IMG/VR virus record: IMGVR_UViG_3300043811_000163
Coordinates: 88,534-113,473 of that record
Source: a virus
DNA length: 24,940 nucleotides
Reading direction: 5' to 3' (one strand)
Positions 1 through 24,940 of this stretch are shown in pieces. How positions within the stretch are numbered: position 1 is the stretch's first letter; every line of letters begins with the position of its first letter. The notes under the pieces were generated by a model. That model did not search any database. It worked only from the letters and a program-made list of their open reading frames with translations, and was not told the origin of the DNA. Position numbers and translations under genes: made by a program.

Positions 1-20
1 AAGAGAAGCTGCGGTCCCTC

Positions 21-722
21 ATGAGACTCGGGCAGGCCAAAGACGAGATGATCGAAGCGCTGCGCGTACGCATGATGCTCGGGTCGTCGATCGAGTTCTC
101 GCTGCCCCCGACTGCGGGGTCCGTTCAAACTGCGATGGCGGCTGCCGAGGTGGTTCTGGTTGATGCGTGTATGGCATACATCAGCGCTGTCGCGGACGTA
201 TTCGGCGAAATCGAGATGAAGCCTGACGTGCAAGCGCGTATGGTTCGATGCGGGAAGGCCAAAGCCACACTGACCGCCAGCCTGATCCGTGCTACGCTTC
301 GGCCAATCATGGGTCGGACTCAAAAGCGCCGGGAACGCCCCAATACACGACCCTCACGACGTGACTACCGAGAGGAAGCTCTCCCGTTCCGACTGACCGA
401 GCATGCCGCCGAGCAGTTCCGCGATCGGATCTTAGGTCCGTCCTGGTCGCTGCACTTCGCAACGAAGGAACTCCGAAGTCTCGCGAGGACCGCGGCGAAG
501 ACCGACTTTCGAGGCCGGCACGGCGAAGAAGTCTGGTTCGCCACCGACGGCGCTCCCGTGCGCTTCGTGGTCAAGGTCGACGGCGGTGAGAGGATCTGCG
601 TGACCGTTCTTGCCCCTCTCGCTCCGGCTACCGTGGGGGATCGAGACGACGAGAACGGCGAAGGTCTACGCGAGGACTCAGGAGAGCACGGGACAGATTG
701 TCCCGTCAAGCGGTTTGCGTGA
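21..722 (+). CDS. hypothetical phage protein
   Basis: 233-aa ORF with protein-like composition; no family recognised. Confidence 0.6.
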   Translation: MRLGQAKDEMIEALRVRMMLGSSIEFSLPPTAGSVQTAMAAAEVVLVDACMAYISAVADVFGEIEMKPDVQARMVRCGKAKATLTASLIRATLRPIMGRTQKRRERPNTRPSRRDYREEALPFRLTEHAAEQFRDRILGPSWSLHFATKELRSLARTAAKTDFRGRHGEEVWFATDGAPVRFVVKVDGGERICVTVLAPLAPATVGDRDDENGEGLREDSGEHGTDCPVKRFA

Positions 723-817
723 GTTGGGGCGCAGATGGGACGTCTAGCGCCCATCCCAGTGACTTAGCCACTGACGCACTGGCTACCGACGTGGCTATGG
801 CCAGCTAGCTTGAATTT

Positions 818-1525
818 GTGCCTCCCAAGACCACCGGCAAGGCCCGCTGCCCCGCGATGTGCGGGGATGGGGCCCCATGCCCTCGGTTTGCAAAGCCTGG
901 CTCAAGGTGGTGCCGCAACCACAACCCGAAGGAGGCCAAGCGCCGGAGCGAGCAAGGAAAGAAGCGATGGCAGACACGACCTCCGCCAGCGCCTCGTCAA
1001 CCGGCGAGCACAGCGCTTTCCACGTGGATCGCGCCGCCGGAGCGCACTGCGGATCCGTCGCCACCTGTCGAGCCCGACCCGACGCCAGCCGATGCAGATG
1101 CCGTGGAACCGGATCCGCCGACCGTCGAGGCCGAGCCGTTCGATCTCGAGGCTGAGCCGCTTCCGTCGGATTGGAAGCCGAAGATGGCGGACGTCTACCG
1201 GGAGCTCTGGGAGGTCCAGCGCGAGCTCAAGCAAGCCGTGCATGTGGGCGCGACCAAGATCGGCCGGCTGGCTGGACTCCAGAGGTCCATTGTCGCGGCC
1301 GCGATTGCGTCGATCCTGAGCGAAGTGTCCTCGGCGGGCAGGACGCGTATTCAGGCCCTCGACAAGATCCGCATTCAATTGATCGACGATCGTGAACATG
1401 CCATCCGAGAAGCCGAGAAGGCCGAGGCCGCAAAGCGGGCCGCTGGGCAGGCAGCTCCAGGGTTGCCGCAGACTCCTCCGTGGATGACGGACGAACCGCC
1501 AGTCGAATCGCCGACGCCGCAGTGA
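818..1525 (+). CDS. putative terminase small subunit / Zn-ribbon protein
   Basis: N-terminal C-x9-C-x10-C-x2-H cluster (CPAMCGDGAPC...WCRNH), Pro-rich linker, helical C-terminus; lies just upstream of terL. Confidence 0.45.
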   Translation: MPPKTTGKARCPAMCGDGAPCPRFAKPGSRWCRNHNPKEAKRRSEQGKKRWQTRPPPAPRQPASTALSTWIAPPERTADPSPPVEPDPTPADADAVEPDPPTVEAEPFDLEAEPLPSDWKPKMADVYRELWEVQRELKQAVHVGATKIGRLAGLQRSIVAAAIASILSEVSSAGRTRIQALDKIRIQLIDDREHAIREAEKAEAAKRAAGQAAPGLPQTPPWMTDEPPVESPTPQ

Positions 1526-1553
1526 CAACGGCGAAGGATGCGTTATGCTGGTC

Positions 1554-1719
1554 AATGACAAGGCAGGCCCGGAAAGACTCGCACAGGATCGGCGGGGATT
1601 GCATAGGATTGTCACGGCAGGCAAGGACCGGAAGTTTACGGAATCCAGCGACACGGAGTCGATAGCATCGGCTGCGGCAGGTGCGGAGACAGAGATCGGG
1701 CGTACGGAGTGATCCGGCC
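1554..1719 (+). repeat. orphan pentamer-phased GGCAGG array (3 units)
   Basis: GGCAGG at 1562, 1616, 1676; first unit is GGCA + 10 pentamers all starting with G; AATGACAAGGCAGGC (1554-1568) is identical to 6421-6435 and 6834-6848. Confidence 0.8.
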
Positions 1720-3156
1720 GTGCGCCCGATTTCGTTACTCAAGTTCATCGCGGCACTGAATCCGAGGCTGTGGGCCCCGGAACACCTACAGCCGCTCGAA
1801 GCGGTATTCGACCGCGTCGAGAGACGCGAAGCGGTTCAGGTCTTTTTGACGATGCCTCCGCGTCACGGGAAAACGGAGACCGTAAAGCATGGGATCGCGC
1901 GCCTTCTTCTAATCGATCCGAGCCGGCGGGTAGGTTACATCTCGTATGCGTCGAGACTCGCCGAGAAGAAGTCTCGCGAAATCCGCACGCTCTATCAGCG
2001 CGCTGGCGGCAAGCTCGCCCCAGACGCCTTTGCGCGCTCGGACTGGCGTACCGGAGTAGGCGATGGGGGCCTGTGGGCAGCAGGAACACAAGGCTCGCTA
2101 ACAGGAGAAGGTTTCGATCTACTTGTCATCGACGACCCGATACAGGGACGCGCACAAGCGGAAAGCGGAATCGAGAGAGAAAAACTTTGGGACTGGTTCA
2201 ATGATGTCGCGTTTACACGACTCGAGCCCGACGGGTCGATTCTAGTCGTCCATACAAGATGGCATATCGATGATCTCGGAGGTCGGCTCATTCGCGACGG
2301 CTGGACCCATATTCATCTGCCAGCCATCGATGCACACGGGAGAGCGCTCTGGCCGAAACGATACGATATCGACAAGCTCACCAGGATTCGACGGCAGCAA
2401 GGTGAATACGCGTGGAAATCGTTGTACATGGGTCAGCCGTACGCGCGCGGTGGCCGACTGTTTGGCGACCCCCAATTCTTCGATGTCCTACCGAAGCGAC
2501 TCCAGCGGGTCATAGGAATCGATTTAGCCTATTCGGCGAAATCACAAGCGGATTATTCCGTTGCTGTGACGCTCGGATTTGATGTTGAGACCACGGAGGA
2601 GATGGGCGCGAAAGCGTACATCCTGAACGTGGTGCGCCGGCAAGTCGAAGCGCCGTCCTTCATTCGAGAGCTCAACGAGCTGCAAGGCGAAAACCTCGGT
2701 GCTCCCATGGTCTGGCACTACGGCGGAACCGAGAAGGGCCTGGTCGACGTCATGAAGGCGCTTGGCGCAAACCTCGAAGCGAAGCCCGCGATCGTGGACA
2801 AGTTCATTCGCGCGCAGGAAGCTGTGGCCGCGTGGAATGACGGTCGCATCTTGATCCCGAGAAACGCGAGCGCGCTCGGGCTCGAGACCGAAGATGACCT
2901 TGTCGAGTGGTCGAACGACCTCGTGACAGAGCTCTCTGCGTTTACCGGCAAAGGTGATCTCCATGACGATCAAGTCGACGCGCTCTCGACGGGCTACGAT
3001 GCGGGCAAGACTCCCGGTTGGCTCGCGGCGATGAGCGCGGTCGAACGAAGGGGGCACGTCTTCAAAGACCCTGACGAGAAGAACAACGGTCCACAATTCT
3101 GCGAGAAATGCAATGCGTTCTCGATGGGGCCTTGCCGAAAGCAGCATGCGGCGTAG
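1720..3156 (+). CDS. terL: phage terminase large subunit
   Basis: Walker A MPPRHGKT, Walker B LLVIDDP, nuclease motifs GIDLA and HDDQVDA; GTG 1720 preferred to 1681 because 1681-1719 is array sequence and GGAG lies upstream. Confidence 0.93.
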   Translation: MRPISLLKFIAALNPRLWAPEHLQPLEAVFDRVERREAVQVFLTMPPRHGKTETVKHGIARLLLIDPSRRVGYISYASRLAEKKSREIRTLYQRAGGKLAPDAFARSDWRTGVGDGGLWAAGTQGSLTGEGFDLLVIDDPIQGRAQAESGIEREKLWDWFNDVAFTRLEPDGSILVVHTRWHIDDLGGRLIRDGWTHIHLPAIDAHGRALWPKRYDIDKLTRIRRQQGEYAWKSLYMGQPYARGGRLFGDPQFFDVLPKRLQRVIGIDLAYSAKSQADYSVAVTLGFDVETTEEMGAKAYILNVVRRQVEAPSFIRELNELQGENLGAPMVWHYGGTEKGLVDVMKALGANLEAKPAIVDKFIRAQEAVAAWNDGRILIPRNASALGLETEDDLVEWSNDLVTELSAFTGKGDLHDDQVDALSTGYDAGKTPGWLAAMSAVERRGHVFKDPDEKNNGPQFCEKCNAFSMGPCRKQHAA

Positions 3157-3167
3157 AGTAGTCGTCG

Positions 3168-3353
3168 GTGAAATCGGCCTTGCTCTGGATCTGGCGTTCT
3201 CTTCGCGGAACCTGCCTCGTATGCGGCAGGCCGCGGATGAGAAATGTGGACACGACCAAGTGCCCGCTGCACTTCGTTCTCGATTGCACGCTTCCGGAGC
3301 CGCATCGCTGTCGCGTGACTGGATCGTGCAATGGCTGGCCGAGGGACGAATGA
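3168..3353 (+). CDS. small Cys-rich hypothetical protein
   Basis: 61-aa ORF with CxxC motif, co-oriented with neighbours. Confidence 0.4.
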   Translation: MKSALLWIWRSLRGTCLVCGRPRMRNVDTTKCPLHFVLDCTLPEPHRCRVTGSCNGWPRDE

Positions 3354-3372
3354 GTAAAAAGGGAGAACAACT

Positions 3373-3750
3373 ATGATGAACGAATTTCCGATCGTCGAAC
3401 CCAAGATCGTGTGGGTCGTCGAACTGACGGAGTGCCTGGGCGATCCCGAGACCGGAGGAGTTCGAACGCAGGAGTTCGTTGTCGATTCGTGGGCGGCTGC
3501 CGTGGCGGAGGCCACGAAGACGTGGACGCCGTATCGGACGATTCGAATCGTGGCCAAGAGCGATCCGGTCGTATGCCCAGCGCAGTACGGCTATGCAGAG
3601 ACGTGGAACTGTTCTCCCGAGAGGGCCGCAATAGACGCCAGATTGTGTAAGGCAGAAGGCGAGACTCTTGAGGCCCGATGGGAAAAGATTAGAGATCGCC
3701 AGCATGCCGAATGGGCGCAGAGGGGCCGTTCGTTCTTCGTGGTCAAATGA
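3373..3750 (+). CDS. hypothetical protein
   Basis: GGGAG RBS upstream; ATGA overlap with the next gene. Confidence 0.65.
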   Translation: MMNEFPIVEPKIVWVVELTECLGDPETGGVRTQEFVVDSWAAAVAEATKTWTPYRTIRIVAKSDPVVCPAQYGYAETWNCSPERAAIDARLCKAEGETLEARWEKIRDRQHAEWAQRGRSFFVVK

Positions 3751-4091
3751 GCACCGATCCGAACACATTGCATTGCCGCGAGGACCCGACGAGCTGTCGC
3801 GGCGAAAGTTACTGCGCGTGCCAGTGCGACCAATGCAAGGCGGCGTGGGAGGCCGGCCGAGAATTCTACGCCATAAAGCTTCTGAAGCGCGCTTCGCAAA
3901 TTCTCGGGCGAAGCGTGACGGATGTGGCCGATGAAGCACGCTGCAAAGTGCTTTTTCGTGTGATCGAGGCGCTAGGCTGGACCAGCGAGAACGCTACGCC
4001 AGATGACGAAGAGAAGATCTTGGAAGAGATCCGGTCGCGTTCCAGAGAACTCGCGCATTTGCTCGGCATCATGAAATCGTGGCGCGGATGA
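3747..4091 (+). CDS. hypothetical protein, Cys-rich N-terminus
   Basis: ATG 3747 overlaps the upstream stop (ATGA); CACQCDQC motif. Confidence 0.6.
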   Translation: MSTDPNTLHCREDPTSCRGESYCACQCDQCKAAWEAGREFYAIKLLKRASQILGRSVTDVADEARCKVLFRVIEALGWTSENATPDDEEKILEEIRSRSRELAHLLGIMKSWRG

Positions 4092-4238
4092 CCGCGACTC
4101 TCACCTGGCGCCGCTGGGGCGCGTGGTCCGCCCATTTGGGAATGTTCCTAAATCGGAAGACCCAACGGCTGAGCAGTACCGTTCGTGGCTTGAGACAAGA
4201 ATCGAAGACCTTGAGCGCCGTTTGGCGGACCGTCGGAA

Positions 4239-4559
4239 GTGAGAATGCAGTACACATACGAAAGCGACCATCTCGGGTCCGGCGTGGTGCGGTCACTCGA
4301 CGAGTGGAAATTCTGGTGCATGTGGACCGATGGGGGCGATCGGTTCATTTCGCCAGAGCCGTCCGAGATCGTGGAGCTCCGTGCGCGGCTCGCGGCGTTC
4401 GGCGCGGACACGACCACGAAGGGACGCCGGCTCACGAGCGACGAACGACGACTCGAGCAGTACGAGCAAGCACGTAAGGAATTCGAAGCGCTCGCGGTGG
4501 GCCTGCAGAAGGCAAATGGCGCGGGCCAGTATGTGAACCCGAACGCCACGTCGAAATAA
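4239..4559 (+). CDS. hypothetical protein
   Basis: 106-aa ORF with coiled-coil-like C-terminus. Confidence 0.55.
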   Translation: MRMQYTYESDHLGSGVVRSLDEWKFWCMWTDGGDRFISPEPSEIVELRARLAAFGADTTTKGRRLTSDERRLEQYEQARKEFEALAVGLQKANGAGQYVNPNATSK

Positions 4560-4562
4560 TCC

Positions 4563-4591
4563 TTGACGCCTACGGGTCGAGTCCGTAAGGT
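4563..4591 (+). promoter_or_regulatory. sigma70-type promoter
   Basis: TTGACG (4563-4568), 17 bp, TAAGGT (4586-4591); upstream of the gene run leading to the RAMP gene. Confidence 0.55.
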
Positions 4592-4614
4592 TCCCGGACC
4601 ATAAGTCAGGGAAG

Positions 4615-4899
4615 GTGGCGATGCTCGAGAACGTAAAGGCGATTCTCCGAGACACGGTCGAATGGGGCGTAAGCGAGCTGCGGCGGGAAGTCCGTCATCG
4701 TCTGCGCGTCGTGGTCTGGAGTCTTCTGTACGAGGACGACGATCGATTCGAAGGCTTCGGGTCGGCCGAAGAAGCCCGACTAGCGATGGTCGCGCGCGCG
4801 CAGACTGCGTGGACTCGATCGCGTCGAGGTAGACCGAACCGCGCACTCGGGACGTGGTGCCAGAAATGCGGCGTGTCGCACGCCGGGGAGTGCTCGTGA
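4615..4899 (+). CDS. hypothetical protein
   Basis: GGAAGG RBS; C-terminal CxxC...H...C. Confidence 0.55.
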   Translation: MAMLENVKAILRDTVEWGVSELRREVRHRLRVVVWSLLYEDDDRFEGFGSAEEARLAMVARAQTAWTRSRRGRPNRALGTWCQKCGVSHAGECS

Positions 4900-5120
4900 T
4901 GAAATTCGGACACGAAATCCCCGATGTGGTCGCTGGGCCTGTGGAAAGGCACCCATTGGTCGCAGACGTATTCACGGTAGGCGTTTCGCTCCGCATGGAG
5001 CTAGAGCCCGACCGAGACGGATCGGTATGGCTGTGGCGTAAAGAACCGAACTCGCTGGTCCCATGTCTCATAGTCCCGGATGCAGGCAAACCGTGCTGGT
5101 GGTGCGGGAGCGCGCCGTGA
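4899..5120 (+). CDS. hypothetical protein
   Basis: ATG 4899 overlaps the upstream TGA; ends in CxxC. Confidence 0.5.
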   Translation: MKFGHEIPDVVAGPVERHPLVADVFTVGVSLRMELEPDRDGSVWLWRKEPNSLVPCLIVPDAGKPCWWCGSAP

Positions 5121-5272
5121 GAAGCCTTCGGGTCTGGCTCAAGCTGGCGTGGTGGTCGCTATTTCCTCCGAGACATCACTGCAAATTGTGCGCGAACTGT
5201 GGTCGATTGCGATCCCCGCATCCGGCCGTACATTGCGCGAACTGCTCGCGTCAATTCTGGGGCTGGCCGTGA
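5117..5272 (+). CDS. small Zn-ribbon protein
   Basis: GTGA overlaps at both ends; two CANC motifs. Confidence 0.45.
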   Translation: MRSLRVWLKLAWWSLFPPRHHCKLCANCGRLRSPHPAVHCANCSRQFWGWP

Positions 5273-5454
5273 GCAAGCGTATCCGGCCCGTCCGGTTCGA
5301 GCTCGTACTGACGCGAGACGAACGCAAGCAGCTCGACCTCGTGGCCGACGATCTCGACATGAGCGCGTCGGACGTGCTCCGACGAGCCTTCAAGGAATTT
5401 CAGTTGCGGTACAAGACAACGAAACAACAGGAGACAGATCATGCCGTTCGGTAA
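5269..5454 (+). CDS. ribbon-helix-helix (CopG-like) DNA-binding protein
   Basis: VRFELVLTRDERKQLDLVADDLDMSASDVLRRAF fits the RHH beta-helix-helix pattern; GTG overlaps the upstream stop. Confidence 0.7.
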   Translation: MSKRIRPVRFELVLTRDERKQLDLVADDLDMSASDVLRRAFKEFQLRYKTTKQQETDHAVR

Positions 5455-6286
5455 GAAGAAGACAGAAGGAAACATCAACTACAACCAGTCGAACATCTCG
5501 ACGCTCGCGGCGGACGCGCTCAAGAATCGGCGCAATGTGAGGGTGAGGCTCGCTGTGAGGCTCACCTTTACCACACCGATCCTGATGCAACGGTGGACCA
5601 CAAAAGCGATCCGGCAAATGCTCGGAAACATGGTAGGAATGCCTCAGCCGAGGATGAGCAAGGATCTCACTGCTGACTTTGAGGACAGCTGGTATCGAAA
5701 CCTCCACGGGGAGCCTGTGATCCCCTGCAGGATCATCAAGGCGGCCATTGTGAGCGCCGGTGGTCCCGTGGTCGGTGGGGTCGTGAGCAAGGCCGATCTG
5801 AAGCGCACGCTTCGAGTGGTCGGGTTCACTGCACCGTTGAAGTTCAAGGGCGAGAAGGAGATGTCGATCAAGATCGTGCGCAACGACAACGGCAAGCCCG
5901 ACGTGCGATCTCGGGCTCAGTTTCCGATCGGGACCACCTGTGAGGTGGTACTCGAATTCGGATTCCCGTTGACGCCCGATGGCATCGTCGCGGCGCTTGA
6001 GGGCGCAGGTACAGCAGTCGGGATCGGAGAGTTCCGACCAGAGAGCGGCGGAGAGCTTGGTTGCTTCACGGTCGAGATTCTTCCGAGCGACGCGAAAACG
6101 ATCGATCGCATTCTCCGAGCGACTTCGGTACTCGAAGACGAATTTCGAATTCCGACTGAAATGCTCAAGGCATTTGCGCAGCTGCCGGACTCGACGCTGC
6201 CGGATCCGGCAAAGAAGGTCCGATCGGCGGTGCGCCGGCAAGCCACGGAGCGCGCGCGCGCGAACGGTGCGCACGACGTCTCGTAG
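5441..6286 (+). CDS. stand-alone Cas7/RAMP-like RNA-binding protein (Vipr-like)
   Basis: N-terminal strand VRLTFTTPILMQ, IPxxxIKAAI motif, RxRAQF, and C-terminal Gly-rich loop AGTAVGIGEFRPESGGELGCFTV typical of RAMP folds; AGGAG RBS; no other cas genes in the window. Confidence 0.75.
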   Translation: MPFGKKKTEGNINYNQSNISTLAADALKNRRNVRVRLAVRLTFTTPILMQRWTTKAIRQMLGNMVGMPQPRMSKDLTADFEDSWYRNLHGEPVIPCRIIKAAIVSAGGPVVGGVVSKADLKRTLRVVGFTAPLKFKGEKEMSIKIVRNDNGKPDVRSRAQFPIGTTCEVVLEFGFPLTPDGIVAALEGAGTAVGIGEFRPESGGELGCFTVEILPSDAKTIDRILRATSVLEDEFRIPTEMLKAFAQLPDSTLPDPAKKVRSAVRRQATERARANGAHDVS

Positions 6287-6337
6287 AATGGAAGACCGCA
6301 GCGCGTTTTCTCATCCGGCGCGCTGCGGTCTCGGCAT

Positions 6338-7266
6338 GGCAGGCACGGACAGCAGTTCCGGAGCGGATAGGCAGGTGAGCAGGGGAACGGTAACGATAGA
6401 CTTCCATCGTACCGGAGCACAATGACAAGGCAGGCACGGACAGGCATGGCTCCCAAGAGCTCGGACCGCATCGACAAGGCAGGCACGGCACATAGAGTAC
6501 CGGCGTGTACCGGCCCGCAAGATACCGGCACAGGCACGGAGCGTCACGGACGGACAAGGCAGGCGTGGATGGGACACGCGGGGCGAGAGTGGAGAGTAGT
6601 GGATTGCCGAGACTTGGCAGGCGGGGAATGGAAGTGAAAGACGCATCCCGCAGCGTCAAGGTGCCATCGGAGCGGATCTTTATGGCAGGCATCGATTGGC
6701 GAGGAAATTCGAGGCGTGTCCGCGCACGACACGATTCGACACGGCAGGCCCGGAAGCACTGAGCGTGGAATGGATGGGATCGGATGGACGAGGCAGGCTG
6801 TACTAGGTCCGGTGTCCAGCGGATCGCAATCGGAATGACAAGGCAGGCAACGCATGGAAGTCATGGGACCGGAAGTGCCTCGGATGGGAGCGGAGCAGGA
6901 GTCGGCAAGGACAGACACGGCAGGCAGAGCACGGCGATAATGGGCCCGACATGGATTGGATGGGGCGGAATCGAGTCCAAAGACACGGCAGGCGCGGATG
7001 GCAGCGCGGGGAACGGACCGTAATCCAATTGACCGACTGGGAACGACACGGCAGGCAAGGAACGTATTGCAGAGCTATGCAACGTAACGGAATGGCAGGC
7101 TACGCGTGGTGCGCAGTGAGTCGGACAGTACGGACATGGCAGGCGTCGATAGTCACGCACCGGACTCGAATGTCCCGAACCGGACCGCATCGACAAGGCA
7201 AGGCAGGCACGGGCAGATGTGGCCGAGTCGGCAGGCTCGGCTACACTGCGATTTGCGAAAGGCAGG
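6338..7266 (+). repeat. non-coding pentamer-phased array, candidate guide RNA array
   Basis: 18 GGCAGG at 6338, 6370, 6429, 6478, 6558, 6616, 6684, 6743, 6792, 6842, 6919, 6987, 7050, 7094, 7138, 7202, 7230, 7261; many spacings are 4+5n (44, 44, 49, 49, 59, 59, 64); pentamers mostly start with G. Confidence 0.88.
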
Positions 7267-7276
7267 GAAGGAAACC

Positions 7277-7909
7277 ATGGCAGCGAAAGTGATTCGAACG
7301 AAGACGGCCGCGAAGACGCTGAAAAAGACCACGTCGCCTCCGAGACTTGCGCCGAGATTTGCGGTGCCGTGGCTGCCCGAATCGCAGGGCCAAACAGTCG
7401 GCGAAGAACTGCTCAAAATAGCGGCCGAGCACAAGATCAACAACATCCGAAGCCTCGACGCAAAGCTCGTCTGGGCGATCTTGAAAGACGACCCGAACCA
7501 TCCGCTCTGGAGCAGCGGAGGCTACGAGCGCGATGTGCGCAAGGCCGCGACAAGGTATTGGGTCGATCACACGAAAAAGCTCATTGCGAGCGTGCGGATC
7601 ATTACCATGACGCTGCCGAAGCGCGTGATGCATGAGCCGCTCTTTTTGAACTGCGACGCGCCGGTCAAGAAGGAAGGCAGCGTTGCGAAGAAGAGAGTGC
7701 ACGTCCTTCGTGCAGATGTGTTAGAACAAGATCCGCTTTTCATGTCAGCAATCGGTTCGAAAATCAGACGTTTGCTCGGCGTCATCCACGAACTCGAGCA
7801 CCTCAGTGCCGAGCGAGCGATCCCGGGCTACATGCAAGAGCTCATCGATGCTGTGAGCGAAGCGACGAAGCGGTACATGGGAACCGGCGTCGACGTGGCT
7901 GCGCAGTGA
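7277..7909 (+). CDS. hypothetical protein, probable accessory gene of the RAMP/array locus
   Basis: ATG 7277 with GAAGGA RBS directly after the array; pattern VGEEL...DPNHPLW...YERD..KAATRYW..LIASV recalled from phage proteins near RAMP-like genes (unverified). Confidence 0.7.
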   Translation: MAAKVIRTKTAAKTLKKTTSPPRLAPRFAVPWLPESQGQTVGEELLKIAAEHKINNIRSLDAKLVWAILKDDPNHPLWSSGGYERDVRKAATRYWVDHTKKLIASVRIITMTLPKRVMHEPLFLNCDAPVKKEGSVAKKRVHVLRADVLEQDPLFMSAIGSKIRRLLGVIHELEHLSAERAIPGYMQELIDAVSEATKRYMGTGVDVAAQ

Positions 7910-7919
7910 AGGAGAAACC

Positions 7920-8228
7920 ATGGCCATCAGCAAAGATCTCGAGAAGGCGATCGAGGACTACCGGGCGCAGCTTGCCTTGCATAAAGAGATCGAACAGAAT
8001 CACGAACGCGCCGGACAGCGAATGAGCGAAGGCTTCGAGAGTTTCCGTGAAGCCTGGACGGCGTTCCTGAATGGCGCGGATGGCGACGCGCTCCGGCAAG
8101 CGAACGTTCGTCGGGATCAGGACGAAGACTTTCGGACCGCTATCAGGAAGGCGCTGGTCGCGTCGGACAAAGAGCTCAGCCGACTCTACAACGTCATGTT
8201 CGAACTGATCATGGGAGACAAGACCTGA
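7920..8228 (+). CDS. hypothetical coiled-coil protein
   Basis: AAGGAG RBS; helical composition. Confidence 0.7.
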   Translation: MAISKDLEKAIEDYRAQLALHKEIEQNHERAGQRMSEGFESFREAWTAFLNGADGDALRQANVRRDQDEDFRTAIRKALVASDKELSRLYNVMFELIMGDKT

Positions 8229-8680
8229 TGGACACGACAGCGCCCCCGATCATTCGCCCGGACCCCAACGCGAAAGCGATGATCCGGGATCCATCGACGG
8301 GCTCGTACCGCTACGAGACCGACGCCGAGTTCGCGGACTACATGGCTCGCAAGCTCGCTGCTGCGGCCGCACCGAAGACGACCGAGATCTTGAGTGTGAG
8401 CGTCGGCAGGCGCCCGGCTGTGAAAGCGCAGGATAAAGGATTTATTTTCGTTCCTGGGCCGGGTGGAGTGCAGACCACGGGGCATCGCGATGCCGTCAAG
8501 GCCAAGCCGGAAGGCTCTCTCTCGGTCTGCATCTTCGCGATAGATTCGGCCGACAAGGGCGCCGCGTACGTGGACGCCGAGACCGCGACGAAGTTTGCGA
8601 ACGACATTCTCGACCAGGTGCTCAAATTGAAGGAAGCAATGCAGGCGGCGGTCGGCCCCGTCGATCCAACCGCGATGTGA
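8228..8680 (+). CDS. hypothetical protein
   Basis: TGATG overlap; GGAG RBS. Confidence 0.7.
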   Translation: MDTTAPPIIRPDPNAKAMIRDPSTGSYRYETDAEFADYMARKLAAAAAPKTTEILSVSVGRRPAVKAQDKGFIFVPGPGGVQTTGHRDAVKAKPEGSLSVCIFAIDSADKGAAYVDAETATKFANDILDQVLKLKEAMQAAVGPVDPTAM

Positions 8681-8684
8681 CAAC

Positions 8685-9005
8685 GTGATGCTCGTCGAGG
8701 TCTTCGATATGGCAGTTGGGGCGGCCGGCGGCATGACGTTTATGGCGATCCTGAGCCTCCGACGAGCCATGAGACGAGATCGGCCGAGCAACGAACCTGA
8801 GTCGGTTCCGTGGCTATGGATGAGCGGCTCGAAGGACGGGAAAAAGTACGCCGCGTTCTGTTGTCCGAAATGTCGCGAATGGAGCAAGAAAGACTACCAG
8901 CCTCCATTTTGCGAGTGCCATGAGTTCCCGAGAGGGCACTTCCATTTCGGATGCGTGGGTTGTAAGTTCACATGCATCATGCGAACCGCGGATGATGACA
9001 AATAG
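8685..9005 (+). CDS. hypothetical membrane-anchored Zn-binding protein
   Basis: hydrophobic N-terminus; CPKC, CEC, HFH and CVGC motifs. Confidence 0.55.
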   Translation: MMLVEVFDMAVGAAGGMTFMAILSLRRAMRRDRPSNEPESVPWLWMSGSKDGKKYAAFCCPKCREWSKKDYQPPFCECHEFPRGHFHFGCVGCKFTCIMRTADDDK

Positions 9006-9014
9006 GAGACGGCG

Positions 9015-9152
9015 ATGAAAAGCAATCTGCAATGGTTTCTGCGGTGTCCCTTGTGGGCGACATGCTGGTTTTTGACCGGTCGGCCATGGTCGCACTGGTT
9101 CAATTTCTGGGGTGATCCTGGGAGCGGACCTTGCCCTACGTGCGGCAAATGA
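9015..9152 (+). CDS. small Trp/Cys-rich protein (45 aa, below ORF-track cutoff)
   Basis: AGGAG RBS, ATG 9015, MKSNLQWFLRC...CPTCGK; ATGA overlap with the next gene. Confidence 0.5.
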   Translation: MKSNLQWFLRCPLWATCWFLTGRPWSHWFNFWGDPGSGPCPTCGK

Positions 9153-9397
9153 ACGCGACCGTCCAAGGTGGCTGCGTCTTTTGCGTCGTCGAGGTCAGTG
9201 TACCTCCGCAAATCACTCGAGACGAGTTCATGATGCTCTACGGCTATCGCGTGTGCGCCGTACATCAAGCGACCAATTTCATGCCGTTCTGCCCGAGGCA
9301 CGACACCATGATCAAGGAGATCATGCAGCGACTCAAGGAACGCGGAGCCGAACTCGTTGCGGCCAACGATACGGGACAGGGTACGACTCCGTCATGA
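9149..9397 (+). CDS. hypothetical protein
   Basis: ATGA overlaps at both ends; CVFC and CPRH motifs. Confidence 0.55.
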   Translation: MNATVQGGCVFCVVEVSVPPQITRDEFMMLYGYRVCAVHQATNFMPFCPRHDTMIKEIMQRLKERGAELVAANDTGQGTTPS

Positions 9398-10896
9398 GCA
9401 CGGGCGGCTTTCTCGGCATGCGATTCGATTCGGCCACGCAGATGCAGATGGACCCGAAAGTCGAGGTCGAATTTCTGCGCGCGAGGCTCAAGGAAATGGA
9501 AGCCGTCTTCCAAATGGCCCAACAGAAGCCGCAGCGCCGCGCGATCGTGCTCGAGGTGAGGCAAGACAAGACGACGATCGCGATCGGTCCGCACGTCGAA
9601 GAGGTGGCCACACCGACTCGGATCCCGGATCTCGGATGCGGCGACATCGTGCACATTCTGCCCGACAGCGAAGGCATTCTCGATCGCATCGAGGACTCGC
9701 CGTTGACGGGGCCCATCATGCGTGTGGTACGAAGGATCGACGATCGCTACATCGAGGCCGAGGGACGAAGCGGCGTTCGCGTGATTTCGCTCGCCGGCAA
9801 GCACGACCCGCAAGAAGGGGATCGCGTCATCCTCGATGGGGCCGCGCAGATCTGCGTTCGCATCGTGGACCGCGCCCACGCCGTCAAGGTCGATGCGCGA
9901 GCCATCGAGACCGGAGTGACCTGGGACGACATCGGGGGCCAGGACGAGGCCAAGAAAGCGCTGCGCGAGGCCATCGAGGGCGTCGTGCTCGATGCGGACA
10001 GGTACAAGCGGTACCGCAAGCGCATGCCGAAGGGCGCGCTCTTGGTGGGACCGCCAGGCTGCGGCAAATCGCTTTTCGCGAAGGCAGCAGCGACCGCGAT
10101 TGCGGAGCTGCACGGCAAAGCCTCGGCCGCGACCGGGTTCCAGCACGTCAAGGGCCCCGAGATCCTGCAGAAGTTCGTCGGGGAATCCGAGCAGGCCGTG
10201 CGCGATCTCTTCGAGACGGCAAGAGAGCACAAGAAGCGTCACGGCTATCCGAGCATCATCTGCCTGGACGAAGCCGACGCGCTGCTTGCCGCCAGGGGTC
10301 GCGCGAGGATGGAAGGCATGGAGAAAACGATCGTGCCGGCTTTCCTGACCGAGATGGACGGGATTGAGGACTCGGGCGCGTTCGTTCTTTTGCTCACGAA
10401 TCGGCCGGACATTCTGGACTCGGCTGTGGTCCGCGAAAAGCGATGCGATCTCAAGATCCACGTGGGACGGCCGGACAAGAAACAGGCCGCGGAGATCTTG
10501 CGGCTGCATCTGAAAGACGTGCCGATCTCGATCGACCTCGACGATGAAGACGACCGGCTCGCGGTGGGCGCGGGCGTAGCGTCCGACGAGCTCTTCTCTC
10601 CGCGTCACGGGATCTACGTCGTGCGCACCCGCAGCGCGCGCGCCGACAAGCGACTGAACCTCTCGCATTTCGTCTCGGGGGCCATGTGCGAAGGCTTGGT
10701 CGAGAAGGCGAAAGAGCAGGCCATCCGACGAGAACGCGAGACCGGCAAGGAATCGGGCATCACGTCGGACGATCTGGCGAAAGCCGCGGACCTTCTCTGC
10801 AATGAGCACCGCATCACGGATCATCCAATGGAGCTCGACGAGATCGCGCGCGAGTTCAAGGAAGACCTCAAATCGATCGACCGGGTGAAGCCGTGA
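9394..10896 (+). CDS. ARC/Mpa-like AAA+ ATPase
   Basis: coiled coil and OB-like N-region; VTWDDIGG, GPPGCGKS, KGPEILQKFVGESE, CLDEAD, TIVPAFLTEMDG, TNRPDILD and SGAM motifs parallel proteasomal ARC/Mpa. Confidence 0.85.
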   Translation: MSTGGFLGMRFDSATQMQMDPKVEVEFLRARLKEMEAVFQMAQQKPQRRAIVLEVRQDKTTIAIGPHVEEVATPTRIPDLGCGDIVHILPDSEGILDRIEDSPLTGPIMRVVRRIDDRYIEAEGRSGVRVISLAGKHDPQEGDRVILDGAAQICVRIVDRAHAVKVDARAIETGVTWDDIGGQDEAKKALREAIEGVVLDADRYKRYRKRMPKGALLVGPPGCGKSLFAKAAATAIAELHGKASAATGFQHVKGPEILQKFVGESEQAVRDLFETAREHKKRHGYPSIICLDEADALLAARGRARMEGMEKTIVPAFLTEMDGIEDSGAFVLLLTNRPDILDSAVVREKRCDLKIHVGRPDKKQAAEILRLHLKDVPISIDLDDEDDRLAVGAGVASDELFSPRHGIYVVRTRSARADKRLNLSHFVSGAMCEGLVEKAKEQAIRRERETGKESGITSDDLAKAADLLCNEHRITDHPMELDEIAREFKEDLKSIDRVKP

Positions 10897-11117
10897 AGTA
10901 TACGCTGGGCCCGGACGAGATCTCGGCGGCACTCGCGAGCTACGTCATGAACAAGCCGCATCCGACGCCGACTCCGGACGGCACCGAGCGTCGACTCGAG
11001 GTGACGACGGAATGGACTATCATCACATCGGGCGGCAACGTCTGCGAAATCAAGTCGGTGTCGGTCGAGATCCAAGAGAAGCCGCCATGTGCATCTTCGA
11101 AGACATCGAGAAAGTGA
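10893..11117 (+). CDS. hypothetical protein
   Basis: GTGA overlap with the ATPase stop. Confidence 0.55.
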   Translation: MKYTLGPDEISAALASYVMNKPHPTPTPDGTERRLEVTTEWTIITSGGNVCEIKSVSVEIQEKPPCASSKTSRK

Positions 11118-11833
11118 GCGTACCAGTGCCTCGAAGCCATGACAAACTCGCGCGGACGATGCTCGAGAACATCGCTTCGCGCCTCTCTCTGCATGGTTTC
11201 CCGCAACCGTTCACGCCGATGGTTCGCGCACTCGTCGACGAGATCGCGGTACAGATTGGGAAACAGCGCGAGATGAACTGCTCCGACTGCGCTGACAAAC
11301 GGCTCATCATCGATCGACTGGTCGACGAATTGAACAAAACCATTCGGGATGGATCGCGCGCATCCGATAACGATTGGCGCCGTGAGGTCGTAGACGCGCT
11401 GGGCGTTCCTGATGTGGCACACGTCGTCCAAGCCATCGCTTCGTTGAAGGAGCGAAGCCAATGCCTATCGGACGTCGCAGATGCCTTGGGCCTCGGACGC
11501 GGCGCGCGCTCGGAAGCCGTGCTCAAGCAGGCCAAGGACGTCTATGCAGCGGTGTTCTTACGAAATGACGCCGCCGACAAGGCTTGGCGCGCTCGCGAAG
11601 AGGCGCTCGTTCGCGCCGAGGAGCTCGAAGAGCGGCTCGAGGCCGAGCGCGCCGCATCAGGCGCGGACCTCGACGATCAGACCCGAATCTTCCGAGAGGC
11701 GATTCGCGCGGACGCGACCGTCAAGATCGAGTTTCCGAAGTGCATCTGCAAGATCCACTATTCGGACCACGGCGCTGTCAATGTCAAAGAGGTCGTCGAA
11801 GGCTGCCTCGTGCACGGAGGTACAAGAAAGTAA
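11114..11833 (+). CDS. hypothetical coiled-coil protein
   Basis: in-frame GTG overlapping the upstream stop; start uncertain (11087 possible). Confidence 0.6.
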   Translation: MSVPVPRSHDKLARTMLENIASRLSLHGFPQPFTPMVRALVDEIAVQIGKQREMNCSDCADKRLIIDRLVDELNKTIRDGSRASDNDWRREVVDALGVPDVAHVVQAIASLKERSQCLSDVADALGLGRGARSEAVLKQAKDVYAAVFLRNDAADKAWRAREEALVRAEELEERLEAERAASGADLDDQTRIFREAIRADATVKIEFPKCICKIHYSDHGAVNVKEVVEGCLVHGGTRK

Positions 11834-12234
11834 TGGATCGGGTGAGCATGGAGGAAACTTTTCGCCGGAACCAGCACGAGGCGTTTATGCGGTCTTTGCC
11901 TGACAGCGTTCGAGCGAGCGCCGAAGAAACGTATCGAATACACGGCGAGTTCATCCGTCAGATCACGATCGCTGAGACCGCGACGACGCCCAAAGAAGCG
12001 CTGGAAGCGGCGCGGTGGATCGCGGGACACGTGACCGAGGTAGCCTACCAAATGTGCATGGTGCGCGGATGGGAACGAAGCTGGCTGGAACGCAATCCGC
12101 CGCTACAGTCCGTACGACTATCGGATCTAACGGTAGACGCCCGCGAACATTTCGCTGGCGTGCCGATCCCGCAAGCCGCAGCGCCGGCACCACCGAACAC
12201 CGCGAACGGGCCGAAGAAGGGAATCGATCGGTGA
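11833..12234 (+). CDS. hypothetical protein
   Basis: TAATG overlap. Confidence 0.6.
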   Translation: MDRVSMEETFRRNQHEAFMRSLPDSVRASAEETYRIHGEFIRQITIAETATTPKEALEAARWIAGHVTEVAYQMCMVRGWERSWLERNPPLQSVRLSDLTVDAREHFAGVPIPQAAAPAPPNTANGPKKGIDR

Positions 12235-12376
12235 TCGTCCAGCACGCTCCGGATTGCGTAGGCACGCAGTGCGGTCCCGACGTAGAATTCACATGCGTGG
12301 GCCACGTCGCAAGGACGGCCTGTCAAGTACCGGCAGCTTGCTGGAGAATGGACGTCTGGCTGAGGCAACGAAAGTC

Positions 12377-12404
12377 TTGACCCGGCATCGGACCCTGCTA
12401 CGTT
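12377..12404 (+). promoter_or_regulatory. sigma70-type promoter of the tRNA region
   Basis: TTGACC (12377-12382), 16 bp, TGc-TACGTT extended -10 (12399-12404). Confidence 0.55.
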
Positions 12405-12417
12405 CACCTCGTCAGCC

Positions 12418-12549
12418 ATGAGAACGATCGTCCTCAAGCGCGAAACAGCCCAGCGGAAATGGTCCGCGGCGTATTCGTGCGTCTTTGGGACCATCGATAC
12501 GCATGCGTCAGCCCTCCCCGCGAGCAATCCAGTGGAGGGCAGTATGTAG
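12418..12549 (+). CDS. putative leader peptide (43 aa, all 20 amino acids)
   Basis: MRTIVLKRETAQRKWSAAYSCVFGTIDTHASALPASNPVEGSM*; stop abuts the antiterminator arm. Confidence 0.7.
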   Translation: MRTIVLKRETAQRKWSAAYSCVFGTIDTHASALPASNPVEGSM

Positions 12550-12617
12550 GGACGGCGCGTAGAGAGACTTCCTGAAGCGCCGTCCCGAAACTCGAGACCG
12601 GCGCTTTTCGCATTTCT
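12549..12617 (+). terminator. attenuator: competing antiterminator and intrinsic terminator
   Basis: GGGACGGCGC (12549-12558) is the perfect complement of GCGCCGTCCC (12577-12586); alternatively AAGCGCCG (12575-12582) pairs CGGCGCTT (12599-12606) with a T-rich tail. Confidence 0.7.
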
Positions 12618-12695
12618 GGGGCTCGAAAGAGCATGGTGCTCAAGCGGACTGTAACCCCGCGGCTTCGGCGAGCTGTTCGATTCAGCCGGGCCCCA
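12618..12695 (+). tRNA. tRNA-Tyr(GTA)
   Basis: GGGGCTC/GGGCCCC acceptor, loop CTGTAAC, TTCGATT T-loop. Confidence 0.7.
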
Positions 12696-12763
12696 CTGGA
12701 GAGAGACGATGGAACGCAGACTCAAACGCAAGCGCGCGCCGAGCAAGCCGGCGCAGAAATCGA

Positions 12764-12836
12764 GGGCCCGAAGCTCAATGGGATGAGCAGCGGATTTTTA
12801 TCCCGCGCGACGTCGGTTCGAATCCGACCGGGCTCA
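12764..12836 (+). tRNA. tRNA-Lys(TTT)
   Basis: GGGCCCG/CGGGCTC, loop TTTTTAT, GGTTCGAATCC. Confidence 0.8.
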
Positions 12837-12843
12837 CGACTAC

Positions 12844-12914
12844 GAATCCGTAGTTCAACGGCAGAACGGTCGGCCCTTACCCGATTCATGAGCGTTCGAT
12901 TCGCTCCGGATTCA
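12844..12914 (+). tRNA. tRNA-Lys(CTT)
   Basis: GAATCCG/CGGATTC, loop CCCTTAC. Confidence 0.8.
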
Positions 12915-12915
12915 C

Positions 12916-12986
12916 TGGCGCTTCGTCCAACGGTAGGACAGCGGTTTCTGACACCGTCAATCAGCGTTCGATTCGCTGAGCGCCAA
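12916..12986 (+). tRNA. tRNA-Gln(CTG)
   Basis: TGGCGCT/AGCGCCA, loop TTCTGAC. Confidence 0.85.
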
Positions 12987-13123
12987 CCGCGGCATCCGTT
13001 TCGGTGCCACGATCCTTGACAACCCCGAGCGATGCACTCGGACCGAACGAGCATGACGGCGACCCGAACGGGCGCGGCGGTCTCCTCGTGTGACGCGGCG
13101 CGGGGTAGTTGACCGCGTCTTTT

Positions 13124-13194
13124 TCCGGTGGCGCCTAATGGTGGGCACTCGGTTGTTGCCCGAGACTAAAGGAGTTCGATTCTCTTCGCCGGAG
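13124..13194 (+). tRNA. tRNA-Asn(GTT)
   Basis: TCCGGTG/CGCCGGA-G, loop TTGTTGC. Confidence 0.8.
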
Positions 13195-13210
13195 CGGATA
13201 CAATGTAGCG

Positions 13211-13603
13211 ATGAAGAACGGTCCGTACGAGCTAGTGAAAGCGCCTGCGGAATACCCTGGCTTCAAGTACCGCGGCAGGTACGTGTACGAGCATCATCTC
13301 GTATGGTGGCAGAACACGGGCGAGGTAGTTCCGACCGACGCAGACTACCTGATCCACCACAAGAATCACGATCGAAGGGACAACGCGTTCTCGAATCTCG
13401 AGAAAAAGCAACGCGGTGCTCATACGCGAGAACACATTCTTGAATCGAGAGCGGCCAAGACAGTGGTCGTTCAGTGTGGCTGGTGCAGCCGCGACGTCGT
13501 GAAGTTTGAGCGTGTCGTGCGTCGCCAACAGAAACGAGGTCAGAGAGTATTTTTCTGTTGCGCTTCACACGGGACCAAGTATCAGTTCAACGGTCCGAGA
13601 TAA
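13211..13603 (+). CDS. HNH homing-type endonuclease
   Basis: YVYEHHLVW...IHHKNHDRRDNAFSNLE; C-terminal CGWC...FCC. Confidence 0.85.
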   Translation: MKNGPYELVKAPAEYPGFKYRGRYVYEHHLVWWQNTGEVVPTDADYLIHHKNHDRRDNAFSNLEKKQRGAHTREHILESRAAKTVVVQCGWCSRDVVKFERVVRRQQKRGQRVFFCCASHGTKYQFNGPR

Positions 13604-13672
13604 GCTGGATCGCGTCCGGGACCAACGCTGTTTCGTACTCAGCGCAGGGGAGTCCGACTCTCCCATCCAGCT
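13604..13672 (+). tRNA. tRNA-Thr(CGT)-like, degenerate
   Basis: GCTGGAT/ATCCAGC acceptor, loop TTCGTAC, weak D arm, TCCGACT T-loop. Confidence 0.55.
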
Positions 13673-13717
13673 CTGACCCATGCCCGCCCACGTGGCGAGC
13701 CGAAAAGGAGAACGAAA

Positions 13718-15361
13718 ATGCGATACGCACAGCATTTCAACCCGTACTCGACGCCGCAGAGTGAATCGGCGAAGCCGGGTCAAGTCGAAAACTCTGCCGG
13801 CGGCTACGTGTTCGCGGTCGACAAGTGGACGCAGCTCGATCGGTTTCTCATCCTCGGATGCGAGGGCAACACGTACTACGCGAGCGAGTACGAGATGACG
13901 CGCGACAACGCGAAGAACGTGCTCGCGTGCATCGACGAAGACGGAGCTCGCGCGGTGGCTCGCATCGTCGAAATCAGCCACGCGGGACGAGCCCCGAAGA
14001 ACGATGCTGCAGTATTTGCACTGGCGCTCGCTGCATCCGCAGAGAAGCCGGAGACGCGGGCCGCTGCGCTCGCGGCCCTGCCGAAGGTCTGCAGGATCGG
14101 CACGCATCTCTTTCAGTTCGTCGATGCGGTGCAAGGCTTCCGCGGATGGGGGCCCGGTCTCTGCAAAGCGATCGGCAAGTGGTACACGGATCGATCGCCG
14201 GCCTCGCTCGCGAACCAAGTGCTCAAGTACCAATCGCGCGAGAAGTGGTCGCACAAGGACGTGCTTCGACTCTCGCACCCGTCGGTCTCGAGTCTGGAGC
14301 ACGCGGCCATCTTCGAATGGGTTCGGGCAGGCATGTCGGGCTTCGAGGCGCGCGAGGTCGCTCGAAAGAGCGCTGGACGCGTGGACAAGTACGAGCCGGC
14401 GAATCGGGAGGCGCTTCCGAAGCTGCTCTCGGCATACGAAGAGATGAAGGCGGCGAAGTTCACCAAGGACGTCGTCAAGCTGATCGTCGATCACGGCTTC
14501 ACGCGCGAGATGGTGCCGACCCAGCACTTGAATTCGCCGGAAGTCTGGGAAGCGATGCTCATCGACATGCCGATGACGGCGATGATCCGCAATCTCGGCA
14601 AGATGAGCTCGATCGGAGTCATCAAGCCGCTGTCGAATGCGGCCATGAAGGTGGCGGCGTCCCTCGGAGATCGAGACGCACTGAAGAAGGCGCGCGTTCA
14701 CCCGATCGCGCTGCTCTCGGCGCTCAAGGTCTACGAGCAGGGTCACGGTGAAAAAGGCAAGCTCTCGTGGACGGCCGAACGGAGCGTCGTCGATGCGCTC
14801 AACGAAGCCTTCTATCTCGCCTTCGACCACCTCGAACCGACGGGCAAAAACTGGCTCATCGCGGTCGACATCTCCGGCTCGATGGCCGCGGGAAACATCG
14901 CGGGCATGCCGGGGCTCACTCCGCGTGAGGCCGCAGCGGCCATGGCGATGGTCACGGCGCGAACCGAGAAGAACTGGCACGCGATCGGCTTCACGCAGCG
15001 GGTCGTGCCGATCACGATCTCGCCGAAGCAGCGTCTCGACGACGTCGTGCGAGCCATCAGCCAGAACGTCGGAGAGCAGACCGACGCGGCGCAGCCGATG
15101 CTGTATGCGGCGCGCGAGAAGCTGGGCGTAGACGCATTCGCGCTCTACACCGACAACGAGACCTGGGCCGGCGCGATTCATCCGTTTCAGGCTCTTCAGC
15201 AGTACCGGCAGAAGCTGGGTCGCCACCAGTCCAAGTGCATGGCGGTCGCCATGACCGCGACGCGATTCAGTATCGCGGATCCAAGCGATGCGGGGATGCT
15301 CGACGTCGTAGGTTTTGACGCGGCGACGCCTCAAATCATGGCCGACTTCGCGAGGGCTTGA
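13718..15361 (+). CDS. rsr: Ro60/TROVE-domain RNA-binding protein
   Basis: QVENSAGGYVF, LDRFLILG, KYQSREKWSHKDVLRLSHP, MPMTAMIRNLGKM, vWA MIDAS DISGSM, TDNET, LDVVGFD; AAGGAG RBS. Confidence 0.95.
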   Translation: MRYAQHFNPYSTPQSESAKPGQVENSAGGYVFAVDKWTQLDRFLILGCEGNTYYASEYEMTRDNAKNVLACIDEDGARAVARIVEISHAGRAPKNDAAVFALALAASAEKPETRAAALAALPKVCRIGTHLFQFVDAVQGFRGWGPGLCKAIGKWYTDRSPASLANQVLKYQSREKWSHKDVLRLSHPSVSSLEHAAIFEWVRAGMSGFEAREVARKSAGRVDKYEPANREALPKLLSAYEEMKAAKFTKDVVKLIVDHGFTREMVPTQHLNSPEVWEAMLIDMPMTAMIRNLGKMSSIGVIKPLSNAAMKVAASLGDRDALKKARVHPIALLSALKVYEQGHGEKGKLSWTAERSVVDALNEAFYLAFDHLEPTGKNWLIAVDISGSMAAGNIAGMPGLTPREAAAAMAMVTARTEKNWHAIGFTQRVVPITISPKQRLDDVVRAISQNVGEQTDAAQPMLYAAREKLGVDAFALYTDNETWAGAIHPFQALQQYRQKLGRHQSKCMAVAMTATRFSIADPSDAGMLDVVGFDAATPQIMADFARA

Positions 15362-15396
15362 CCCGCGCGAGTCGATATGCGATAGAGAGTGTCGGA

Positions 15397-15455
15397 CGCC
15401 AGCCGATTGGCGAGGGTTACCTTGTACGTGCCCCTCGACACACACCATGCCGGCG
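15397..15455 (+). ncRNA. Y-RNA-like element A
   Basis: GCCGATTGG-CGAGGG-TTAC...CCCTCG-N7-CCATG, closing stem CGCCAGC/GCCGGCG; directly after Ro60. Confidence 0.55.
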
Positions 15456-15457
15456 TT

Positions 15458-15526
15458 TGAACCGAATGGAACAGCGTTACCCCCATTTAGGAATCCACGC
15501 TGATCCGATACCATGTCCGTGTTTCA
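15458..15526 (+). ncRNA. Y-RNA-like element B
   Basis: ACCGAATGG-AA-CAGCG-TTAC...CGCTG-N8-CCATG; same layout as A with a different but paired stem. Confidence 0.55.
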
Positions 15527-15529
15527 TTT

Positions 15530-15664
15530 GCCGTCCGTAGCTCAGTTGGTAGAGCGGCAGAGGCGAAAGCCTTTCGTTCTTCAATCCCATGCTCGCGCAA
15601 GCGAGCCGCATGCGGAACGTTACCATGGATCTGTAGGTCGGTGGTTCGAATCCACCCGGCGGCA
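15530..15664 (+). ncRNA. tRNA-like RNA whose anticodon arm is replaced by a Y-RNA-like domain
   Basis: canonical D arm TAGCTCAGTTGGTAGAGC, T arm GGTGGTTCGAATCCACC, acceptor GCCG(T)CCG/CGGCGGC; insert carries CGTTC-N7-CCATG then GCCGCATGC-GGAACG-TTAC. Confidence 0.7.
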
Positions 15665-15669
15665 CTCTT

Positions 15670-15745
15670 GTCCCATTCGTCTAGTGGTCCAGGACCCGAG
15701 CCTCTCGAGCTCGCGACAAGCGTTCGATTCGCTTATGGGACGCCA
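15670..15745 (+). tRNA. tRNA-Glu(CTC)
   Basis: GTCCCAT/ATGGGAC-G-CCA, loop CTCTCGA. Confidence 0.88.
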
Positions 15746-15746
15746 C

Positions 15747-15816
15747 GGCCCGTAACTGATGGTTTGGTGGCCTGCCCTTCAAGCAGGCAGCGGGAGTTCG
15801 ATTCTCCCACGGGTCA
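15747..15816 (+). tRNA. tRNA-Glu(TTC)
   Basis: GGCCCGT/ACGGGTC, loop CCTTCAA, degenerate D arm. Confidence 0.7.
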
Positions 15817-15956
15817 CCCCGCGATTGCTGGTGCCGGGATGTGAAGGTTGCGATGAGGAAGCCCGAGTTTTCTGATCCACGCGTGCACGGCGGATCGGTG
15901 CGGGAAGAGTCGTCGAGGACGCGCATCTCTCCGGTTCGATTCCGCGACGGGATTCC

Positions 15957-16032
15957 GCTGAGCGAGCAAGTCTGGTGATTGCGCCGGTCTGAAAAGCCGG
16001 ACAACTCCGTTCGATTCGGAGGCTCAGCACCA
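15957..16032 (+). tRNA. tRNA-Phe(GAA)
   Basis: GCTGAGC/GCTCAGC-A-CCA, loop CTGAAAA. Confidence 0.85.
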
Positions 16033-16101
16033 GGGTGTAGCGTAAAGGCTGCGCGCTCCGTTCGGGCCGGAGAGGAGGCGGATCGTTCCCGCCCACCCTG
16101 A
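16031..16101 (+). tRNA. tRNA-Pro(CGG)
   Basis: CAGGGTG/CACCCTG-A, loop TTCGGGC; overlaps the CCA of tRNA-Phe by 2 nt. Confidence 0.75.
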
Positions 16102-16106
16102 CTCAT

Positions 16107-16179
16107 GGTGTCCATGGTGTAGCGGTTGCACGCGTGATTGTGGCTCACGAAGAGACGAGTTCAACTCTCGCTGGACACC
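16107..16179 (+). tRNA. tRNA-His(GTG)
   Basis: G-1 plus GTGTCCA/TGGACAC-C73, loop TTGTGGC. Confidence 0.85.
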
Positions 16180-16184
16180 CAAAT

Positions 16185-16256
16185 CCCCTCGGCTCGCCGG
16201 ATGCGAGCGGCGCTTTCCTACAGCGCGCGGGCCGTGTTCGACTCACGGCGAGGGGA
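16185..16256 (+). tRNA. tRNA-Arg(CCT)
   Basis: CCCCTCG/CGAGGGG, loop TTCCTAC. Confidence 0.75.
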
Positions 16257-16262
16257 CGAATG

Positions 16263-16337
16263 GGCTCGTGACGCGATCAGCATCGCGACTGCACTGTCGA
16301 TGCAGCGAAATGGGGGCAGCACCCATACGAGCCGCCA
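16263..16337 (+). tRNA. tRNA-Asp(GTC)
   Basis: GGCTCGT/ACGAGCC-G-CCA, loop CTGTCGA, atypical T-loop GGCAGCA. Confidence 0.7.
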
Positions 16338-16338
16338 C

Positions 16339-16407
16339 GGGTTTCAGGTCATGGTGACCAATCGGATTCCAACACCGAAGGACAGCGTTCGATTCGCTGG
16401 AGACCCG
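16339..16407 (+). tRNA. tRNA-Trp(CCA)
   Basis: GGGTTTC/GAGACCC-G, loop TTCCAAC. Confidence 0.7.
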
Positions 16408-16411
16408 CTAC

Positions 16412-16481
16412 GGGGGTGTGCGACGGGCTCGCGGCCGATCCTTGCAAGATCGTGCATCTGGTTTCGATACCAGCACCTCCA
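16412..16481 (+). tRNA. tRNA-Ala(TGC)
   Basis: GGGGGTG/CACCTCC-A with the G3:U70 Ala identity pair, loop CTTGCAA. Confidence 0.8.
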
Positions 16482-16485
16482 CTTT

Positions 16486-16553
16486 GCCCATGTGCCATGG
16501 TGGCGGCCGTCCTCGGTAAGGACGTCTCGCGAGTTCGATCCTCGACGTGGGCT
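16486..16553 (+). tRNA. tRNA-Thr(GGT)
   Basis: GCCCATG/CGTGGGC, loop TCGGTAA. Confidence 0.7.
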
Positions 16554-16559
16554 CTATTC

Positions 16560-16630
16560 GCCGGTCGAAGCATCATGGTGATGCACTCGGCTTGTATCCG
16601 AGAGGTGCGGTTCGATTCCGACGACCGGCT
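16560..16630 (+). tRNA. tRNA-Thr(TGT)
   Basis: GCCGGTC/GACCGGC, loop CTTGTAT. Confidence 0.75.
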
Positions 16631-16635
16631 CTATT

Positions 16636-16706
16636 GCGACCATCGTCCAACGGTAAGACCGCTGACTTCCATTCAGCAGATGCCGATTCGATTTCGGCTG
16701 GTCGCT
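16636..16706 (+). tRNA. tRNA-Gly(TCC)
   Basis: GCGACCA/TGGTCGC-T, loop CTTCCAT. Confidence 0.82.
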
Positions 16707-16711
16707 CAAGT

Positions 16712-16785
16712 GCGGGTGTAGCTCGAAGGTCGAGCACGTGGTTGCCATCCACGAGGCGTGGGTCCGATTCCCATCATCCGCTCCA
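16712..16785 (+). tRNA. tRNA-Gly(GCC)
   Basis: GCGGGTG/CATCCGC-T-CCA, loop TTGCCAT. Confidence 0.88.
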
Positions 16786-16786
16786 T

Positions 16787-16862
16787 GACGAGGTAGCCAA
16801 GCAAGAAAGGCAGCACGTTGCAACCGTGCCATGCGTCGGTGCAATTCCGTCCCTCGTCTCCA
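16787..16862 (+). tRNA. tRNA-Cys(GCA)
   Basis: GACGAGG/CCTCGTC-T-CCA, loop TTGCAAC. Confidence 0.85.
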
Positions 16863-16987
16863 TGATGCAGCGGCAACGTGCGTGAGTCCAAAGGATCGTG
16901 AAAATGGCCGATCACGCGCACGCCAAGCGTTTGCATCGAGTCGAAAGACTCCCGCCCGCCTCGGGGCGCGGTGACTGCCGAGGCATT

Positions 16988-17058
16988 GCTTCCGTCTCGG
17001 CGGACCCGAGCTGTCGGTTTCTATCCGACGTGTGCAGTTTCGACTACTGCCGGAAGCA
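16988..17058 (+). tRNA. tRNA-Arg(TCT)
   Basis: GCTTCCG/CGGAAGC, loop TTTCTAT. Confidence 0.72.
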
Positions 17059-17061
17059 CTT

Positions 17062-17133
17062 CTGCTCGTCGTGGCGGATTCCACGCTCTCGAGTGCGAAT
17101 CGAGATGTCGCAGTTCAACTCTGCGCGAGCAGG
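17062..17133 (+). tRNA. tRNA-Arg(GCG)
   Basis: CTGCTCG/CGAGCAG, loop GTGCGAA. Confidence 0.7.
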
Positions 17134-17137
17134 CTAC

Positions 17138-17208
17138 GCCTTCGTCCATGCGGATCATGGCCCGACGCTTCGAACGTTGGTGACTCGGCTCGACTCCGAG
17201 CGAAGGTG
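17138..17208 (+). tRNA. tRNA-Arg(TCG)
   Basis: GCCTTCG/CGAAGGT, loop CTTCGAA. Confidence 0.7.
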
Positions 17209-17209
17209 C

Positions 17210-17280
17210 CGCGGGGCAGCCGGGGACGGCAGCTCGGTCTCATAAGCCAAGCCAGCCACGTTCGACTCGTGGGCCCGCAA
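17210..17280 (+). tRNA. tRNA-Met(CAT), initiator-like
   Basis: CGCGGG.../...CCCGCA-A with C1:A72 mismatch, loop CTCATAA. Confidence 0.65.
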
Positions 17281-17281
17281 C

Positions 17282-17350
17282 GCCGATGATCCTCGGAGGA
17301 GGCGCCGTTTCATATGCGGCAGCAAGAGCGTTCGATTCGCTCCATCGGCA
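17282..17350 (+). tRNA. tRNA-Met(CAT), elongator or Ile2
   Basis: GCCGATG/CATCGGC, loop TTCATAT. Confidence 0.7.
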
Positions 17351-17351
17351 C

Positions 17352-17419
17352 TGGAGGTTACCTGGCGGGAGCAGCTCTCCTACAAAGAGCAGCGACGCGT
17401 TCGATTCGCGTACCTCCAA
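17352..17419 (+). tRNA. tRNA-Val(TAC)
   Basis: TGGAGGT/ACCTCCA, loop CCTACAA, reduced D arm. Confidence 0.65.
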
Positions 17420-17420
17420 C

Positions 17421-17501
17421 CGGACGTCACCTAGGCCGGACGGGATCCGGCGCCCGTCTTATGAGCGGGTCGGCTTGGTGGTTCGACTCCACGACGTCCG
17501 A
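17421..17501 (+). tRNA. tRNA-Ile(TAT)-like
   Basis: CGGACGT/ACGTCCG, loop CTTATGA, extra nucleotides before the D arm. Confidence 0.6.
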
Positions 17502-17509
17502 CGAATAGA

Positions 17510-17581
17510 GCGAGACACGCCATCTGGTGAAGGCACCGGCCCGACGCGCCGGACAGGAGAGTTCGATCCTCTCGTCTCGCA
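17510..17581 (+). tRNA. tRNA-Val(GAC)
   Basis: GCGAGAC/GTCTCGC, loop CCGACGC. Confidence 0.75.
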
Positions 17582-17585
17582 CAAC

Positions 17586-17657
17586 GGGCGTAGATGGTCT
17601 GGTCGACCTTGGAACCCTGATAAGGATCCTGGCAGGATTCGATTTCCTGTACGCCCA
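17586..17657 (+). tRNA. tRNA-Ile(GAT)
   Basis: GGGCGTA/TACGCCC, loop CTGATAA. Confidence 0.75.
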
Positions 17658-17681
17658 CCCCGTGCTATAGAGAGCAGCGCT

Positions 17682-18209
17682 ATGGAGCCGCAGGTTTTGG
17701 TCTTGAACGTCTGGATGCAGCCGCACGCCATTTACACGTGGCAGGACGCGATCGTTGCGCTCTACAAGGGCAACGTCGACGTGCTCGAGGAGTACGAGGC
17801 GACCGTTTCATCCCCGTCGGTCACGCTGCAGATCCCGGCCGTCATCAAGCTGCGCAAGACGCTGTCAACGCACAAGAAGGGCCTGAAATTCAGCCGAATG
17901 AACGTGCTGACTCGCGACGGTCAACGCTGCTGCTACTGCGGTCAGCGCGGCTCTCTTCGCGATCTCAATTACGATCACGTTCTTCCGCGATCACGCGGTG
18001 GGACCACGACTTGGTTGAATATCGTGACGGCGCACCGCGGGTGCAATACACGGAAGGGCAATAAGACCCCTGCCGAAGCGGGGCTCAAGATGCACTTTCA
18101 GCCGCATGTTCCGCGGAGTCTTCCGATGGCGAGGCCGTTTCTCATCGATCTCGAGAAGGCGCCGCCGCAGTGGCTGCCGTACTTGACGCAGAGTGCGGAG
18201 ACGGCATGA
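17682..18209 (+). CDS. HNH endonuclease (McrA-like)
   Basis: VLVLN...RDGQRCCYCG...DHVLPRSRGG.TTWLNIV...CNTRKGNKTP; ATG 17682 chosen because the upstream part of the tracked ORF is tRNA. Confidence 0.88.
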   Translation: MEPQVLVLNVWMQPHAIYTWQDAIVALYKGNVDVLEEYEATVSSPSVTLQIPAVIKLRKTLSTHKKGLKFSRMNVLTRDGQRCCYCGQRGSLRDLNYDHVLPRSRGGTTTWLNIVTAHRGCNTRKGNKTPAEAGLKMHFQPHVPRSLPMARPFLIDLEKAPPQWLPYLTQSAETA

Positions 18210-18511
18210 ACTGGGCGACGCCACACATCGAATCGCTCAAGCGCGGCACGATCGTGCAGTTTCGGCCGAAGGGAGATTCGATGTCCGGCCGGATCGAGAA
18301 CGGCCAGCTCGTGACCGTGCATCCTGTGGACGATGCGACACTGATCGAAGTCGGCGACATCGTCCTCGTGACGATCGGCGGGTGGACCTACGTGCATCTC
18401 GTCAAGGCGATCAATGGGCCGCTCTATCAAATCGGCAACAATCGAGGTCGCATCAATGGGTGGGCGCATCGAGAAAAGATTCATGGCAAGGTCATCAAGG
18501 TCGAGCCGTGA
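18206..18511 (+). CDS. S24/S26-family peptidase-like protein
   Basis: GDSMSGRI motif, VGDIVL, HLVK; ATGA overlap with the HNH gene. Confidence 0.7.
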   Translation: MNWATPHIESLKRGTIVQFRPKGDSMSGRIENGQLVTVHPVDDATLIEVGDIVLVTIGGWTYVHLVKAINGPLYQIGNNRGRINGWAHREKIHGKVIKVEP

Positions 18512-18514
18512 ACT

Positions 18515-18597
18515 GGAGAGCGAACCGCGCGGGGCGCGGGCCCGGTTGGAAGCCGGTGCGGACCGCAAGGTCTGGTTTTCGAGTAACCCGCTCTCCG
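18515..18597 (+). tRNA. tRNA-Ser(GGA)
   Basis: GGAGAGC/GCTCTCC-G, loop TTGGAAG, long variable arm. Confidence 0.8.
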
Positions 18598-18598
18598 C

Positions 18599-18681
18599 GG
18601 AGAGAAAACCGATCAGGGATCGGCGCGGCTTTGAATACCGAGGGGCGAGCAATCGCTGAGGGTCGGGACCTCTTCTCTCCT
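18599..18681 (+). tRNA. tRNA-Ser(TGA)
   Basis: GGAGAGA/TCTCTCC, loop TTTGAAT, long variable arm. Confidence 0.7.
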
Positions 18682-18687
18682 CGAGAC

Positions 18688-18770
18688 GGAAGGTGAACTC
18701 GCCAGGGGCGAGAGCGGCTTCGAATACCGCATGGCGCTTCGGCGCTGAGATTCGAGTTCTCCGCCTTCCA
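18688..18770 (+). tRNA. tRNA-Ser(CGA)
   Basis: GGAAGGT/GCCTTCC, loop TTCGAAT, long variable arm. Confidence 0.75.
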
Positions 18771-18771
18771 C

Positions 18772-18857
18772 GGAAGCAAAACAGGTCAGGGTGCCTGGAC
18801 CGCCTGCTAAGCGGCTCGCACGCGTGAGCGTGTCTGTTTCGATTACAGTTGCTTCCG
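18772..18857 (+). tRNA. tRNA-Ser(GCT)
   Basis: GGAAGCA/TGCTTCC-G, loop CTGCTAA, long variable arm. Confidence 0.8.
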
Positions 18858-18869
18858 CCCAAAATCCTC

Positions 18870-18898
18870 TTGCACTCGCTCGCGCCGCGCGCTAGGCT
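18870..18898 (+). promoter_or_regulatory. sigma70-type promoter of the Leu/Gln tRNA block
   Basis: TTGCAC (18870-18875), 17 bp, TAGGCT (18893-18898). Confidence 0.65.
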
Positions 18899-18905
18899 CT
18901 CCTCC

Positions 18906-18959
18906 GTGAGCCGACTTCTGTTGCTCCAACGCCTGCAGCTTCTAGGGCCTTTAGCCTAA
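18906..18959 (+). CDS. putative leaderless Leu/Gln-rich leader peptide (17 aa)
   Basis: GTG AGC CGA CTT CTG TTG CTC CAA CGC CTG CAG CTT CTA GGG CCT TTA GCC TAA; GTG lies at the expected +1. Confidence 0.75.
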   Translation: MSRLLLLQRLQLLGPLA

Positions 18960-18973
18960 GAAGCTCGATCTGC

Positions 18974-19049
18974 GCGCTGGTAGACCAACTCGGAAGGAGT
19001 CGATCGCCTCAAGAGCGATTCAGTGCGGGTTCGAATCCCGCCCAGCGCA
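18974..19049 (+). tRNA. tRNA-Leu(CAA), short variable arm
   Basis: GCGCTGG/CCAGCGC-A, loop CTCAAGA. Confidence 0.82.
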
Positions 19050-19050
19050 C

Positions 19051-19122
19051 TCGGGGATCGATCTAACGGCAAGACATCCGGCTTTGACCCGGACAATAGC
19101 GGTTCGAATCCGCTTCCCCGAA
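19051..19122 (+). tRNA. tRNA-Gln(TTG)
   Basis: TCGGGGA/TCCCCGA, loop CTTTGAC. Confidence 0.88.
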
Positions 19123-19123
19123 C

Positions 19124-19205
19124 GCCGGCATGGTGGAAATGGCATACCCCTGCTTGAGGTGCAGGGCCCCGCAAGGGGTTGCAGGTTCGATTCCTGTTGC
19201 CGGTA
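19124..19205 (+). tRNA. tRNA-Leu(GAG)
   Basis: GCCGGCA/TGCCGGT-A, loop TTGAGGT, long variable arm. Confidence 0.85.
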
Positions 19206-19211
19206 CGAGAT

Positions 19212-19297
19212 GCTCACCTGGCGAAATAGCAACCGCGCTGCGTTCAGACCGCAGTGGGCGCAAGCCCTTGAGGGTGCAATTCCCTCGGTGAGTACCA
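19212..19297 (+). tRNA. tRNA-Leu(CAG)
   Basis: GCTCACC/GGTGAGT-A-CCA, loop TTCAGAC, long variable arm. Confidence 0.85.
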
Positions 19298-19304
19298 GTT
19301 CAAC

Positions 19305-19380
19305 GCAGCACTCGCTCAACAGGCAGAAGCCCCGCCCTAAACGCGGTCAAGTCCCGGTTCGACTCCGGGGTGCTGCACCA
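19305..19380 (+). tRNA. tRNA-Leu(TAA), short variable arm
   Basis: GCAGCAC/GTGCTGC-A-CCA, loop CCTAAAC. Confidence 0.75.
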
Positions 19381-19688
19381 CCCATCAAGCGCCAACCGAG
19401 TCGTGTGAGCTCGGCATCCGCGGCGGCCATTGCTTCGTCGACAGTTGCAAAATCTGCCCATCGAAGATCCGCAGCGCACCAATTCGGCAAGTCGCACCCG
19501 AATCCGGTTCGAGGTTCGGCCCACCGGAACGTCATAGCCACATTGCCGATGAGAACGTCCGGCTGGCTGTAGACGCGCTTGCGTCGGTACCAGTCGTCCA
19601 CCGGCTCCCACGGACCAGCAACCGGCGGCGCCGCCGCGATGGCCTCGATCTGCTCTTGCGGCGTCATCGCGAGCCAATCGACGGGCAT
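19347..19688 (-). CDS. hypothetical protein
   Basis: ATG 19688 just after the head gene; 3' end runs antisense into the last tRNA. Confidence 0.55.
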   Translation of the reverse strand: MPVDWLAMTPQEQIEAIAAAPPVAGPWEPVDDWYRRKRVYSQPDVLIGNVAMTFRWAEPRTGFGCDLPNWCAADLRWADFATVDEAMAAADAELTRLGWRLMGGAAPRSRTGT

Positions 19689-19698
19689 GGAGAGACTC

Positions 19699-20673
19699 TT
19701 ACACCGTCTCGAGCTCGGCTTCATCCGCTTCATCGCCGCTTGACTCTTCGTCATCTCCGGTGTAGTCTAACCCAGGTAGTAGTGGGATAGAAACACACCT
19801 ACACTGATAATCCTGACCCGCGTGATTTGTGTTGCCGTACTTGTCGGTCACGGGCGGGTCGTCCCAGTCGATGATTTGGCCTTCGAGGTCGGCGTGCATT
19901 TCCCTGACGCGCTCGTCCTTCGATGTCGACCAGCGGTACTGCGAGACACCGGCCTGTGTCTGCCGCGCTTGCGTGATTGAGCTCGCAAGCTTGAGCGTCT
20001 GGTCCCTCGCCACCAGCCGCGCTCTAGCCGCACTCACGTCGCTCCTTTGCTCGAGGTGCTTGGCGATCTCTTCGACGCGCAGGCCATTGGCTTCGTCCTC
20101 GTCGAGCGTGTCCTTGACGTCGTCCAGCCAGTCTTCCGTGGCATGCGAGATCAGCCGGACATTGTTTTCGCGCGCGACAGCGACGATCGGGAGCACCCCG
20201 GCGGCCGCGTCATGGATCGGAATCCCGATGAGGTCCATGGCTCGGTCGTTCTTCTTCTTCACGGCCGAGGCCATCGTGTCGTACGCCGTGATCACGCGGG
20301 GTCGAAGGTGCTGGACGATGCGCTTTTTCAGCCGGTCACTTAGAAGCTGCTTGGTCTTGTCGCCCCTGGCATCGTGCCGCGTCTCGTACTCGGGCAGGAT
20401 CTCGCGATGGGTCATCGCCAGGATCCCGCGGTGCACGCCGCGCACGAGGCTGTCGCAGGTGGCCACGTATTGCCGTTCGGCGGCCGTATTGGCGCGGAGC
20501 GCCATGGCGATTTCTCGCCGGCCCCGGCGGACCTCGGCGTCTTCCCGCCATCCGGCCGCAAAAATGGCCCGCGCTTGACGTTCCGCGAGCGCCCTGGACC
20601 GATAGAGCTTCCCCGAATTGCCCCATTTGTAGCCGACTACACGGCCTTCGTGTTCGACGGAGTGAACGGGCAC
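19699..20673 (-). CDS. phage head morphogenesis protein (SPP1 gp7 / Mu gpF family)
   Basis: RARLVARDQT, YRWSTSKDERVREMH...LEG...WDDPP, HAGQDYQCRC. Confidence 0.92.
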   Translation of the reverse strand: MPVHSVEHEGRVVGYKWGNSGKLYRSRALAERQARAIFAAGWREDAEVRRGRREIAMALRANTAAERQYVATCDSLVRGVHRGILAMTHREILPEYETRHDARGDKTKQLLSDRLKKRIVQHLRPRVITAYDTMASAVKKKNDRAMDLIGIPIHDAAAGVLPIVAVARENNVRLISHATEDWLDDVKDTLDEDEANGLRVEEIAKHLEQRSDVSAARARLVARDQTLKLASSITQARQTQAGVSQYRWSTSKDERVREMHADLEGQIIDWDDPPVTDKYGNTNHAGQDYQCRCVSIPLLPGLDYTGDDEESSGDEADEAELETV

Positions 20674-20687
20674 GGATAAAGCTTAGC

Positions 20688-20942
20688 CTACTGGTTCGCA
20701 CCCGCGAGCATTCCCGCCAGCTTCGTAGAAGTGGCACGCCTTACCGATGGCCGGGATGACGCCGCACACCTGGCAATAGCGCCGCTCGCGCGGCGGGGGC
20801 GGGTCATCATCAGGTGCCCAATCGCATCGGCAGTCATCTTCGCCAGGACCCCATTCCAGCAGTATGGGATCGTGCCGCGAATGCGACCAGGTTCTCTACC
20901 GCAGCGGTCGCACACCACAGCCCCACACCGATTCATCGCCAT
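20688..20942 (-). CDS. hypothetical protein
   Basis: AAGGAG RBS after the intergenic motif; CDRC motif. Confidence 0.5.
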   Translation of the reverse strand: MAMNRCGAVVCDRCGREPGRIRGTIPYCWNGVLAKMTADAIGHLMMTRPRRASGAIARCAASSRPSVRRATSTKLAGMLAGANQ

Positions 20943-20989
20943 CTCTCCTTCGTCCGCGCGCGGGAAGCGCGCAGTGTTTCGCGCGGTTG

Positions 20990-21445
20990 CTATTCACATT
21001 TCGGCAGTGGCCCGCCGTACTCCGCAGCATGTACAAGGTCGGACGAGAGCGATCGGTCTGGATGAAAAGCGCTATCCGCCAGCTTGCCCGAGTCGTTCAA
21101 CGCTTTCTTTCCGATCTCGATCACGGCCCGGAGCGCGTGGCCTGCCTCTCGTCGGTACTCCTCGTCGTCCCATTCGTACGCTCCACGCCCTTCCGTGATC
21201 CAAAGACGGCCCGCAGCCTCTTGCACCATGTCGTCGATGGCCTTGGCCAAGCCGGTGCGGTCGCGGTTGATGAGAGCGCGCACGCGCGACACCTCTCCTC
21301 GGAGCCACGCAAGCTCCAACACTGCGCACTTTGTACATACAGGCCCATCGCCGTACATGCTACGTCCGGAGAAGTCGTGCGCGCACGCTGCAACCTTCGC
21401 GCGATATTCTGCGTCTTTGGCTACCAGTTCGTCCAGCGTCCCCAT
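20990..21445 (-). CDS. hypothetical protein
   Basis: ATG 21445 with GAGG RBS immediately after a motif copy. Confidence 0.65.
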   Translation of the reverse strand: MGTLDELVAKDAEYRAKVAACAHDFSGRSMYGDGPVCTKCAVLELAWLRGEVSRVRALINRDRTGLAKAIDDMVQEAAGRLWITEGRGAYEWDDEEYRREAGHALRAVIEIGKKALNDSGKLADSAFHPDRSLSSDLVHAAEYGGPLPKCE

Positions 21446-21468
21446 TTTGCCCTCGTTCGCGCGCAGTG

Positions 21469-21690
21469 TTACAGCGACGTCCGCCCGTACATTGTGCACG
21501 ACACCCGGTGATGCCCTAACCTCCCGCATGCACCGCATCTCCTCTCTTTCACCCTGCGTCCTGCGCGCTGACGATTGCGCTCGGCGACACGATGCTTCTC
21601 GCACCACGTCGCATTGACTCGGGGCTTTGAGCACGCTTTGCACTGTCCGTTGGCAAGGTGCTCCAACTGCCGTCGTCTGGTCGAGGTCAT
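21469..21690 (-). CDS. small Zn-finger protein
   Basis: CKAC...CEKH and CGACGRLGHHRVSC zinc-knuckle-like motifs; ATGA overlap. Confidence 0.6.
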   Translation of the reverse strand: MTSTRRRQLEHLANGQCKACSKPRVNATWCEKHRVAERNRQRAGRRVKERRCGACGRLGHHRVSCTMYGRTSL

Positions 21691-21866
21691 CTTTTTCTCC
21701 AATCGATCCATTCCACGGCGCCGTGGAACTCGTCCCGTGTGCACCCCTTCGCAGCGTGGAGCAGGATCGGCCACCGGTAGCTGGTGTTCCACACTCTGTT
21801 CTCCACACGCTTTCCCGCATGCAAGATCGCCCACCACCACGGTTGTCGTCCGCTCAGAGCTATCAC
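21687..21866 (-). pseudogene. truncated ASCH-domain protein (59 aa)
   Basis: VIALSGRQPWWWAILHAGKRVENRVWNTSYRWPILLHAAK matches the ASCH N-terminal signature (ALS.RQPW...GK..E.R.W...YR.P.L.HA); C-terminal half absent. Confidence 0.65.
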
Positions 21867-21908
21867 GTCGTCACCGCCCCTTCGATTGTTGTGTGTCAGC
21901 GCGCAGTG

Positions 21909-22070
21909 TTACGGCGCGGCTCGCAGCAACTTTCTCGCAGCTTTCTTTGCACGTCGTAGCTCGAAAGCGATGCGCGCCTGACATCGCATCCACTGGACCG
22001 TGCAGCGATGCCGTGCGGGAGACGCCTCGTCGCACTCGCATCCTTCCGGGCGCACCCACGGCTTCTTCAC
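21909..22070 (-). CDS. small hypothetical protein
   Basis: GTGA overlap with the upstream gene; stops at a motif copy. Confidence 0.45.
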   Translation of the reverse strand: MKKPWVRPEGCECDEASPARHRCTVQWMRCQARIAFELRRAKKAARKLLRAAP

Positions 22071-22297
22071 TTCGGCTCCCAATCCCTGACGAGGAACCGG
22101 AGCACCTCTGCGTCGGTGGCAACGCCGCACATCTTGCGCACGTAGCGCTGCACGACGGCAAACTGACGAAGCTCCTCAGCGTTCAGGCGAGTCGTCTTCG
22201 GTGTCCGCTTCGAGCGCGGCGTTCGATATTCGCCCGTCGTCGTCCGCACCATGGCGGGCCTGCCGTCACCTGGGTGCCAGTCTGTTCCGTTCTTCAT
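22067..22297 (-). CDS. hypothetical protein, possibly RHH-like
   Basis: GAGG RBS after a motif copy; TTRLNAEE...TDAEVLRFLVR. Confidence 0.55.
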   Translation of the reverse strand: MKNGTDWHPGDGRPAMVRTTTGEYRTPRSKRTPKTTRLNAEELRQFAVVQRYVRKMCGVATDAEVLRFLVRDWEPK

Positions 22298-22310
22298 CGA
22301 TTGCCCTCGA

Positions 22311-22437
22311 TTCGCGCGCAGTGTGTCGCGCGTTACTCTCCCAATCGAACCGACAGCATCGTACGAACCATGTCGAGCACGTTTCCGGCGCAGACTGTCG
22401 GTTCCATGTCGACTCCCGCGGCGCGTGCGACCCAAGG
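22311..22437. repeat. 127-bp exact direct repeat, copy 1
   Basis: identical to 24814-24940. Confidence 0.9.
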
Positions 22438-22590
22438 CTCGGCTGCCTTCAGAGCGGCACGAAGTCCGTCAATGTAACTGGCAGTGGCCTTCTCTGCGAG
22501 CACGTGCCCGCAGTCGCAGAACGGCTCATGACCGTAGAAATCACCGCCGCCGCAGCATCTCGGCGCCGTTGTCTGCACGTCTTCGTTCAT
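22333..22590 (-). CDS. hypothetical protein
   Basis: 85 aa between two motif copies; HEPFCDCG. Confidence 0.6.
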   Translation of the reverse strand: MNEDVQTTAPRCCGGGDFYGHEPFCDCGHVLAEKATASYIDGLRAALKAAEPWVARAAGVDMEPTVCAGNVLDMVRTMLSVRLGE

Positions 22591-22626
22591 TGCCCGTCAT
22601 CCCTTCCTGTTCGCGCGCAGTTTTCG

Positions 22627-22779
22627 TCAGCGCAAACGTCGCTGGATTCCGGGCGGCATGTGCTCCTGATCATTCAGGTTGCGACGCCACCAGGCGCGCT
22701 CGGTTCGCTCTCCCACGAGGGTACCAATGAAGAACCCAAGTGCGATAAGCAGGGCGGCGATCATGTAGATGAAAAACAT
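22627..22779 (-). CDS. small membrane protein
   Basis: GGAGG RBS, N-terminal transmembrane helix. Confidence 0.55.
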   Translation of the reverse strand: MFFIYMIAALLIALGFFIGTLVGERTERAWWRRNLNDQEHMPPGIQRRLR

Positions 22780-22799
22780 CGTTCCTCCGGCGGCGCGCA

Positions 22800-23123
22800 T
22801 CACCGACTCCAAGCGAGGGCGCGCCGCAGCCCGCTCCCGACCGCCAGCGCCGTCCCGCCGACGACGCACGCGGCGGCGAAGATCAGCGCGAGGACGAGCA
22901 GCGCTTTTATGTCGCGCACATGGGCGAGCTTTCGCTCGAAGTATTGCAATCGAGCGAAGGCCACATGGACAGCGCCACCCGGCGCGTCACGTACCCGTGT
23001 GCAGGCCGAGCATGCGCATTGCCACTGGCGACCGCACTCCGCATCTGCAACACCGTGCTCGGTCGCCTTCTTGATCACGCAGTTGTCGCACCCGCAGAAT
23101 TTCAGCCGTCGATCGTGCTTCAT
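22800..23123 (-). CDS. hypothetical Cys-rich protein with C-terminal transmembrane helix
   Basis: ATG 23123 after a motif copy; CGCDNC and CACSAC. Confidence 0.55.
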   Translation of the reverse strand: MKHDRRLKFCGCDNCVIKKATEHGVADAECGRQWQCACSACTRVRDAPGGAVHVAFARLQYFERKLAHVRDIKALLVLALIFAAACVVGGTALAVGSGLRRALAWSR

Positions 23124-23169
23124 CTTCGTTCCCAGGCGGTTCGCGCGCAGTGTTTCGCGCGGTTGTTGG

Positions 23170-24027
23170 CTACGCCGCATCCTCTTCCGCACATCGTCGA
23201 ATGTCCTCTAGCGCCCTCTCGTTGGCCGCATAGAAGTGCGGAGATCTCCCCGTACTGGCACGGTAGATCATCCGAGCTGCCACGGCAGGGTCGCCGACTT
23301 TCTTCTCAAGTGCGTAACCGGCGTCTCCGGCATGGTGGATCGCCCAACCTCCGCGACAGTGGGTTGTTTCGCACGTATGCCATGCGCCCATTTCCAGGCC
23401 GCAACCTGGAGACTGAATCGAATCGAGAATCTTGCGGTCGAGATTCTCGACGATCGGGACGTCCGGGTGCCGTTCGCGGAAGCGCCTCATGCTCTCGCTT
23501 CGCGTCAGACGTCGCCACGCCGCTCGTTCCACGGCTTTCGCTGGGTCGGTATCGACTGGCAACGTGGGCATGTCCTTGGCGTCCGCGCGGTTGGCGTCCG
23601 CGAGGTTGGCGCGCGCGAGGTCGGCGCGCGCGAGGTCGGCGCGCGCGAGGTCGGCGCCCGCGAGGTCGGCGCCCGCGAGGTAGGCGCCCGCGAGGTTGGC
23701 GTCCGCGAGGTCGGCGCGCGCGAGGTCGGCGCGCGCGAGGTTGGCGTCCGCGAGGTTGGCGTCCGCGAGGTTGGCGCCCGCGAGGTTGGCGTCCGCGAGG
23801 TCGGCGCGCGCGAGGTAGGCGCCCGCGAGGTCGGCGCCCGCGAGGTCGGCGCCCGCGAGGTCGGCGCGCGCGAGGTAGGCGCCCGCGAGGTCGGCGCCCG
23901 CGAGGTCGGCGCCCGCGAGGTCGGCGTCCACCTTGACTGCTGCGATCACTGCGTCACGCGACGACTCGGCCTCACCGGACCAGAGAACGGCGCCTGTAGA
24001 ACGATGTTTGATCTCGACTGTAGCCAT
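23170..24027 (-). CDS. pentapeptide repeat protein
   Basis: long A(D/N/Y)LA(G/R/D) run; C-terminal WHTCETTHCRGGW domain; AAGGAG RBS. Confidence 0.92.
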   Translation of the reverse strand: MATVEIKHRSTGAVLWSGEAESSRDAVIAAVKVDADLAGADLAGADLAGAYLARADLAGADLAGADLAGAYLARADLADANLAGANLADANLADANLARADLARADLADANLAGAYLAGADLAGADLARADLARADLARANLADANRADAKDMPTLPVDTDPAKAVERAAWRRLTRSESMRRFRERHPDVPIVENLDRKILDSIQSPGCGLEMGAWHTCETTHCRGGWAIHHAGDAGYALEKKVGDPAVAARMIYRASTGRSPHFYAANERALEDIRRCAEEDAA

Positions 24028-24088
24028 TGCCTTATATCTCCTTCGGTTTCATCATATTCGCGCGCAGTGTTACTGCGGCGGTTGCTGA

Positions 24089-24298
24089 TTACAGCTTGAT
24101 CTCTTTGCCGACAGCCTTAGACAGAGGTATTTTGAGCATCAAAGCCAGCGAGGCGAATACGCGACTTGCGTTGTACTCAGACATAAAAATACCATGGCGT
24201 ACACCGTCGGTCACGACCTCCAAAAGGAACCCGTCTGCGTCACTGCGACGCAAACTGACTTCGCCATCGCTAGGCTTTCGTTCGGCTTGCTTGAACAT
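24089..24298 (-). CDS. hypothetical protein
   Basis: GAGGG RBS; between motif copies. Confidence 0.6.
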   Translation of the reverse strand: MFKQAERKPSDGEVSLRRSDADGFLLEVVTDGVRHGIFMSEYNASRVFASLALMLKIPLSKAVGKEIKL

Positions 24299-24350
24299 TG
24301 TTCACCCTCTTTCGCCTCGAGAAGCGCGCAGTGTTTCGCGCGGTTGTTGA

Positions 24351-24569
24351 CTACCATCCCCTCGTCATCGGATCGTTATTGAGTAATTCACCAGGATATG
24401 TAAGCTCACTATTGAGCTGATCCAGGTGGATCGATATACGCGACATCTGGTTAGGCCACTTCGTCATAATAACGTCCAATATCCCCCACATCCGCCATGA
24501 TTCGAATACAACCCACCACGTTGGGTTGTAGCGCATGTGCTCTAAGTAGAAGCGACCCCACGGACTCAT
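24351..24569 (-). CDS. hypothetical protein (lower GC)
   Basis: AAGGA RBS; between motif copies. Confidence 0.5.
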   Translation of the reverse strand: MSPWGRFYLEHMRYNPTWWVVFESWRMWGILDVIMTKWPNQMSRISIHLDQLNSELTYPGELLNNDPMTRGW

Positions 24570-24608
24570 TGTTCGTCCTTTTTACTCCGGGAAGCGCGCA
24601 ATGTTACT

Positions 24609-24803
24609 TCACGGCAACATCCGCGCCTGTAGTACCTCGATGCACCGGAGCGCATCGTTCTTTGCATCGTGCGACGCCTTTGCGCTGGCGACGAATGTGA
24701 TCAGGCGGACGAAGATCGCCCTCACCTCGTCGTCGCTCCCAGATTGCGCGGCGAAGTCGGCCCCCGACTGCTCCGTTCGCCCAAGTCCCTCTGTCCCGCT
24801 CAT
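24609..24803 (-). CDS. hypothetical protein
   Basis: AAGGAG RBS, ATG 24803; between motif copies. Confidence 0.55.
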   Translation of the reverse strand: MSGTEGLGRTEQSGADFAAQSGSDDEVRAIFVRLITFVASAKASHDAKNDALRCIEVLQARMLP

Positions 24804-24813
24804 TCGAACTCCT

Positions 24814-24940
24814 TTCGCGCGCAGTGTGTCGCGCGTTACTCTCCCAATCGAACCGACAGCATCGTACGAACCATGTCGAGCACGTTTCCGGCGCAGACTG
24901 TCGGTTCCATGTCGACTCCCGCGGCGCGTGCGACCCAAGG
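24814..24940. repeat. 127-bp exact direct repeat, copy 2 (runs off the window)
   Basis: identical to 22311-22437; contains the 3' end of a second copy of the 22333-22590 gene. Confidence 0.9.

Follow-up and report, generated by a model that had tools for sequence, protein, structure and literature searches.

A staggered VIPR-type guide array in a phage genome, with guides that match defence-associated gene families

What is the function of a non-coding tract of 5-nt repeats that lies beside a lone RAMP-like gene in a phage genome, and against what might it be directed? The tract is located in the window, the whole analysed stretch of 24,940 nucleotides (positions 88,534 to 113,473 of IMG/VR record IMGVR_UViG_3300043811_000163), which makes up the final 24.9 kb of a phage contig (113,473 bp) classed with direct terminal repeats. 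Window genes include a terminase, a Mu F head protein, and a Ro60/TROVE gene, and the only full match among sequencing runs was a soil metagenome, which may be its source. We propose that the tract is a guide array of a staggered-type VIPR. Several of its guides match gene families known from bacterial defence operons, and the phage probably silences these families. VIPR, described in 2026 (10.64898/2026.04.26.720920), is an RNA-guided DNA silencer related to CRISPR. The following features make up the locus.

5272..5454 (+): small ribbon-helix-helix-like ORF just 5' of vipr, a possible regulator (weak RHH_1/NikA matches, E about 0.08)
5441..6286 (+): vipr, encoding a lone Cas7/RAMP-like protein of 281 aa, assigned by profile, fold, and residue alignment
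6293..6331 (+): strong 15-bp hairpin (inverted repeat I12) that follows the vipr stop codon and precedes the first array unit
6338..7266 (+): staggered vrRNA array, 17 units of pentamer repeats with GGCA/GG joins, a 1-nt register slip, and a G-N-(A/C) scaffold
7277..7909 (+): vap-type partner gene, 210 aa, of no named family; its homologues lie 3' of vipr in relatives

An earlier note, made from the letters alone, had described the array as an internal 5-nt code instead of a repeat-spacer structure, and this was borne out. The units it quoted were found where it had placed them, and autocorrelation over 6338-7266 was maximal at lag 5 (0.399 versus 0.281 in shuffled sequence, z=8.3), with further peaks at lags 10 and 15 and side peaks at 5n-1. 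The array was the strongest period-5 tract both in the window and across the 113-kb genome. Its 18 GGCAGG anchors define 17 spacings, which had been said to cluster at 4+5n or one less; seven and five of them, respectively, did so (12/17 versus 40% expected, p=0.011), but spacings of 32, 80, 50, 77, and 31 belonged to neither class. The last repeat was GACAA or GACAC in 8/17 units, as the note had it, and began with GAC in 11/17. The same note had regarded positions 1-3 of the pentamer as constrained and positions 4-5 as free. This was correct for position 1 (G), position 3 (A/C), and positions 4-5, but position 2 was weakly constrained: the entropies of positions 1-5 were 0.99, 1.79, 1.36, 1.93, and 1.90 bits (61 pentamers from seven indel-free units, first pentamer excluded), versus a shuffle null of 1.91 +/- 0.04 bits that was calculated on 105 pentamers. 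Among 141 repeats, GGA was found 41 times, GAC 17, GGC 14, and GGT 5, so that the canonical GGY scaffold of VIPR accounted for 19/141, and G occupied position 3 in 3/141. Repeats of 3, 4, or 6 nt were present in 10/17 units. Array units folded singly (n=9) gave z from -1.8 to +1.3. A Logan contig crossed the array with zero differences, which indicates that the array is no assembly artefact, although this contig is probably the source of the window DNA and hence not independent.

The protein encoded upstream of the array was compared with known Vipr proteins using a profile built from the 5441-6286 ORF and 21 of its 22 close metagenomic homologues. The sole match of this profile in the PDB was 36pp_D, "SUSP1 Vipr protein" (E=4.6e-4), and the profile also found the vipr gene in the SUSP1 genome (E=4.8e-6). 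The ORF itself matched phrog_4652 (E=1e-10). An alignment-based AF2 model (pLDDT 80) resembled Csm3/Cas7 folds (Z 11.1, rmsd 4.3, 156 aligned residues); the single-sequence fold (pLDDT 36) was unusable. In the alignment, the SUSP1 RNA-contact residues R138, D177, W178, and R179 corresponded to R158, E197, F198, and R199, that is, the thumb Arg and the acid/aromatic/Arg set of the G-loop are shared with the type II VIPR of this Escherichia phage (PDB 36PP). SUSP1 H17, conserved in 96 of 105 aligned rows, corresponded to Q50. By sequence and fold, the protein is a stand-alone RAMP homologous to Vipr, with RRM core, thumb, and G-loop. Residues 1-33 and 215-281 form helical N- and C-terminal extensions that are common to the close clade and missing in SUSP1 Vipr (195 aa).

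The partner gene showed 40% identity to the copy in the closest relative (L001), and 8 of 11 members were assigned to phrog_15946. The family comprised 10,753 representatives at E<=0.001, and searches of PDB and Atlas with the partner gene gave no clear named match. Among 116 related loci (many redundant, some short), 88 contained GGCAGG-joined pentamer arrays, 96 contained the partner gene, and 78 contained both. The region of the hairpin (6287-6341) had a folding energy of -29.5 kcal/mol (z=-3.9), and 0/200 shuffles were as stable; in L042, an inverted repeat also precedes the array, as judged by eye. In L001, vipr and the array are separated by a NikA/RelB-like ORF (10821-10964, E=7e-5), so that a small RHH/NikA-like gene adjoins vipr in both the window and L001, on opposite sides.

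The locus is a minimal phage locus of vipr and an accessory gene without a cas operon. Among 19 scanned window proteins, no other cas gene was found, apart from one weak sub-threshold Cas5 match. The RAMP fold is shared with the Cas7/Csm3 backbones of Class 1 CRISPR systems, but here the repeat-spacer array and cas operon of CRISPR-Cas are lacking and pairing is non-contiguous. It is very improbable that the array is a non-guide repeat (a minisatellite, a DNA-protein binding array, or a coding repeat) lying beside a RAMP-like gene by chance. Tandem Repeats Finder and Rfam reported nothing at the array, which agrees with such a repeat, but arrays accompany the Vipr homologues in the majority of loci counted above, no ORF in the ORF list spans the array, and protein motifs are spelled solely under the VIPR skip rule, as described below.

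The system is a VIPR of staggered layout and a divergent form of a known family; the VIPR system and its gapped code have already been published, and the 5-nt code itself is not new. Staggered vrRNA arrays with 1-nt guide overlaps are described in the legend of fig. S18 of the defining paper (10.64898/2026.04.26.720920). In common with them, the present locus has a phage-borne lone RAMP with one accessory gene, adjacent non-coding pentamer repeats with a variable NN, approximately 8-15 repeats per guide, and a 1-nt skip on the wobble base. It also has back-to-back guides with a 1-nt overlap, as indicated by the 4+5n spacing, which was seen in 7/17 spacings here and in 355/469 GGCAGG-H units of the relatives (redundant loci counted). 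It differs from them in its G-N-(A/C) scaffold with GGA rather than GGY as the commonest triplet, in irregular 4-/6-nt repeats inside matching guides, in a Vipr of 281 aa that has additional helices and replaces His17 by Gln, and in decoded motifs that belong to defence-associated bacterial genes and not to satellite or prophage genes. The guides of SUSP1, unlike those of the present array, are separate, GGY-based, and closed by a structured tail, and the SUSP1 locus examined contained no GGCAGG.

The position-3 pocket of SUSP1 Vipr reportedly excludes purines, according to the accessible part of the structural study (10.64898/2026.04.26.720927), whereas A is the commonest position-3 base here. 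In addition, perturbation of GGY abolished silencing by SUSP1, with GGA among the swaps tried, as stated in the available text of the defining paper (10.64898/2026.04.26.720920). That paper nevertheless admits NNNGG, YNNNG, and NNNNG, and a non-GGY scaffold therefore marks a variant and not an exclusion from VIPR. Non-canonical VIPR-like arrays with GAC/NN, CAC/NN, WGT/NN, and TGH/NN are mentioned in the accessible portion of another report (10.64898/2026.10.21.760802). These share with the present array a 5-nt period beside a Vipr-like fold and a non-GGY triplet; in that portion, the triplet is fixed or singly degenerate and no decoded targets are given, whereas the triplet here is loose at two positions.

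To decode the guides, each unit was read as codon positions 1-2, and candidate families were picked by eye from known motifs. Real genes obtained by family searches were then scored, each unit against shuffles of its repeat order. The 6-nt repeats were scored in both readings, as were those of the shuffles, and exclusion of two units with <6 repeats left 15 testable units in the main array. Scoring 17 units against 8 gene sets under 4 skip rules gave 544 cells, of which five reached z 8.5-12.9, all at skip 1, and the highest z at skips 0, 2, and 3 was 3.4. The idea that the variable dinucleotides jointly spell a gapped target was therefore upheld for 5/15 testable units at the level of gene families, and at skip 1 only. 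All five matches were antisense to the coding strand, with the skipped base at the wobble position. Read along successive repeats, positions 4-5 give the first two codon letters of conserved motifs on the coding strand, with the wobble base skipped.

Each decoded motif was confined to one inter-anchor unit. The dinucleotide of the last repeat did not take part in the match (0.26 versus 0.83 for inner repeats), which suggests a handle role for the last repeat. GGCAGG had been suggested to mark processing boundaries, and such a role would fit the 1-nt overlap of staggered arrays, the confinement of motifs, and the mismatch of the last repeat.

The families were chosen after decoding and by eye, and for patatin and ThiF a signal emerged only when a second, defence-type gene set was scored (first sets: patatin z 2.2, ThiF 0.9). 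Ten of the 15 main-array units were unassigned or weak. The matched genes came from Desulfobacterota-, Planctomycetota-, and Chloroflexota-centred samples and showed 77-88% identity; since these bacteria are unrelated to the host, the matches reveal the target family and not the target itself. A third-letter code, in which the scaffold base records the wobble base, was not detected in these family-level matches (0.26/0.26/0.27 observed versus 0.29/0.27/0.26 expected). Taken in bulk, NN showed an antisense-codon bias (sign-flip p=0.001), which decreased to z=1.3 when per-position base composition was kept; it stems from base composition and is weak on its own. Several candidate families found no support: terminase (z 2.3-2.5 in 30 other terminase loci), NYN (z 2.3), PemK (zero signal), general patatins (z 2.0-2.2 in 30 loci), and housekeeping ThiF (no signal in 30 loci). 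The guides with matches are listed below.

6482..6562 (+): guide, antisense to DUF6791-ThiF genes (type II Bub E2-E1) at their glycine-rich loop; spans one 6-nt repeat
6620..6688 (+): guide to the second zinc-ligand motif of Peptidase_M78 (ImmA/IrrE/CapP); z 12.1-12.8, 60 loci, 0/1000 shuffles
6688..6747 (+): weak, post hoc candidate for a second guide to the same Bub-type gene, in its DUF6791 domain; 17/22 in 2/8 loci
6846..6923 (+): guide to the HExxH motif of Peptidase_M78; z 11.1-12.5, 60 loci, 0/300 shuffles; spans three 6-nt repeats
6923..6991 (+): second guide to the HExxH motif of Peptidase_M78; z 8.4-8.5, 60 loci, 0/1000 shuffles; best 20/26
7142..7206 (+): guide to the glycine-rich motif of CBASS-lipase-like patatins; z 12.4-12.6, 21 loci, 0/1000 shuffles

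The best match of guide 6620-6688 was 23/26, in L370 (peptide IEANAFAAELLMP), and that of guide 6846-6923 was 22/28 (e.g., LRFTAAHELGHFRL). In the relatives, 3 of 331 units, all independent guides, matched the two M78 motifs at z>5 and none scored below -5 (L039 11517 and 12009; L046 11245). With three guides in the window and three in relatives directed at one family, chance seems unlikely for M78. Four top M78 matches scored best on PADLOC capP and were short stand-alone capP-like proteins, and two M78 matches had a defence gene as neighbour, for a DRT-type exonuclease or for type I RM specificity. CapP cleaves CapH and thereby induces CBASS and other defence operons upon DNA damage, according to the accessible part of the report (10.1101/2022.04.27.489752). 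For guide 7142-7206, the best match was 21/24, in L498, which is under the family cut-off, adjoins proB, and lies outside a CBASS operon; a match of 19/24 was found in L491, adjoining a CBASS cyclase.

Over the whole Bub set of eight loci, guide 6482-6562 gave a mean best of 21.9/30 versus a null of 17.7 (0/1000 shuffles; top 25/30), and the signal was repeated in the three later-fetched loci. For guide 6688-6747, 3/1000 shuffles were equally high over the eight loci and 46/1000 over the three new loci. The DUF6791-ThiF genes neighbour Multi_ubiq, DUF6527, and a capP-like gene, an arrangement that appears to fit the type II Bub layout. According to the literature on these operons, CapH and CapP are carried by 31% of Bub operons, and a block of phage has so far been demonstrated for none of them (PMC11601596).

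The GGY share of the array (0.13) was the lowest among 68 arrays with >=20 repeats, the next being 0.31 and 0.33. Together with the SUSP1 data on purine exclusion and GGY perturbation, this implies either that the array is decaying or that its Vipr reads a looser scaffold. A once-functional VIPR array in decay, with the loose scaffold and indels as neutral damage and the motif matches as relics, would account for the low GGY share and for the irregular repeats in 10/17 units, and the loss of silencing in SUSP1 upon GGY perturbation is in line with it; we nonetheless regard it as improbable. The dinucleotides matched equally after canonical and non-canonical triplets (0.83 after GGA, 0.77 after others, 0.73 after GGY), which supports a functional loose scaffold, as random decay should erode the dinucleotides too. 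In addition, all 18 junction hexamers are intact (though they were located by that very sequence), G is nearly absent from position 3, both ORFs are open, and an A-rich scaffold is also present in the nearest relative L001 and in a distant mini-array of the same phage. Further, 4- or 6-nt repeats lie inside 4/5 matching guides. A loose G-N-(A/C) scaffold is apparently acceptable to this Vipr, as are 4-/6-nt repeats now and then.

In 737 tests, no Vipr residue accounted for the A-rich position 3 (best p=0.003), and A-rich arrays did not cluster on a quick tree (134/500 shuffles as low). Loss of the His17 equivalent accompanied low G1 conservation in 3/68 loci (p=0.003), two of which are sister taxa. 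In L045, GGA-dominated arrays were observed on both strands (36 parsed units). Marine relatives (L011-L015, L100-L111) carry orthologous guides in which non-canonical triplets are retained between phages, with 5, 15, 23, 27, and 8 changes at the five positions (21 non-independent pairs).

The mini-array comprises two units.

1562..1681 (+): second array of two units, directly 5' of terL and after an unnamed ORF (818-1525), with junctions and scaffold as in the main array

Direct searches for targets in phage DNA, which the earlier note had put forward as a check, did not succeed. When 13 window segments and 250 segments of relatives were scanned locally against 2.2 Mb of phage loci, and close-clade units against 5.6 Mb, all skips stayed at shuffle level, with guides split at indels in both. 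In exact gapped-seed scans of viral_contigs, unit 7142-7206 had 6 matches, all to one phage gene (19/24), mini-array unit 1566-1620 had 16 (best 18/20), and a control unit of a marine relative had 8 (best 22/28), all at chance level; for unit 6374-6433, the best of the 120 examined out of about 160 matches was 19/22, with extensions as chance predicts. No close relatives of the phage were found in genome_contigs or cultured phages. In the phage's own genome, main-array units were at chance level, with a few short ones at >=80%. Mini-array unit 1620-1680 matched the phage's own terL at 18/22 near 2547-2579 (ADYSVAVTLGF); this site lies some 0.9 kb downstream of it, and the match is antisense and in frame. 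This unit may target the terminase of sister phages or serve self-regulation.

Published natural targets of VIPR are satellites, prophages (lysis-lysogeny regulators), other VIPRs, and host decoy repeats; the SUSP1 target is a satellite recombinase, as stated in the accessible parts of two reports (10.64898/2026.04.26.720927; 10.64898/2026.10.15.759431). A role between mobile elements, as already published for VIPR, is the main competing explanation: the M78 guides would silence ImmA-type anti-repressors of resident prophages, ICEs, or satellites and block the induction of competitors during infection, with the patatin and E1 genes as cargo of these elements. The CapP report, in the part available, describes M78 peptidases as also governing prophages and ICEs, both of which the related ImmA induces, and ImmA/ImmR as governing ICEBs1 and a Bacillus prophage (10.1101/2022.04.27.489752). 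Bub operons are frequently located on mobile elements, according to the available part of PMC11601596, and the terminase-like match of one mini-array unit points in the same direction. We consider this explanation possible but rather unlikely, as the patatin and Bub matches are to genes of the effector type rather than of mobility, the top M78 matches are short capP-like proteins that stand alone, two of them next to defence genes, and related phage DNA was matched by no unit above shuffles. Defence operons are the likelier aim.

The mechanism can be outlined by analogy with the SUSP1 work. The array would be co-transcribed with vipr and likely cut at each GGCA/GG into guides of 45-80 nt. Vipr would polymerise with one subunit per repeat, and the resulting filament would bind the gapped DNA site and stop transcription without cleavage. 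Three guides would be directed against peptidases of the CapP/ImmA type, which upon DNA damage lift the repression of defence operons and mobile elements; two others would address a CBASS-lipase-like effector and a type II Bub ligase, respectively. Because catalytic motifs are aimed at and the wobble base is ignored, a single guide could cover a whole gene family across host strains. We see about an even chance that VIPR acts here as a programmable, multiplexed anti-defence system that shuts off a CapP-type switch, a CBASS-type lipase, and a type II Bub ligase, with a Vipr that reads a near-unconstrained G-N-(A/C) scaffold and bulges out extra bases.

For a phage, silencing host immune genes with guide RNAs would be a new counter-defence route. 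Literature searches found no paper in which VIPR is directed against host defence genes, though the bioRxiv figures and tables S3/S4 may list such targets or this array type. If the proposal is true, the guide list would be a readout of host genes that act against phage and would point to a role of Bub operons in immunity. If this Vipr does accept GGA and off-register repeats, the design rules derived from the SUSP1 structure would have to be widened, and the misses by GGY-based callers would be explained.

GGCAGG-joined arrays were also observed in two cultured phages, Gordonia phage Pipp (L252 2562-2780) and Mycobacterium phage Donkeykong (L253 1450-1775), where each is annotated as a hypothetical CDS; these are ready models for staggered processing. 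Elsewhere in the window, a pentapeptide-repeat protein (23170-24027, - strand) contained a 15-nt tandem repeat (23578-23926) that is unrelated to the array. Thirty tRNA genes were predicted at 12618-19380, around the Ro60/TROVE gene (13718-15361), and a tRNA-like Rfam match of 133 nt (15531-15663) just 3' of Ro60 may correspond to a Y-RNA-like or intron-bearing RNA. The best relative of this Ro60 shares a contig with the VIPR locus L003.

Follow-up and report, generated by a model that had tools for sequence, protein, structure and literature searches.

How is a long tRNA array carried by a phage switched on? Phage tRNAs rescue infection from tRNA-cutting defences (PMC12409363) and long bacterial tRNA arrays aid survival of translational stress (PMC8421152), as described in the parts of these sources available to us. 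Within the literature searched, insofar as its text was accessible, the switch-on of a tRNA array is reported in one case, which is repressor-controlled. At the locus analysed here a short leader ORF and a terminator hairpin precede the array. Attenuation of some kind at 12377-12617 is very probable, and a ribosome-controlled attenuator gauging tRNA supply is the reading that we prefer, with a probability of about three in four.

The window and its tRNA array

The window, i.e., the whole 24,940-nt stretch of DNA analysed, makes up the final 24.9 kb of a virus record that measures 113,473 bases and has direct terminal repeats. It carries genes for a terminase, head morphogenesis, an AAA ATPase, Ro60 and two HNH proteins, and 30 tRNA genes. 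With 30 tRNAs in 6.8 kb (12618-19380), it contains a long tRNA array as defined in the available part of PMC4758250 (at least 20 tRNAs, at least two per kb). A lower threshold adds one Ala and one Ser tRNA, giving the 32 tRNAs used below for codon matching. The features found downstream of the main leader are the following:

12618..13195, + strand: first tRNA block, with Tyr (start 12618), Lys(ttt), Lys(ctt), Gln(ctg) and Asn
13011..13024, + strand: motif in the Gln-Asn spacer, conserved in 6/6 aligned spacers
13211..13603, + strand: HNH_3 endonuclease gene (family match)
13591..13679, + strand: candidate Y RNA-like element before Ro60 (closed stem, two inner hairpins, z -0.74; weak)
13718..15361, + strand: Ro60/Rsr gene (TROVE and vWA)
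15531..18861, + strand: main tRNA block, containing an HNH gene (17682-18209) and an S24-like gene (ORF 18170-18511)

The spacer motif presumably resembles the boxA antitermination site of rRNA operons, and the fold at 13591..13679, which has no match in Rfam, is what we take to be a weak likeness of a Y RNA. A GC-rich hairpin followed by five T lies in 12990-13124, ending at 13124 just before tRNA-Asn, and might act as a stem for processing or as another terminator. Right after Ro60 (15359-15540) there is a promoter-like -35 box, and two short ORFs (15389-15460 and 15466-15540) precede the second tRNA block. The first member of this block (15531-15663) is a tRNA-like gene with a structured insertion of about 60 nt in the anticodon arm, which is found by Rfam and missed by ARAGORN.

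Elsewhere in the window, the phage AAA ATPase (9112-10896) has the proteasome ATPase TIGR03689 as its nearest model, below cut-off, and a 281-aa ORF at 5441-6286 without Pfam or NCBIfam match is followed on its 3' side by some 900 bases of DNA that is repetitive and strongly skewed (6300-7200). Outside the window, at L097:1209-1854 (= G000:C1:77208-77853), a promoter precedes a 6-codon ORF with a TGA stop, a longer +1 frame without evident start, and three tRNA-like genes (Phe, Ser, Cys). The longer frame, which has no NCBIfam match, presumably resembles a peptidyl-tRNA hydrolase-like protein, and a frameshift at the stop of the 6-codon ORF is possible.

Since the best chromosomal matches of the array HNH gene come mostly from Polyangia and other Myxococcota, the host of the phage probably belongs to this group. 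The module controlling the tRNA array was probably acquired from a Polyangia host.

The main leader and its terminator

The original prediction described a promoter, an ORF of 43 codons, 34 of them distinct, that covers all 20 amino acids, a 10-nt arm, a hairpin and the first tRNA at 12618. All of these are present:

12377..12404, + strand: predicted sigma-70-type promoter (-35 TTGACC, 16 nt, TG-extended -10 TACGTT; consensus match only)
12418-12549, + strand: main leader ORF (43 codons, all 20 amino acids)
12549..12558, + strand: antiterminator arm, starting at the G of the TAG stop and exact reverse complement of 12577-12586
12574-12607, + strand: terminator hairpin (shared arm 12577-12586) with an interrupted T tail at 12605-12617, based on folding and covariation

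The promoter boxes are in place, but a stricter promoter scan did not report 12377-12404; the extended-TG pattern of these boxes has six matches in the 113-kb genome, the main-leader promoter among them. In the viral relatives described below, similar promoters sit 4-13 nt before the leaders. The start of the main leader lies 13 nt past the -10 box, with no evident Shine-Dalgarno sequence before it.

The leader peptide matches no Pfam or NCBIfam family. Its 34 distinct sense codons include five different codons for Ser, three for Thr, three for Arg and both codons for Lys and for Glu, a count that is unusual compared with genes but ordinary compared with random DNA (P 0.06-0.13) and with the same peptide (z 0.3-1.1). 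The full set of 20 amino acids is seen in 0.3-1.5% of random 43-codon frames without a stop, in 34 windows out of 2858 drawn from nine proteins of the window, and in 0.23% of 42-residue windows in 95 predicted phage genes. The completeness of this leader (chance 0.2-1.5%, depending on the null) is suggestive, and taken alone it is too weak after a genome scan.

The antiterminator (-25.5 kcal/mol) and the terminator (12574-12607, -18.6 kcal/mol) share one arm and their helices are mutually exclusive; in neither case was any of 200 shuffles equally stable. As a terminator, the hairpin is stable but its tail is interrupted (four T, CGCA, TTTCT) and it is absent from the list of a consensus terminator scanner. 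Interrupted tails of this kind also end ordinary Polyangia genes.

In the folding model the free RNA adopts the antiterminator (1.0) and hardly ever the terminator (0.01). The antiterminator helix keeps a probability of 1.0 with a ribosome at codons 2-38 and drops to 0.0 at codons 43-44. For three footprint sizes, the predicted probability of the terminator is at most 0.06 with the ribosome at any of codons 1-37, at most 0.02 at codon 38, and 0.88-0.91 at codons 43-44. Folding of both conformers, which had been proposed as a check, therefore gives models in which the position of the ribosome picks the structure, and the polarity originally claimed, with termination when the ribosome is on the stop codon, finds computational support. 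The sole elongator Met of the main leader is codon 43, and because a ribosome stalled there already favours termination, the modelled sensing zone (codons 2-38) comprises 19 amino acids. The proposal that loss of almost any tRNA is the signal would hold for these 19 but not for elongator Met, which lies outside the zone. An ATG followed by a stop codon ends three related leaders (window 12544-12549; L098:7492-7497; L184:6395-6400). A DNA pattern taken from the end of the main leader matched six stretches, one being the L098 contig; the other five gave no hit with the array-head detectors.

A switch driven by a protein or RNA factor (a phage antiterminator, a repressor or T-box-like tRNA binding) instead of the ribosome might be suggested by the boxA-like motif further downstream. 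The one array studied experimentally has indeed a repressor at promoter repeats, according to the available parts of PMC8421152 and PMC10272220. Rfam detects neither a T-box nor any other family at 12200-12617, and a factor would leave both the stop-linked arm and the amino-acid breadth unexplained, so that we regard this explanation as most improbable.

Related array heads

Relatives were gathered using the two HNH genes as bait, and arrays headed by the tRNA order of the window or close variants were kept (29 heads). The array-head detector missed the window itself in its first version and was then relaxed, hence its detections are tuned; the anchors of L231, L312 and the first of two hairpins in L293 were chosen by eye. 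Twenty-six heads possess a leader, one (L083, a Tyr-first array with a promoter) lacks it, and two (L095 and L297) are truncated, the hairpin being visible in both. The leader layout heads 26 of the 27 related arrays with enough upstream DNA, 11 of them viral (window included) and 15 in bins of bacterial genomes whose titles name Myxococcota, Deltaproteobacteria or Proteobacteria; Sorangium sp. So ce388 (L283) is a cultured carrier. Since the same element heads chromosomal arrays of Myxococcota, it is not a phage-specific counter-defence.

In the 26 heads an open frame of at least 44 codons ends 21-52 nt ahead of a related hairpin. Covarying arms had been named in advance as something to look for in homologous leaders, and they are found on both sides of the switch. 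Two-sided changes occur in eight of the 11 pairs of the terminator hairpin among the 26 relatives (0/500 shuffles). They also occur at four of the seven pairs of an antiterminator helix obtained from a sequence-only alignment of 12 of the 26 members, with 77% paired cells and a register that, in this 12-member alignment, beats every slid register. From these sequence comparisons, the element is real and conserved.

Nascent folds sequester the 5' arm of the terminator in 26/26 members (0.77 versus 0.62 in shuffled sequences, above the shuffle in 24/26), and the partners of the arm lie at -26..+15 of the stop. The duplex with the stop region has a Stouffer Z of -8.6 over the 26 members, although only 12 of them fall individually below z -1.64, and pairing is stronger between an arm and its own stop region (-21.5 kcal/mol) than when the arm is combined with the stop regions of other members (-17.8 kcal/mol). 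These P values overstate independence because the members share descent. At equilibrium and without ribosome, the terminator dominates in 17 of 25 members (L312 unscored), so most relatives would need co-transcriptional kinetics: their switch shows up in nascent folds and, for the most part, not at equilibrium.

Tandem terminator hairpins are found ahead of the first tRNA at L293:7524-8137, with an ORF before each, and in L302 upstream of 7503. Six of the 15 chromosomal leaders (L264, L265, L266, L267, L287 and L293) carry Pro before the stop. A C-terminal Pro could slow termination and, in these six leaders, hold the ribosome on the arm.

Out-of-sample matches of the terminator

Of 151 genomes from the class to which Sorangium belongs, 64 have matches to a model of the terminator alone (E <=0.05). 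Many of these matches are ordinary terminators, the same hairpin family ending ordinary genes. Among the best 30 loci, 17 have a tRNA downstream, i.e., 16 after removal of one duplicate (L348 duplicates L282; L350 is L283), and 13 do not. Of these 13, two have no stop in range and L354 was set apart, leaving 10 controls for the duplex; the breadth controls are the eight tRNA-less matches with frames of at least 40 codons, L354 among them.

The stop-linked duplex has a Z of -8.35 in the 16 tRNA-associated matches, 15 of which are sequestered, versus -0.31 in the 10 controls (Mann-Whitney P 0.013). A ribosome mask frees the arm in control terminators too, and the freeing is therefore partly trivial. 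Breadth is 17.1 amino-acid types (n=16, L357 and L365 included) versus 16.0 in the eight control frames (P 0.07), and 17.5 when L357 and L365 are left out (n=14). As the duplex is clear out of sample and breadth only marginally exceeds that of controls, the switch geometry is general in this element family, and extreme breadth is found mainly in short viral leaders. On the minus strand of L354 (about 1642-1469, a Polyangia genome), a Trp-Trp leader and a terminator of the same family precede an anthranilate synthase gene (trpE). Neither fold test showed a switch in this leader and hence it is not a passed positive control.

These matches bear on whether the peptide might be a functional small protein, or the frame incidental, with the hairpins acting as a constitutive leaky terminator or a processing signal. 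GC-rich DNA often contains long open frames, ordinary genes too end in hairpins of this family, and a short NP motif recurs near the C-terminus of several leaders. Against this, the leader peptides are of quite different lengths and sequences, and none has a family match. The complementary arm stays with the stop in array heads, which it does not do in control terminators, and it prefers its own stop region by the energies given above. We consider this explanation quite improbable.

Amino-acid breadth and codon choice

Breadth was counted as the number of amino-acid types in the last 40 codons before the stop, a measure blind to start choice. The 11 viral frames have a mean of 18.9 types versus 15.06 in genes of the same loci, a value reached in none of 200000 gene draws with the window in or out, and the short viral leaders hold 17-20 types. 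The retention of amino-acid completeness in homologous leaders, also proposed originally as a check, is thus borne out in the viral set. The 15 chromosomal frames, whose leaders are longer, show a modest diversity (mean 16.2 versus 14.6 in genes, P 0.001). Compared with nucleotide shuffles, the breadth of the 26 frames has a Z of 9.1. Common descent of the members makes these breadth figures, too, look more independent than they are.

Codon choice follows another pattern. No codon-anticodon matching beyond GC bias was detected (Z 0.83 with wobble, -2.1 exact), nor was the spread of synonymous codons in the leaders above chance. Isoacceptor matching was rejected on these grounds, and a gauge of individual isoacceptors is not supported. 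As codon choice is untuned to anticodons and synonymous spread does not exceed chance, selection, if any, acts at the level of amino acids; breadth appears to be selected at that level, making the leader a probe for the amino acids served by its own array. With wobble allowed, the main leader offers codons for 27 of the 32 window tRNAs, and the two leaders together for 30, Pro(cgg) and Arg(cct) being left uncovered by both.

Leaders are also present in other phages. Among 80 viral loci baited with Ro60, most with few or no tRNAs, leaders were found in L034 and L054, the latter an unrelated phage with 37 tRNAs and Ro60 whose 31-codon leader holds all 20 amino acids. A tRNA-pattern scan of 51 loci gave unrelated leaders in L106/L107/L145, L112 and L146. 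The arrangement promoter-leader-terminator before tRNAs is seen in the unrelated phages L106, L107 and L145 (tRNA-Asn), L112:2051-2143, L146 (tRNA-Asp) and L034:4654-4761, and the leaders of these six loci contain 14-19 amino-acid types.

The leucine/glutamine leader

A second leader precedes the last tRNAs of the window array:

18870..18898, + strand: second predicted promoter (TTGCAC, 17 nt, TAGGCT)
18906..18959, + strand: Leu/Gln leader ORF (17 codons, GTG start 7 nt past the -10 box)
18974..19380, + strand: Leu/Gln tRNA unit, Leu(caa), Gln(ttg), Leu(gag), Leu(cag), Leu(taa)

This leader contains eight Leu, covering all six Leu codons, plus both Gln codons, and ends 14 nt before Leu(caa). 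Orthologues are present in L098, L155 and L184; together the Leu-rich leaders have 24 Leu in 62 codons, each includes a CAA codon, and no intrinsic terminator was found after them. In L098 and L184 the Leu unit is on the opposite strand behind its own Leu-rich leader, and Leu is the only amino acid missing from their main leaders (38 and 35 codons, respectively). The joint chance of both Leu-less leaders is about 0.006, assuming independence and in a post hoc test. The main leader of the window retains two Leu codons despite its separate Leu unit, which is found further downstream and has the same orientation. A Leu leader of its own, together with the main leaders of L098 and L184 that lack Leu, ties the sensor to the tRNAs that it would gate, and the supply of Leu and Gln(CAA) is likely watched by the second, Leu-rich leader. 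At L098/L153 (about 13007-13915) an ORF that we take to be transposase-like lies between the Leu/Gln tRNAs of the minus-strand unit and parts three Leu tRNAs from the leader.

Regarding mechanism, folding of the free RNA of the Leu unit predicts, in three of four loci, a pairing with the acceptor strand of the first tRNA, and an early ribosome restores the cloverleaf in these models. This pairing is not predicted in the window at equilibrium, and the duplexes between Leu leader and tRNA are not significant versus shuffles (P 0.07-0.76). Control by pairing onto the tRNA-Leu acceptor strand is, as a model, speculative.

Proposed mechanism

According to the preferred reading, the main leader would be translated from a very short 5' end. 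A ribosome keeping pace with RNA polymerase would mask the arm on arrival at the stop; the terminator could then form and halt transcription ahead of tRNA-Tyr. A shortage of almost any charged tRNA (19 amino acids) would instead stall the ribosome, the antiterminator would stay in place and the array would be transcribed. The antiterminator would also stay intact, with readthrough into the array, if the leader were left untranslated. The tRNAs of the array, once made, would end the stall. What we infer in this scheme is that the leader is translated, that termination takes place in vivo, which signals induce the array, and that Ro60 is co-transcribed with it; given the hairpin with five T ending at 13124 and the promoter-like -35 box behind Ro60, Ro60 and the later tRNAs may or may not belong to one transcript. 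Among sequencing runs, none of RNA was listed for 12300-15500, which speaks neither for nor against transcription there.

The same switch could respond to general translation stress (antibiotics, blocked initiation, ribosome damage), breadth being a side effect and not a tRNA gauge. This reading and that of tRNA supply are compatible with each other. The modelled switch opens on any failure to reach the stop, isoacceptor matching is absent, and the chromosomal leaders are longer and only mildly diverse. In the parts of the sources available, toiL and whiB7 respond to many ribosome drugs (PMC12121999; bioRxiv 10.1101/2023.06.02.543512) and the Anabaena array is induced by chloramphenicol (PMC8421152). 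However, the 17-20 types of the short viral leaders far exceed genes and shuffles, Leu, a common residue, alone is missing exactly where the Leu tRNAs sit elsewhere (with the post hoc chance given above), and dedicated Leu-rich leaders exist. General stress without a gauge is therefore unlikely, and a gauge of tRNA supply remains preferred. The fullest version, a two-tier circuit in which an all-amino-acid leader fitted to its own array and a terminator-less Leu/Gln leader with a new acceptor-pairing route switch on a near-complete set of backup tRNAs and Ro60 in response to starvation or to cleavage of host tRNAs by defence nucleases, is put forward tentatively and is less likely than not.

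If the attenuator operates as proposed, a protein-free leader would allow a mobile element to gauge tRNA supply in any host, the idea of compensation for defence could be tested directly with a 240-nt reporter, and the element could serve as a compact sensor for tRNA-targeting nucleases.

Comparison with known systems

Classical trp-type leaders terminate when untranslated, whereas the free RNA of the window is predicted to read through. The parallel with trp/his attenuation drawn originally holds for the geometry of the attenuator but not for its logic, since readthrough upon lack of translation is that of whiB7. In the available part of PMC4007540, the trp/his/leu/ilv attenuators share with the window a uORF, competing antiterminator and terminator, and a decision by ribosome position; leader peptides of Deinococcus deserti are there predicted to be leaderless. 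In the trp/his/leu/ilv leaders one to three amino acids occur in runs, and the genes under control serve biosynthesis or encode synthetases. The main leader of the window, spread over 20 amino acids, has no run of codons for a single one, while the Leu leader (18906-18959) has one.

The closest system in the text available is the whiB7/wblC uORF of Actinobacteria, described in a bioRxiv paper that cites Lee et al. 2022. In M. smegmatis the whiB7 uORF contains 19 amino acids, and which shortage it detects depends on its composition; full translation leads to an intrinsic terminator, and stalling or loss of the start to readthrough (bioRxiv 10.1101/2023.06.02.543512, available part). Both systems share a variable uORF of broad composition and readthrough when translation fails, which for the phage element is model-based. 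However, whiB7 gates a transcription factor gene, whereas the phage element would gate tRNAs plus RNA-repair genes in phages and Myxococcota: downstream of the main leader there are tRNAs, HNH and Ro60, not whiB7, and the chromosomal relatives are Myxococcota, not Actinobacteria. The phage element also has a second, Leu/Gln leader, unlike whiB7 as described there. The likeness is one of logic.

The E. coli toiL uORF is multipurpose, stalling anywhere relieving repression, but it acts on the ribosome-binding site and on Rho termination of a toxin-antitoxin mRNA, while the window has an intrinsic terminator before tRNAs (PMC12121999, available part). The trn operon (L-array) of Anabaena is long, normally silent and induced by translational stress including chloramphenicol. 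As in the window, it is accompanied by HNH and RNA-repair genes in its regulon, but its control relies on promoter repeats and the repressor TrcR (PMC8421152 and PMC10272220, available parts). The terms "attenuat" and "leader" have no match in the main text of PMC8421152, nor do attenuat, leader and terminator in the available text of the array survey PMC4758250. Leader-peptide control of tRNA arrays did not appear among the titles and abstract openings listed by a full-text literature search covering few subscription papers and no supplements. The logic of attenuation is already known; what is new here is its output, a tRNA array, and a second leader that divides the amino acids with the first.

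Follow-up and report, generated by a model that had tools for sequence, protein, structure and literature searches.

A conserved Leu-rich leader ORF, predicted to be leaderless, precedes a separate Leu/Gln tRNA block in a phage tRNA array

In the leuL, ilvL, hisL and thrL leaders, a short ORF carries control codons for the amino acid that the downstream genes serve, and helices compete with one another. The available sections of PMC12360218 also describe the hisL leader-peptide attenuator, together with mgtL/mgtA, corL, tnaC and thrU-tufB, in which translation of an upstream ORF remodels the leader and termination depends on Rho without a U-tract. The closest known tested system is that of the mycobacterial polycysteine leaderless short-ORF attenuators (Ms5788A type), which, in the portion of the preprint at hand, control the translation of protein genes (Canestrari et al., bioRxiv 10.1101/834739). 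The trn operon of Anabaena, a large tRNA array, is switched on under translational stress, with TrcR as the repressor involved, and the words "leader" and "attenuation" do not occur in the accessible text of PMC10272220. The reason that phages have tRNAs, and the timing of their use, is a long-standing question; a leading proposal, according to the part of PMC10264068 consulted, is that they replace host tRNAs cut or depleted during infection, and phage tRNAs are also treated there as a counter to anticodon nucleases. Control of tRNA genes by a leader ORF did not appear in the literature searched, which consisted of partial texts lying mostly outside subscription journals.

The window, that is, the whole 24,940-nt stretch of DNA analyzed here, forms the tail end of a circular phage genome of 113,473 bases with a terminal overlap of 127 bases, and we refer to the locus of this phage as W. 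It contains a terminase, a Ro60/TROVE protein, two HNH genes, a Mu-F head protein and 30 tRNA genes (ARAGORN, default settings). Because the named relatives of the terminase sit in Myxococcales and Labilithrix genomes and the nearest relatives of the HNH protein in named genomes, among the matches listed, are Polyangiales, the host is presumably a member of the Polyangiales. The HNH gene was found in 211 of 401 genomes sampled from the likely host order, and the best 30 matches of that sample (L453-L482) all adjoin tRNA genes, with 2-24 of them within 1.5 kb; large HNH-linked tRNA arrays seem to be common in the cellular genomes of this order. Elsewhere in the window, an Rfam tRNA match at 15531-15663 spans 133 nt and is called by ARAGORN, with introns allowed, as His(ATG) with a 61-nt intron. 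Outside the window, the same genome holds a promoter with a GTG 7 nt past its -10, an ORF that we take to resemble a Pth2-type peptidyl-tRNA hydrolase, and three unusual tRNA-like genes, Phe(AAA), Ser(GCT) and Cys(GCA) (G000:C1:77208-77853).

All four Leu tRNAs of the array lie in a single block (Table 1), and the main array (12618-18861) has none. The tRNA calls agree with the gene order given in a preliminary description of this DNA, and its statement that the block of W lacks Leu(TAG) also holds. A Leu(TAG) gene elsewhere in the genome surfaced only at a noisy threshold that gave 88 tRNA calls and was not trusted. In both W and L090 (8733-8816), the Leu(TAA) tRNA has C rather than U just 5' of the anticodon, possibly as a form of nuclease evasion. 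Leu tRNAs of at most 79 nt, which have no long variable arm, make up 22 of 32 in leader-gated blocks and 144 of the 323 others in arrays.

Table 1. Features of the window, numbered from its first nucleotide
Feature	Position	Strand	Details
Partner element	12377..12617	+	promoter-like site, leader 12418-12549, U-tract terminator, then Leu-free main array
Four Ser tRNAs closing main array	18515..18861	+	three seen only at lowered ARAGORN thresholds
Sigma70-like promoter (putative)	18870..18898	+	-35 TTGCAC 18870-18875, 17 nt, -10 TAGGCT 18893-18898
Leaderless sensor ORF (predicted)	18906..18959	+	GTG at 18906, TAA 18957-18959, 17 codons, MSRLLLLQRLQLLGPLA
Putative anti-tRNA strand, codons 4-9	18915..18932	+	gapped complement of the 5' 23 nt of the first tRNA; weak in W
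Stop-spanning hairpin	18937..18965	+	present in MFE and centroid folds; no U-tract
tRNA-Leu(CAA)	18974..19050	+	77 nt, without long variable arm; first gene of the block, 14 nt past the stop
tRNA-Gln(TTG)	19051..19123	+	tRNA calls
tRNA-Leu(GAG)	19124..19206	+	tRNA calls
tRNA-Leu(CAG)	19212..19297	+	tRNA calls
tRNA-Leu(TAA)	19305..19380	+	76 nt; C in place of U before the anticodon

The mini-ORF ahead of the block had been described as a 17-codon GTG frame with eight Leu codons in all six kinds, plus CAA and CAG, and both the sequence and a genome-wide ranking bear this out. The whole genome has 3,296 ORFs of 8-40 codons, counting both strands, and of these the mini-ORF is the sole frame with six Leu codon kinds and the one with the highest Leu fraction. 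In 2,000,000 random 16-codon draws from the genome trinucleotide frequencies, at least eight Leu codons occurred at a rate of ~2e-6, as did six Leu codon kinds, and the two never occurred jointly. A short ORF whose control codons fit the downstream cargo, as in a classical attenuator, is present in W and its relatives. No covariance model of the Rfam leader families or the T-box matched in 18862-18973 at E up to 0.1, tRNA being the only Rfam family matching in the region of the mini-ORF and block, two DNA runs yielded no leader variant, and a sequence look-up gave nothing resembling this stretch. We consider it likely that the mini-ORF is a translated codon sensor of the Leu/Gln block.

We observed relatives of this arrangement by anchoring on the HNH gene inside the W array (17682-18209), in scans that covered 33/64 and 18/64 viral parts, 1/64 metagenome parts and 4/64 genome parts; the number of relatives is accordingly at least eight. 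The proposed search of phage tRNA clusters for codon-matched mini-ORFs gave at least eight loci in which a separate Leu tRNA block stands behind a Leu-rich mini-ORF of diverged sequence. At least seven of these are HNH-anchored (L090, L141, L142, L229, L179, L182 and L188), and the eighth, L574, came from a whole-record tRNA search of records without Leu tRNAs in the anchored region. The leaders read MHTFRLSQRLRLVLPL in L090, MSRFRLGQRLLLLALR in L141, MRTFRLSARLRSLRLPA in L229 and MHRFLLSVRLRRLHQLAGSTSLR in L574, the last with six Leu codon kinds as in W, and have lengths of 26 aa in L142, 21 aa in L179, 37 aa in L182 and 17 aa in L188. Across the loci, 5-27 nt separate the stop of the mini-ORF from the first tRNA. 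The block of L574 comprises Leu(TAA, GAG, CAG, TAG, CAA), and that of L090 is split 3' of its second tRNA by a 4-kb insert with an ORF that is presumably transposase-like. L090 also has a long repeated ORF pattern at 14573-16078 that resembles a CRISPR-type repeat array.

The promoter proposed in the preliminary description ends 7 nt 5' of the GTG and fares unevenly: its spacing is kept in the relatives, but it agrees with the consensus at only 6 of 12 bases and is absent from the list of a consensus scan, so that the call rests on the shared geometry. Over the nine loci (W and eight relatives), a TTG lies 35-39 nt 5' of the start codon in seven, the -10 hexamer has A as its second and T as its sixth base in five, the start codon falls 6-10 nt past the -10 position in seven, and the frame is open in all nine; none has an SD-like motif 5' of the mini-ORF. 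The earlier placement of the GTG at about +1 fits this geometry in 7/9 loci but is still a prediction, namely that transcription of the W mini-ORF starts at or beside the GTG. The block of L090 and that of L141 run in the opposite orientation to the main array and thus need a promoter of their own. In the window, a weak hairpin and T-rich run at 18895-18912 overlaps the -10 box and the GTG and could end read-through from the main array. In L574 (about 3776-3903) the promoter first drives a structured RNA of ~100 nt with no Rfam match, and in L188 (5849-5927) it first drives the tRNA-Met behind which the leader stands, with the Leu ORF next in each case; in these two loci the Leu ORF may become leaderless after processing. 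Just past the Leu block of L142 lies another promoter; a GTG follows its -10 by 7 nt, and an ORF of 10 codons is present as well.

Leu-rich ORFs, defined by at least four Leu codon types, at least 18% Leu and an end no more than 40 nt 5' of a tRNA, precede 10 of 172 Leu-led tRNA starts in the fetched loci versus 16 of 1,481 other starts. Eight of those ten are W and the seven HNH-anchored relatives; the Leu-rich ORFs of L058 and L183 look incidental. Runs of at least three tRNAs for Leu or Gln only number 19: seven have the leader, one is the cut-off half of L090, and the remaining 11, none of which has a leader, are separated by 68-384 nt from an array tRNA ahead of them. In L309 a promoter is followed by Met, Leu and Leu tRNAs with no leader. 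Forty regions taken from cellular genomes in the likely host order contained no Leu leader, and neither did the regions inspected of Myxococcus phage Mx1 and Virus Rctr197k. Anchoring on Ro60/TROVE (80 loci) or on the Mu-F protein (9 loci) gave no relative with the block, DNA-pattern searches (1 locus; 48 loci) recovered the L090 contig as the only relative, and ten records searched whole for tRNAs, with selected clusters inspected, gave one stand-alone Leu block. Separate Thr/Glu/Gln sub-blocks at nine loci have no obvious matched leader by eye. L186 has a Leu-rich 37-codon ORF among Thr tRNAs (15147-15260), with no Leu tRNA 3' of it.

In the HNH tree (37 rows, L574 left out), W, L090, L141 and L142 group together with support 98/92. 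Next to this group are L166 and L169, in which no leader is present and the Leu tRNAs directly adjoin the main array, and L179, L182, L188 and L229 are placed elsewhere, among unsplit arrays. The nine loci therefore fall in at least two parts of the tree, across which the Leu leader may have a single origin.

The match between leader codons and cargo claimed earlier is good in one respect and inexact in others. CAA is present in the leader at all four loci with Gln(TTG) in the block versus none of the five without it; as judged from the leader sequences, what is sensed is CAA and not Gln in general. TTA occurs at all four loci with Leu(TAA), but also in two of the five leaders without it, and CTA is found in all nine leaders even though eight of the nine blocks lack Leu(TAG). 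Codon 6 is Leu in seven of the nine leaders, in the form of TTG, CTA, TTA or CTC, so that synonymous codons have been swapped at this position. Of the 47 Leu codons found in the first eight leaders, 14 are CTA or TTA, versus 4.3% in 57 long phage ORFs; this count is not wholly independent, since in four of the nine leaders the CTA has a second role as a pairing partner for tRNA U8-A9-G10. Because the nine loci are related, p-values overstate the evidence throughout. On balance, the codon sensor of the preliminary description stands insofar as a leaderless, cargo-matched ORF with synonymous Leu swaps is conserved in at least eight relatives, and is qualified by the inexact match.

The main array is headed by a leader of a different kind. 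The leader at 12418-12549 has 43 codons for all 20 amino acids, with Leu only as two CTC codons and Gln as CAG, and an all-amino-acid leader with a U-tract terminator heads the main array in W, seven relatives and 23 other loci. These were collected as ATG ORFs of 25-62 codons covering at least 18 amino acids, followed by a hairpin and T-run (34 rows, 32 loci); L091, where the locus begins mid-array and has two conflicting candidates, was excluded, and the rule found no main-array leader in L574. A non-CTC Leu codon occurs in the main leader at none of the eight loci with a Leu leader versus all 23 without one (Fisher p 2e-7, with 21 entered for 23 and inflated by kinship). At the eight loci the main leader has 0-3 Leu codons, every one of them CTC, and three loci have zero; of the five main leaders folded, four (W, L179, L182 and L188) carry the remaining CTC within a stem of their own. 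The link to the 12418 sensor that had been claimed is thereby borne out, and this loss of Leu codons is, at the level of sequence comparison, its strongest support. Because Leu codons are lost from the main leader wherever the Leu leader exists, codon sensing appears to be split between the two. Cellular genomes from the host order hold candidate all-amino-acid leaders as well (L495, L496 and L500).

The hairpin reported to span the stop codon of W was recovered in both folds, and the leader fold was equalled by 4 of 300 codon-order shuffles. As had also been noted, no U-tract terminator follows it before the first tRNA in W, and none is seen in the eight relatives either. This hairpin alone is probably not the switch, because the alternative suggested by the relatives is that the ORF pairs with the 5' strand of the first tRNA. 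Folding predictions give the free leaders of L141, L142, L090, L229, L188 and L574 a single long hairpin that takes up this strand, with acceptor-stem probabilities of 0.00-0.14 versus 0.68-1.0 for the tRNAs alone (five tested). The predicted helix of L574 has 13 uninterrupted pairs, GGCTACACCAGTT with AGCTGGTGTAGCC (1/60 shuffles). A ribosome modeled on the first Leu codon raises the acceptor-stem probability from 0.14 to 0.93 in L141, from 0.00 to 0.98 in L090 and from 0.01 to 0.99 in L188; the stem reaches 0.40 in L229 and 0.14 in L142 and is not restored in L574. Mutually exclusive helices are thus clear in the models of L141, L090 and L188, partial in L229, L142 and L574, confined to the nascent RNA in W, and absent in L179 and L182, which give no clean switch.

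In W, the pairing probability is 0.55-0.65 with 25-50 nt of the tRNA made and 0.01 once the tRNA is complete; the complete tRNA folds regardless (0.97 free versus 0.98 stalled), and the first tRNA ranks 16th of 32 window tRNAs as a partner of the ORF. Pairing of the nine ORFs with nt 1-13 of the first tRNA gave a combined p of 0.009 against the other tRNAs of the loci, 2e-4 against 600 pooled tRNA ends, 0.003 against synonymous recodings and 0.04 against codon-order shuffles (0.28 without L574). The 13-nt pairing window was picked after the folds were seen, and the own-locus test depends on its length (p 0.008 at 10 nt, 0.07 at 18 and 0.40 at 25). Tests in which leaders and tRNAs were swapped did not show significant cognate pairing (p 0.50, 0.19, 0.16, 0.08 and 0.06). 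In these models, the anti-tRNA helix is a tendency at the level of the family: some members have a strong helix, whereas that of W is weak and could have an effect only by trapping the RNA kinetically.

The best explanation, and one that we hold to be moderately probable, is a ribosome-read Leu/CAA gauge that turns on the separately promoted Leu/Gln(TTG) block when those tRNAs are scarce. Transcription would begin at the GTG, and 70S ribosomes would load there. With charged tRNA-Leu abundant, the ribosome would run as far as the stop, 5-27 nt 5' of the first tRNA, and depart. The vacated ORF would then form the long hairpin, whose outer helix would seize the acceptor/D strand at the 5' end of the tRNA before its 3' strand exists, and the misfolded transcript would be terminated early, most likely by Rho, or degraded. 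A ribosome stalled at a Leu or CAA codon would instead mask the capturing strand, so that the first tRNA could fold and the block be transcribed and processed. Given a translated codon sensor, the modeled anti-tRNA switch seems to us evenly poised. Rho is favored because a U-tract is absent, and is the likely executor of the output step by elimination and by analogy to mgtL and tufB as presented in the available part of PMC12360218. A rut site would be a C-rich, G-poor and unstructured stretch that translation unmasks; the first 33 nt have more C than G in eight of the nine loci, but only mildly so in W (11 versus 9).

The same sensor could have another output, in which the stop hairpin serves as a U-less terminator or pause site, or in which control is purely post-transcriptional, through access of RNase P or RNase III to the first tRNA; we consider this rather unlikely. 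Most loci do have a stem covering the stop or immediately 5' of it, which beats shuffles in W, in L142 (2/300) and in L229 (4/300), the stop, 5-27 nt from the tRNA, falls in or close to a ribosome footprint, and Rho (TIGR00767) scored above cut-off in only two of five Polyangiales genomes, the host itself being a prediction. Hairpin strength is, however, not significant in five of eight loci, a stall at codons 4-6 of W leaves the modeled hairpin intact, and a processing block on the first tRNA would not obviously govern tRNAs 2-5. A rival that dispenses with translation supposes that the segment is kept for its RNA, which would be antisense to the first tRNA or form a structural 5' cap, with the Leu codons as a by-product. 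It would account for the missing SD motifs and for the fact that the complement of the tRNA 5' end reads Arg-Leu(CTA) in four of the nine loci, but the placement of the start codon past the -10 and the open frames speak against it, W combines six Leu codon kinds with the weakest pairing, and both the tracking of CAA and the Leu-codon loss from the main leader would go unexplained; we regard it as very improbable.

Arg-X-Arg is the macrolide motif of arrest peptides. That the peptide itself acts, either as a Leu/Arg-rich small protein or as an antibiotic-sensing arrest peptide, would suit the composition of eight leaders (47 Leu and 29 Arg of 159 codons) and the Arg-Leu-Arg of L090, L229 and L188. 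The peptides are nevertheless 16-37 aa long with little conservation of residues, rare synonymous codons are enriched, and Arg-X-Arg is absent from W, all of which makes such a role very improbable. Finally, the ORF could be a chance occurrence or a decayed relic, with the block constitutive or read through from the main array. The weak promoter match, the Ser tRNAs that end 8 nt 5' of the -35 and the weak anti-tRNA helix of W would agree with this, whereas the low chance frequency of each feature, the first rank among the genomic ORFs, the enrichment before Leu-led starts and the main-leader contrast do not; the W ORF is moreover intact and, with that of L574, the most codon-complete of the set. 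We judge chance or a relic to be very improbable.

What can be read from the DNA itself is how the Leu leader is built, that it is conserved, that its codons track the cargo and that the main leader shows a complementary loss of Leu codons. More tentatively, and with somewhat less than even confidence, we propose that these phages monitor tRNAs with two gauges read by ribosomes. One, of the terminator type and covering all amino acids, would serve the main array; the other, a leaderless Leu/CAA leader that has no terminator, would have the first tRNA gene as its switch, with the sensor ORF seizing the acceptor strand of that tRNA unless a ribosome stalls there. A sensor written in the codons of its own block, codons that the other sensor has lost, is sequence evidence for tRNAs supplied on demand and family by family. 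It suggests that Leu tRNAs face a pressure of their own in myxobacterial hosts, and that an attenuator can use a tRNA as its regulatory strand. If the reading with two gauges is true, the arrangement would be a codon-family-specific counter to Leu starvation or to defenses that cleave tRNA-Leu. The accessible portions of PMC13434031 and PMC13056530 name no Leu-specific nuclease, and a link to Schlafen-type nucleases was dropped as unsupported, with "Leu" giving 0 matches in the available text of PMC13056530.

Despite its likeness to the classical leaders leuL, ilvL, hisL and thrL in having a short ORF with control codons matched to the downstream function, the Leu leader differs from them in that it has no hairpin and U-tract terminator, no SD-led start, and tRNA genes as its cargo; the main-array leader at 12418 fits these attenuators much better. 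In contrast to mgtL, corL, tnaC and thrU-tufB, as far as the sections of PMC12360218 at hand describe them, the leader is just 60-120 nt long with no rut site identified, and a tRNA polycistron lies downstream. The control of the Anabaena trn operon, in the part of PMC10272220 available, is exerted by a DNA-binding repressor at the promoter and is not codon-specific. With the Ms5788A type, as set out in the portion of the preprint consulted, the Leu leader shares a leaderless AUG/GUG short ORF loaded with the codons of one amino acid and, in the mechanism proposed here, a stalled ribosome that would block an inhibitory duplex with no need for an intrinsic terminator. The Ms5788A duplex, unlike ours, masks the ribosome-binding site of a protein gene; since the cargo here is tRNA genes, the output must be transcription or processing, and the leader further differs in sampling all synonymous codons and in being phage-borne. 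Because neither the classical terminator nor SD sequestration is found, we set the Leu leader apart from both classes despite its predicted behavior as a ribosome-mediated attenuator. The conserved, codon-matched leader is real, and we describe it as a probable variant of leader-peptide attenuation that would act on tRNA genes.
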